The notes below the pieces were generated by a model, which worked only from the letters and a program-made list of their open reading frames with translations, did no database searches and was not told the origin of the DNA. From Zancudomyces culisetae HAW-14-8 (lineage: Eukaryota > Fungi > Kickxellomycota): a stretch of 64,000 bases of DNA. Within the stretch, counting starts at the first letter, position 1; each line of letters starts with the position of its first letter. Below are positions 1-64,000 of the stretch, one piece after another. The stretch spans positions 1 through 64,000 of the forward strand of contig JBNJNM010000016.1 of the NCBI GenBank assembly GCA_052426225.1, given 5' to 3'. The position numbers and the translations under genes were made by a program.

Positions 1-60
1 ATCCATGATGCGGAGATGGAGGAAGACCCTCCTTCATCTCCGATAAATGTAATGGATTAA
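1..60 (+). CDS. Probable 3' end of retrotransposon ORF1 (partial)
   Basis: Frame 1 is open from base 1 (IHDAEMEEDPPSSPINVMD*); frames 2 and 3 contain earlier stops; lies directly upstream of ORF2. Confidence 0.55.
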   Translation: MHDAEMEEDPPSSPINVMD

Positions 61-175
61 CATCCTATTCAAGTAACAGAAATACATAAGTACAACAATA
101 ACAACAACAACAACACAAACAAAAATAACAACAAATATCATAACTGATAAACTACTGGTACTCAACATACCAGAA

Positions 176-3100
176 TTGTCTCAGAAAACTGTAAAATATT
201 TTTTTTCGTTCATCACAAAAATCGAAAAAAAAAATTTACACGTTAAAAAAATCAAACAGAAAAATAAATCTTACCGCTTCGAAATCCAAAAAATCGACGG
301 CTCCATGATTCGCATTACCGACCTAAATAAATTGAAGTTGGAAAAAAAATTAAAGTGTATACTAAAAGTTGAAGAAAATAAAAATGAAAGAGAGAAAAAT
401 TTAAAAAACAAAAAAACAAAAAATTTATACCAAAAAAAAATTGAAAAAAAAAATGAAAAAATTAACCTAAAAATAATGACATACAACGTATGCTCAATAA
501 AAAATAAAAAATATGAATTAGATTATTTTTTAACCAAAGTAAATCCAACCATACTATGCTTGCAGGAGACCCACCTGCAGGAGAAGTCTGGGAGGATGAA
601 CATAAATGGCTACACATGTGTAGAGTCAAAAAGGCCGACACTAAAGACGGGTTCTGGTCTTCTAGTGGGGGTAAAAAAAAATATTGGCTGGCACATAGAG
701 GAGTATAAAAATAATAATACCTGGATGGCCGCAAAAATACATGGATATACAGAAAAGGAGCATAAAAGACTGGAAGTGATGGTTGTGAATGTACACACAC
801 CACACAAGCCCAGAGAAAGGACACAGATGAAGAAGGAAGTAGAAGACTTTATAAACAAAGAATACGGTAGAAACAGAGAAATAAAAATAATACTATGCGG
901 AGACTTCAACATGAGGACGAGCATCGTCACACCATGGTTGAAAAAACTCAGGTGTATAGTCAGGAGAGCCCCGACAAGGAAACGAAGCGGAACTAGGATA
1001 ACAAAAAAGCGACTGAAGAACACCATCGATCACATCTTTTATACCCCCACAGTAGGACAATTCGTGACAACAAAACTACACAAAAAAATTGACCTCAGTG
1101 ATCATCTGGCTATTACAGCCAACTTTACCATTGAGGAAATTAAACCAGAGCAGCAAAAAAAAATTGTCAACCGGAAACTATTGGACCAAAAATCAGAACT
1201 GTTCAGAACTCACAATAAATTTTCAATTTTGACATCTCTTAACGAAACTGACGAACTAATCAGTGAAACCGTTAATGAGACTAAAAAATTGATGGATAAG
1301 ATTACAAGAAAAAATAATCCAAACCCAAAAAATAATGAGAAATTGGCCGAAAAAAATTCCGAAGCCAAAAAAAATCAACATTTTTTAAGTAAAAAAACGC
1401 GAAAGATGATCAAACTTCGTTGCAAATTGTTCAAAAAAATGCTCAGAACTTGTGATGAACACGAGAAAGAGCTGTTTTATAATGATTACGTCCAGATGAA
1501 ATCTAAAACTTCAAAGCTAATAAAAAGTGACCAAAAATTACATAATAAAAAGGAGTTAGTGAAACTATGTGAACACATCAAAGGCAATGATGCCAAGACG
1601 ATGTGGAGATGGTTAAAAATGAGAGCTCTAAATAAAAAATCTGTGTTTAATAACGGAGGAGTCCTGGATGAATCAGGAAGGGAGATAACAGAGGAGGCAG
1701 AAAAACTCAAAGTATGGATAAAACATTTCTACAAGCTATCGAAGAATGAAAACTCAGCATTAAACACAATCCCAGAAGAAAGAGAGGAGGAAGTGGACTA
1801 CTTCAGAGAATGCGACGAAGAACCAACATGGACAGAAGTTAAAGAAGCGCTAAAAGAAACTCCGAGAAACAAAGCAGCGGGTGAAGATGGCATTCCGAGC
1901 GAAATCTGGAAATTTATACAGAGCGATGAAGATCCAGAATCGGAACTTGCAGTACTTTTATTAACCATAATTAAAAAATTCTGGAATAATCCAAAGTTAA
2001 ACAGTGAAAACAATACCAGCGTAATCGTTCCTATTTTCAAAAAAGGAAACACTAAAGACCCAAACAATTATAGGGGGATTTCGCTAATCCCAACCATAAC
2101 CAAACTTATAGCCAAAATAGTCGCTAATAAATTAAGATTAATAGATAATAGACATATATTATTAGCAAAAGAGCAAGCGGGATTCAGGACACTGGAGGAA
2201 TGCGTAGCTCAAGCCACAGCGCTATACGAAATTATAAAAAGGCGAAAAATCAATAATACAAAAACCATAATTTGTTTTATTGATTTTGAAAAAGCCTACG
2301 ACAAAGTGCAACACAATTTATTATTCAAAAAATTAAAAATGAACAAAATTAATGGTAAATTACTGGCAGTAATTAAAGAACTCTATAATAACGCAAAAAT
2401 AAAAGTAAGGGTAGGAAATGGATTATCGGAGGCGATGAACTTCGAAAGAGGTGTTCGCCAAGGATGCCCAGCCTCACCAATGCTTTTTGATATTTTTATC
2501 AACGATATATTTGAAGGAATGGAGGGAATAGAAGTACCAGGAATTCAAGAAAAAATTCCGGGACTACTATTTGCAGACGATACAGTTTTATTGTCAGACA
2601 CCCCAGAACAGATGCAAGAAGCTCTTAACATGATGCAGCAATGGTGTCAGAAGTGGGACATGAAGGTGAATGCTAGCAAGAGTGCGATTATGACAGTTGA
2701 AGCAGTGAATAGAACAAGCGACGAAAATAACAATAATATTGAAATTACGATTCCAGAATACTTTTTGGGAAGTGCAAAAGTACCAGAAGTAGATGAATAT
2801 AAATACTTGGGTGTTATATTCAATAAATATTGGAATAACAAGCTACACATACAGGAGAGGAAAGAAAAAGTACAAAGAGCAACCATGAGCAACTACTATC
2901 TACTCAAAGACAGAAATACACCGCTGTTGATGAAAAAGATGGTAATTAGGTCGATAGTCATTGCGGTCGCTGGGTATGGAGGTGAAATGTTCGGCATGTC
3001 TGAAGCAAGGGTAAAACCGATACAGCAAGCCGTGGACAACGCGATAAGAATAGCCATGGGAGTGGGCAGATCGACATGTATGAGGAGATTGCGAGAAGAA

Positions 3101-3922
3101 TTAAATATAACAGATATTTACAGTAGAACGACCAGAGCTAGAGACAGAGCATTCCACAAATGGAGTGGCATGAAAACATGGATAGCAGATTTAATACAGA
3201 ACCCCTTCAAACACTCGAAGGACACTTGGGTCACAGGGTACACAAGGTGGTCTAACAGATTCAACAGGATCAAGATTGATAATGTACCAACCGGAGAGAT
3301 AAGAAAAACCAAAGAGACACTCGAGATAAACAACAGACTGAAAGACAAGTCGAATATTACAAAGTGGATAAAGGAAGTTGGAGCAGGCCGACAAAGGAAC
3401 TGGGTCGACTTACAAGCGGCCTTTCCACAGTACATGAAACACATTCTTTTCGTAGGTCGAATTCGAATAGGCCAATTTTGGACCGCCACGAGATTAGCAA
3501 ATTCGGGGTTTATAGATCCAGATTACAAAGCCAAATGTCCGTTCTGTAAGAAAGAAGAAAAAGAAACAGTTGAACATTACCTATTAGATTGCAGCAGATG
3601 GGACGAAATTAGGAATGATTTACTTACCGAATTTATAGATTTTTATAGTTCTTTTTTATCTAGCACGATTTCCGAGTGTGTTGAGCTTCGCAGGAAAATC
3701 GTGGGTAAACTCCTGGGGGAGGAGTTAAAGCTCAAACTACCTGGGATTCTTCGGGATCCAAACGCCACTTGCGTTAGAGCAGTGGTTTCCACAGCCCGGT
3801 TTCTTAACGAGACCTTTTTACCTCGCTACCTAGTGTTGAAAGACATTAGTGTAGTCCCACTCCCCTTGAACCAATGCCCATCGGGTACGGAGACTCTAGA
3901 GAGTCGAAGGGGGATAGGATGA
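176..3922 (+). CDS. LINE ORF2: apurinic endonuclease + reverse transcriptase + C-terminal CCHC knuckle
   Basis: APE motifs TYNV, LCLQET, GDFN, IDHI, SDH. RT motifs YRGISL, QAGFR, FIDFEKAYDKV, GVRQGCPASPMLF, LFADD, YKYLG. Knuckle CPFC-x8-H-x4-C. Frame is open from 77; first ATG is at 305, so the true start is uncertain. Confidence 0.95.
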   Translation: MSQKTVKYFFSFITKIEKKNLHVKKIKQKNKSYRFEIQKIDGSMIRITDLNKLKLEKKLKCILKVEENKNEREKNLKNKKTKNLYQKKIEKKNEKINLKIMTYNVCSIKNKKYELDYFLTKVNPTILCLQETHLQEKSGRMNINGYTCVESKRPTLKTGSGLLVGVKKNIGWHIEEYKNNNTWMAAKIHGYTEKEHKRLEVMVVNVHTPHKPRERTQMKKEVEDFINKEYGRNREIKIILCGDFNMRTSIVTPWLKKLRCIVRRAPTRKRSGTRITKKRLKNTIDHIFYTPTVGQFVTTKLHKKIDLSDHLAITANFTIEEIKPEQQKKIVNRKLLDQKSELFRTHNKFSILTSLNETDELISETVNETKKLMDKITRKNNPNPKNNEKLAEKNSEAKKNQHFLSKKTRKMIKLRCKLFKKMLRTCDEHEKELFYNDYVQMKSKTSKLIKSDQKLHNKKELVKLCEHIKGNDAKTMWRWLKMRALNKKSVFNNGGVLDESGREITEEAEKLKVWIKHFYKLSKNENSALNTIPEEREEEVDYFRECDEEPTWTEVKEALKETPRNKAAGEDGIPSEIWKFIQSDEDPESELAVLLLTIIKKFWNNPKLNSENNTSVIVPIFKKGNTKDPNNYRGISLIPTITKLIAKIVANKLRLIDNRHILLAKEQAGFRTLEECVAQATALYEIIKRRKINNTKTIICFIDFEKAYDKVQHNLLFKKLKMNKINGKLLAVIKELYNNAKIKVRVGNGLSEAMNFERGVRQGCPASPMLFDIFINDIFEGMEGIEVPGIQEKIPGLLFADDTVLLSDTPEQMQEALNMMQQWCQKWDMKVNASKSAIMTVEAVNRTSDENNNNIEITIPEYFLGSAKVPEVDEYKYLGVIFNKYWNNKLHIQERKEKVQRATMSNYYLLKDRNTPLLMKKMVIRSIVIAVAGYGGEMFGMSEARVKPIQQAVDNAIRIAMGVGRSTCMRRLREELNITDIYSRTTRARDRAFHKWSGMKTWIADLIQNPFKHSKDTWVTGYTRWSNRFNRIKIDNVPTGEIRKTKETLEINNRLKDKSNITKWIKEVGAGRQRNWVDLQAAFPQYMKHILFVGRIRIGQFWTATRLANSGFIDPDYKAKCPFCKKEEKETVEHYLLDCSRWDEIRNDLLTEFIDFYSSFLSSTISECVELRRKIVGKLLGEELKLKLPGILRDPNATCVRAVVSTARFLNETFLPRYLVLKDISVVPLPLNQCPSGTETLESRRGIG

Positions 3923-4140
3923 GTTTAGATTATAGATTGTTTTTAATTGTTTATAGGAACTGTTTATTTTCTAAATAAATTTTTTTTTCTACCGAAAAAA
4001 AAAAAAAATGAACACACCCCCTCCTCTTGGAATCCTGGTATATCCCAGATATATAAACCATTCCTATCCTCAAGTTGCAAAACACATTTGTATAATTCGC
4101 ATTTATTTTTTTCACTGAGCGGAAACGAGATAATATAAAC

Positions 4141-5196
4141 ATGATTAAAGCCTGGGCTTGTAATGAACCAAAAGGGAAATTGGCGGAGTGGAGCTATAAA
4201 CCAAGAGAACTCGGTTCGCAAGACGTTGAGATAAAAATTGATTGTTGTGGAATATGTGGGTCTGACGTCCATTACCTTGACGGAGACTGGGGAAACAGCA
4301 AGTACCCCGCAGTGGTTGGCCACGAAATCATAGGACAGGTTGTTTCCAAAGGTGCAGAAGTCACTCACCTTTCGCTCGGAGATAGAGTTGGTGTAGGGGC
4401 GCAGGTCTTTTCTTGCATGGAACCCGATTGCATATCCTGCTCAAGAGATCTGCACCCACACTGCAAAAAGCAAGTTCTTACCTATGGCGGCAAATACGCT
4501 GACGGGGAACAATCGCGTGGTGGGTATGCTGAGGCTGTAAGAGTGAATGCACATTTTGCCTTTAAGATCCCGGAGAAGCTGAGTTCCGCTGAAGCCGCAC
4601 CACTGATGTGTGCTGGTACAACTGTTTTTACACCAATGATCAGGTTTGGATTGAAAAAGGGTGATCGTGTGGGTGTTGTAGGAATAGGCGGGTTGGGCCA
4701 TTTGGCTTTGCAATTTGCGAACGCTCTTGGATGCGAAGTGACTGCGTTCTCTCATTCACCAAACAAGAAAGAGGAGTGCCTGAAGCTCGGTGCTAACAAA
4801 GTTGTCATTACCACCGATGAGGAAGAAGTTAGAAAGTGTGCAAGATCATTGGATTATCTATTTATTACCTCCAACGCAAAGACGAGCGATTTCTCTGCAT
4901 ACTTCACATGGGTAGACTTTGGAGGGAAAATCTGTCTCTTGGCGGCACCTGCATCAAAGCTAGAATTCAGTCCAGCATTGTTTATTCATAATGAGGTGTA
5001 CATTGGTGGTTCGGCGATTGGTGGGATAGAGACCATCAAAGAAACGCTGGATTTTGCTGCAAAGAATAATGTCCGCCCAATTATCGAAAGACTTCCCATG
5101 AGCAGGTGTAACGAGGGGGTTGAAAGAGTAAGGGATGGAAAGGTTAGATACAGAGTTGTTCTTGAGAACCGACCTATAACTTCATCAATGCTTTAA
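4141..5196 (+). CDS. Zn-dependent medium-chain alcohol dehydrogenase (NADP-type, CAD/Adh6 family)
   Basis: CGICGSDVH, GHEIIG, structural-Zn Cys cluster, APLMCAG, GIGGLG, GKVRYRVVL. Confidence 0.93.
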   Translation: MIKAWACNEPKGKLAEWSYKPRELGSQDVEIKIDCCGICGSDVHYLDGDWGNSKYPAVVGHEIIGQVVSKGAEVTHLSLGDRVGVGAQVFSCMEPDCISCSRDLHPHCKKQVLTYGGKYADGEQSRGGYAEAVRVNAHFAFKIPEKLSSAEAAPLMCAGTTVFTPMIRFGLKKGDRVGVVGIGGLGHLALQFANALGCEVTAFSHSPNKKEECLKLGANKVVITTDEEEVRKCARSLDYLFITSNAKTSDFSAYFTWVDFGGKICLLAAPASKLEFSPALFIHNEVYIGGSAIGGIETIKETLDFAAKNNVRPIIERLPMSRCNEGVERVRDGKVRYRVVLENRPITSSML

Positions 5197-5451
5197 TATT
5201 GTGGGCTTTTGTGTTGGTATATAGTTTTTGGGCATGCTTTTATGAAATTTTTTTTTCCGGTAGTATTTGAATTTTACAAATTAAAAGCCGAGGTAGTCAA
5301 TCAATTATAAAAAGCAGCATATCTGAGTGTTTTTTTTGTCTTGTCGTCCAAGTTGAGCTAGAGTGTAGTCGTTAATGTACCAGCCGTATTTCTTGGAGCA
5401 GTGAAACCACCAACAAGCATTTCAATAAAAAAAAGGCAAGGGGTTATGAGT

Positions 5452-6040
5452 TTAAATGTAATTGCCAAGGCCATGCTCAAGAAATGACCAATTGTAGCTT
5501 TCGGCGTAGCCATGTATATCAACCAAGTGCCTCTTTCTCTCCTCAATTGTGTTAAACGCCATGGCGCACTCTGGGACCATGCATTTGTACTATTTTAGAA
5601 GCAGTAATTCAAAATATCTTTATCTACCAATTTCTACACTAACTTCCATTCAAATGTATATAACATATGGTAATTAGAAGAAATACCATATTCAGTCCCT
5701 TGGCTACACAGGCAGCGAAATAAGAGTCATGAAATTCAGAAATGTGCAAATCGAGCAAATGGGGACTCGAAAAAATGGCATCGCATGAGCTACATTCAAA
5801 ACGATGAACCAAATCGTAGTGAGCCTCATAAGATTTCAGGGTTCTAAAGGGTTCTAGATTATCGCATGATGGCAGAGAGCATTTTATGCTAAATTCATAT
5901 CCTTCACGGTTTCTATGTTCATACAAAGTGTAGAATGTTATCACTGTTGCCGCTCAAACAGCCTAATTTACAATCCTACTCAATTACCCTGTATGGGTGT
6001 CGTCCTGAAGCATAGTATTATCGGCTTTTCTCTTTCGCAT
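5452..6040 (-). CDS. Small C2H2 zinc-finger protein (ZNF511-like), 3 exons, ~138 aa
   Basis: Predicted exons 6040-5988, 5912-5687, 5589-5452 with phase-compatible GT..AG introns. Three fingers: CSLPSC..HYDLVH, CSSC..HISEFHDSYF, CMVPEC..HLVDIH. Confidence 0.75.
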
Positions 6041-6540
6041 GTTAGATTCGTAATTCGATGGATCGGCAAGTATGAATTTAAAAGGGATCTTGTATTTAAT
6101 TATTGTTCTTTATAAACTCGATTTATCGGTTTACAAAGTACAAAAAATAAACAAATAAACAATTAGTAAATTAAAAAGCGATCATAGTTTGGTTAAAAAG
6201 TGAGATTTTTGTGAGAAAACTAGATTACACATAACATCAAAACATGCAGCTAAAAACTATCTTCCTCAAAAATCAGTTGATGGATTGGTTGAGTGGTGCT
6301 ATAATGGTTGAACTCGTGACGGATGAACATACATAGTCATTCTATATACCCTGAATATATAGAAATTTGATTTTAGCGCTTGGTTTTCAATTCTCGTGTA
6401 ATAAAATAACATGTGTATATGAGTTGAAAGTTGAGTATAAAAAAATGTGATCAAAACTTAAAAAATCAAATATAGAGTTGATAATCAGGTATATAAAAAA
6501 AACACGAGGAGAGGGTAGCAAGCAAAGTGAAAAGGTGAAT

Positions 6541-9063
6541 CTATTTAGAAGGCTGGGCTGTCTCGGAATCAGAAAAATCAAACTCAGATTCAGAAGAAGA
6601 GTCCTCGTTTTGATCAGGAAGTTCCAAAGAACCACTAAATTTATACGCAGACTCGGGATTAGGACTGCCTCTTGCACCATACAGCTTGGTAAACAGATCC
6701 GCAGTATTTTTGCTAAGTGGCTGAGAAAGAGGTGACCCAGTTGATGGTCTATATAAGGGGGCGGAGTCTGTGGTAGCAATGGCCTTATTGAGAGGGCTAG
6801 AACTAGAACTCGCTAAATTAAAAACGTCTGATCGTTTAGAAGTGGGCGAAGTAGATTGAATAAAGGGCGAATCAAACCCAGAAGCTGATGGTGCATCTAA
6901 CCCAAAGATAGATTCAAATTTATCGGAGGGAACATTTTTATCAGGAATAGGAGCCGAGGATGAGGCCGCAGCCTGTGAAAGCTGTGAAGTTTGAGAGAGG
7001 TATGACGACTGTGAGTGTTGTAGGGGCTGTGATGGTCGTATAGGCTCTGTAGATGTAGTGGGTATAGTGGATGTGGTAGGCGTAGCAGACTCTGGAACTA
7101 GAGAAACACCCAGAGCACGTTGCCTTTCAAGAAGCCTTTGTTCAGCAAGTTTCTTTAAAGCTTGTGCCCTCTCCTCGGGATTTTCAATCGAGGAAAGCCG
7201 AGGTGATGATGAATTTATAGCCCTTGCAGCTGAAGTTGCAGTTATAGAGGTACGAGAATGGATGGGTGATGAGATAAATGGTGATACAGATCTATTTGCA
7301 GGAAGTAAATCCAAAAGCTTGATATTCAGCTTTCTAACGGAGGAAAGCTGATCGACCAAGGCAGAAACCTTGACATTGTCTTTTTCAGAGCCCAGCTCAA
7401 ACATGTTCCAGTTTTGGCTGTTTTCTAGTTCCAAATAGTTGGGATCTGAAAATAGCTCCTTTGACTCTTTACAGGTTTCTATTATTTTTTTTTTGAGTTC
7501 GTTAGCCTCCGCTTTAATAGCCTCAATTCGAGACACGTGCTTCTTCAATACGCTTGAATTGAGCGGTGTTGCTCTGCCCTGGTTTTCAAACGGGCTTGGT
7601 GCTTCGGATAAGGAGCCCATCTCAAAAGTCTGGCCAGTCAATTCCTTCATTCGCTCAAATAACATTGCCGTTGCACGTGAAGTCCTGTCAAGTTCGTTTG
7701 TGCTCGCCACTTCCTTCGGCTTTTTTGCCTCACTTCTCAGCTTTTGAGTTAGCAGATCAACCTTTGAGCTGTATGTACTCAAATCTCTGCTCAGTTCCGC
7801 ATACTTAAGCAAAAGCTTTACCAGAGCCTGCGCCTCCTTAACCGCAAGCCTTTCTGCTACACTTAGACTACGTCCGTTGAGTTCAATATCGCCCCTGTCC
7901 AGGTCTTGCTCGGCGAATGCAACCAGATCGTGGGTGATAGTATGCTCTTTTTTAATTTCTCGTCCATACCATTGCTCATCTTTTGTTTCAGCTGCTGGTG
8001 ATGCCTTGTAGCTTTTCGTTGGATTCACATCGGTCCGTACTTTGGTGTCGTATCCACTAGTACTGGTAATAACATTAGCGGCTCCCCTAAAAGACATTGT
8101 CTCTTTGTTTGTATTCGAACTCGAAATAGCTGGTGGATATTGGTTGCCGTACGATATTGGATCTTTTTTTTCGTCGGTTTTTGATTTCCCGTAAAGCACT
8201 TCACGTCGCATTTCCTCTGCTGCCACTCCAAATTCTAGTTCTGCTGGTAGTGTTTTGGGTATTTCCTTTCCTGCTTTTCTTTCCTCAATGATTTTAAACG
8301 CCAAAACGAATTCCTCTTTATTCAACTTTCCTTTTTTCTTACTATCAACCAACTCCCAAATCTGTGACAAATCTTCTGGTTGAAGCCCGGTTTGCAGAAA
8401 AATATCTCGCAACTCAACTCCATCTATTTCTCCTTTGTTTTGATAATCAAGACCTGTGAATATCTGTTCGTACTTTCTTCTTTCTCTCTCGGAAAGGTCC
8501 CACTTGTTTGAAAATGAACCACCACGAGATTTAGTTTCCAATGTAAATACAGAATCTCCCGAGGGCTTGGATTTTAAATTTGGATTGATATCCTCAATCC
8601 CCGGAAAACGTGTAGCAAAATCATCTGTCAAGAGATTTACTTCTGTATTCACTCCTTTAGATCCCCTTAGACTGTAACTAGATGTCCTACCATATATATT
8701 CCTGCTCTCGGAGTGGGCATCGCCTGTAGTTGCACTTGCCTCTTGGACTCTTCCATCAAGCTCTAGAATCTCTTTTTTGACCGCTTCTGGTAACACGTCA
8801 GGCAGTTCAGCACCGCTCATCGCTGTTTTGGCTAAATGAAGTGCCATTGCAAACTCATTCTTGGTAAGAGCTCCATTCTGCTGTACGTCAGACAAGCTCC
8901 ATATTTTGTGTAGAGTTGAATTGGGTAATCCTGATTTTACAAGCACTTCTCTTGCTTTCAAACCAGCAACCAGATTTGAATTTGCCTCCTTACAACCATC
9001 AAATGTTTGTGAGTATACTGCATAGGCCTCCGGTGGGATAAAGCTCGGTTGTTTGCTCGACAT
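6541..9063 (-). CDS. EH-domain endocytic/actin-patch scaffold (Pan1/End3/Eps15-like)
   Basis: Two EH domains (SGLPNSTLHKIWSLSD..EFAMALHL; TGLQPEDLSQIWELVD..EFVLAF), coiled coils, S/P-rich region, acidic C-terminus. Confidence 0.85.
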   Translation of the reverse strand: MSSKQPSFIPPEAYAVYSQTFDGCKEANSNLVAGLKAREVLVKSGLPNSTLHKIWSLSDVQQNGALTKNEFAMALHLAKTAMSGAELPDVLPEAVKKEILELDGRVQEASATTGDAHSESRNIYGRTSSYSLRGSKGVNTEVNLLTDDFATRFPGIEDINPNLKSKPSGDSVFTLETKSRGGSFSNKWDLSERERRKYEQIFTGLDYQNKGEIDGVELRDIFLQTGLQPEDLSQIWELVDSKKKGKLNKEEFVLAFKIIEERKAGKEIPKTLPAELEFGVAAEEMRREVLYGKSKTDEKKDPISYGNQYPPAISSSNTNKETMSFRGAANVITSTSGYDTKVRTDVNPTKSYKASPAAETKDEQWYGREIKKEHTITHDLVAFAEQDLDRGDIELNGRSLSVAERLAVKEAQALVKLLLKYAELSRDLSTYSSKVDLLTQKLRSEAKKPKEVASTNELDRTSRATAMLFERMKELTGQTFEMGSLSEAPSPFENQGRATPLNSSVLKKHVSRIEAIKAEANELKKKIIETCKESKELFSDPNYLELENSQNWNMFELGSEKDNVKVSALVDQLSSVRKLNIKLLDLLPANRSVSPFISSPIHSRTSITATSAARAINSSSPRLSSIENPEERAQALKKLAEQRLLERQRALGVSLVPESATPTTSTIPTTSTEPIRPSQPLQHSQSSYLSQTSQLSQAAASSSAPIPDKNVPSDKFESIFGLDAPSASGFDSPFIQSTSPTSKRSDVFNLASSSSSPLNKAIATTDSAPLYRPSTGSPLSQPLSKNTADLFTKLYGARGSPNPESAYKFSGSLELPDQNEDSSSESEFDFSDSETAQPSK

Positions 9064-9076
9064 ACTGCTTGGTGCT

Positions 9077-9111
9077 TTATTCTTATTCTTATTCCTATTC
9101 TTATTCTTATT
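9077..9111. repeat. (TTATTC)n microsatellite in the 5' leader of the EH gene
   Basis: About 6 near-perfect hexamer units. Confidence 0.75.
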
Positions 9112-9541
9112 GCTTGTCTTTTCTCTTTGAAACCCTATTGTTGCTCACTTATGATATCGCTTTTAAGGCTTTCATATATAATACAAGGTGATTAGTATCA
9201 ACTTGGTGTTTAATATTTGGTGAAAATTTAAGAGGCGAAAAGAGGGGCTTCTTTTCAATGAAATGGGAATTAATACCTTATCCAAATTAGAAGCAAATAA
9301 AAGCGAGGAGAAATGGAAACATTGTGCTTTGAAATTCAGATAAAATTATTCCATTTTATGTAACATTTGCGCTCACCTCCAAAACTAACATCTAAAAAAA
9401 AAGAGTAAGGAATAATGCTAGCAGCTATTTTTCTATGTGTGGTCGTTAATTAAAAGATGGCAATTTTGGTGCCTGGCTAATTGAGCGTGTACAGAGTGAT
9501 GATTATTGTTGTTTGTTGGTGATTAAATGAAAATGCTTAAA

Positions 9542-9578
9542 ACAATAATAATAATAATAGTAATAATAGTAATAATAA
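9542..9578. repeat. (AAT/AGT)n microsatellite
   Basis: acaataataataataatagtaataatagtaataataa. Confidence 0.75.
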
Positions 9579-10583
9579 CGAACTTTCTAGGGTAATTATA
9601 AATGCTAATATTGCGTTATGAACACTTTACTTTTTTACTTATTTTTGTAGTGGTATATGGCGATAGAAAGGCCAATCATATTATCTTGGCGCTAGTAGAA
9701 ATCAAATGGCGGTATATTTTACTTATTGGCAACATATTTTTGTTATTACTTTACATGTTAAAATAAAACTCGTCAAAGGTGCAACTCATTTGATATTGAA
9801 CTCCCACCACCCTCTTCACTGAGCCCAGTATTTTGTCCATTTGTTCAACACGTGTTATTTTCTTTTCTCTTTCAAGCCATGTTAGAGAAGGATGGTTGGT
9901 GGTGAGTATTAGCAATTGCGGTCAAAATAACGATATAGCGCCACCACGCCCTCCGAACACCACTATTATCTACTACCCGTACAGGCTAACTAAGAGCTAG
10001 TTGTGATCTTTTGGTCTTTCGCTTCAAACATTAGCAGACTCAGCATCCCACTATTTGCTTTTAGTTCATTATATTTATTTCTCTTTAAATAGGATTACCT
10101 AACAGTCAAACTTGATGTATATCTAATTGGAACGCTCTTAAAACTACCCACTTAGATCAAATTCAAATTAAAAAAAATTTTTTTTTCTTGCCCCTTATTA
10201 TCTGATTTATCCAAATCGTCGTTTCGTTTAGGGGAAAATATTTGGAGGTCTTTGGAAACATGAGATAAAAAAAACTCGCTTTTAGTAGGTTTCTCCCCCC
10301 CACTTTTTGATTTTTTAATTTTTCCTCCTCCCATAAACTTGATTAACGAAGCCGAAAAAAAAATTACTCAAAATCACTTCAGATAAAGGCTGTTTTTAAG
10401 GCGCAAAAAAAAAAACAAAAGACTACTAGTTAAAGCAATAGCCAAGAACCTTTTATAACTTGTTGATCTATTTGCTTCCTGCTGAATTATCATTCAACAT
10501 TGATAGAATATAATAGATAGAACAACATTCTATACGAAACGATATACGCTTACACAATACCTAATTGCTAATTGATTGTAAAA

Positions 10584-11929
10584 ATGGCAGACAAATTAGA
10601 CACTGGCAGATTCGATAGATCGGAGGATCCTACAGTTCCATTCCAATATTGGAACCCAATGTCATACTTGAAAGCCTTAAATGAGCATAGGGAAAGAATT
10701 AATCTTCCAAAACCAGGGCAATTCGATCAACTAAACAAGGAGTCCAAAGGTATTTAATTACGATTCATTCCATTTTATCTTGGATTTTTTATACGACTTC
10801 AATCAATTTTGAGTCAAAGATACTCAAACGTATATTTGTTCTTGGAAGTAATTGTGTCTAAAGGATCCACATTACGAAATATCAGGAATCGAGCAGCACA
10901 ATGCATGCAATAATTCAGAATTGAAATACTAAATACTAAAAACTAAAATAAATCAAATGATACTCATAGCTACTTTGTTAACAAACTATACATTTGACGG
11001 AGGAAGAGCCGATCTTACAAAGATTTTGTCGCCAAACTTTCAGGTTATGCACACATTTCAGCTAGGTTTGCCAGGAAAACCATCAAACTTTAACTTTGCA
11101 GCAGTGTTCGCGAATGATCGGGTAAATAAAATACCGTTTTTTTAATGATTCCCTATTATGCTTATTTATCTACATAGTAGTTACTATTTATATATACTTA
11201 CATACAATTAAAGTAACAACAAAAGAAAAGAGGTATAAAGAGGACATACACTAAAATATGAATTAGACTCTATTGCATGGAACTATGGATAGAGAAGGAA
11301 ATCTGCAAGGAAGAGTACATTATAACTTTACACCAAAACTGGTTGAGAGGATACAGATTCAAGTAATGCAAAAGGATGAACATTCAGTGTTCCAAGCAGA
11401 AACCGAATACGATGGAGATGATTACATTGTGAACTCAAAAATAACAAACCCATCTGTTACAGAAGGAACAGGCGTGTTTGCACTGAGCTACTTACAGTCA
11501 ATCACAAAGAATCTGGCTGCCGGAGCAGAGATAATGGTACAAAAGCCATATCCAAAATACCAGGAAGCAGCCACATCTCTGGCAATTAGATATACCCCAG
11601 ATGACAAATCCGTATGGGTAGCACAAGCACAAGGAACAAATATACTAACAGCATCATACTGGCGCAAGATCAGCAGCAAAGTCGATGCCTGTGCAGAGCT
11701 ACAAGTTCTCAACATGCCAACGCAAGGACGACGCGACGCAGTGTGTACTGTCGGAGCCAAATATGAATTCGCTTCAGCTACGTACCGAGCACAGATGGAC
11801 AACACCTTTAAACTGTCAATGCTTCTTGAAGAAAAAATTGCACCAGGATTTTCGTTTTTGATTTCTGGTGATATCGACTATGCCAAGGGCGAAAATAAGT
11901 TTGGTGTTGGTTTGCAACTAGAGAGCTAA
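10584..11929 (+). CDS. TOM40: Mitochondrial outer-membrane import channel Tom40, 3 exons
   Basis: Exons 10584-10749, 10970-11121, 11267-11929 with matching phases. LPKPGQFDQL, FDGGRADLTKILSPNFQVMHTF, beta-barrel pattern, C-terminal beta-signal KFGVGLQLES. Confidence 0.93.
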
Positions 11930-12909
11930 GAGGCAAGAAGCTTCTGGTGAAGTTCTTGAATCATTTCTTTTATTTCCTTAACATCCTTGAGTTCCATTTT
12001 ATTTTTTCTAGCGCTAATGTTCTCATACTGATTAATATACTCTTTATCTTCCAAAGCATTCTCCTCCCTTTCCGCAGCATTCCATTCGTACGCCATATTC
12101 GTGCCCACTATTGATGTAGGCAGTGCGATAAACGCCACGCCGAAAACCATTGTAACTCCCGCCACTATCTTTCCTATAGTGGTAACTGGGTATTCGTCAC
12201 CATACCCTGTAGTTGTGAGAGTAACTATGGCCCAATAGAATGTACCTGGTACTGATTGAAACGGACTTTCTTGTGGTTTTCCTTCGACCACTCTGTACCA
12301 TGTTAGATTATCTTCAGAATAGTGACTATTCTCAACCAAGAACATCAAACTGGATGACGTAACCATCAGCACTACCAGTGATATCAACACTGCCGCAATT
12401 TGCTCCCAACTTCTACGCAATGCCAATACTGCCACCTTTACGCTTTTATTGGTTTGCCCAAACTGGTACAACTGGAGAACCCTAAATGCTTTCAACACTC
12501 GAATATACTGTAAGGGTACCACTGTTTCTTTTTTTCCAATCACCACCAAAAAAAACATTTCTATAAATAACGGTAGCGTTGTGACCAAATCAAATATATT
12601 GTTTCCCTTTAACACAAATCTTATCCGCTTATTACTCGAGTATAGTTTGAGAATATATTCTCCAAAAAACAGGATCGACAGCAACAAATCGGCAACGAAC
12701 AAACCTGCTACCCAAGCCTTGTTTGTATGTATTGTTGAAACTGTATGTAAACAATACAATCCTATGTATACCGTTACTGCTACAGCATGAAGTAGCAAAT
12801 AACCCTTGGGCTTCTGCATTTCTATTCTCTGATAAAAACTCCTTATAGCTTTTTTCAGCCTTCTTTCACTTTTTCCACCGCTTGGGCTTGATCCTAGTTC
12901 CATGTACAT
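11926..12909 (-). CDS. Voltage-gated (Kv/Shaker-like) 6TM potassium channel lacking a T1 domain
   Basis: Pore FYWAIVTLTTTGYGD, S6 IALPTSIV, NIFDLV before S3, S4-like YIRVLKAFRVLQL, C-terminal coiled coil. The 5' end may extend further upstream. Confidence 0.9.
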   Translation of the reverse strand: MYMELGSSPSGGKSERRLKKAIRSFYQRIEMQKPKGYLLLHAVAVTVYIGLYCLHTVSTIHTNKAWVAGLFVADLLLSILFFGEYILKLYSSNKRIRFVLKGNNIFDLVTTLPLFIEMFFLVVIGKKETVVPLQYIRVLKAFRVLQLYQFGQTNKSVKVAVLALRRSWEQIAAVLISLVVLMVTSSSLMFLVENSHYSEDNLTWYRVVEGKPQESPFQSVPGTFYWAIVTLTTTGYGDEYPVTTIGKIVAGVTMVFGVAFIALPTSIVGTNMAYEWNAAEREENALEDKEYINQYENISARKNKMELKDVKEIKEMIQELHQKLLAS

Positions 12910-12954
12910 TTCGATTTTGATTTCGATTTCGGCTTCAAATTTGCTTTGACTCTT

Positions 12955-13050
12955 GGAGTTTGAGTTTGAGCTTGAGTTTGAGTTTGAGTTTGAGCTTGAG
13001 TTTGAGTTTGAGTTTGAGTTTGAGTTTGAGCTTGAGTTTGAGTTTGAGTT
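12955..13050. repeat. (TGAGTT/TGAGCT) hexamer tandem repeat, ~16 units
   Basis: 15 full units at 12961-13050 plus one degenerate unit; three units are TGAGCT. Confidence 0.95.
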
Positions 13051-14025
13051 TGGTTTTGGCTGTGGTCCGTTCTGCTTATGTTCTTAGCACAGCTCTTTGT
13101 GTATTTTTCTTTCTTGGTGGTTTTTGTCTGTATGAGAATACATAAAAATATAACTGCGTTTTTGGCTTTCTTGTTAAATCCTGCTGCAAAAACACACAAT
13201 TCCTGATATTGTTTATTTTTTTTTCATTTGTTTATTATTTTTTGTTCTGGGAATTCTGATTAGCCACAGATAATTCTGTTCGTGGACGCATATTCAAACC
13301 TCACACAATTTGTTACTAGACCTTAAAACGAACTAAAAAAATACAAAAACCACACATATTGACGAAAATTTCTGGGATTCTTCATATTGGAGGCTCAACC
13401 TTTATACTTGCAGGATTTTGCGGAATAGGAAATAGCATAGTTGTTACCAATACCAGCTTTAGAAAGGTAAGCTCATAGCAAACACAGTTGGAACAGAAAG
13501 TGGAGGGGGGGTGAGAGTCAAAAGAAAGAAGACTTGGAAGGATGGGACAGCGCGTTGTAAATATGGAAGCACGACTATCGATTTTATCTTACTCCATACC
13601 AACTTTTATCCATTTCCCGTCAAAACTCACCATATTCTCATTTGGATAATTTACTAGTCTTTGCAATTTTGATTCCAAAGGGATTTTGGCATTCAGAACA
13701 GTTTAATTTTAATTTTTAATTTTGTAAAGGCTATTTTGTACCAACCTTGAAAATTTGAATAAAAAAAATTTTTTTCAGTAAAGCAAGGTAGGGTTTGAAA
13801 AAAAAAAGCTAGCAACTTATTTGTTTATGGTTGGGGGGAAAAAAAATTACAACTACGATATTTACAAGTTCATTTTTTATTCTTCTAACGAGGCACTGCC
13901 AATTTGCGACGGTTGACTCAAGATTACGAATTTAATTCATTCCTCAAGGAATTTAGAAAAAAAAGGCTAAAGATACATTAGTATTCTCTGGATTTGTAGG
14001 CAAAATCAATCAGTTATAGTAAATC

Positions 14026-15033
14026 ATGAGACCAATCTTATTAAAAGGGCATACCAGACCAATAACCCAAATCAAATACAACAGGGAAGGCGATCTCCTG
14101 TTCACAGTGGCGAAGGATATGGTTGTAAACGCATGGTATGCGCACAACGGCGAGCGGCTCGGAACATTCGATGGACACAAGGGATCAGTTTGGTCTATTG
14201 CTGTAGATTCAAGCTCCACATTGTTGGCCACCGGATCTGCAGATAACACTGCAAAGATTTGGCGAATTCGAGACGGCAAATGCTTAGAAACACTAGAATT
14301 CAATGCTGCAGTCAGAAAGGTGGAATTCAGCACCGATGACAAATATTTGAGCGTGATGTTGGATAACCATATGGGACAAAAGAGTGAAATTTTTGTGTAC
14401 AGAGTAGTAAGAAGCGGAAGTGGAAGCAGTGAAGTCTATAGGATGGTTAGACCAAATGTTGCTGAACATGGTAGAGCAACAGTCCAGGCCTGGGCCTACT
14501 ACAATAAATATATAATTGTAGGACACGTTGATGGAACAGTCTGCCAATACGAATTCTCTCCATCTGATCAACAGCAATCCGGCTCACTAAAGCTTTTAAA
14601 GAGCAAGAAGATTCATAACGATGAAATCACCGACCTGCAATTCTCTGCCGATCGGTCTTACTTTATCACATCTTCAAAGGACAAAACTGCAAATCTTGTT
14701 GATGTAGAAACCCTGGATATTCTGAAAATCTACAAAAGTGATACATCACTAAACACTGCTGCTCTGGTTGCCAAGAAGGATTACATTGTAGTTGGTGGTG
14801 GTCAAGCTGCTAGTGAAGTAACTACCACTGGTGCTCGCCAAGGCAAATTCGAGGCCCGATTCTTCCATATGATCTTTGAGCATGAAATTGGTCGTGTCAA
14901 GGGTCACTTCGGTCCCATTAACACACTTTCTGTTGAACCAAATGGTCTCGGCTACTCAAGTGGCGGAGAGGATGGTTTTGTTAGAATTCACTACTTTGAT
15001 GATGATTACTTTGGCTATAAATATGATTACTAA
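14026..15033 (+). CDS. TIF34: Translation initiation factor eIF3 subunit I (WD40)
   Basis: MRPILLKGHTRPITQIKYNREGDLLF; GGGQAASEVTTT; GRVKGHFGPIN; SGGEDGFVRIHYFD. Confidence 0.96.
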   Translation: MRPILLKGHTRPITQIKYNREGDLLFTVAKDMVVNAWYAHNGERLGTFDGHKGSVWSIAVDSSSTLLATGSADNTAKIWRIRDGKCLETLEFNAAVRKVEFSTDDKYLSVMLDNHMGQKSEIFVYRVVRSGSGSSEVYRMVRPNVAEHGRATVQAWAYYNKYIIVGHVDGTVCQYEFSPSDQQQSGSLKLLKSKKIHNDEITDLQFSADRSYFITSSKDKTANLVDVETLDILKIYKSDTSLNTAALVAKKDYIVVGGGQAASEVTTTGARQGKFEARFFHMIFEHEIGRVKGHFGPINTLSVEPNGLGYSSGGEDGFVRIHYFDDDYFGYKYDY

Positions 15034-15639
15034 AATGTTTTATTGTTCTAGTCTCTCTTTTTTTATTATAATCTTATACTTTGTATCCTCCATTCATATT
15101 TTTTTTTACCAGACATAAATTAGGTACAAACTTGTTTCAATGTCTCAACATACTAATTACCAAGGCCTATAAGATAGCTATGAGCAATGTTAGTGTGTAG
15201 GCAATAATTTACACAGATAGATACGTTTATGACCATTCCATTGAGGTTCGGTATACGCAGCATATTGACTGGCTCTTGGAGTAAAAAGAAAAAATAGAAA
15301 AGAAAAATACAAAAGAGCTTCAACAGACTCATCCTGTTAGCTTTGAGGTTTACATCGTCTGTATACTTGAGTTAAGAGTGTATTGTTGAATATAACGAAT
15401 CCCATTTGTTTAAACGTCGGGTTCAAGTTTATTAGGGTAAAATAATACCCTTTTGTTGGGAAACAATCCCTGTACCAAAATTAAAATTATCAAAGCTATG
15501 TAATAACATCGTCACATTACCCTCAAATCAAACCAACTAAAGAAACTTTAAAATTCAAACTAGTCTCTTTCAGCCGTTATTTTTACATTTGAAGCGTTAA
15601 AAAAAAATGATAGACTGCAGCGCTGGTGAACGTATTCAT

Positions 15640-16137
15640 CTAGTTCTGTATTGGAGTGTTAGGCACAAATGGTCCCGCAACAAATGAACCAAGAAACTTT
15701 TCAAAAAATCCTGTACTGCGAGTTTTACTGTCTGAACTAGCATCTTCCGAATTTGGCACAGAACTTAACGTCGATTCTGGTTGTGGCGCTGTTTCTGATG
15801 GTAGCGCCGGTGGAGTTGATACTGGAGCCCCCTCGGAACTTGTAGCGCTGGGTATGTCTTGGTTGTTGTTTGGATCTTGTGTTGGTTGATCTCCCAAGCT
15901 GTCTTGAACACTCGAGTATGGTGGAGTTTCTGAGCTAATTGAGAATCGGAGTCTTTCTTTTACAGTTGTTTGTACATTCTCTGCGCTGTTTGGAATTATC
16001 ATGTTAAAATCATCGTCATCTCTTTTTACTGGATTGTATCGTACACTCTCATCTTGCCCTATTATATTATTTCTTGCAAATTCCTCTGCAAATACTGATA
16101 CTAATACGAATATCACTATTAAAAGTATTTTGTACAT
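15640..16137 (-). CDS. Secreted Ser/Pro/Thr-rich hypothetical protein
   Basis: Signal peptide MYKILLIVIFVLVSVFA, KR site, low-complexity S/P/T region. Confidence 0.75.
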   Translation of the reverse strand: MYKILLIVIFVLVSVFAEEFARNNIIGQDESVRYNPVKRDDDDFNMIIPNSAENVQTTVKERLRFSISSETPPYSSVQDSLGDQPTQDPNNNQDIPSATSSEGAPVSTPPALPSETAPQPESTLSSVPNSEDASSDSKTRSTGFFEKFLGSFVAGPFVPNTPIQN

Positions 16138-18291
16138 TTATACTAATAGCTTTGAGTGTTGATGTATATATTGTGGTTGTTAGCTGTGTTAAATTTGCTA
16201 TTGTTCCAAAGCTATGACTTGATAGTTAATGTGAGATTTAATGTATTATGACAAATATGATGTATGTAAATAAATGTTGTTATTAATATAAAACTATAAA
16301 ATGGAAATGCTAGTATGTCATAATGGAATTTGAATGTATTATTGCAACCTTATATACAAAAATCTTGTATAAACTAATAGTGCCATCCGTTTTTAATTTA
16401 ATATCATTTCATGTACACAAATACATTTTTGAGCACTAAACGCCTCATTACGTATCGTTGATTAGAGTATTTTCATTGAGAGGGAAAGGGGCAATATATT
16501 AAGCGTAGACTAATCCATAGTATAACGAGCTTGAATTGTGGATCACTCAGCAAAATGATCCAGTTTTTTGGGTTTTGATATAAGTATAAATCTTCAGCAT
16601 TTTGCATACAAAATAGAATTCGGTGATTGGGGATGAGCTACCTAGCTAGCTATTTCGCTGTGTAAGCGGCTAAAACTATGCATTTTTTTGTTTCTGCAAA
16701 CTTTTCACAACTAAAACTGCTTAATGTGAATATTTTCAAACAGAATGCAGCTTTCTGGCATAGGCATACTACCAGATAATTATATATACGCATACACATA
16801 CTCGTATACACGCAAAATGCACTTCGACTTTTGAGTAGAGCAGACAAATGACACTAACCCCTTCCCTATAAAAAAAAATGCTGTTTTTTCAATGTAAAAA
16901 CTAGACGTAGAGATTAATATCACCATGATCTTACATTGGAATGCACCAAGTGATAAACTTAATAGATAAGCCCCTTTTTTTCGTAAAAAGTAAGGTTTTT
17001 TTACTGCACAAAAAATAAAATATTGTTTTACTCATGTCGAAACGATGTACGCATACGCCATGCACCCCTTCTCCATTTTGACCCGAAAAAATATTGGTAA
17101 CGCAAAACAAAGCAAAAATCAAATGATTCCAGAATTGTGCCAAGCACATGTGATGATATTATGATAGTATTATCTTTGTGTGTCAGTGTATGTCAAAGAT
17201 GACATTACATGACTCTCATAAATAAATGTTTGCTTTTTCCAAATAAATCACAGCAATGATCCTATATATTTATTGAAATGAACTATTCTTTTTGTAGTAA
17301 TTAGTTTGAGATAGAACCATCAGAGTAAAACAACTTTACACTTTCTCACCACGACTACCGCTACCACTCCCAAAAAGAGTAAGGGCGGAGCAATAATGGG
17401 ATGTGGTTAGAATCGCCTATTCACATCGCTAACTACGAAGCAAATCTGACTTGGACTGTTTATCTTTAAATAAACACCTTGAACGAGAAAGATAATGTAT
17501 TATAGTTTATAGTACGCACTAATATATAGACATGAGAACGGATATTTCTGGTTAGCTGATACATCCAGAATACTACCGTAACCACAGCTGGGAAGTTGTA
17601 GCGTCAATGGTTAGTACCGTTTAAAACCAATGAATATGTATATTTTCCATGTCGTTTATTGACAAAACCGGTTTATGAATATATTGAACCTACTACCATT
17701 TACATTTGGGTTTTGTACCCCCTAGTAAAGGTCATAGAACTGAAAAATTCACACCAAAGCGCATATAGTTCTGGTAAAAGTAATATGGAGGACTACTAAC
17801 TGTCATTTGTAAAAACATGTGAAGAAAATCTAGCTGCTCATAGTAGAATATTGGTGGATGAAAGTGGCGGGTGTACAATTCACGAATGGTTTATTTTTAC
17901 ACTTGTTTGTTGCGCGTGCATAAAATCAGGGAATCCCGTAAAGTGGTGCCAATTGGTCAAGCATTTGTGAGTAAATATTACAGCACGAATATTTTCTAGA
18001 ACCTTGTGAAATGTAGTTTTATTGGGAGCTAGTATATTTTCTGCAATGGAGATATAAAACCTTAAACATATAAACGCCAATAAGGTCAAAAAAGTATTGA
18101 ATTCGAATCGGAATGTTTATCGGCTAACCCATTCAATAAAAGAAAATGAGCACAAAATTACAAATCAAGCATATCAAGGTATTGACGGTGTATTAGCATA
18201 ATAACATAACAATAAAGCATTATTTACAAAAAAAAAAGAGGTGTCAACACAATTAAATCAGCAGATTATAATAAATAAGGGCAAATTGAAA

Positions 18292-18750
18292 ATGAGCAGC
18301 AGTAATAACGACAAAAAAAAACGGGCTGAAGAGCCTAACACACAAAAAAAAGTATACAAGGAAGATTCTGCACTATTATCCAATAATATAACACCAGATT
18401 CAGTAGCAACCATGAATGGAGGGACACCGAAAACCACCGAAATGGATAAGATGACTAGCGAGATACTTGGTAATGAGGGCACAAATAAGATCAACACAAC
18501 AGGATATAATGGAGCTTTTATAGACGAAGAGCAAGATCCAATGGAAGGGATGCATATAGTGTATGTGAGAACTGATGGTAGCGGAACATGTGTTGATGGG
18601 CGAGAGCATGAGTGGAGGGAATCGGGGTTAATAGGAGGCTTTTGCTGTGGAGCATCAATCTGCTTTAGAAATCTCGGAAGAATATGCTATACTTCACACA
18701 AATGTGTAAAGTGTGGTATCAAGATTCAAAGAAGTAGCTTAGTAGCTTAA
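18292..18750 (+). CDS. Cys-rich protein with a BRI3/DUF2367-like C-terminal domain
   Basis: ATG at 18292 in aaaATG context; C-x-x-G-x-x-H-x-W ... CCG ... IC ... KCVKCG pattern. Confidence 0.6.
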   Translation: MSSSNNDKKKRAEEPNTQKKVYKEDSALLSNNITPDSVATMNGGTPKTTEMDKMTSEILGNEGTNKINTTGYNGAFIDEEQDPMEGMHIVYVRTDGSGTCVDGREHEWRESGLIGGFCCGASICFRNLGRICYTSHKCVKCGIKIQRSSLVA

Positions 18751-18857
18751 AAGAAAAATGATATTGTTAAAAAACGTAGAAAGGAGAAAAAAATACATAC
18801 AAAGCTCAATAGACAAAAGACATGTACAAATATTTCAATTAAAATAAATAAAAAATG

Positions 18858-20825
18858 CTAAGATAAAAGATACGAGTATAGAGTAACAGGAATATCTAAC
18901 GATAAATAGTTGAGATAACAGAATAACAGGCTTGGTAGCGAGTAAATATACCTCAACAAAGGACTTGAAGCGTTGTAGTGAGATTGGTAGAATGAAAGGA
19001 TATTTGATCTGGCAGAGGTGTATAAATACGCCAAACAATAGTGGGAGAGTATTAACCATGATTGGGTACAAGCGCGAGTTTGAGACGCAGGAGGGAGGTT
19101 TACAAATAGGGAACGGTCAATCAAACGCAACAAATCGTTAGTTTTTATGAGAAGGATTAGGTCGGGGGGTACTGCAGCCATTACCCTAGAAATATCGAAG
19201 AAGAATGTTTCAGACTGAGAAAGGATAGTTGTGGCATCAAATTTAGTGGCGCTTATATTTGTGCGAGAAAGGTTTCCGGACACAACATTGTCCCAGCTCT
19301 GACCAGTAAGAATACAGGACAAAACAACATGCAGGTCAGCCTTATTTGATGAAGGGGGTATAAATCTACGAGATAAAAGATCAATTTGTTCTTTATCGCC
19401 GCGTAGTAGAGACGACCAAAGTCTGGCATAGTCTAATCGAAAATCGGGGCTCAAGCGGCGATAAAGACCGTGATCTAGTAGCACTATTTCAAAATTTTCT
19501 CGTGGAGGAAAACCAAAGAAAGACCAGAACCAGCTCTTGGGGGGCACAGAAGGTCGGATGAGAAGATTTCCTGGATGAGGGTCACAGTGAACCAATCCAT
19601 CGTTAAATGTCATTTCGCCAAAAATCCGTGCAATCTGTCGGCTAACTCTTGCAGGTTTGATATTGTGTCTATCCAGGCTTTCTATATTATCTAGACGAAA
19701 TCCCTCAATAAATTCCATTATTAAAACGCGAGGCGTAGCGCTTATCACACGAGGAATCTTAAGAGGTATATCTGTTCTATTTTTAAAGTTATTTTCAACT
19801 TGTTCAGCGTTGTTCTTTTCATTTACAAAATTCATTTCAATTGGAAGCGATTTTTTCATTTCATCAGCCAGCCACATGAATTGAAACTCAGGAAACACTT
19901 TGTAGATCAGACGCACCAATGCCGACACAGTAATGATATCCACATGCGCATACTTACGAACATCCTGGTGCTGGACTTTGATTGCCACTTCCTCTCCTGT
20001 CTCACGTAGCCGTCCGCGATGCACTTGCGCAAGGGACGCTACACCCAGTGGTTCAACCTCAATTTCACTAAATATTTCACTAGCCGGCCTTCCCATTTCG
20101 GCCTCAATCACTTTTTTGAGGGATTCAATACTCGACTGTTCGCAGCTATCCTGCAGTGGCTTCATTGTTTCGGTCCACTCCTCTGGCAGAATGTATGACA
20201 TTGCTGAAATATGCTGTCCAAATTTTATATACACACCCCCGTTTTTCAGCATTCCCTCCCTAACTTTTTCGGCACATTTCAAATGCGTTTCTTTCCGCTG
20301 ATTTATTCTTCTCAACTGCTCGTCAAGATCCTTCTCTGTAAAATTTACCAAAAGCTCGGGAAAATAAAAATAATAACGATTGATGACGTATATCCCCACA
20401 TCAATGGCCACTCCTATGCGACGCATTGACCATAAAGTGTTTTCCAACCTCCCCTTTTCACCACTTTGCTCATTCACATCTATTGCCATAGGTTCTTCCA
20501 ATTCTAGATCTTTTGAAAGTTGGAATGCCGCTACACTCATCAACATTAGCACACCGGCGGCTATAGTTTTTTTGGGTTTTCTACTTTTCGTTTTCGGACG
20601 ACCATTTCCTTTTGTTTTTAAACTATTAAACCTTGGTATGCTCGTATAGCCTCTAGAAATCGCGTTATTTGTGTCAAGTTTCTGATTGTGATATTTGATT
20701 GTTGTACTATACGAGGATTTACATTTTGATCGTGTTATGGTTGTAAATGATGGCTTTGAAGTTATGAGAGAAACTGAATTTTTACCATTTTTTACAAGGG
20801 TAGATATAAAATGTGGTCTGTACAT
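18858..20825 (-). CDS. ABC1/UbiB atypical kinase (ADCK1/Mcp2-like), mitochondrial
   Basis: GGVYIKFGQH, ASLAQVH, VAIKVQH, HCDPHPGNL, LLDHGLY; basic N-terminal presequence followed by one TM segment. Confidence 0.93.
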   Translation of the reverse strand: MYRPHFISTLVKNGKNSVSLITSKPSFTTITRSKCKSSYSTTIKYHNQKLDTNNAISRGYTSIPRFNSLKTKGNGRPKTKSRKPKKTIAAGVLMLMSVAAFQLSKDLELEEPMAIDVNEQSGEKGRLENTLWSMRRIGVAIDVGIYVINRYYFYFPELLVNFTEKDLDEQLRRINQRKETHLKCAEKVREGMLKNGGVYIKFGQHISAMSYILPEEWTETMKPLQDSCEQSSIESLKKVIEAEMGRPASEIFSEIEVEPLGVASLAQVHRGRLRETGEEVAIKVQHQDVRKYAHVDIITVSALVRLIYKVFPEFQFMWLADEMKKSLPIEMNFVNEKNNAEQVENNFKNRTDIPLKIPRVISATPRVLIMEFIEGFRLDNIESLDRHNIKPARVSRQIARIFGEMTFNDGLVHCDPHPGNLLIRPSVPPKSWFWSFFGFPPRENFEIVLLDHGLYRRLSPDFRLDYARLWSSLLRGDKEQIDLLSRRFIPPSSNKADLHVVLSCILTGQSWDNVVSGNLSRTNISATKFDATTILSQSETFFFDISRVMAAVPPDLILLIKTNDLLRLIDRSLFVNLPPASQTRACTQSWLILSHYCLAYLYTSARSNILSFYQSHYNASSPLLRYIYSLPSLLFCYLNYLSLDIPVTLYSYLLS

Positions 20826-21382
20826 CTCTCAAAGAATCTTTTAGACAAAGTAAGGTAATAAAATGGATTTGAAACCTTTTCTAAAATCTATAAAGGTTTA
20901 TTTCGTAAAGCATTGCATTAAAATAGTGAACATTCTCCATCAAATTAAGGTTTATCTAATAACCTTAAAGAAAAATGCACGATAACCCGGTCAAAAAAAA
21001 AATTTTTTTTCTCCAAACTAGGGGGAGTTCCATAAAACCAGTCAAAATCTTGTTATCAGTTAAAACATGCAAAGCAAACAAGAGAAAAGCAGATACTAGT
21101 TGTACACACAAGGTCACAATAAAAAAAAGAGATAAGCACATCAGGGCAAATCTCGCCGAGAAACTGGAACATAGGATGTCATTGATATAGCATACAAATG
21201 CGGATTTATTCCTAATAAGAACATTATTGACCTTCATCTAAGAAAGATAATAAACACTTAAAGAAAGAGTTGTAAGACCCAAGTCAGAAAAGTAAAAGGT
21301 TCAACCAAAACAATAAATGAAGCAAAAGATAAAGGCTGGCAGTGGAAACCGGCTAATAAAAGAAGTATCACATCGGAAAAGT

Positions 21383-22636
21383 CTATTCTCTCTCAAAAAT
21401 ACCACACATTCCCATTCCTGTACCCATACACATTGAAATTGCTCCTACTCTCTTGTTTTGTCGTTTAAGTTCGGTCAAAAGTGTTGATACCAATCTGGCT
21501 CCAGTACATCCCAATGGATGTCCAAATGCAATTGCTCCTCCCTTTGGATTCACTCTGTTTGGATCCAATCCAAGTTTCTCAATGCAGTACAATGCTTGTG
21601 ATGCAAATGCTTCATTAAGTTCAACAACGTCCAAGTCATTGATAGTGATTCCTGCCTTCTTAACTGCTTCTGGAATTGCATATGCTGGTCCAACTCCCAT
21701 AATACTTGGTGGTACACCTACCACAGCCGAGGTGATAAACTTACCAATGATTGGAAGTCCCAATTCTGTAGCCTTCTTACGCTTCATAAGCAATACTGCA
21801 GCTGCTCCATCTGATACTTGTGATGAGTTACCTGCTGTTGATGCACCATCTGGTTTGAAAGCTGGTTTCAATGAACCAAGGCTTTGAAGAGTGGCATCGT
21901 GGCGGATTCCATCATCCTCTGATACAATTACTTCCAATACATTACCCTTAGCATCCTTGACTTTTGTTTTTACAGGGAGGATTTCTTCTTTGAAAAGGCC
22001 GTTCTTTTGAGCATATGAGGCCTTCTGGTGAGATCTGAGAGCAAACTGGTCTTGCTTTTGACGGGAGACACCAAATTGGGTGGCAACGTTTTCTGAAGTG
22101 ATACCCATTGGAAGCAGGCAATCTCTAACAGCTGGTGTCTTCAACATCTCTTGGTCATAGTAGTTTTCAGCTCTCTTGTTATCACCAAAGCTTGCTGTCA
22201 TGCTTTCAGCTCCAGCTGCAACACCAATTTCAATAGTTCCATCTCTGATAGCTGCGGCTACCTGAGCAACTGCTTGCAAACCACTTGCACATTGTCTATT
22301 GAGTGCCATAACACCGGATGCTTCTGGATATCCAGCGTGCAACATAGCCATACGTGCTTGGGCTGCACCACCACCTGGTGGAAGAACATTTCCGACAACT
22401 ACATCGTCGATAAGAGCTGGGTCGATTCCGGACTTCTCAACAATGCCCTTCAAGACAACTGAGAGAAGATACTCGTGTGTAGTGTCTTTGAATCCACCGC
22501 GGCGGCCTCTGGTAATTGGTGTTCTGAGCGCGCTAACAATTACAACGTCCTCTGGGTTTTTGACACCAATTTGCACTGATTGCGAACCTGCTCCAGCGAA
22601 ATGCGATGTGATTTGGTCAAGTCTGTTTGAAGCCAT
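21383..22636 (-). CDS. POT1: Peroxisomal 3-ketoacyl-CoA thiolase
   Basis: PTS2 RLDQITSHF; NRQCASGL, ELNEAFA, GHPLG, CMGTGMG. Confidence 0.95.
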   Translation of the reverse strand: MASNRLDQITSHFAGAGSQSVQIGVKNPEDVVIVSALRTPITRGRRGGFKDTTHEYLLSVVLKGIVEKSGIDPALIDDVVVGNVLPPGGGAAQARMAMLHAGYPEASGVMALNRQCASGLQAVAQVAAAIRDGTIEIGVAAGAESMTASFGDNKRAENYYDQEMLKTPAVRDCLLPMGITSENVATQFGVSRQKQDQFALRSHQKASYAQKNGLFKEEILPVKTKVKDAKGNVLEVIVSEDDGIRHDATLQSLGSLKPAFKPDGASTAGNSSQVSDGAAAVLLMKRKKATELGLPIIGKFITSAVVGVPPSIMGVGPAYAIPEAVKKAGITINDLDVVELNEAFASQALYCIEKLGLDPNRVNPKGGAIAFGHPLGCTGARLVSTLLTELKRQNKRVGAISMCMGTGMGMCGIFERE

Positions 22637-24823
22637 TTTTCTCTTTTGTATGGTTTAGTATTCTCCTGCTGTTACAACAATGTAGTTTTAGTTTTATTAT
22701 GTTTACTGAAAATCAAAAGTAAAATTTTTTTGTACTTTGTAGGCGTTTTATATTTTAATAAAGAATTTCGAATATTAAAGTGCCAGCAATAAACTGTCCT
22801 TAAATGATTGTTTTTTATGCTTTTATTCTTTGCTGTTTCATGTAATTTGAACTGTGCTCATGAAAAAATCAATTTCAGCTTCGTTCATTTTATTTTTTGT
22901 GTGATGTTCACAAGCCAACATTAAAGGAAACCAATTTCACGCATCCAATGAGCAGGGCTAGTGGTACTCTGCATTTTTCATTCGCCAAAGCCATGAATAA
23001 GCAAGCTTTTTTTCTCCACTTTTTTGTGGTATGTTCTGAATTTCCTGCAATTGATTCTTTTTACTAGAACTAATGTCAAATTCCTAATTCCAGAATTTGC
23101 AAACAATGGCCAAATAAATTTTCACATGCGCATTTAATAATAATTATCTTGTAGCTTGTACTGATTCAGGATCTGTCTGTTTTATAATGGCAAATATAGT
23201 TTTGCAACACAGCTTTGGATTTGAAATAAAGTTGATAAGAATGTGAATGGTAGGGGTAATTGGTTATGTTATAGGAGCATCATTTGAAATTTAAAAAAAA
23301 CAGGACCTTGCTATTAATATTCTCTAGTAGTTAGCCCGTCTTGCTAGAGGCCCTAGATTCTTCGAAACAGTTGTAAACAAACTTGTAGCTAATGTACGCT
23401 TTCATATCAACCATAAACTATATGAATGTGTTATTTCAATATATTTAACAATTTCTAGAGGGGAAAATAAATAACCTTGATCATGACTTGGCTAACAGGC
23501 AATTTTGATTAAGGACCAAGTCGAAAACAGTGTAAACAGGCTCAATGGATAGGTAAATGAAGAATAACAGAATATCTTTGAATAAAGTGCGACGAATAGA
23601 AAAATGCCGTTGTTGGGCATACATAGAAGCTGGATTATCCGAACTTTCTGGGTACAGTATACGCTGCAACCTCAGTTAAATAAAATAGGACAGTGTTTAT
23701 TAGTTATTTAAAACTTCAAACCTACCATATAGGTTCGTATACACATGTTGCATAAAATATATTTGATAAGTAGGCATAAAGTAGTATCAGGAAAATTTGT
23801 AATGTGCATCAAACCCGAAAATTGTTGAAATTTTATATTGAAAGTAGCTAAATGAGCATATCTAAACCTTTTTAAACACATGCATTAGCCCCCCCCCTCC
23901 TCCCCTTCAGCATTGTACAAATATATATTTCTTGAAATAGTACTAGCATGAATACCGCTATAAATATCTCCGAAAAAGGATCATATGTATTTTGATAAAT
24001 AATAATGGTCTGGAAAACAGAAGCCCCCTATAAAGTGTTGGTATTTCGAACAACTTTAAATGTAAATTCACAAAAAGCTTGTCAATGTGACAAGTTTTAG
24101 TGTCTCGGAATTCTAGTATATTTGGATCACAAAGAATAGAAATTTGATATGAAATACTATAATATTACACAAATTAGTACAAGCAGACAGAACAGAAAAG
24201 GGGTTGTAGTACTTTAAAATATAATCACCCAAATTCGCCATAAATAATGGGGGAAGGAGCATCCGCTTAGATGTATGAGTTTCAAAAATATATAGCCTGA
24301 AATTTAATGTACTGAACCAGAATTCTCACTTGTTATGTTGTAACTATCTAATCGTATATATTATTAAACTTGTGTACTAAATAATATTGCACAGACTATC
24401 AACTTAAAGTGGGATTCAGTTCATGTGGTTTTAAATGTACTTTTTTATAGAGTCACTTTTCTAGCGCTAATAATAAATGAAATATTTGGTTGTAAAAAAG
24501 AAAAAAACAGACATACACATAAACATACCAGAGTATTCGTGATGTCCATTTCGTATATTTATTGCTAAGAGATGTAAAAAAAGCCATACCATGAAATATC
24601 GTACTTCATTAATGCGGAAAATTATGCTCCTCTCAATTTATATATATTATTAGACCCGAGTATTCGATATCAAAACAAACCACAAAAAAAAAAAGTTGAT
24701 GCCCCCAAACAAAGGTACTTGAAAATATGTATAAGTCTGAACATACGAGAAGCGACCATGTTAAATACATTATTAAATATATATATATATTAATTAATAA
24801 ACCTACGTTAAAAATACCTAAAG

Positions 24824-26082
24824 CTACTCCCTTTCTAAAATACCACACATTCCCCTTCCTGTACCCATACACATTGAAATTGCTCCTACTCTCTTATTTT
24901 GTCGTTTAAGTTCGGTCAAAAGTGTTGATACCAATCTGGCTCCAGTACATCCCAATGGATGTCCAAATGCAATTGCTCCTCCCTTTGGATTCACTCTGTT
25001 TGGATCCAATCCAAGTTTCTCAATGCAGTACAATGCTTGTGATGCAAATGCTTCATTAAGTTCAACAACGTCCAAGTCATTGATAGTGATTCCTGCCTTC
25101 TTAACTGCTTCTGGAATTGCATATGCTGGTCCAACTCCCATAATACTTGGTGGTACACCTACCACATGCCGAGGTGATAAACTTACCAATGATTGGAAGT
25201 CCCAATTCTGTAGCCTTCTTACGCTTCATAAGCAATACTGCAGCTGCTCCATCTGATACTTGTGATGAGTTACCTGCTGTTGATGCACCATCTGGTTTGA
25301 AAGCTGGTTTCAATGAACCAAGGCTTTGAAGAGTGGCATCGTGGCGGATTCCATCATCCTCTGATACAATTACTTCCAATACATTACCCTTAGCATCCTT
25401 GACTTTTGTTTTTACAGGGAGGATTTCTTCTTTGAAAAGGCCGTTCTTTTGAGCATATGAGGCCTTTCTGGTGAGATCTGAGAGCAAACTGGTCTTGCTT
25501 TTGACTGGGAGACACCGAATTGGGTGGCAACGTTTTCTGAAGTGATACCCATTGGCAGCAGGCAATCCTCTACCAATGGATTTTCTAGCGAGCTTTCGTC
25601 ACAATCTTCTCTCAATAGCTTGATTTTCTGAAAGTAACTGGTCATGCTTTCAACGCCAGCAGCTATTCCCACCTCTGTAGTTCCATCTCTGATTGCCGAA
25701 GCAAGCTGAGCAACTGCTTGCAAACCACTTGCACAATGCCTGTTTATTGAAACGACGCTTGCTGAATCGGGAATTCCGGCATGCAACATGGCCATGCGTC
25801 CCAAAGCTACACCACCTCCTAATGTGTTTACGGTACCTATAACAAGCTCAGTAATTATCTTTGGATCAATCCCAGCCTGTTCAATAACACCGCTTATGAT
25901 ACAGTAGAGCACAGACGTTCAACTTTTGTGTCTTTCAATCCACCCTTATATGCTCTTGTGATGGGTGTTCTGAGGGCAGAAACAATAACTACATCCTCAG
26001 GATTTTTAAACCCTATTATAGTTTTTTTTGTTTTTTTGTTTGCAAAATGCTCGGACAACTGATCCAGTCTCTGTGTGGCCAT
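24824..26082 (-). pseudogene. Tandem thiolase paralogue with four frameshifts (pseudogene or uncorrected sequencing errors)
   Basis: PTS2 RLDQLSEHF and NRHCASGL present. Frameshifts near 25900 (+2), 25506, 25465 and 25167 (+1 each). Span is 1259 nt versus 1254 nt for copy 1. 3' ~720 nt nearly identical to copy 1. Confidence 0.8.
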
Positions 26083-27507
26083 CTTGTCGTTTTAAACAGC
26101 AACTTGTTTTAATATGCTAATTTATACTCTTTGGTTGGGTCTTTTTGTTTTAACTAAACACGCCTTATAATTATATTTTATGTGTTGAAGAGATATGGTT
26201 TGTTTTTGTTTTTTTTTTTTGGAGTGGATGTATCGTTACTGGTACTCTGTCACCAACGGTTTTAATCTTATCTAAAAATGTATATAGTTGTATTGGTACA
26301 ACTAAAAACGATATTGATTAGTAACTATATATAAGCTTTTCAGGAGTATTTGAAATGCAAACACAAAAAATATATATAAAAGGAAAAGGCAAAAGGTAAA
26401 ACTGGGATATTTTTTGAAACCAGTTGGCGTGTTCATCAACTTGGGGGTTAGTTGTTTTAAAGGGGGCATTTATCGCCACGATTTTATCACCACTATTCTG
26501 TTCATGCTGGAAAACAATTATACAGAGTGAAACCAAATCGCACTCGTGAATAGTAAGTATTCTGCAATAATACTCTTGAAATTTTGGCCTAATGGATGGA
26601 AAAGAAGGGGGAAGGAGAGGTAAGGAGAGGAGGTAGGGTCATAAAATAAATTGTAATGTATTTTTGTTCAGTGAGCGTGCAAAAATTCCTACTTTCCAAA
26701 ACAGAACGCATAACGGATAAAAGAAAGAATAAATGAGAAAAGGTAGTGAAAAAGACAGTTGGGAGAGTTTCAAGGCACAATCACATTTACTTGGTAGATT
26801 TCACATGTGATATTAACACTTCCGTTTCATACCTGGGGGTTTTTTGTTGTTCAAATTAAGTGATAAAAGCGCGTAAACCAAAGCCTCATTCTAGCCTACT
26901 ACAAAGCCTATTGCCAAAATAAACACTCTTATAAGAATTTACTTGATACATTAGCATTTATTCGCAATATTTTATATGCCATTTTCATCCAAGTAGGTTG
27001 AAATATAAATTTTTGTTAAGCAAAGCTCTGGGGGTTCAGGTTAAAAACAGTAGATGCATGTATAAAACTGCAGATGCTTTTTTGTAGACTAGTTAGTGTT
27101 CAACAAACGACATGTATGAGGTTGTTGTGTTTATTCTGTCCCTCCTTTCAGCAAAAGTGTGCTCTATAAGTGTTGAGTTTTCTTACTGGTGGTTTGAAGC
27201 CAAGGAATAATGTAGACTCTGTAAAGAAGTCAGGGGTGTGTATGTAGTTAGCACCAGCTTTGTAAATCGTTCAGACAATATTGCTGCTGGTTTTACAGCG
27301 TCAAGTTATATCTCCAGTGTTCGAGCACCACCAAAAAATCGGTTTTGAAGTTGCAATCAATTTTCCAACACCATTCACTAAAATTTTTTTTCCTTCTGTT
27401 TTGTTATCCGATTTCGGAATGTTGTCAATTTGGGACTATTTTTTTCCCTAGATATATTAATTAGAAAAACACTAAAAAGTAGAAAAAGAGGCTGAAAAAA
27501 GGGCAAA

Positions 27508-28137
27508 ATGCATGGATTAACACAAAATGCCCGAGTAGCTAATAGAATCCTACAGAGAGAACTTATGAGAAAATGCGGTTTTAAAGATTTAGGGCGAACT
27601 CGCAGGCAAAGGCAGATAAGCTGTATGGTAATTCAGAGTCGAGAAGATTGTGTATTTCCTAATAGATATAACTGGAGTATAAAAGAAGAAGTCCTGGGAG
27701 TTATTAACATCAAAGATCAAGTAGGCAAATCTAAAGGCGAAGAAAACCCAGTGAGTGTTGACAAAATATTTGCAATGAGTGGACTTGTACAACTACCTAC
27801 AGGCACAAAGAAGGGAAATGGATTAATGGAAAAGCAATCCAGTACAGTGCAAGTAGGAAGCACTGCTGGTGCAGACCCAGATGCGTATAGTAGCGATATT
27901 ACCGATCTGATAAAGTTTGTAGAATACATAAAAGAGGTAGACTTGACAAATGTGGAGCCTCTTGAAAGCCTGAGCATGGACTGCCATGTTGAATTGCATG
28001 AGGCCGAATGCGATATAGACCAACAATTCAGTAGCCATAGCGTGGAAGAGGAGGTGGCAGGCACAGCATTGATGGATATGCTAACCGAAAACAGCAAAAG
28101 CAAGAGAGAGGGGAATTATTTTGTAGTAGAAACGTAA
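27508..28137 (+). CDS. Hypothetical protein, 209 aa
   Basis: ATG in aaaATG context, purine-rich coding-like composition, AnTn motif at ~27380; no family recognised. Confidence 0.6.
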   Translation: MHGLTQNARVANRILQRELMRKCGFKDLGRTRRQRQISCMVIQSREDCVFPNRYNWSIKEEVLGVINIKDQVGKSKGEENPVSVDKIFAMSGLVQLPTGTKKGNGLMEKQSSTVQVGSTAGADPDAYSSDITDLIKFVEYIKEVDLTNVEPLESLSMDCHVELHEAECDIDQQFSSHSVEEEVAGTALMDMLTENSKSKREGNYFVVET

Positions 28138-28282
28138 AGTGAAAATGTTTTGCAAATTGGTAATCAAAGTAGAATTGATCAAAAAAGAAAGAAATAAAAG
28201 ATAGACTTCTAGATACAAATATTGAACATACGTTTATAAAACTAATAACAAAAATAAAACAGAGGGGGGGGGAGGGGAGGAA

Positions 28283-29509
28283 TTACTGTTGGGCGCACTG
28301 GACGCCAGGACCACCGCGGTGTGGACCATCATCCTCATCCATATCGTCAGGGTTCTTTGAGTAGAAAGAGCGAGCGCGTGGGTCCATGTCTGACAGAACA
28401 ACCTCCTCAACGGAGTAGCCAGAAGGAACGCTGGGCAATGCGATTGGAGGAGGGAGGAGAGCGGCAAGCTTCTCCATGTTTTCTGGAGAAGTCCAGTTGC
28501 TTTGAGGGAAAACAACGTCGAATTTGACATAAAGACTTCCGGTTGGCTCGTGACGGTATCCAGGCATTCCTTGGCCGGTGATAGACTTCATTTCTTGGTG
28601 GGAAATAACTTCACCTGGAATGATATCGACAGCCAAGACACGCTTGTTGAGATGTTCAACATGGAAAGTTCCACCAGTCAAAGCAGTGACAAGGTTGATT
28701 TTAACCTCAGTAATCAAGTCATTTTCTCTTCGTTTGAAGCGAGGGTGAGGTTTTTCCTCAATGATAATCACAATATCACCAGGGATGGTGTTTGGAGCTT
28801 GGTCAGATTCTCTTTCAAAGACGATTCTCTGGCCATCGCGCATGCCAGGCTCGATAACTACATCCAACTGCTTGCGCTCAGTGATTACCTTGTCTCCATT
28901 GCATTCACGGCACTTGTCGCGTTCGTTGATGATTTCACCGGCACCACGACATACATGACACTGCTGCTGGATCTGTTGTAGCATTGGTCCAATCTGTCGA
29001 GTAATTATTCGTGAACCTGACCCTCCACAAGTACCACATGTTCTGACGGCTCCCTCTTTTCCTCCTTTTCCGTCACACTTCTTACATATCACTGCTCTTG
29101 TTACCTGGATCTTTGTAGTCTTTCCGCTGTACAACTCTTCAAGATTTACCTTCAGTGTGTGTGACATGTCTCTGCCCTTGCGTGGTCCGTGATTTGCTCT
29201 GCTATGTCCTCCTCCAAATACTCCTGCACCAAAGAATTGTGAGAACAAATCTTCGGCTGACATGCCTCCCTCTCCAGCATCTCCACTTAATCCTGCCTCT
29301 CCGAATCTGTCATATCTTTCTCTTTTGTCTTGATCTGACAATATTTCATATGCATGTGATATTTCCTTGAATTTTTCTGTAGACTCTGCGTCTGAGTTCT
29401 TGTCTGGATGATATTTAAGTGCCAGCTTTCTATATGCCTTCTTAATTTCTGTCAATTGAGCAGTTGGCGAAATCTCAAGCAAGTCGTACAATCTAGTTTC
29501 AACAGCCAT
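28283..29509 (-). CDS. YDJ1: Type I Hsp40/DnaJ co-chaperone
   Basis: J domain with HPD, G/F region, four CxxCxGxG-type repeats, C-terminal CaaX CAQQ. Confidence 0.96.
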
Positions 29510-32090
29510 TTTTTTAATTTTCGTTCTTTTAATGTTCTTTCTTTTCTGATATACGTTCTACAAATAGCCGAAAACTCGTTAAGCAATTGAAAATACTAGT
29601 GTATTTAACTTGAAAGAAGTTTTTATCTGAACACTATGGAAAAGTTGAAAGAAAATTTTTTTTTTACTTTTGCTCTTTATATGTTTTGCGTTTTTTTTTT
29701 CTTTTGGTAATTCGCAACCTGTATTTACTCTAAACAATGGATATTGCTTTGGCAAAATGTGTTGTTTTTAAGATTTGTAATGAATATGGTAAAAAAAAAT
29801 TTTTTTAGCTAAAATTTCAAATTATTTGAAACTACCCCCATAGAAGGAATGAAAAAGAATTGTACATCAAAACGAATGATTAAATGTTCCATTCCCCTTG
29901 CACCCCCCAAGCTTTTCCTGAAAAATAGTGCAATTTACTCTGGTATTTAGCAAGTTGGCACAAAGCTTTAAGGATTGCTGAAAGATTTTGCCTACTTATT
30001 AGTGGAGTTAATAGCTGTAAATTATGAAGAGTAAAAGTTTGCACCAGGTCGTCGTGACTATGGTATATTTTGTTTACTCTCTTGTAATTTCTAGCTTTTG
30101 ATTATGAGCCTAGTGTTTTCTACTTATCAGCTTTCTGAACCTTATCCATGCATTATTGTTGTTCTTGATTTCGATTTTCTAATCATGCACAGAATAAAAG
30201 AAAGAGGTAGAAAACGGTGGAGAAGTTGGTGGTAGTCATGTGTTATGCCCTAAAATCACTGAACTGGGATGGCGAGAATAATTATTAATGCATTATTATC
30301 GCTGGCCGGCAATACTACTGTTACTGATGCTGTAAAGTGCTTTGTAGTTTGCATGCATTGGGCTTGTGGCATTTTCAATGCGGGAGGTTTCAGGTAACCA
30401 GTCCATAAGTTCATTGCTGCACCATGTGTTTCCTGACAAAGTTTACGGGGTTATGAAATCTGTAATTGCGCTTTTTTGTTGTAATAGAACAGTAAATGAT
30501 TTCTTTACTATTTCAAGATTTTGAGAAAATAAATGGCATTTTCCATTTGTTCCAGCCAATTAACAACGATTATTTTGAAGAATTTCCATTAGATTCTTTT
30601 GGTTTCCATTTCTTTATAAAAGCAAAAGATAAGTGATGATGAAAGATTATATAAATTTTAGAAAGTTGGTGTTTTCCAGAAAAAAAAAAGCAATAATAAA
30701 GCGAACCAATATTTTGTTCGTTTTTACCAATTTCGGCTATCTTTGCCACATTACACTGTGATTGGTGGAAGAATACAGTGAACAACCTAAAACCAATCCT
30801 TTGGCATTATAATTTGATCTTGTAGAAATGATAATTCCCTCATTTTTACTCGTGGTAAACTAAGGACAAAATATTGTTGTTCTAATTTTAGCTTAGAAAA
30901 GGGCCAGCTAGCAAAAAAAAGTCAAATATTGAGCTAGCAAAGGGTATAGAGCCGATTAGAGAGTATTCGGTAGGCTCAAACTTTTATGTAAATGACTACA
31001 TACACAAGCAAAAGGTCGTGGCTGTAGTGATATATCACTTTTAGAGCATTGCTCATCAAAATTGTTTCATAAAAAGTTGTTGTTTGGTTGCATACACCAT
31101 TGGTTTATGGGCGCAGAATTGAATGATTGCACATTTAATAATCGGGGTCATTCTGTTGTTTTTGTTCAATCTTCAAAAGGTGAACCTAGTCAACAGAAAG
31201 CAATATAGAAAGAACCCGCAAATGAAAATTATAATGTTTGGGTATAACAAACATCATTCTTTTGTATGCAAAAAAACAACAACAACACAAATGTCAATAA
31301 TGATATCAAAATAAATGAATATCTCCCTTTTGATATATACATTAGATTTGAAGATGGGAGACATATCAGCGGCAAATATGTTGATTATAAAATCTAAAGA
31401 TATGAGTTATAACATCACAAAAAAGGATTCTCTCTCTATCAAATAAATATACTCGATATAATGGGATTTGTATCGTTATTGATATTGATATTTTTATTGA
31501 TATCGGTTATGTATATACTCCCACAAGGGCCGCCTTCTATCTATCAACTTTAAATTTATAAATGAATCAGGATATAATTCAGTCATAACACCAAATCACC
31601 CTGAACCTCCTAACATTCTCAAAAACAGCCAAATAGAAAACAAGGTATTGAAAGAATGCAAAACCCGCGGTGTATAACATAATATAATGGGCAGTTTTGA
31701 TGATTGTACACCCATCTAAAAACTACAAAATGGTGTTTAAGATAAAGGGAGGGGGCGGAGGAGGCTCTAGTGGTAGTGATGTTGATTTTGGTATTTACTA
31801 GCTTTGATCATTCTTGGATCGGAAAAAAAATTTTTTTTTCCAGCAAACTCTTGACATTTAGAAAATTTTTTTTAGGCCAAATCAGATTGAAACCAGGGAA
31901 ATATTAAAAAAAATTTTTTTTTGTTTAGCAGTTTGTATATTCTAGTTGCAATTGAATGTGAAGGATTTCACGCCTGCTTACACTAAATAAATATATATTC
32001 ATACATAACTACATACATAATCTAAGGCTATAAAGCAGGAAAAAAAGAATATAGAAGATAGTAACATAAGGAAAGCAAAACAAAACAAGG

Positions 32091-34706
32091 ATGGCAGAAA
32101 TAGTTCAGTACAGACTTGAGTCCATGATTCCAGAATTGGAGGATCTGGAAAGGAAGGGTTTGTTTAGTTCCGAAGAAATAAAACAAATAGTTAAAAAACG
32201 AGGTAGATTTGAGTATTTAATTAAAAGAAGGCAGCCGCCAATCCAAGATTTTCAGAGGTATATAGAATACGAGAAAAATCTGGAAAAGCTGAGGATATGG
32301 AGGAAAAGGAGACTAGGTGTGAAGGACCGAAGACAAACAATAAGCGACAGAGCTATAAGACAAAGGATAGAAAGTATATATGAAAGAGCGATACTCAAAC
32401 ATAAGGGTAAATTAGAGGTATGGTTGGAGTATATTGAGTTTAAAAAAGAGGAGGAAGAACGAGAAGAAAAGAAGAGCAAAAAAGTACAACAAGGCCAAGT
32501 AGGGGCAGGAAAAGAGGTCAAAAAATTAATGTCGAGAGTTATTCAAGTGTTTCCACAAAACGCGAGTCTCTGGATAGAAGCGGCTCGAATGGAGTATGAA
32601 GGAGAGGGTGATGTAGAAAAAGCGAGAAAACTGATGCAAAGAGCGATAAGAATAAACAAAGATGATATCAGTGTGTGGATAGAGTACTGTAAGATGGAAT
32701 TATTGTATATAGAAAAAATTAAACAACGAAGAAAGGTTTTGGGTATTGATGAACTCGAGAAGAGCGAAAATGGTCAACAAGAGAACAACGCAGGTGAGAA
32801 ATCAGAGTCAAGTGAGAAAAAGCAACAGGAAGGAGATAAGGAAAACCACAAAAGTGGCAATGATTCAGATACTAACGAAGATGAGCATTTTTCAGACGAT
32901 GTGATTAAGTTTGATGTAGAGAAAGAGAATCCGGATGGAGAACAGAGTGAAGAAAGTGATGAGGAGGAGAGAGAGTTTGAAAAAATACAAAATGAGGAAT
33001 TCAAGCAAGCGATGGAGATAGTTGAAAGAAGATACAACAAAGAAAAGGAAAACAAGCGAAAAAGGTCCAGATTGGGGCAAGAAGAGGAAGAGGAAATCAT
33101 TCGACAAAAGATGGAGGTATCCAACAATGAGTACTTGCAGGGCAAAATAGCACTAGTGGTATACAAATATGCAATTCAAAGTGTCAATACCTTGGAGATG
33201 CGAAAGCAGTTTTATGACTTGTTTTCAAAGTTTAAATTTAACGAGGGAGTACAACAAGTGCTTGAAGAAACCGTTGAGCATTATGTATCAAATAATAAAG
33301 ATTCTGTGACTAGTATTGAAAGTTTGAGAGAGAGGGTTGAGGCTTTGATATTTGTACATAAGAGTCAGATCGACCAAGCCAATACATTCTCTGTGAATGC
33401 TTTCAGCGTTGATTGGCTTAAAAACTATTCAAAGGTATACAAAGAAATTGAGGATAATTTAGAATCGGGATCTGATAACAAGGAGTTTGTTTATTTATAT
33501 TGGATCTCAAGCATAGGAATGTTAAAAGACGTTTTATCTGAGTTTGTAGAATCCACAAGTGGAGGAAATACAAACAGCACGAGATCTTCCAGGCGAAAAA
33601 GACAAAAGTCATCCACACAAAACAGCAATAATAACCAGCAACTTGAAAATGTAAAGAAATACATAGTCAAATCAATTGTATTGCTTTATGAAAAGGTTTT
33701 GACCAAAAATGAATTGTACGACTCCATAGTTTCAGAAAGCGATTACATTGAGTACATTGAGTTTGGATTGGAGAATAATGCTATGGACAAGAGTTCTGTC
33801 CAGGAACGTGTGGATCAAGGAATCGAGCTTTATTATGAAAATAGAAATAAGGAGAGTGCCAGTGGCAAGCTTCTGCTTTTCAAACTGAAGCACATATTCA
33901 ACTCCTTTGTAGATACCAGCGAGAACGCTAATGAGTACATTGCAGAGTTTGAAAAGGTATACAAAGTCTTCTTGTCAAAATCTGTGCTGATTGGAGATAT
34001 CAAAGTGGCAGAGGAAATTTTTGCTTTGTATTTGGATTTCAAAGATAGTTTGTACTATGCTAAAATCGTTGATACATATGACCTGGAAATGTTATCAAGT
34101 GATTACATTGCTACTATGACCAAACTCGTTTCGTTTTTTATTTCTCAACCTCTGAACAAGGCACAATTAAATGCAAGTGATGCTCAGATCAGCAAAGATA
34201 ATGAAAACGCTGTTCTCAGTGTTAAAAAGGATGATAACAATGCCTCCGCTAGCATCAGTGACGTGTTGGAGTCGTTGCTTGTTCGCTATTTGAACCTTTT
34301 TTCCAGCGGAGATATTTCAACTTTCCGTTCAAAGTTCACTAATTCCATCCAAAAAAACAACTTTCTTTCATACCTGACCTCTACTGTAAATGTCGTCGCT
34401 TTAGTCATTCAAACCGAGTCCAATTATTTGCTTTCAGAACTAAACTCAAAGTCACATCTCCCCTTAACCAAAAAGCTTGCGTATATCAAAAGCACTCCTG
34501 ATTTGCTTTCCTGCTACAGCCATATCACTTCTCTGTACAATTCTCTACTTTCCAGCAACTCCTCCGTTTTCCAACTATGGTCTGATCTCGTTTCTTTCCA
34601 TCTTGCTTGCGGCGACCTAGTTTCTGCCACTAGTTGCCGTCACTCCGCACTGCTATCCAACAATAACAATCCATTACTGGTCCAGATGTTATCAAAGCTT
34701 TTCTAA
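32091..34706 (+). CDS. UTP6: U3 snoRNA-associated protein 6 (HAT repeats), long form
   Basis: MAEIVQYRLESMIPELEDLERKGLFS..KRGRFEY..YIEYE, ARKLMQRAIR, WIEYCKMEL. Confidence 0.9.
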   Translation: MAEIVQYRLESMIPELEDLERKGLFSSEEIKQIVKKRGRFEYLIKRRQPPIQDFQRYIEYEKNLEKLRIWRKRRLGVKDRRQTISDRAIRQRIESIYERAILKHKGKLEVWLEYIEFKKEEEEREEKKSKKVQQGQVGAGKEVKKLMSRVIQVFPQNASLWIEAARMEYEGEGDVEKARKLMQRAIRINKDDISVWIEYCKMELLYIEKIKQRRKVLGIDELEKSENGQQENNAGEKSESSEKKQQEGDKENHKSGNDSDTNEDEHFSDDVIKFDVEKENPDGEQSEESDEEEREFEKIQNEEFKQAMEIVERRYNKEKENKRKRSRLGQEEEEEIIRQKMEVSNNEYLQGKIALVVYKYAIQSVNTLEMRKQFYDLFSKFKFNEGVQQVLEETVEHYVSNNKDSVTSIESLRERVEALIFVHKSQIDQANTFSVNAFSVDWLKNYSKVYKEIEDNLESGSDNKEFVYLYWISSIGMLKDVLSEFVESTSGGNTNSTRSSRRKRQKSSTQNSNNNQQLENVKKYIVKSIVLLYEKVLTKNELYDSIVSESDYIEYIEFGLENNAMDKSSVQERVDQGIELYYENRNKESASGKLLLFKLKHIFNSFVDTSENANEYIAEFEKVYKVFLSKSVLIGDIKVAEEIFALYLDFKDSLYYAKIVDTYDLEMLSSDYIATMTKLVSFFISQPLNKAQLNASDAQISKDNENAVLSVKKDDNNASASISDVLESLLVRYLNLFSSGDISTFRSKFTNSIQKNNFLSYLTSTVNVVALVIQTESNYLLSELNSKSHLPLTKKLAYIKSTPDLLSCYSHITSLYNSLLSSNSSVFQLWSDLVSFHLACGDLVSATSCRHSALLSNNNNPLLVQMLSKLF

Positions 34707-34861
34707 TTCATTTTTTCTTTCTTTACCATCTTGACTTATTTCACTTTTCAAATTTATTTTTAGACTATACTATATATATAATCGTATATATATTCATTTT
34801 CTTTTCGAGTTTTTATAAAAATAAAATACATAAAAAAAAGAAAAGAACTAAGCAAACCATC

Positions 34862-35953
34862 CTATGATTTTTCGTCTGCTATCTTGTCAAGCGCCTTTTG
34901 TGCATTCTCAACCTGTTTTTTCAATGTTTCGATCTCTACTGCTTGTTTCTTTCTTTTCTCAATTGCTTTCTTCAACTCCTCAATATCTGCTTTTACTTTT
35001 TTCATCTCTACCACCATCTTTAGACACTTTGCTTCTTCTTCAGACACTGACAGCCTTGTTACTGACTTCATGTCCTTGAGTTCTGTCTTTGCTGCAAACA
35101 CCTCAAGTAGGATTTTCTTTGTTAATAGTAGTACCAATCCCAATACCAATGTAATACCACAGAGGTAAAAGTTTCGTTGGGCATATATCCTTGTGACATT
35201 ATTTGAAAGCTTAGAAATTATGTTTTCAGACCCAGTGTCTTCGCTTTCCAGTCTCATCACTCTGTATATCGAATCTATGTCAAAATATTTCATTATAAAC
35301 AAAAGTATTTTGACTATCCTAGCAGTTGTAGCAATGTTTTATTATAATTCTTGAGAGCTGACTTACCAGCGAATAGGATACCCACAAAGCTATTTTGTCC
35401 AGATAAAATAAATATCAACAGGTTAAACATATACATACTATCTACACTTTTACATTATATTAAACTACTAATAGCTATGAGCACTAGCTATATTACTAGA
35501 AAAATTAATTGTGACTTACAGGTAGATAAATCCCAGGAATTTTATTACACTTTTGATCTATTAAAATTTAAACACTCGCTTTCAATTATATTCATACAAG
35601 ATAGTGTTAAGAATTTTAAATGTTGAATGTTGTGATGATTACCCCTTCGCTTTTGCTTATCGCTTTCAAGACTCCATTTCGCCATCTATCAGGGAACGGA
35701 ATCTACGTAATTTTCGTTCAATTCAAATTAAAAGCCCCAGCCGATTTTATTTTATCTTTTTCAACTTTTCAAACATAGGTATAAAGACTACTTACCATCA
35801 ATAGGCCAAATATTGCTATCTATATTTATATACTTAAAAGGTTTAGAATGCATTTCGAATACGGATAAAAATGTATAGTAAGAATGGGATTTTTGTTTTT
35901 CCTACCTCCGTCAGCATTAGCGAATAGACCAATGTAAATTGTACTGAAGCCAT
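34862..35953 (-). CDS. BAP31/Yet-family ER membrane protein, 6 exons
   Basis: Exons 35953-35906, 35819-35796, 35702-35643, 35557-35520, 35389-35367, 35274-34862, all GT..AG and in phase. Gives MASVQFTLVYSLMLTEIAIFGLLMIPFP..FVGILFADS..YAQRNFYLCG plus a coiled coil. Confidence 0.88.
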
Positions 35954-36971
35954 TGTACCTCTCAGATATCTTTTTTAATCTTTGTGTTGTACTTTTTTAA
36001 ACTGTTCTTGACAAGTGTGGAGGGTGGTTTAATCTCAGAACTCTAGAGGTTATAAATGTATTATCTTTCTACTACGAGAAAATTAAGTTTGGGTTTTTTA
36101 ATGGGGGTTTTTATTTTATTTCTTGACTGTAAAATCGAAACTTTCTTTAAATTTCCGAAAATATTGGCAGAAACTAGAAAATAAATCGGAGAGTCTAATC
36201 GAGTCAGCTTATTTCCAAATACACACTATTTCCAATCCAAAATTATCCACCAATGGAAATTCTCGACATTTAGTATGGTATTTTCACCCATTTATTTAAT
36301 TCTTTTCAATTCAATTTTTTTTTGATTAACCAAAAGTAAAATAAATAAACTTGGAAAGTTGGGCTGTTTGAGAATCAGACTAAATGCTGTCGAGCTCATT
36401 ACGTATGTTTTGAAAAGATGGGAATGTCCAATCCAAAATTTGAGACCAAAGCAACCATTTAGTGAGCTAAATTAGTTGAATAAATGCGGTTAGCAACTTG
36501 GAGTGGATGTATTTCCGATTGATATTTCAAATAACACCATGTTCATTTGCAAGAAGTTGCGGCGTAAATATGCTGTTCCTCTCAAGATACAAGTCCTAGC
36601 TGATACCAATGCCTTCTTTATATTTCGACATTCCGTCATAACAGAAACCATTTTATTCACAAACATTTTTGCATCGATGATGATGATGTTCTCTAATCAC
36701 TAATCTTTCTCGAGAGCACTTTCTAGAAAATTACAAAACAGTCTTATATATATAAAAAAACCAACTAGAAAAAAATAAAAATAAAAATAGATGTAGCACT
36801 AGAATTAGTATTTAACCGTATGGATGAAATACCAAGAGATGTTTCTGTGGTATGAACGACATAAAAACAGCCCAGTCCCTGCAAGTAACAGCAACAACGT
36901 TAACAATGTCAACATCAAGGTTAATACCAATAGCGTTGGCAAGACAACAAAACAAAACAAAATAATCACTG

Positions 36972-38326
36972 TTAGAGTGTTTTCTTATTCACATTTGTGT
37001 ATCCAGTACCTACACAGGTCAAATCTACCATTCCTGGATACGCTTTGCTTTGCTGAACCCTGAATGTAACATTGAAAAAATCTCGCAAATCCCGCAAATA
37101 CTGCACCGTGAATGGATTCAGTTCTCCAACAATAGTCTTGGAAACATCCTCTGAACTTAGTGTCATAAACAGTAACGGAATCCAATGATGGTATGTGTCA
37201 AAGTAACCGCCTTTTGACACTTCAGATAAGAGCATATGGGCACATTTCTGGCCGAGGTCTTCAGGCGTCTCCATGGCTTCCGCGCATAACTCGGCAGAAT
37301 AATACGCACCTGTATCGCTTTCAGCTACTAGTGAAAGTCCATACCCTGGTGATAAACCAGATTCTGCCCCCTTGTATACATCTGTGTATAAATATATATC
37401 CTGCGAATATTCACCCAAGACTCCCTTTGCTGCATCCACCATTCTATTTGCTGTTTGTGGTGAAACTCGTGTACTATATGCTATTCCACGAATTCTTTTA
37501 ATATGGCCGCAGTCTATCAGCTCTGTTGGCTCTATTTTCCGTATTGATGGGCACACAAGTTTTACTTCACCTCCCCCCAAAGGTGGAGCACCTCTCTTTA
37601 TAACCGACAATTCTAACCCTTCTAAAATCCCAAAATGCTTAAATTGTGGAAGTGTTACTGTACGAATCGTATCTACAGTTAAATCTACATTGTTGTTTGT
37701 GACACCTTTTAAAATAGCTGTTACAGTTTTTTTCGCAAATGGCGCCAGTGCCAAAATGAACTCCAAATAATATCCTATCCCACGTGATACAGGACAGCTA
37801 TGCTCTATTCTTCCTCCAATAATAACACCCGGTTTAAATAGAACCGTTGTACCTATTATAAGTACGTATATATGTGCATATTTAGTGAATTATTCTGTAT
37901 CGTCTGAATTTAACTTTGAAGAAAACGCAATCTCATGTTAATAAATCGCACCAACTTTGGTTCTGACGTTATTATGTTTATACACACATGTATATATATA
38001 TATCTCCCGGTTTCATTTTTTAAACGCTGACTTACCAGTATAACTGATATCTATCACGGTTCCGTTTGTTAACTTTTCTGCAATTTGAAGTAGTCTTATT
38101 TCAAAATCTATAGAGTTGATTCCTTTATTTAGCATCTTGTAAAATCTCATATATCATACGTCAACATATATAACAAGAATGAGTGTATACCTTTCAAGCC
38201 CGGATTTTCGTCCTCAGAGCGTATTTCGTCTATTCTTACAGGAATTGCACTGATCAAAGACATTACTACTCGCTCTCGCAAAAATTCATGCCCTGCAAAT
38301 CGTCTAATCTCCTTTTCTTTTATCAT
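36972..38326 (-). CDS. RCL1: RNA 3'-phosphate cyclase-like rRNA processing protein, 3 exons, ~362 aa
   Basis: Exons 38326-38191, 38107-38036, 37852-36972. FAGHEFLRER, IRSEDENPGL, KRGAPPLGGGEV, RIRGIAYSTRVSP, QYLRDLRDFF. Confidence 0.93.
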
Positions 38327-40743
38327 TATTGCAAACTGATTTTACGCTACTATCGATGTTTAGAGTTCGCTTTTGGTTAATATTTGAAGCGTTTCATTAA
38401 TATATGTTTTTGCTTCTTTAGCCTGAACTTGTTGAATCAAATTCCATCAACTACAAAAAAAAAATTTTTTTTTTTCAGTTCACTGAAATGCGAATAAATT
38501 GGCCAATGAGGCTATGGTTAATTCTCCATAATAATTATATGATGGATTTATATTTAACATTTAAAAATTAAAGTTGGAAAGTGTGAACGTAAAGGTGGTA
38601 GAGGAAGGAAAAGATGTGACAATACTAAAATAGCTCTTTACAGTATACAAAAAGGAAACAAGAAGTGAGCTATTTTTTGAGGGGAATAGGTGTGGGGATT
38701 CAGTTATTCTAATTCTGTACTGGTGGGTACCAAATAGCTGATCTTGTCCAGCAACATATCTGCCGTTTTGTAATTTTGATCAGATCGATGACACTTTTGT
38801 TTAGTCAATAGTGTCGCAAAAATGGAATAGTAGTAAATGATGAGTGAAAAACGAATGGTTGGTAGTGTGTATATTCTGCTAAATTAATAACCAAACTATT
38901 TAAAATATTTGCACATTTATTTGTTTTTGTGCGTTCGTAAAATAATTAAACGCTGCAACAATAGAGAGGAGGGAGGTCATGTTTTTTGAAAGAAGAGCAA
39001 CAGACGGTACGCATTCGATGTGATATACTTGTATCTTAAATGTAGTTTCTTTTGTCAAAAACCACAATTTGTTGAATTACGAAAATTTCCATTCATTTGA
39101 TTTATCACAAGAAAATCAAATGACATGAACACTCATGGTTTTATTTAAATCACGTTTGCTTTACTGCACTACCAAGCCCCCCCCCCCCCCCATCAAAAAA
39201 AAAGTATCAGTAGATAAAAAAGCTGCAAAAGCAAAAATATCATGAGAAAGTCTAGAGATTTACCAAAGGTCATCATCCCATTCACACTTCAATAAAAAGG
39301 GACAGCTTGCTATATCTATATATTGTTTGGTAAATAAGATATTTGGCTATAGAGTGCATGTGAATCACATTTTAGGTATCACAATAGAATGGCACATCCT
39401 CTGACACCTTTGTGGTTTGCTCATATACATTTTTAAAATTTGCAACTATTTCAGCACTACAACCTCGGTAAATAGTAGGCATTAAAAATTGTGCAATAAA
39501 AAGGGTATACATTCTCAGGTTGCACTGTAAGGAAATTTAAAGACGAGACTAGTTTACCAAAGACCGATACACAAATCACCAGCGTATAGTCACACAGCCT
39601 GTAGTATGCATTTCATGGGTCAAAAACCTGCTGCTTGTTCTTTTAGAGGGCGGGCGGGATGCTATTTCTTTTTGCAAGCTAACAAACACAATCAGGTAAA
39701 TTCGGGTGGCGACCCCCATGATTGTGATTTCTCAAAATGCTGTAAATGGGGAGGTGTTTATTTATCGTCATTTTTAAGAGCACGTATGGTTTTATTTGCG
39801 GAATTGATTAATATGTTTGTGGTAAGAATGCTTCGATAATAATGATATCTTGTGTTACGGCTCGAAAAGGTATGTATATCTATTTTTAGACCATTATCCG
39901 GCTAAACAAAATGCCAATTAAAATTGCATCTTTTTTCCTTTTTGTGGATACAAAATTCCATAGGTCATTAAAATGTGCTAAATTAAACCACAACTCTACT
40001 CAGAGCCATTAGCTACATGTCCCTGGCAAGACGTAAATAAAACATCATTACAAGATACAGGCATTTCCCAGCCCCGGTCCCAATCTTTCAAAAAAGAAAA
40101 AGCGAGTGAACCGATGAAGATCTTAAGGTTTAATACCAATTACACAATAGGATTCGATTTTTAGGTATTTATCCATTCCAAACCACCCAAATGGTTTATA
40201 TAGGTGAACAGTAACACACCCATTTGGCATTCACAAGTATGCTTGTCATGCATTATTGTATATCTCGGTTGGACTTATTTATGACTTGAACGGGGAAAAG
40301 TGGTTGATACCCAATGAATAAATGTGTGATGTAAATAAACAAAATAAATCTTTATTAACTATTGGCTGTGAAGGCGTTTTGGTAAGCTGAGAAAACCGAA
40401 ATTCAGCACTTGTGGAATGTATTCAACATCAAAAGCTTAAACAAATTATTAGTGAAACTAACTTCATGCTTTTCTTTCATAGTTGTCAAAAAGCTCCACT
40501 TGCCAAGGGAGAATAAACAACATAAAACCTAGAAACACAGGCAGGTGATTAATTTTCGACTTTATTTCTTTTTTTTACTTTTGTTCCTTGAAATATATTT
40601 GGTTGAGGTTTAAGCAGTTTATTAAAGACGAGTTTATAACCTTTTATTCACTCGTTTTTTTTGCCAGTCTAACGATAAAGCTATAAAAAGTAAAACATAG
40701 TATAGAAATTCGCACATAAGCTACTAGTAAATAGGTTTCAAAA

Positions 40744-41780
40744 ATGAATGATTTTAAAAAGTACCAATCAAGCAAAGGAAGAGGCATGAGAGAGGAAACA
40801 CCCTCCAAGCCAACATTTGCCGACGCTAACGAATCTGATGAGGAGGTAGATGCAATCAAAACCAGAATATATGAAACCAAACAGGACAGTTTGAGATCAA
40901 CCAGAAATGCACTCAGACAGGTTAGAGAAACGGAGGGTACGGCCGCAAAGACCATGGTAAAGTTGGGGGAGCAGTCAGGTCAGTAGAGTTTCCACTACCT
41001 TTATTGTATTTCCGTCATATCGGTTTATTTATATTTTGCAAGGGTCCAAACGGCTCTTCTAGTTTTCTTTAGCTGGCTTGCAGAATTACTTTATTCAAGC
41101 TATTCTTGAGAGAGTTTGCCGCACTAAACTTCACTACATTAAACCATCATTGCTTTAATATTTTACTCTTACCTTTATCATTCGATGATATATTATCCTT
41201 GTATTTTAGAACATAAAGTAACACCATAAATATTATTTTATATAAAATAGCTCAACTTAATAAGATTGACAAAACAGTTGAACTCACAAACGTACATGCA
41301 CAGGACTCGATCGAAAAGACTAACAAGCTGAAGACCCTTAACAAGTCTATTTTTGCAATCAGCATAGGTAACCCATTCTCTAACAAGAAAAAGCGCCAAG
41401 AAGAGCTCGAAAAAGCTAAGCTTGCTCATGAAAAGAGTGTAGAAGAAAATGAGAGAATAAGAAAACAGAATTACGACTCCAAGAAACGAGTTGAAGGTGT
41501 CACAAAGGAGGCAGGAAGATTTGCCTCTGGAAACTCCAAACTTTCTGCTGAGGATAGGGCAAGATACACCTTCGAAGATGAAGATCCTGATATGGAGGAC
41601 GAAATAAACGAAAATCTTAACGAGATCGGTGATGCTGTCGGTGGCTTGAAGCGGATGGCTCTTGGAATGGGCGAAGAGCTAGAAGCACAAAACAAAACTC
41701 TTGACCGTGTTCAGAAGCGTACAGATGATACTTCTGCCAAGATTGCTGTTTCACAACACGTGCTCCGAAAGATCAAATAA
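40744..41780 (+). CDS. SEC9: Qbc t-SNARE (Sec9/SNAP-25 family), 2 exons, ~254 aa
   Basis: Exons 40744-40978 and 41251-41780. TKQDSLRSTRNAL..KLGEQ, LKTLNKSIFAI, EDEINENL..LKRMALGMGEELEAQN. Confidence 0.88.
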
Positions 41781-43242
41781 GCCTCTGCGCTTGTTTTATC
41801 CTCCAAATGGCTTTAACAAGTGTAGATTGGTGTTTTGTAATTTATTTTTCGTAATCTTTTTTTTTCTCAAGATTTGCAACACCATTCAGCCGCTGTTAAC
41901 TATTTATCACACCTTTACTATTACTTTTTTATTATTTTTTTTTGTCTTTACAGAATAATGTTTTATAATTATGTTATAGTTGAGAAAAAAGCGTAAGGAA
42001 ATGGTGCTAGATTAAATAACAAGGAACACTGCAGCAACCGAGTATTGTGAACTTCATGTTCTTCTTCTATTTCTCTTTACCATCGTTTTTTGTGGATTTG
42101 GTACGCTATTGATGTTTTATGTGAAGTGTGAAATGTTAGAAGTGAAACACAGGACCCATGGACATTATGAGTTTGAAAAGCACAAAAGTTGTATGTATCA
42201 CAAATTGTACTTTCACCATGATGTGTACATATGTATGAATTAGTACTTTCTGTTAGCAACCCTAAAATTCAATCCTGTATGACGATGGTTCACTAGCTAA
42301 ATGGGGGCGGGTTTACAAGGGGGGAGTTCGTTTGGTGTTGACTGTATTGGTAATTCCACAACTGCTATTGGACATTATTTTAGACATGTGAAGCATAAAA
42401 ACACAAAAATAGGAATGATCGAGAAAGGTTTGTTTTGTTGTTTTTTTTTGGGGGGGGGTGTTACCTTATATTTACCCGTATTATTTTCCAACCCTTTTAA
42501 AAGTAAACCAACCGTCTAGTATGGTAAAAGCACAGAAAGCGAAAAAATTCACCCACGCACACGTTTCCCGCCCCCAAATTTCCTCTCTAGCTTCGATCCA
42601 GCTAATTAAACATGGTACTTAATGTTCTATTATTTATCAGTTTTATCACTAAACCGAGGGGAATTTGCTCATTTGCGCACCTATAGTTAAATCTTAATAA
42701 ACACCAAGAAAAAAAAGATATTTTTGTTGGCCGAATGCTGGCATAAAGAAAAGACCGGGAATTTGATTTATAAAATGACAGTATTTTTGACCTGTATTCA
42801 ACATTTCGTATGCCAATTTAAAGCACTCAAGAAACCCCCCCAAAAAAGTATTCCAGTATATCAATATTTTGGCCTAAGCGGATTATTAGCTTACAAACCA
42901 AGTTTTGTTTGTGTTAAAATAAAGAAAAGATGAACGAACTCTTTCTTTTTTAAATCTTGAAACAACCTTAAATATACAACACCCGAAGCAAACTACAATG
43001 TCTCACTAAGTATACAGTGTATTGCAAATATTAGAATTTTAATATCTAGAGTTCAAAGAGTTTATTACACTTTAGTAGTCTGTTACCTAACAAAAATACT
43101 GATTGTGATAGTTGTGGGGTGGGTTGTCCGATATAATCAATACAAGATTTTCACTTTTCTCGATATATATATATATATTACTAATTATACCTTTAAATTA
43201 TTGAAAAACACACTTCGCTAGCTACAATAGTCGTAAAATAAG

Positions 43243-44253
43243 ATGGATCTGAAGAGCCTTATTTCTTTGCTGCTCTTTCAACTTTTTGTGGTAAATGGGG
43301 ATCAGCAAGTAAAAAGAGATAACTCCAGTGAATCAATCAGTAAATTCGACTTGACGTCCAACCAGCGGGTTGTTAATGGAGTGCCAGCCCTTATAAACGA
43401 GTTTCCCTACGCCGTTTTCATATATATCGACTTGGGAAGTTCAGGCGAGGTTTGTACAGGATCATTAATCTCTGACTCTGTGGTTGTTACCGCAGCACAC
43501 TGTCTATTAAAAGACTTGAAAGAGCCTTATTCACCATCAAAATTTCTTGTCAGCGCGGGAAGTATAAAAAGCATTGATACGAATACAAACAGATTCAAAG
43601 TAAAAGCAACATATTCTCACCCAAAGTTTAATAAAAATTCTCTAGCGAATGACATTGGTTTACTTGTACTTTCATCACCCGTTCCCAGCAGTATTGCGAC
43701 TCCAGTTTCAATTTATGACGACGTTGTGGGGGATGGGATGAACGTTACTGCTGCGGGTTGGGGAGTTACTTCAAACAACGCCAATGCCAGCGCATCCAAG
43801 GTTTTAAATAAGGTTCCCCTCATTGTTTCCTCTTCTAGTACGTGTAAGACGCTTAACCCATTTTGGAAAAATAATAACGACTACAGTATATGTACAGTAA
43901 ATGTTAAAAACCAGGATACGTGTTACGGAGATTCAGGTGGGCCACTGACATACATAGAAGACGGTGCTCATTTACTAGTTGGTCTGACAAGTATGGGGAA
44001 TGCACCTGGAGATGATACAACATCCTCGTTATGTGGAGTGAATGGCGGCGCAGCTTATTACACACACGTGTTTTATTTTATTGACTGGATATCCCAGACA
44101 ACAGGGATCAAAAAGGAGGATCTTTTGGATAAAACATCACGATCTAACCTCCAACCGCAGACTTCTGCTGCGACTCGGAAAGGATCACAAGTTTTCTTGC
44201 CTATTTCGTTCTCTTTATTATTCATTGCTTTTACTTTACTGCTATTTATGTAG
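43243..44253 (+). CDS. Secreted trypsin-like serine protease (S1A) with predicted GPI/TM anchor
   Basis: Signal peptide, R|VVNG activation site, TAAHC, NDIGLL, DTCYGDSGGP (Asp189 equivalent), hydrophobic C-terminal tail. Confidence 0.93.
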   Translation: MDLKSLISLLLFQLFVVNGDQQVKRDNSSESISKFDLTSNQRVVNGVPALINEFPYAVFIYIDLGSSGEVCTGSLISDSVVVTAAHCLLKDLKEPYSPSKFLVSAGSIKSIDTNTNRFKVKATYSHPKFNKNSLANDIGLLVLSSPVPSSIATPVSIYDDVVGDGMNVTAAGWGVTSNNANASASKVLNKVPLIVSSSSTCKTLNPFWKNNNDYSICTVNVKNQDTCYGDSGGPLTYIEDGAHLLVGLTSMGNAPGDDTTSSLCGVNGGAAYYTHVFYFIDWISQTTGIKKEDLLDKTSRSNLQPQTSAATRKGSQVFLPISFSLLFIAFTLLLFM

Positions 44254-44355
44254 GTATTAAGGGGATGTAGCTAATTGACAGAAAAATAGAACAAGTTACT
44301 TTTTTATAGACTTTTCTTTATTATATTATATATTAGTAAACAAATAAATATGAAA

Positions 44356-47300
44356 CTATTTAGCCACTGAAAGAGCTACAACTTGCATACAGTCAAAGAC
44401 AATGTTCAGCTCTATCGTGTTGATTCCAATACGCTCAACCAGTTCTGCCAACTTGTTATAAAATTTTACAGAAGCAGCTATATAGGTGTCATCGCTGGCT
44501 ATGTCCTCAATCTCAATGTCAATTAGAGGCGCTGCAGCTCCTTTACTCCAAAGTTCCACATTGGAACCGTGTTGATCATTAAAACTTGTTATAGCTTTTA
44601 TTGTTGCTTCTTTTGCGCACCATAGCATTGTAAAGCCTGATGCGATAGAGGATTGAGTCTTGCAATACTCTATTTCCTTTTTAGTAAAGTTTCGGGTGAT
44701 AAAGTTTTCATTTTCCACATTTAGCGAGGATACTGGTTCAATATCAATACCAATACCACATATCTGCTTTTTATCAATGTTCTTTATAATTTTATCAAGT
44801 GCAAGAACTGTATTATTTATAATCAAGTCATTGATAGATCCAGACTCGGGTTCGGTTATCTGGTCAAATCTGTTGAACGAATAAGTCTCAGATACCGGAT
44901 CAAACGAAACTCTAGCATTGGGATTCATATATACTAGCTCTTCCATTTCCTTGGAAAACGGAGGATCGGACTTTATTTTGACATGCTTTTTGAGCCCAGT
45001 TAAAGTGTTTTGGTAATATCTGTTAGCTTTGATCTGCCTTTGATTCCGTTTTTTCAAATATGACGCGTATTCGTGTCTATCTAGTGACGCTAGCAGATAA
45101 TCTGGATGCACAACAATCATTTCACCGCAATCTTTAGACTTTCCATATGATCTTAATATTCCTGCCTTAACCATGGGTCTCTTGTAGGATTCGTATGGGA
45201 AAAAAGTAAAGGTGTAGTCTTTATAATCGTTGGAAATGTTGTCAGAAATTCTATTCCCAGGAATGATCCCAGTGTTAATAGATTGGATAAGCCCAGTCAG
45301 CTCGATAACTGAAGATGCGCTTTTTGTGTGTCCAATAAGCCCCTTTTGTGAAACAACGGGGCAAATATTGCCAGGTGTTCTTCCCAAATAGTTAAACTGA
45401 ATATCTGCTATTTTTAGCTCCATATGGTCCATACGACTTATTGAACTCGAATACATGCTAACAACATCGATATCATTAATATCCAACCCAAAACAAGATA
45501 GAGCCCCTCTAATAGGAGAAATGGTTTTATCACTTCTCCAAAACTCATTTGTCCAGAAGCTTATTGCCTCTTTTCTTAATCTGTTTTCTTGATTTGATAT
45601 GCTATTGATAACTTCTGTAATCAAATCCAGCTTACTTTGTGAGGTATTGCTGCTCAAAAATAAATCTCTGTCAGATACGAGACCATTTGATCCAAAATTA
45701 TCAGTTTGGAAATATTCATCAAATCCCGTAGATGTAATGTAAGAGTACTCTTCGGTTGCCCATTTTTTGATCTCCAAAAGTCTTTTTTCTAGCTGGTCTT
45801 TCCGATAGCTGATATCTAAAATAGGGTTGGGCATATTTGTAATGGGATCACATTCACGAGAATTGGATAGTACTCCGTACCCAACATATTCCCTATAGGT
45901 AGCATAACTTGATGTGTTGGTCTGGCAAAAGGCAATTATTGCATATATTGGCACACCCATTTCTAGTGCAGTCCTGGCAGACATTAGAACCATAGTTGAT
46001 GAGCCGATACTTTCAACAAAACCATCGCTAGTATTTGTAAATGGCCGAAAATGATCTTTTACAGTTCTTCCCGCCTTTTGTTCTTTAGATGCCGTCACTA
46101 GCTCTTTATTAAGGAAAAGTTCGAGGTTCATTTCCTCGTCTACATCATCTTGACCCCCAGCAATCATCACCTTTGCCTTGCCCATCTGAATACTCTCAAC
46201 AGCAATCGAAACAGATGCTAATCCATTGGAATAGGATGTGCTTGGAATTTTTATAGGCCCGGCGGACGACAATAGCAGCAAGTTTATCCATCCCGACATT
46301 GATGAGGGAAATGTCTCTTGTAATATATCCTTTTGTACATCTTCGTCTCTTAGTCTCCCCAGACATGTTTCTAAAAATGACTCAACACCACCCACAAATG
46401 AGCCCACCGAATTTCCAACTTCAGTTAGATGTACGTATTTGTAGAATTCGTATGGATCCTCAATTCCAGCCCGCATTAACGAATCACATGTGGAAACTAG
46501 GGTCAGGAGAGTCAAATAATCTACTTGGTTAATGGTATCTGTGTCTATCCCATATCTTTTTGCCGACCATCCCTTTGGAAGTAATCCTACAGTGTTAGAG
46601 TCGATTTTAGTTGCCTTGGGAAAGTACAGTTTTGCTCCGGGCAAGAACTGTACAGACCACGTTTCGTCACCATTGCTCCAAATCTTTACCTTATCTTCAT
46701 TTCGCAGTTTAAAGTGTTCGGCTTCCACCTGTGTCGTAATTATCGGATGCATTTTTTCTTGGATTTCGATTTCCTGTATAGTGACTCGTTCATCTGGATT
46801 GTATCCACGCATTAACTCTGGGTCAATGTTTCTTATTCTGGAGTTTTGAACAATCTTCATCTCATAAATACTCCTAATTCTTTTCTCTTCAATTGGTTGT
46901 TTGGTTTCACAGTCTATCCATCCATTATAATAGCGACCATCCTTTTGCTTTCCGTTGAAATATTCTATATATCCCATGATCCAAGCCAAGACAATGCAGC
47001 TTTCTGTAGATAAGTTTTCGTCAACTTCAAAATCCCATCTAGTTTCTGCAGTACCGTACGGAGTAACTTCACCATATCCAACTAAAACCACTGTTTTGTC
47101 CAGATCCAGCATATTCTTCATGTAGTTTAGATTTTCAAGCTCATCATACGTTTTGGTTTTAGGAAATTCCAGCCAAAGCTTAGACTGTGGGATAGCTTGG
47201 GTGGTTTTATATAGACGTTCCACGTTTTCTCCCTCAATCATATTGAAATCAAATGAGGTTTCCGCAACAATTTTCTTTTGCAACGAGCTCTGAAACATTA

Positions 47301-50300
47301 AGTTGTTTCTAATCTTAACGCATCTATCATTAAAGTCCATCATAATCCCGAACCCACCGCTAATGTCAACATACATGGGGCCGCTGTTTGATACTTGTGA
47401 CAATCGCGGATGCAAGAGACCCATCACGTTAAGTGCAATCTCATCAGGCGAAAACGTCTTTCCTCCTTGTTTCTCCATTTCTTCCGCAACAATATCATTT
47501 TGGTTCATCAGTGATGTACCTCTTGCCCAACCCACAACTACACCAATTATATTTATGATTCCGCCCCATGATTCAGCTCTCCACTTATCAAATAACGTTT
47601 CAAGTCCGATTTTACTTTCGGCGTACAGACCATCGTATCCAAAGCCACCATGATTTAGTGATAATGGTACCACTACTCTGGTAGGTCTGAAAACACTATT
47701 TAGCTCGTTCTTATTCTTTACAATTCTGCCAACCATCCTTATAATATTGATAAGCATTGTACGATGACTCAATTCCGAGTAGGAATCTATGCAAGTGATA
47801 TCCCTATTTATTTCTGACATCGCTGCAAACGGGATAAATAGATCCAAATCTAACCCAAGCCCTCCACTTGCCTTTGGTTTGTAAATAAAATCAACCAAGT
47901 TGTTAATATCAGTTTGTGAAGATTGATTAAACGGAACAACAGTTAGTGACGATTTTTTAGACCCATGCTCCTTATAAACCTTTTCATACATCCTTATATT
48001 ATCGTATTTGAAATTCGATGTTGTCGCAATGACGTTTGCACCAGATACTAGTAATGCCTTTACAAGAGATAAACCTATAGAATTCTTCCCACAACCTGTA
48101 ACCAAAACGTTCTTACCACTATATGAAATACCATGTTTTGAAATATCCAATATAGCAGCCATATACACTGAAGTCGAATCAGGGTCATAGTTCCATATTT
48201 CATGTGAAAACCTGGTTCGAAGGTGAAGAAACGGAATTCTGTCTTTTATGAGAATTTGTTTGGAAAATTGTTGAAAATCGTCAAACTCTCTCATATCTTT
48301 TTCAAGTTGACTAGTTTTATCGAACTGATCAGTGTGTGCTTCCTTTTTTCTAGTTGCCAGTTCTGACAGCAAGGCTGAAATTCTATTAAGGTCCAATGTC
48401 TTTTCACCACCACCACTATTACTATTTATAAGATCAACAATTTCTTCAACCTTTAAGCCACTCGATATATCACTATCTTGGGTTCGACTAGCCAGATTAG
48501 GTATGCCCTTTACCATTGATTTCAAATAATCAACACAGCTATTTACTCCGGCTCTTGGAGTTTCTGTATATTGAATTTCCCCCTTGTTGTTAACAGTTGT
48601 CCTTGGACCCACAAATTTCTCCAAACCCTTATACAATGGATCTAATTCAACATTTGCCTCGCAAACATTTACTAGATCCCTCAATAGCTCAATCTTTGCT
48701 GCCAACTCCTTATTTTCATGGGTTAGACTGTTTTCTTGTTTTAATATCTGCAATTTGTATTTTAAAAAGTCAACCAACTGAATGCTAGAACAGTTTACAA
48801 GATGTCTGAACTCGTCCATTAGAGTTTCCTTTATTTTTTCGCTATTCATTTCCACCATTCTATAGAAAAGCGAGTCTGCCCGTGCCAAAGACCAGTTCCA
48901 GTATGAGTCAAAGACTCTAACTTTTTCTTCCTCAAAAATCGATTTTATTCCTTCAATAAACACCTCTCCCTGCTCACTAAGTAAATAATCAATCTGAGCT
49001 TGAACTTCACCCAGTTTGTTTGTTGTTTCCTCCAACGCTTCGTGGCTCTTGCTATAGCTTACACCGAAATAATCGTTCAAAGATTCAAGATGAGAATTCA
49101 ATAATGTATCTTGCTTTTCCACTAGACTGGTGAATTCTTTTGAATTTATTACTGTGGTACTTTTTCCTGCACTAGAAGACACACTTAGTTGAGAATATTG
49201 TATTCCAAATATTTTAGCATATTGATTGGCAACTATTTCCAACCACGAATTCATGTCCTTTTCATTTGCCAATCGGTTTTCAGGCTCAAATGTAGTTCCC
49301 AGCAAAAGCAAACAGTCAGCACGCAATGGACCTAGTCCGTACTTTTTGTTTAGCATTTCCTTGATCTTGGGAATGGTAAATCCACCCGGCATCTTTGAGT
49401 TTACCAACTTTGACACCCTTACAGATGAAAATGGTCCCAGTCCGCCAGAAGAGTTATTAAGTTGGCCAAAAAGCTCAACCAGTGGCATTTCCTCAGCCTT
49501 ATCAGGTAGTTGATTTTGAAACTCTTTTTGTAAATCACTGATTATTTCATTTTGCATTGCTGATTTGCCATTGACTAGGTCCTTAATAGATTTGGAATCG
49601 GAAATATCAATGTAACTTTTTTTCAGCTTTTGAGCAACTATAGAGGTAATGATTTCACGAGCTGTGATTTTTACATCTTCTATTTGTGCAGCTACTCCTT
49701 GAGATATATTCCCATCGCCAGAACTGTTTTCGAGAGCAGGGCTGTAATGTAGATCAGTTGGTGTTGCTGTTGGTGTTGCTGTTTCAGCTGGTTTGGTGAC
49801 TTGTTCACTTGAACGAGACGTTGAAGTCTGTGTGTCTGCAGCTTCACTTTGTTTGTCGGTAGAGAGCTTTTTACTGGATATTGGAAGAGAGGCGTTTGAT
49901 TCTTGAGGTTCGTTGGATTCATTTTGTCTGTTGGCGTGATAAATGGATTCTTTATCGCTAATACAATGTAGTATAGTACGCTGGATTCCCTCCAAATCGT
50001 CTTGATCCTTGAACTTGGCATGTATCGTTCTTGTTGCCATTCCAACCAACACGGAACTGGGCCCGACCTCAATAGCTTGTTCAATATTACAGTCTCCGAA
50101 TATGGTATTTTGAGTTTCAATCCATTGAACAGGGCTGGCAAATTGATATGACAACAGTTCAACCAAAAGAATGTGGCCCAGTCGTTGTTTCTCATGTCGA
50201 TCAGCCAAATGTGATTCGTCCCAATGATCAATGACCTCTCTGAGGTGCGGTGAATGGGTAGCACTGTAGACCATTTCAAAGTATGCTTTCGATACAGCAA

Positions 50301-53300
50301 ACATCTTTCCTGTTACATTTGGAATATATCTACGTTCTAGCTGTTCAACTACTACATTTTCCTTTGTGATTGATTTGTGTAGGAATTGTCGCATCAGTGG
50401 TACCCCCGACAATAGAAAAGAGGAATGGAATGGCACATCAATCCCAGGAATAGGAATGGTACATTTGCTTCGAGTTAGGGATATATACCCATTACTAGCA
50501 TTGTACTTTTTATCAGATTTAGCAATTATTTGGCAAATTGTCTTTTCTACAAACGCACTAAATTCTTGCATCATTTCTGTATCAACTATATCTTCAGACT
50601 CGGTATCATGACTTTTCTTAAATATACCATTTAATTGTTCTTTCTGGTAAAATAGGACATCTGTTACCTGGGAAAATATGTCCAGTAATACCAGTTCACC
50701 AGCAATCACATACTGCCAGTTATAAATGTTGTAGTTTACAATCTCCATTAAACCAGGTCTTTTTTCTTTAATCATATCAACAACCTTTTCAAACATCATT
50801 TCCATGAATTTTGAAGCTATTCGGCTTGGGTTGAAGGCAACCATTCCGTACTTACTGGCTCCCTCCTTATTGCGTTCTACAGATAACTGCATGGCCAGTC
50901 CGCGATAAAACACCAGTTCAATCATTGTTTCTACTTTTACCATTCCACCCATAACCAACAATGCGCAGAATTCTCCAAGTGAATGGCCAGCAAATACAAG
51001 ATCTTTGTGCACAAGGTTGTTGTTCAACATATCCTGCGATGCCGCCATTGCAAAAAGCATAATTGAGGGCTGGGTAAACTGTGTTGCATTGAGAAGACCT
51101 GTTGGCGACCTGAATGTATAGCTTTCACTGCGCTCGTTGATTTCTGGAAAAATACTTATATACTCGGATTCGCCCTGTTTATTGGTTATTTCGTATCTCA
51201 TATTTATATACCTGGTTCTAATTTCCTTACCCCTTGAACCCCCAAAATATATAGTCTTTTCGCTTGGGTTCAGTCTGATTATCTCCAACAACGAGAATCC
51301 ATATAGATCGTCCATATACTTGTCAACCGAATTCCAGATTTCTTTCACAGCTTCCGAGCCGTTGTACAGATCCACACCCATATTAACCACTTGCGAACCT
51401 TGCCCCGTAAACAGGTAAGCTGTTTTTGGTGGATTTATTTCTGCAACACCCTCCAGTACTTTGTTGCCAATGCTGGTGAATGTTTCAACTTTGATTATTT
51501 TTCGTCCATTGCGCATGCCTACATGTGTTAATTTGGTTTCTAAGGTGTCTCCTGGTAAGACCATGTCCAAAAAGTTCACTTCATACACTGCTACTCGTTC
51601 TGGATGGCCCTCTGCAGCGCATGTTTCCACAACTCTTCTGGTCGCAGCTGAAGTCCACATTCCATGAACAATTGTTCCAGGAAGTCCACTAAGATTGGCA
51701 AAGAAGATGTTTGTGTGAATAGGATTGAGATCGGCTGTAACCAGTGCGAATTCCTTATTTGAAATCCGAGTGTGGCTGATTGCCAAATGTCTCAAATCTT
51801 TGGGAATTGCTGAATATCCTCCATCTTCAAAATATTGTGGTTCGTCAAACGGCTCTCCGTTTCGCTCTAGATATGCCAGTACAGGATTACCATATGCATG
51901 TCCGCTTTCATAATCTACACATCCAACCTCAACAGGAAGGGTGTTTTGAGATAAGACCTCGACCGATCCAACGGTTTTTACGCTGCTAAACTCCTTGATG
52001 CCTTTATATCTCACACTGCTAACCAAATTAAAGACAAGTACTGAACCAACTTGAACCAACCGATCATAGTTTTCTCCGGCTATTAACCATTCTTTACTTT
52101 GCAACACCTTCAAATCCTCTTCTGTGTTTAGCGATATTTTTGCCTTGGTTTCGTCTTTTATGCTAAAAGTATTTTGGTAGTCATTGAATTTACCTCTGAA
52201 CAGCGAGCTTGTAACAACTTTGTAATGGGGTACTCCGTCTTTCATTAAAATTCCCTCGGAGGTTGTCATCTTCCCCATTGGGCTGTTTGTAACTGATAGT
52301 AATCTTGCAGTAGCACTTAAATTATCGCTGGTTTTGAGCAGTTGGTAATCACAAAGTGATTCCAGTTTTACCGAGTAGTGTACAATGTCAAGCATGTTTG
52401 CATCTGCGCAATTGTGTGATGCAGTACAAATTGCTCCCCACAGAATACTGAATACAAAATCCATCGGAATATATGAATAGCCTTCTATGTTGTTGTATAC
52501 ATACTGATGCGATGTATTATCCACCACTTGACAGAACTTGGCTACATCTTTTGGGCTAACAATAACACTATTTTGAATCACAGTTCTTTCTCCAGTCTCT
52601 TCAACGTGCATGGTATATTGCTCCGGATGATGCACCCATAGCTGTTTATAAAATTCGCTCACCCGTGAATTCCTCTCGTTTACAATTTCATGAATCAGAG
52701 CGTATGGGGTCTCTGGTTTATATGAAAACTTGAAAAAAACACTATAAGTATTAGCGTTTGGCTTGTCGTTCATAGTGATTGTGATTGTTTTATCCTTACA
52801 TTCATACAATATCTTTATACTTTTGAAATGATGTTCATTTTCAACACACAGCTCCGTAGGATATCCACTATCATCAAAGTGTATCGTGGTTGTGGTTTTG
52901 GGAATAGGGGCTAGTGTAGATCTAATATTATTTTCTGTAACGTCTTCTCCCCTAACTATTGACCGCGAAAAGAGCAAAGCAGACAGCCACGACTGCTTGC
53001 CACCACAAAGAACGCTATACCACTCGTCACTTGTAGGCAAACGATCTGTATCATCCTGAAGTAGTTTAAATGTCTTTTTATTTGCCATCGAAACACACTC
53101 AATCGTGCCCGGAAGAGTTTTAGTTGTGTTTACACCAATCTCAACTGAGTATTCGATCTCAGGTACTCTGGTTTCATCACCTTCGTACATTGTATCCAAA
53201 AGAGAACGAATGTGACTTTGATTGATACCATTCAAGATATCAGAAACTGGTTCATCAACCACGTTTGCATACGAAACGGCCACTGGTCCCTGTAAAATGC

Positions 53301-56300
53301 ATACTTTCTGTGCATCTTGACCCACTACAGAGTCCAAATATTCTGACTGCCACAAACTGTCCTTTTTAAACCAGGAATCAAGGTTTTCATCCAAAATGGG
53401 AATGAATGGTACTGGCTTTCTGCCAGGTTCTTGACATATGTTTAAGAAAAAATGAGAGTCTATCACTGATATTGCTGTTTTAGATGCGTTTGGATGCATC
53501 TCCAATATAGTATTTACAATCTCAGTTGGTTGAGAGAGTTGTGCACTTGATTGCAGTATCATTTCATGTGGTATATAGCTAAATCTCTCTTCTATTTTTC
53601 TTAAAAAGTCTGCTACTATTTCTGTATATGAGGAATGAATCCATTTATCATTTTTCTGATCAAACATCAAATCAACCATCCTAAATATAACTTCTGAGTA
53701 TGTCATCTCTTCCAAATCGCACACATCTCCGTTTTCTTTACGTCCAAACCAAGGCCTTTGATAATCCTTATTGAGCCGCCCAATGATATACTCCTTTTTC
53801 TGCTTTAAAATCTTTTTTCTCTCCTCGACAGGCAGACTAAAGATGGTTTTATCAAGCTCATCCCAGAGCATCACCGCTCTACTAGCAATCATATGGATTG
53901 GCTGGCCGAGTTCAGAAATCACAGAGATGATCCCACCAGCTGGTCCATTATATGTGTCTGCCCACTTTATATCCGGAACACCGGGTGTGTCCACTATCAA
54001 CTGTTTCACTTTATAACTTGTAGGACATTCTTTTGCAACCATCATCCTCGACCCAAGAAGAATACCATCAAATGGCATTCTAGGTCTTTCATAAGCCATA
54101 CTCCAGTCACCAGTAATATACGGCAATGTGTCTTTATCGCCACCAAACCCTGATCCCGCGACCAAAACAACGTTTTCGCACATCCTAATCTCGGCATATG
54201 TTTCTAAAATTGGCTGGTGGAAATCTTCGGAGCTATGGTGCCCACCGCCACGCCCGCCTGTCCACTGAAGAATAATATTCATTTTGGGGTTATTTTTAGC
54301 CACTAAAACAACCTGCCTTATAGATTCAGCATTGCCTGGTTTAAAAGAAATATGCTTTATTCCGCATTGAATCATTCCTTCAATTAATTCGGTTGATGTT
54401 TCCAAACTAGGAACACCTGCCGAAATACAAACTCCATCGATTGGAGCACCCTCGAGTCTCATTCTGTTTAGTAGCGGTAGCTGAAGACTTGCCATTCTTG
54501 CGTTCAAGAAAATTACATTTACTGTGATCCCATCACCTGGTCCAATGTTTCTTCGTATTTTTTCAACCTCCTCTCGTAGTGATGCCTCAGAATAATGACC
54601 TCCACCAGCAAGCTCAATATGATAGCCAGAATTAAGAACAGACGATACAAAATCAGACCCAATAGTCGATGGTGTCATACCAGCAACCATGATATGGGGC
54701 TTTCCTAGAAGTCGTGTCATGCGTGTGTCAAGCATAAGGCTTCCGGTGTACTTATTTTGCACTATTTTTGGTCCAAACTCCTTTTCCCAGTTTTGACTAT
54801 ATGTCACAGAATTAGGATCGTTGTTTAACAAATCTACAAGCGTTTTTGTACCTTCAGGTATGATTTTATTGGGACTTGCAAAAATGACTTGAACACCAGT
54901 GCCCAGTTTGTTGTTTGCGGTCAATGAGCCAATTCCTGAAATTCCACCAGGACCAAAGTCAACAATGTGTGTAATGTCTTTTAACTCTGTTGCCTTAACC
55001 CAATTTACTTGTTCAATACATATCTCGTTGATAAGTATATATGTTAAATCTTTATCTTTGGTATCGTACATGGACCCGCATACAGATTTTACTGGAATAT
55101 TCATAAATTTGCTTTGAAATAGAAATCCTTCCGTTTTTATTCTACGATGTATTTGGTCGATATGCTTCCTCATCAAATTGCTGTGTAGCGGATTAGGATT
55201 CTGTATATACTCGAATTTAATTTCATCAGTCAAGTTTACACAATTTTTATTTTTTAGGTTCGAGATATGAGATTTAGAGAATTCTTTGAGCTTGAGAACA
55301 AACAAACGCAAAATATGATCAGGACCTGTAAGCTGACACACACTATTTGATTTAATAAACGAAACGCATACTCTTTCGTCTGGGTCAAGATCTTTGTTGA
55401 CCTGGTTAACTATTGTGTTTAGCGATTTTATTGGAATATTCATAACTTCTAATTGTATAGTCGGCATACCAGAAGGGTTTGTAGCTGTACGACTTTTAAC
55501 GGAATCTCTGCTGCTGTGGATAGAGTTTTCAATATCAGCGTGGAGTCCCACGTAGTATAAAAAACCCAAGGCGTTTTTCGAGTTGTGAATGAAGCTATTA
55601 TGATCGTTGGAACATGATATAGCTACAGCCACTACGGTACCACAGCCAAATCCTGCTAGACTATCAAATCTTCTTGTAACCCAACTATAACTTCTTTTCG
55701 ATACTCTACAAACCAGGTAGTATAATGACAGACTTACAAGACCCGAAAGTATCATACTCGCCGCTATTGAATGTTGAAAACCAAGTTCTTCAAAGGTTTG
55801 ACATTCCTTTTTTTTCAAAAGATCTAAAATATTGATTCTGAACTTTGCCAGGCCTTTTTTATATTCATCGCTTGAAATTCCAAGTACGAGCTCCGAAAGA
55901 GTTGTTACATAGTCGTTTAATAGCGAATTATAAGTCCCTAGCAAATTTTCTAGCACTTGTAAACTCACATCGGGTGAGATATATCCATCAAATATCCCTG
56001 CTAGTTTTAGTTTTTTTTTTATTGAAAGCTCGAAAATCGCACTCAAGTGCTCATCGCTTTTTTCTGGTTGTATATTTTCCTTGACTGTAGCACTTTCTAT
56101 AATGTCAACACAAGTAAAGTAGCTATTTAGAATGTTCTTTCTAGAATTATCGTCGACTTTGCTGACAGCAACATGAATATCGTTGTTATTCAAATATTCA
56201 TTATCAATAACATCAAGCAAGAACCGAAGTACTCCTATCTGTTCGGGTTCAATATTGGCTTTATCGATCGAGTGAAGGTTAATATAATGGTGTATGAATT

Positions 56301-56463
56301 TAGTAACTAAGTCGAGCTGAACAATTTTGGAGCTTTTATTCTCTGCTAATATTGCTGGGTCTATACTTGGTTCAAAACTTCCTGATGTGTGCTTTAAAGT
56401 TGCCTCATATTCCTGTGGAACGGATAGTGTACACAAATCTTTATACAGGTAGACTTTGCTCAT
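44356..56463 (-). CDS. Single-chain fungal type I fatty-acid-synthase homologue (AT-ER-DH-MPT-ACP-KR-KS-PPT), ~4035 aa, with degenerate AT and KS active sites
   Basis: ATG at 56463. ER GGRGGGHHS, DH DLNPIH..GTIVHG, MPT AGHSLGE, ACP GKSAMQNE, KR TGCGKNSIG..YAESK, PPT GIDIE..AKEA. KS reads PSTSYSNG and SMYSSS; AT reads GFGCG. Confidence 0.95.
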   Translation of the reverse strand: MSKVYLYKDLCTLSVPQEYEATLKHTSGSFEPSIDPAILAENKSSKIVQLDLVTKFIHHYINLHSIDKANIEPEQIGVLRFLLDVIDNEYLNNNDIHVAVSKVDDNSRKNILNSYFTCVDIIESATVKENIQPEKSDEHLSAIFELSIKKKLKLAGIFDGYISPDVSLQVLENLLGTYNSLLNDYVTTLSELVLGISSDEYKKGLAKFRINILDLLKKKECQTFEELGFQHSIAASMILSGLVSLSLYYLVCRVSKRSYSWVTRRFDSLAGFGCGTVVAVAISCSNDHNSFIHNSKNALGFLYYVGLHADIENSIHSSRDSVKSRTATNPSGMPTIQLEVMNIPIKSLNTIVNQVNKDLDPDERVCVSFIKSNSVCQLTGPDHILRLFVLKLKEFSKSHISNLKNKNCVNLTDEIKFEYIQNPNPLHSNLMRKHIDQIHRRIKTEGFLFQSKFMNIPVKSVCGSMYDTKDKDLTYILINEICIEQVNWVKATELKDITHIVDFGPGGISGIGSLTANNKLGTGVQVIFASPNKIIPEGTKTLVDLLNNDPNSVTYSQNWEKEFGPKIVQNKYTGSLMLDTRMTRLLGKPHIMVAGMTPSTIGSDFVSSVLNSGYHIELAGGGHYSEASLREEVEKIRRNIGPGDGITVNVIFLNARMASLQLPLLNRMRLEGAPIDGVCISAGVPSLETSTELIEGMIQCGIKHISFKPGNAESIRQVVLVAKNNPKMNIILQWTGGRGGGHHSSEDFHQPILETYAEIRMCENVVLVAGSGFGGDKDTLPYITGDWSMAYERPRMPFDGILLGSRMMVAKECPTSYKVKQLIVDTPGVPDIKWADTYNGPAGGIISVISELGQPIHMIASRAVMLWDELDKTIFSLPVEERKKILKQKKEYIIGRLNKDYQRPWFGRKENGDVCDLEEMTYSEVIFRMVDLMFDQKNDKWIHSSYTEIVADFLRKIEERFSYIPHEMILQSSAQLSQPTEIVNTILEMHPNASKTAISVIDSHFFLNICQEPGRKPVPFIPILDENLDSWFKKDSLWQSEYLDSVVGQDAQKVCILQGPVAVSYANVVDEPVSDILNGINQSHIRSLLDTMYEGDETRVPEIEYSVEIGVNTTKTLPGTIECVSMANKKTFKLLQDDTDRLPTSDEWYSVLCGGKQSWLSALLFSRSIVRGEDVTENNIRSTLAPIPKTTTTIHFDDSGYPTELCVENEHHFKSIKILYECKDKTITITMNDKPNANTYSVFFKFSYKPETPYALIHEIVNERNSRVSEFYKQLWVHHPEQYTMHVEETGERTVIQNSVIVSPKDVAKFCQVVDNTSHQYVYNNIEGYSYIPMDFVFSILWGAICTASHNCADANMLDIVHYSVKLESLCDYQLLKTSDNLSATARLLSVTNSPMGKMTTSEGILMKDGVPHYKVVTSSLFRGKFNDYQNTFSIKDETKAKISLNTEEDLKVLQSKEWLIAGENYDRLVQVGSVLVFNLVSSVRYKGIKEFSSVKTVGSVEVLSQNTLPVEVGCVDYESGHAYGNPVLAYLERNGEPFDEPQYFEDGGYSAIPKDLRHLAISHTRISNKEFALVTADLNPIHTNIFFANLSGLPGTIVHGMWTSAATRRVVETCAAEGHPERVAVYEVNFLDMVLPGDTLETKLTHVGMRNGRKIIKVETFTSIGNKVLEGVAEINPPKTAYLFTGQGSQVVNMGVDLYNGSEAVKEIWNSVDKYMDDLYGFSLLEIIRLNPSEKTIYFGGSRGKEIRTRYINMRYEITNKQGESEYISIFPEINERSESYTFRSPTGLLNATQFTQPSIMLFAMAASQDMLNNNLVHKDLVFAGHSLGEFCALLVMGGMVKVETMIELVFYRGLAMQLSVERNKEGASKYGMVAFNPSRIASKFMEMMFEKVVDMIKEKRPGLMEIVNYNIYNWQYVIAGELVLLDIFSQVTDVLFYQKEQLNGIFKKSHDTESEDIVDTEMMQEFSAFVEKTICQIIAKSDKKYNASNGYISLTRSKCTIPIPGIDVPFHSSFLLSGVPLMRQFLHKSITKENVVVEQLERRYIPNVTGKMFAVSKAYFEMVYSATHSPHLREVIDHWDESHLADRHEKQRLGHILLVELLSYQFASPVQWIETQNTIFGDCNIEQAIEVGPSSVLVGMATRTIHAKFKDQDDLEGIQRTILHCISDKESIYHANRQNESNEPQESNASLPISSKKLSTDKQSEAADTQTSTSRSSEQVTKPAETATPTATPTDLHYSPALENSSGDGNISQGVAAQIEDVKITAREIITSIVAQKLKKSYIDISDSKSIKDLVNGKSAMQNEIISDLQKEFQNQLPDKAEEMPLVELFGQLNNSSGGLGPFSSVRVSKLVNSKMPGGFTIPKIKEMLNKKYGLGPLRADCLLLLGTTFEPENRLANEKDMNSWLEIVANQYAKIFGIQYSQLSVSSSAGKSTTVINSKEFTSLVEKQDTLLNSHLESLNDYFGVSYSKSHEALEETTNKLGEVQAQIDYLLSEQGEVFIEGIKSIFEEEKVRVFDSYWNWSLARADSLFYRMVEMNSEKIKETLMDEFRHLVNCSSIQLVDFLKYKLQILKQENSLTHENKELAAKIELLRDLVNVCEANVELDPLYKGLEKFVGPRTTVNNKGEIQYTETPRAGVNSCVDYLKSMVKGIPNLASRTQDSDISSGLKVEEIVDLINSNSGGGEKTLDLNRISALLSELATRKKEAHTDQFDKTSQLEKDMREFDDFQQFSKQILIKDRIPFLHLRTRFSHEIWNYDPDSTSVYMAAILDISKHGISYSGKNVLVTGCGKNSIGLSLVKALLVSGANVIATTSNFKYDNIRMYEKVYKEHGSKKSSLTVVPFNQSSQTDINNLVDFIYKPKASGGLGLDLDLFIPFAAMSEINRDITCIDSYSELSHRTMLINIIRMVGRIVKNKNELNSVFRPTRVVVPLSLNHGGFGYDGLYAESKIGLETLFDKWRAESWGGIINIIGVVVGWARGTSLMNQNDIVAEEMEKQGGKTFSPDEIALNVMGLLHPRLSQVSNSGPMYVDISGGFGIMMDFNDRCVKIRNNLMFQSSLQKKIVAETSFDFNMIEGENVERLYKTTQAIPQSKLWLEFPKTKTYDELENLNYMKNMLDLDKTVVLVGYGEVTPYGTAETRWDFEVDENLSTESCIVLAWIMGYIEYFNGKQKDGRYYNGWIDCETKQPIEEKRIRSIYEMKIVQNSRIRNIDPELMRGYNPDERVTIQEIEIQEKMHPIITTQVEAEHFKLRNEDKVKIWSNGDETWSVQFLPGAKLYFPKATKIDSNTVGLLPKGWSAKRYGIDTDTINQVDYLTLLTLVSTCDSLMRAGIEDPYEFYKYVHLTEVGNSVGSFVGGVESFLETCLGRLRDEDVQKDILQETFPSSMSGWINLLLLSSAGPIKIPSTSYSNGLASVSIAVESIQMGKAKVMIAGGQDDVDEEMNLELFLNKELVTASKEQKAGRTVKDHFRPFTNTSDGFVESIGSSTMVLMSARTALEMGVPIYAIIAFCQTNTSSYATYREYVGYGVLSNSRECDPITNMPNPILDISYRKDQLEKRLLEIKKWATEEYSYITSTGFDEYFQTDNFGSNGLVSDRDLFLSSNTSQSKLDLITEVINSISNQENRLRKEAISFWTNEFWRSDKTISPIRGALSCFGLDINDIDVVSMYSSSISRMDHMELKIADIQFNYLGRTPGNICPVVSQKGLIGHTKSASSVIELTGLIQSINTGIIPGNRISDNISNDYKDYTFTFFPYESYKRPMVKAGILRSYGKSKDCGEMIVVHPDYLLASLDRHEYASYLKKRNQRQIKANRYYQNTLTGLKKHVKIKSDPPFSKEMEELVYMNPNARVSFDPVSETYSFNRFDQITEPESGSINDLIINNTVLALDKIIKNIDKKQICGIGIDIEPVSSLNVENENFITRNFTKKEIEYCKTQSSIASGFTMLWCAKEATIKAITSFNDQHGSNVELWSKGAAAPLIDIEIEDIASDDTYIAASVKFYNKLAELVERIGINTIELNIVFDCMQVVALSVAK

Positions 56464-59400
56464 TTTCGCTTTATTTTTTTTTTGCTTGGTCCTTGTCGAT
56501 AGTTGTGATTTTAGCGATAGAAACTTTTCCAGTTCTTTGTACAAAGTTATCGTGTGAATATCATATATTGCTTTTTTTGGTTTATAAATAAGATATCTTT
56601 ACTGAACAAGAAAAGGATAGATACATGAACGATTTAGACCTCTATATAATTTGCATATTTGATTCTATTTTCTAGTTATTCTAGATTACCATATTTCCGC
56701 ACATCATATTTATTGGAATTTACGCATAGTAATTAAATCTAAAATTAGAGCAAAATTCCATTAAATTCTGTGCACTGAAGGCTTAAAATTACCATTCACC
56801 AATTCCAATTGGAAGCTAGGTCGGGTTTTATATTTGATTCTCGAGTTAATTTGAGTTGCTAATCCCAGGTATTTTTTTTTGATTTCTAAAAAAAGAAATT
56901 GTCTGAATTTTAATAAAAAGTTAGAATACTCAGAGTTTATTTACAGAATTTATTCACCAATTGGCTTCCAGGCTTGATCAATTTAAAAACACCTGGAAGT
57001 TATTGGGCTTGACACGTTTTTTTCTTTTCTCAAAAATACCGAAACTATTCCCAAAAGCCACCAATGTTGTGCAAAGCTGAACAACAGGCAATAGAGTAAG
57101 AATCTAAGTTTTAGTGATTAGTCATAATGTGGTTAAGAAGGTAAAGTTGTGTATTGGCTATAAAATTAAACTGTAGCTGTGTATTTACATTTAGGCAGTA
57201 TCAGCGTGCTTCATAGGGTACAAGAACATAACATATGTAGATAAAGTAGTGCTAACACACTAGAAAAAGCTTTTAATTTCTTTGTTAGTAAATTATAATG
57301 GTCTAAATAACTTGAGAATAATGATAAATCTCATAAATATAAATCTATAGTTTACACCTATGTCGAAACTATTCATAGCAATTAAAGTTCAAATAATTTA
57401 TCTTGAGCCAGATAAAAATAGCTATTAGAATTTCAGTAGAAAAAAATTTCGATGTAAAAGTTATTAGTATGTGCTAGGAGAAGGTAAACCGAACTGGCTA
57501 TGTTCGAGATGATATCAATTTATAGGAGTCATATACAAAGCCTCTGCATTTTTAAATTAGCAATTCCTCATATTATAATAACATATATTATGAGAATTAA
57601 TGGCAAGTGGGTTTTATAGGAAATTTAATAAGAATACACTATAAAGATCGTTGAGTCATTGATATTACCCCTGGGCTTTATATCAAAAAGGTATAAAACA
57701 TTTAGGCTTAAATGAGGTTTTGGTTTCTGCATACAAATAAAAGCTAAGGCTTCATTCATTACCATACACTTTAAGTATAGATTCGCATATCAATTTTTTC
57801 AATTTTTTCCCGACACTCACATCTTCACCTGTTTAAGAGTTTGTACTTGTGCAAACGTTCTGGGTGTCCGGTACTCAACACCGACAAAACCAATAAAGAT
57901 GTTGGAAGTTGGTGTAAACGAAACAGCGGAAGCTGGTTGGGAATTTATGTGTTTCAAACGAACTTCTTATAAATACAGAGTTGATACAGCGGTAATACAT
58001 CAAATCGCTGTTGCAATTTGTCAAACATAAATTCAACTTCCTAGATGACGATAAGCTAGGTTTGGTTCAATCATGTATCGCACCAAAAACATCTGTTTAA
58101 AAAATTGTCAACTTTCTATGTAATATTTATTGTATTCCGAGAATACTATCGGACGTGACTAGGCAGGTCCCGTTCCTTATTCGGGTTTTTTATGGTTTGA
58201 AACCCCTGCTGAACTATACTTCCTAGTTGAGCCAATGGGTCACTGAAAGCTCAGGTTCAATATTCATTGAAGATGCACCTGAACGGTCACTGTCGGAAGA
58301 ATAGCGACCTTCATTCTTGAACTTTTGAATAATAGCTGAGCGGAGTTGAATCACAAGACCTGACAATTAGTTTTTAGTATTCTAGAACATTTTTTTTAGT
58401 TTTCAAAACTAGTCTTATAACTTATACTTATTGAATAAATATTGTTTCAAGCAAATTCCTTGCTGTTAAACCTTATTTATTTCCTTGATTACTTTATATT
58501 TTAAAGTTACTAAAAGAAATTATGAAACTTTTGTTGATTTCCTTGAACAGTAAATTATATATATTATTTACATAATTGCGCTAATATGAGTAATTGTTTA
58601 TTCTGCTTGTAATCATTTGATATCTTATTGCATTTTCTATATTCAGATTTGTACTCACAACATTTCATATATCTTAAGTTATAAATTCTTTTCCAGTTCT
58701 TGTTTCATTTTATATATATTTTTTGAACTTTTGATCCGAATATTTCCGTCATTATCTGTATTCGGAAATTTAACCCGTATTTTTTGTAATCAAGATAATA
58801 AATAAAACTAACTTTAATTTAACATTATTATATTTTCCATTGTAGTAAATTTATTTCGGTTGTAATTAGATTCGGTAGGTCTTAAAACCCGGTACAGTCT
58901 ACATTGGTTAGTTCAATACCCAGTTACCTTTTTGCAACATAAATGACATAACAAGCATTAAATAAAATTTTCTGAACTGTACAGGATGGGTTGCACCTTG
59001 GTTGTAGAATCTAGAACAAAAAACCTCGCAAATAATAACAAATAAATTAAAGATTGTATTAGGAGAGTAAATGAAGAAAAAAGCATAAATTTCCTGTGAC
59101 ATTTTTTGTACTTTGTGTTATTTTCTTTGTAGGTCTATTTTGCAAATTATAAAAATTGTAGTTGCACTATGATACTCTAACACTGTCACTAAATACAGCT
59201 ATACAAACACAGAAGTTCTAATGTTATAGTAATTTTTCATTTTCAAACAACAGTGACAAATATTGTGAATCATAAAATTTTTTTCTGAATGTATAAACTT
59301 GTTAATTGATCAATAACTCTTTTTTATATAGCTTAATCACCAGAAAATGAGTACCAAAAGCTACTATTTAGTCATAAATATTAATTCAAATTTAAGTAAC

Positions 59401-61311
59401 TATCAAAATTTTAATTATACTTTAGCACGATTATTGGTATTCTAATATAATCGAATAGTTAAATATAAAATACATCTAAGTTAGATAAGCAAGCATACTA
59501 TCAACGTATAATTGATTGTTAACTATTGTAATTACCAGTCTTGTTATAGTCCATTTATCCATCATTACAACTAAAATTAAAGGCAAATTGCTTTTTTGTA
59601 TCTATAATAGTTTAGGTTTAGCCTTTCTAAGGCTTTAATGTTTGAATTTTTACTTGTTTATTACCATATTACCTGGATATTTTTAGATACACAACGTTTT
59701 ACTTGAAATTATCAGGAATATCCATTTCAATCACTTTAGGTTCTGGATTAAATTAGAAAGTCGCTTTCTGTAAAAAAAAACCAGCAACTACTTATGTTGG
59801 GAAGGATAAAAAATATGAGAGCAATTTAGCCCTGCACGTTTGTATTCCGAGATTTTTTTGTGTCATTCACATTTTTTCCAATAATAGCTGATGGGTGGCA
59901 CAACTCTTTTTTTTGTTAAAATTTTCATAAAATACAGTTAATATATTTTGTTTCCAACGAGTTTAATAAGTAAATATCAAATAATATAATAATAATCTTA
60001 AATGATGCCTTATAGAAAACTCCGTTCCGTCCCTAAAGGGGCTCCACGTATATCAGACGTTGTTCAAAGGAATAAAATCTATGAACCAACGGAGTATGTT
60101 TTTTGTAAACACATGAATCTTAGATTTTACTACTTGTAGATTAGGTGATAGATAATTAAATTTTTTTTGAGACGCACAGTATGTAATAATCATATCCCTC
60201 TGACTTATTAGAAGAATGTGTTTATTAAGCTTTAAAATATTGGTTTTTTGGGAAAACTCTATTCTCGATATATCATATATTACGTAACGGGAAAGAAAAA
60301 TCAAATAAATTTATCCGTTTGTATTGCATTTAATATTATTTGCAAACTAGCTATTGTGGTAATAGACAGATTGTTGAAAAAGTTTAATTTATTATCGAGA
60401 AATTTGAAAAACTGTGTTCCTAAGATGACACATCACCTTGATAAGTCAGAGTTAAAATATTTATACCATTTGCTGCTATCTGTCATGAATATGACAAAAT
60501 AAGATTTCGAATTAGTATTATTACAATACTGATTCAAAACACTTTTTTAACTGAAACATTTCGTTGTTTAAATCATTTACTTTAGTAATGATACCAACAC
60601 AAAACGAAAGTTATAATTATAACATAAATTTTACAATAGTTAATTAAATATTAGTACATGTTTAGTTAAGTAATAATATATTGAATATATAAAGTAATAT
60701 TTTTCGCTTTGAAATTCTTAGCGATAAAATATTATCTTATCCTAAATAAAATACTTCAAGCAACAATAGTACCTAGTGTCAATCGTGACATGCCTTTTAT
60801 AATGATTCTGATATAGGTTGATATGAAAACACTATATCGGTGTACTCTGGTGCTATTTTACTTGGTTTTAGGATATTGCACTCAGTAAAATGAATATTCA
60901 TTGAATAGTGGATCTCACACTCAAATTGTAGAAAGTAATAAATCTAAATTAAATTACTGATATCAGAGAAACTCAACTTTAATATTTAATAAATTCGTAA
61001 TTATCTTGCCTAGATCTGAATTATTTTGTAGGCTACATAATTTTACTCGCGCTAGCGTCGTTTCACTAAAAATCAAACCTAAACTAAATTTTTTATTTCT
61101 TGCACTTTAATATGTATTCTATCTCTTCAATAAGCTGAAAAGTAGAGTATTTACACTACTTGTTTTTAAATTTAGGTATAGTATAACAATAAAAACATAC
61201 CTATATTCACTTGACGATGTAAAAATACACTAAACAAACAGAAGTAGAATTTGAAAGTGTAACATAATATGGTATTTTCGTTAATTAAATTTTATCTCTA
61301 GTCAAAAATAT

Positions 61312-61325
61312 CTAGAACATTCTAG
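61312..61325. promoter_or_regulatory. Heat-shock-element-like palindrome CTAGAACATTCTAG
   Basis: Matches CTnGAAnnTTCnAG; a related CTAGAACATTCCTG is at ~61627. Confidence 0.35.
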
Positions 61326-62499
61326 TTGCGTTGGTGTGTTAAATGGTTTGGTTGACCAAATTATAGTTAAGCTTGGCTAATACAAAACAGTTTTAGATAT
61401 TTAAAACATTCAATTTTAATCAGCGTTCACTAATAAAGCCCAATTTTTAGCATTCGTTTGAATTTGATCAAATCAAATACACTATTCGTAAGAGTATATT
61501 TATCGAACCCACTTGAAATGCACTAGAAGCCCTGTCCACTATAATTAATATTCAAACAAACTATAATTATACTCTTAAGAATATATAGTTTCAACTACAA
61601 TATTGTAAACGGAATTATTATTTTTACTAGAACATTCCTGTTTATCATTTTAACTCTAGAAATACTTTACAATAATATCAAGAGCTTATCCTTCTAGTCA
61701 GAAATTGGCGATATTCAAAAATTATACCAAGAGATATACGGATGCAAAATTTTAATAAATTACAAATCTAAAGATGATACCTTTGTGCTGCTCAACCTGT
61801 CTAGAAGTTTTCGTTATACTGTAACTAGATTATTTGATTTTCGTACATCTAGAATCTATTAGTTCATTATTTTATCAGACATGTCTAGCTGGTATTAATA
61901 TTGAAATAAACCAATAGACTATTTAGTTACCTAAAACTAAAATTATGGCTCAGATATGAAAAGTGATGGAATATTTGGGAATATCTATTCCAAACGCCCA
62001 ATTAAAATTTCAAAATATAAATTAAAACTTTGTTTCTAGACTACGACTTATCGCACTCTAGTAGAGATACTCTGCTGACACCGGAGGTGATAAGAAGTGT
62101 TTTACTATTCTTCCACTTTATTTCTAGATTTTTAATTTTTTATATTCCTTTTTCAATAGTCTATTTACTTTTTTCGCTAATAATTAATCTATATAATTTT
62201 AATTGTTAAGACAATATACCTAGAAGTTTGAACTTACAATATATTGTACGATCTATAATAATTTTGCCTAGTATTTGATCTACATTCTTTTGATCAGCAC
62301 ACCTGTTACAAATAAGGTATACTGTATAGAAAAGTCTACTAAAAGTATTATTTTACTAGAATTACAAATGTTTAGTTCTTTAAAATGTATAAATAGTGAT
62401 AGATAAAGTCCTAGTTTGAAACTCCAGCCTCAGCTAAAATAGATAAAACTAGACTAAAATAGCCACAAAGTTTATTACAGAAAAAGAAAATCTCTAAAA

Positions 62500-62952
62500 A
62501 TGCGCATTTTAAGTTATACATTGGTCATCCAGCTTCTTTCGGCTACTCAGAAACTCCTAGTATCAGGTCATTGCGGTTGCAATTCCATGTCTTCTTGACC
62601 AACCTTGCAAGCTACAATATATTCAGCAATTGATCATTCTGGAAGTGTAATAAACAATTTCCAGATGAGAAAGCATAAATGCCATAACATTAACCAGGGT
62701 GGCTCAGGAAGGTTTCTTAATCCCACTGATAAATCAGGAGGATTATTGATGTGCAGAGAAAGAAACTGTAGCGGTGTATGCACAGTAAACACCGATTTTA
62801 TAACGCAGGGTGTGTGGAATTTTTTTCAAGATCTCAAGTCTGGTCCACTTTCTATCAGATGGGTATCAACAGGAAAAGTCCCAAACGAATATACTTCTAG
62901 ATTGTTTTGCTTCACAATAGATTATTGCTTCAGAAAAAAGTTTAATAAGTAG
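62500..62952 (+). CDS. Small Cys-containing secreted protein with an in-frame TGA at 62596-62598 (intron, nonsense mutation or recoding)
   Basis: aaaaATG at 62500 is in frame with ORF 62605-62952. Signal-like MRILSYTLVIQLLSA. Mature region TIYS..G..C.N...C...NC.G.C loosely resembles small crystallin-like secreted fungal proteins. Confidence 0.55.
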
Positions 62953-63521
62953 GAATAATTAATTCTAGACTTCGTAAACTTGCTCTCTAATAAAGTGACG
63001 ATTAAGAGTTCACTCAAATGCAAAACATTCATAGATTAAAAAAGGCTGTTTAAAGGGTTAATTTTTGACAAGTGCCAATTTAACTGGTAAAGGTAGAATT
63101 TGTTTTATCTTTTCGAATGTTTAGCTTATTACCTCAAAGAGTCAGCTCGATATCGTAAAATCACACTTAAAGAAAATCATAAATAATATAAACATAAAAA
63201 AACTATAATTGTACTACAAGGAAAAGCATTTAAAACGAAAATTCGTTCAATGGGTTTTTTCCACTTTGAGAACTCATAAATCTCATCAATTTTTGGCTAT
63301 TCCAGGCAATAATTTGTAAAGTTAGCTTTTAATAAAGAGGAGATTTAATTTATGATAAAGTTTGTTGCTAACTATATTTGTTAATTTAATTTTAATTGTT
63401 TATTTTAGTAAAACCCTTTATTGGTTAAACGTCAAAACTAGGGGTTTATAAAAATGCATTAAAATCACTATAGGGTCAGGTACGATGAAAGAAAAAATAT
63501 CAACTATCTAGAAAAATCAAC

Positions 63522-63947
63522 CTAGTAGTAGTATCCAGAGTATCCACCGTAGTATGGATAGCTGTAACCGTAACCGTAACCGTAGCCATACGATGGATAT
63601 CCGTAGTATCCGCCATAGTATGGGTAGCCATAATGTCCATACCACCAACGGTCATCGGTTCCATTTCCTGCATCATCACCTTCTGCTGAAGGATCAACAG
63701 TTTGAGCAGAATCATCGTCAGCTGGTGCAACTTCCTCCTCCTCGTCAGCACGCTTGCGGTAGGCTGGTGCAGCGAAGCGGTTGTTAAAGGCAGGGCGAGA
63801 TGATGGAGCATACCTTTCAAAGTCCTGAACCTGTCCCATTGGTGGTTGCATAGGACCAACATTTGCTCTTGGTCTTGAGGCGGATGCAGCATTTACTGAT
63901 ACTGTGGCAACTGCGGCTGTGAAGAGTGCGAGTGTTGGCTTTACCAT
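63522..63947 (-). CDS. Secreted protein with acidic spacer and Gly/Tyr-rich C-terminus
   Basis: Signal MVKPTLALFTAAVATVSVNA, RKR site, tail WWYGHYGYPYYGGYYGYPSYGYGYGYGYSYPYYGGYSGYYY. Confidence 0.85.
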   Translation of the reverse strand: MVKPTLALFTAAVATVSVNAASASRPRANVGPMQPPMGQVQDFERYAPSSRPAFNNRFAAPAYRKRADEEEEVAPADDDSAQTVDPSAEGDDAGNGTDDRWWYGHYGYPYYGGYYGYPSYGYGYGYGYSYPYYGGYSGYYY

Positions 63948-64000
63948 TTTTGATATTTAGTTTAATATGAGCGTTATGTGTAGCTGATGCGCTAATGCAA

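What the first reader, a model, noticed from the sequence alone, without database searches (positions are those of the whole stretch)
44356..56463. Condensation-dead fatty acid synthase: an intact 4035-aa megasynthase with inactivated KS and AT but conserved reductive and carrier domains
Seen, compared with remembered yeast Fas1/Fas2 motifs: the KS nucleophile loop PVGACATA reads PSTSYSNG (Cys->Tyr, 46231-33). SFHGTST reads SMYSSSI (His->Tyr, 45451-53) and SFGFGQ reads SYGKSK; only the second His (KGLIGH) remains. The AT motif GHSQG reads GFGCG. ER (GGGHH), DH (D..PIH), MPT (GHSLGE), the ACP Ser (49561-63) and KR (Y..SK) are intact, and the 12.1-kb ORF has no stop or frameshift. Known: KS Cys/His are essential for condensation, and the KS dimer also forms the structural wheel of the fungal FAS barrel. 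Inference: selection keeps a FAS that cannot prime or elongate. It could be (a) a non-catalytic subunit of a hetero-hexamer with an active paralogue, analogous to the type II PKS chain-length factor; (b) a stand-alone acyl-tailoring barrel (MPT load, KR/DH/ER reduce, MPT release); or (c) a regulator. I know of no described equivalent.
Basis: partly seen in the sequence, partly recalled or inferred. Interest (0 to 1): 0.9.

Follow-up and report, generated by a model that had tools for sequence, protein, structure and literature searches.

The report
Fatty acid synthase split between paralogues
In an insect-gut fungus, a giant fat-making enzyme was duplicated and each copy lost exactly the working surfaces the other kept, so the 'dead' copy is most likely the essential partner half of a mixed complex, and the same split arose separately in a second genus.

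Summary
Observation confirmed: a 4035-aa single-chain fungal FAS whose KS (Cys->Tyr, His->Tyr) and AT are dead. The organism is Zancudomyces culisetae, and an independent assembly has the same dead KS. The genome also holds a canonical FAS and a third FAS (contig C11) that is ~99% identical in DNA over ER-DH-MPT-ACP and complementary elsewhere. C11 keeps the KS catalytic and entrance residues; the window copy keeps the ACP-docking residues that the non-catalytic KS protomer supplies. The two-protomer PPT site is split too: the window copy keeps Asp/Glu/Lys, C11 keeps Pro and Ser-His. Smittium mucronatum has a KS-dead/KS-live pair with the same split (9 of 11 published docking residues, none opposite), probably of independent origin (AU p=0.028). 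Furculomyces and S. simulii have one unsplit gene. Best reading: an obligate hetero-oligomeric FAS whose KS dimer works like KS/chain-length factor (0.75). This is inferred from sequence only; no expression, structure or biochemistry could be tested. I found no paper describing it. The scan reached the same reading earlier on this gene's other haplotype (s1-639021); I saw that only after my own analysis.

The parts
44356..56463 (-). Single-chain fungal type I FAS, KS-dead member of the Harpellales second FAS clade (FAS-B), 4035 aa
55006..56013 (-). Pseudo-AT domain (aa 151-486): Ser->Gly at 55645-47, GGQG lost at about 55987; not shared with C11
53625..55002 (-). Gene-converted tract 1 (ER), 99.3% identical in DNA to the C11 paralogue
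53455..53625 (-). 170-bp island (aa 947-1003, ER helical insert) that differs between the two paralogues inside the converted region
49189..53455 (-). Gene-converted tract 2 (rest of ER, DH, MPT, ACP), 99.3% identical to C11; MPT Ser 50980-82, DH His 51715-17, ACP Ser 49561-63 intact
48124..49188 (-). Dimerisation module / four-helix-bundle linker, 32-48% identical to C11; allelic pN/pS about 0.9
47179..48123 (-). KR domain, catalytic Ser 47659-61 and Tyr 47623-25 intact, 62% identical to C11, fully constrained without conversion
45064..47178 (-). Pseudo-KS: catalytic side lost (yeast numbering C1305->Y 46231-33, H1542->Y 45451-53, M1346->N, R1416-A1420 lost, G1250->F); partner-facing docking side kept (D1203 46537-39, Q1207, D1267, D1273 46327-29, Q1276, F1279 46309-11)
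44359..44772 (-). Half-site PPT: Mg/catalytic residues kept (Asp 44743-45, Glu 44608-10, Lys 44596-98); nucleotide-binding face lost (G-A-P loop at about 44479, Ser-His at about 44398, Gly at 44626)

Best explanation
The window protein (chain A) and the C11 paralogue (chain B) are the two subunits of an obligate hetero-oligomeric FAS that descends from one intact FAS-B gene. They pair through A:B KS dimers. B supplies the catalytic Cys/His/His and the pocket entrance; A supplies the surface on which the ACP docks and, probably, a wall of B's acyl channel, as a chain-length factor does. The KS dimer also brings together the two C-terminal PPT domains, which make one working site: Asp/Glu/Lys from A, Pro and Ser-His from B. 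Three such dimers would close a barrel with three KS sites instead of six, while KR, DH, ER, MPT and ACP stay active in both chains; gene conversion keeps the dome and ACP parts interchangeable. A's ACP is the one best placed to feed B's KS. The starter must come from B's AT in a mixed dome, or from acyl-CoA loaded through MPT. Shown: the sequences, the reciprocal losses, their recurrence in a second genus, purifying selection. From literature: PPT and KS sites are composite and the KS dimer dimerises PPT. Inferred: co-expression, binding, stoichiometry, activity, product. Whether the split is adaptive or a neutral ratchet of complementary loss is open.
For: (1) Three FAS loci; C11 shares ER-DH-MPT-ACP at 99.3% DNA identity and has intact AT and KS. 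(2) PPT: columns >=85% conserved that only the window copy keeps are G, D, E, R, N, W, E, K of the Mg face; those only C11 keeps are S, G, G, P, S, H of the nucleotide face. In V. cholerae AcpS, Asp8/Glu57/Lys61 come from one chain and Pro86/Ile110/Ser111/Asp112 from the neighbour (PMC3447402). TIGR00516 matches positions 2-65 of the window PPT and 66-120 of C11's. Yeast PPT is active only as a multimer and is dimerised by the KS dimer (PMC6972935). (3) KS: of 11 published ACP-contact residues at the pocket entrance, 9 split the same way in both species' pairs and none oppositely; unsplit FAS-B keeps both sets. D1273 is a same-chain contact, M1346 and P1419 are partner-chain contacts, and an ACP reaches the partner's Cys (19 A) rather than its own (35 A) (preprint 10.64898/2026.05.15.725316). 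For the set D1203/Q1207/D1273/Q1276/F1279 only the two live copies score 0/5 among 147 sequences; the next lowest is 3/5. Across conserved columns the two pairs agree 32 to 2 (Fisher p=4e-6). (4) The S. mucronatum pair: KS-dead with PPT, KS-live with PPT deleted; different substitutions; trees favour separate origins. (5) Synonymous sites are saturated against C11 (pS 0.72-0.78; pN 0.26-0.56) yet the frame is open; even 0.1 neutral changes per site predicts about 31 stops.
Against: No expression data (no run listed), no dimer model, no biochemistry. The geometry predicts that the AT should be expendable on the KS-live chain, but here it is dead on the KS-dead chain; mixed domes or MPT priming must be invoked. 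The AT-KS linkage crosses a 5.8-kb near-identical tract and rests on this assembly alone (two contigs agree). In S. mucronatum a strict heterodimer carries one PPT, which should be inactive as a monomer. The genome has other PPTases (canonical FAS, an AcpS-type and an Sfp-type), and Kickxellales FAS lack a PPT altogether, so PPT loss alone needs no partner. 24 of the 32 agreeing columns are losses in the dead copy, expected from any KS death; Q1276 and F1279 were picked after the scan. The chain assignment of docking residues comes from an unreviewed modelling preprint, and the PPT assignment from a bacterial AcpS. The four-helix-bundle linker has pN/pS about 0.9. Only two split pairs are known.
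Confidence: 0.75

Rival explanations
1. Transient activator or assembly factor: A meets B only during assembly to complete the PPT site and load phosphopantetheine; the mature working barrel is made of B alone.
For: Priming happens in a KS-organised dimer before the barrel closes (PMC6972935). In S. mucronatum the dead copy carries the only PPT of the pair.
Against: Both live copies have lost the same-chain ACP-docking residues needed at condensation. The dead copies keep KR, DH, ER and MPT under full constraint, also in S. mucronatum where conversion is no longer recent.
Confidence: 0.09
2. Stand-alone acyl-tailoring barrel: a homo-hexamer of A that loads acyl-CoA by MPT, reduces it with KR/DH/ER and releases it.
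For: All those sites and the ACP Ser are intact; KR is constrained independently of conversion.
Against: A's PPT lacks the nucleotide-binding face, so a homo-oligomer should not self-prime. It does not explain why A keeps KS docking residues or why B lost exactly those.
Confidence: 0.06
3. A pairs with the canonical FAS (C21) as a regulator or dominant-negative subunit.
For: Parts of A's KS are closer to the canonical enzyme than to C11 (58% against 44% over aa 3301-3400).
Against: That closeness reflects C11's loss of the docking helix. The canonical FAS lacks nothing, is only about 47% identical in the dome domains, and conversion runs between A and C11.
Confidence: 0.04
4. Decaying duplicate whose middle is held in place by gene conversion.
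For: AT is heavily decayed (branch length 8.1); linker pN/pS about 0.9; no expression shown.
Against: 2096 non-converted codons stay open at saturated dS in two complete haplotypes, and the C-terminal 1765 codons in a third allele; KR+KS+PPT alleles show 6 synonymous and 4 non-synonymous changes; the losses are patterned, reciprocal and repeated.
Confidence: 0.03

Closest known systems
Single-chain fungal type I FAS (non-Dikarya homohexamer; yeast alpha6-beta6 as structural model)
   Same: Complete domain order AT-ER-DH-MPT-ACP-KR-KS-PPT; E=0 to the yeast, Thermomyces and Candida FAS chains.
   Different: Dead KS and AT, half PPT; predicted to work only with a complementary full-length paralogue. 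Known FAS splits cut the chain into alpha and beta (e.g. PMC9503022); here both chains stay full length and the composite sites are divided.
KS/chain-length-factor heterodimer of type II PKS (and the KS-CLF didomain of PUFA synthases, from memory)
   Same: A KS homologue without active-site residues pairs with a live KS, and the channel lies at their junction (PMC7949117).
   Different: Embedded in a 4000-aa type I megasynthase with its own ACP and reductive domains; arose from a fungal FAS duplication, not from bacterial CLF. It works like a CLF but is not one.
Sfp-type (group II) phosphopantetheinyl transferase
   Same: Two AcpS-like units, one giving Ser-His and one giving Asp/Glu/Lys, make one site (PMC2148441).
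   Different: In Sfp the halves are fused in one chain; here they end two different megasynthase chains.
Unsplit Harpellales FAS-B (Furculomyces PVU85583.1, S. angustum PWA00267.1, S. simulii PVU88844.1)
   Same: Same clade, 100/100 support.
   Different: One gene with all sites and both docking sets intact; the likely ancestral state.
Non-elongating KS0 and decarboxylating KSQ domains of modular PKS (from memory, not tested)
   Same: KS fold that cannot condense.
   Different: KS0 keeps the Cys and KSQ keeps both His; here Cys and the first His are both Tyr, so neither transacylation nor decarboxylation is expected.

Membership tests
Fungal type I FAS (fold family) | Full domain set and order | tested here: met
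   Pfam and PDB matches along the whole chain
Fungal type I FAS (self-sufficient enzyme) | KS Cys-His-His triad | tested here: not met
   Tyr, Tyr, His
Fungal type I FAS (self-sufficient enzyme) | AT GHSQG serine | tested here: not met
   GFGCG; 32 of 86 conserved columns kept
Fungal type I FAS (self-sufficient enzyme) | ER, DH, MPT, KR catalytic residues and ACP serine | tested here: met
Fungal type I FAS (self-sufficient enzyme) | Complete PPT able to self-prime | tested here: not met
   Pro loop and Ser-His lost; activity itself untested
Harpellales FAS-B clade | Groups with Furculomyces and Smittium second FAS genes | tested here: met
   KS, KR and middle-region trees
Chain-length factor (works-like) | KS homologue lacking the catalytic Cys | tested here: met
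Chain-length factor (works-like) | Keeps the surfaces that serve the partner's site while the partner loses them | tested here: met
   with chain assignment
Chain-length factor (works-like) | Physical heterodimer with a live KS | not testable with these tools
   no complex prediction or experiment available
Chain-length factor (works-like) | Controls product chain length | not testable with these tools
   F1279 is kept; its role in length control is shown in yeast (PMC5353594), not here
Type II PKS CLF (membership) | Stand-alone protein of the bacterial CLF lineage | tested here: not met
   domain of a fungal FAS chain nested among Kickxellomycotina FAS
KSQ decarboxylase | Cys->Gln with both His kept | tested here: not met
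   Cys->Tyr, first His->Tyr
Pseudogene | Stops or frameshifts, dN/dS near 1 | tested here: not met
Pseudogene | Not expressed | not testable with these tools
   no sequencing run was listed

The most novel reading that the evidence does not exclude
A natural obligate A3B3 fatty acid synthase barrel in which the KS dimer has become a KS/CLF-type pair and the PPT an Sfp-type pair spread over two megasynthase chains, with the KS split evolved twice in Harpellales. In its strongest form the two reaction chambers are unequal: one condenses and, lacking a live AT, extends acyl-CoA primers loaded through MPT, so the barrel acts as a soluble elongase, for example on host or canonical-FAS fatty acids.
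Probability: 0.2. Interest if true: 0.92.

Novelty: new variant of a known kind. Interest (0 to 1): 0.8.

Why it matters
Fungal FAS is treated as a symmetric particle with six equal sets of sites. A natural hetero-barrel with three KS sites would be a ready-made test of old questions: which chain's KS an ACP feeds, whether the two chambers are independent, and whether the priming-competent PPT is a dimer built on the KS dimer. The sequences already sort the docking and PPT residues by protomer. It is also a clear case of a homomer turning into a heteromer by complementary loss in a multi-megadalton machine, with unsplit relatives and a second, probably independent, split for comparison. For engineering, it suggests how to build asymmetric FAS barrels with a changed ratio of elongating to releasing sites.

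Tried and rejected
Sequencing artefact: rejected (second haplotype and independent draft). C12 as a real fourth paralogue: rejected; C16 (78 kb) is collinear with C12 2.436-2.511 Mb at 93-99.5% from position 4003 to its end, so most likely an alternate haplotype. A second FAS-B paralogue in Furculomyces (P0382): rejected, same locus assembled twice with the same L30 neighbour. One origin of the two KS-dead genes: disfavoured (AU p=0.028 with the mixture model on the KS core), though an earlier plain-model test on a larger set did not reject it (p=0.30). Further KS-dead Harpellales fragments: none in a third protein search or in metagenome contigs. Biosynthetic cluster context: none; neighbours are a trypsin, Utp6, DnaJ and thiolase. 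Expression and read-level linkage: no run was listed. A single-sequence model of the PPT was too poor to use (pLDDT 57). Literature searches found no description; the Harpellales genome paper does not mention fatty acids. Two primary papers looked up by PMC id were not held, so the claim that the 1273-1290 helix lines the partner's channel rests on recall of FabB/FabF. The canonical C21 FAS was read across its frame break with X.

Full report
1. Observation. The minus strand of 44356-56463 is a single open frame of 4035 codons with the complete single-chain fungal FAS architecture. Against the genome's canonical FAS every residue claim holds at the stated coordinates: KS Cys->Tyr 46231-33, His->Tyr 45451-53, second His kept, FGFG loop destroyed, AT Ser->Gly 55645-47; ER, DH, MPT, KR and ACP residues are intact. 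The KS loop aligns without gaps, so no other Cys can stand in. The organism is Zancudomyces culisetae (Harpellales, an insect-gut fungus): the C-terminal half matches OMH83907.1 from an independent draft, which differs by 26 SNPs and has the same dead KS. A 99.4% identical copy on C12 is most likely the other haplotype. Only 3 of 380 FAS KS sites examined lack the Cys.

2. The genome has three FAS genes. C21 is canonical, with one frame break at a C run that is probably a read error. C11 is a third gene with intact AT and KS. C11 and the window gene are 99.3% identical in DNA over window 49189-53455 and 53625-55002 (ER, DH, MPT, ACP), but only 14-39% identical in protein over the N-terminus and AT, 62% in KR, 43% in KS and 23% in PPT. 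Outside the shared tract synonymous sites are saturated (pS 0.72-0.78) while pN is 0.26-0.56; neutral drift of only 0.1 changes per site would give about 31 stops in those 2096 codons, and there are none. So the duplication is old, the middle is homogenised by recent conversion, and the rest is under purifying selection. Both genes belong to a Harpellales-specific second FAS clade, here called FAS-B (100/100).

3. The PPT site is divided between the two copies. Among about 320 FAS PPT tails, the conserved columns kept only by the window copy are the G-x-D-x-E strand, R-N, W and the K-E-x-x-x-K helix residues; those kept only by C11 are the S-x-x-G helix face, the G-x-P loop and Ser-His. HMMs show the same: the AcpS model matches positions 2-65 of the window PPT and 66-120 of C11's. 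In V. cholerae AcpS each CoA is held between two chains: Asp8, Glu57 and Lys61 from one, Pro86, Ile110, Ser111 and Asp112 from the other (PMC3447402). Yeast FAS PPT is active only as a dimer or trimer and is dimerised by the KS dimer during assembly (PMC6972935). Inference: neither homodimer has a complete site, the heterodimer has one. This mirrors the fused halves of Sfp-type enzymes (PMC2148441).

4. The KS dimer is divided in the same way, in two genera. Smittium mucronatum has a FAS-B with a dead KS (Cys->Asn, His->Asp, His->Phe; OLY84576.1) and a complete PPT, plus a FAS-B with a live KS whose frame stops before the PPT (OLY81869.1). Furculomyces, S. angustum and S. simulii have one FAS-B with everything intact. 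Over 250 KS columns conserved in at least 90% of 140 FAS, the two pairs agree on which copy kept the residue in 32 of 34 informative columns (p=4e-6). Twenty-four are losses in the dead copy around its own pocket, which any KS death could give. The telling class is the 8 kept by both dead copies and lost by both live copies, including yeast D1203, D1273, Q1276 and F1279. An outside list exists: 11 yeast KS residues at the pocket entrance reported to touch the ACP (quoted in preprint 10.64898/2026.05.15.725316). Nine split identically in both pairs and none oppositely: E1139, M1346, R1416, S1417, P1419 and A1420 stay with the live copy; D1203 (only D->E in C11), D1267 and D1273 stay with the dead copy. 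The preprint assigns D1273 to the ACP's own chain and M1346 and P1419 to the partner chain, and measures 19 A from the ACP Ser to the partner's Cys against 35 A to its own in yeast 6TA1. The two live copies are the only sequences of 147 with none of D1203/Q1207/D1273/Q1276/F1279 (the last two were chosen after the scan). So the live copies look as crippled for homodimer function as the dead ones.

5. Origins. KS, KR and middle-region trees put the Smittium pair with the unsplit Furculomyces and S. simulii genes, apart from the Zancudomyces pair. Forcing the two dead copies together is rejected at p=0.028 with the mixture model, but not by an earlier plain model (p=0.30). Every catalytic substitution differs, and the PPT was lost by different routes. 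The species tree places Zancudomyces in the basal clade, apart from Smittium and Furculomyces (PMC5954228). Two independent splits are likely, not proven; conversion blurs the non-KS trees.

6. Mechanism. Most likely (0.75) the window protein A and C11 protein B form A:B KS dimers, prime their ACPs through one composite PPT site, and close into a barrel with three live KS sites. A's ACP docks on A's dead KS surface and delivers to B's Cys; KR, DH, ER and MPT of both chains stay in use. Shown: sequence pattern and selection. Taken from papers: composite sites and assembly order. Inferred: association, stoichiometry and activity. Two things do not fit neatly. First, the geometry would make the AT expendable on the KS-live chain, yet it is dead on A. 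Either domes are mixed so that B's AT serves A's ACP (which would also make sense of the dome-domain homogenisation, and of S. mucronatum keeping all dome sites in both copies), or primers enter as acyl-CoA through MPT, or the N-termini were exchanged across the 5.8-kb shared tract. Two contigs agree on the present linkage, and no reads were available to test it. Second, in S. mucronatum only the dead chain has a PPT, so priming there needs another arrangement; other PPTases exist, as in this genome and by necessity in Kickxellales, whose FAS lack the domain. The product is unknown. Both live copies carry Ala at yeast G1250, a position that shortens products when enlarged in yeast (PMC5353594), but this is only a hint.

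7. Comparison and novelty. It is a fungal type I FAS by fold, fails the test for a self-sufficient FAS, works like a chain-length factor without belonging to that family, and is neither KSQ nor a pseudogene. Literature searches found no natural hetero-oligomeric type I FAS of this kind, though most subscription papers are not searchable. I class it as a new variant of a known kind. An earlier agent of this scan reached the same overall reading on the C12 haplotype (s1-639021); my notes on the split predate that look-up, and it is not independent evidence.

8. Limits. No expression, reads, complex model or experiment. Interest 0.8.

Noticed in passing
G000:C21:1242942-1254907 (+), break near 1249008: The canonical FAS is split into two frames at a short C run near the end of MPT; probably a one-base read error, otherwise the only full housekeeping FAS would be broken.
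   Followed up: partly
G000:C16 (whole 78-kb contig) against C12:2435957-2510560: C16 is collinear with a stretch near the end of C12 at 93-99.5%; looks like an unmerged alternate haplotype, so findings here are duplicated on C12.
   Followed up: yes
window 53455-53625: A 170-bp island in the ER helical insert resists gene conversion between the two FAS-B paralogues although both flanks are 99% identical; may mark a chain-specific contact.
   Followed up: partly
window 48124-49188: Among three alleles this linker has 14 non-synonymous against 4 synonymous changes, while the same region of C11 has 1 against 7; relaxed or diversifying selection on one chain only.
   Followed up: partly
P0063, P0075, P0081, P0086, P0093, P0095 (Coemansia): A group of Kickxellales FAS paralogues has a live KS but substituted ER and DH catalytic His; they could make partly reduced, polyketide-like products.
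   Followed up: no
P0007-P0017 and other Kickxellales FAS: Coemansia, Kickxella and Martensiomyces FAS, housekeeping-like ones included, end without a PPT domain and are strongly expanded in copy number.
   Followed up: no
P0031, P0038 (Martensiomyces): FAS paralogues whose MPT serine motif is missing or replaced; may be further partial enzymes or gene-model errors.
   Followed up: no
P0259 / P0381 (Logan, unnamed): A divergent FAS alpha-type protein with KS Cys->Ala, His residues kept and the KR Tyr lost; organism unknown.
   Followed up: no
window 43243-44253 (+): Secreted-type trypsin gene whose stop lies about 100 bp from the FAS stop, tail to tail; same arrangement in the draft assembly.
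   Followed up: no
window 176-3922 (+): Long open non-LTR retrotransposon frame (endonuclease, reverse transcriptase, zinc finger) at the contig start; the first 4 kb do not match C12 at the collinear place.
   Followed up: no
G000:C7:908557-909035, C6:2500082, C12:363361: Stand-alone PPTases: one intron-split AcpS-type and an Sfp-type present in two near-identical copies.
   Followed up: partly
L013 21578-21796 and L016 19786-20092: Both S. mucronatum FAS-B genes have the same 220-bp element (87% identical) a few hundred bases downstream, at the contig ends; probably a common repeat.
   Followed up: no
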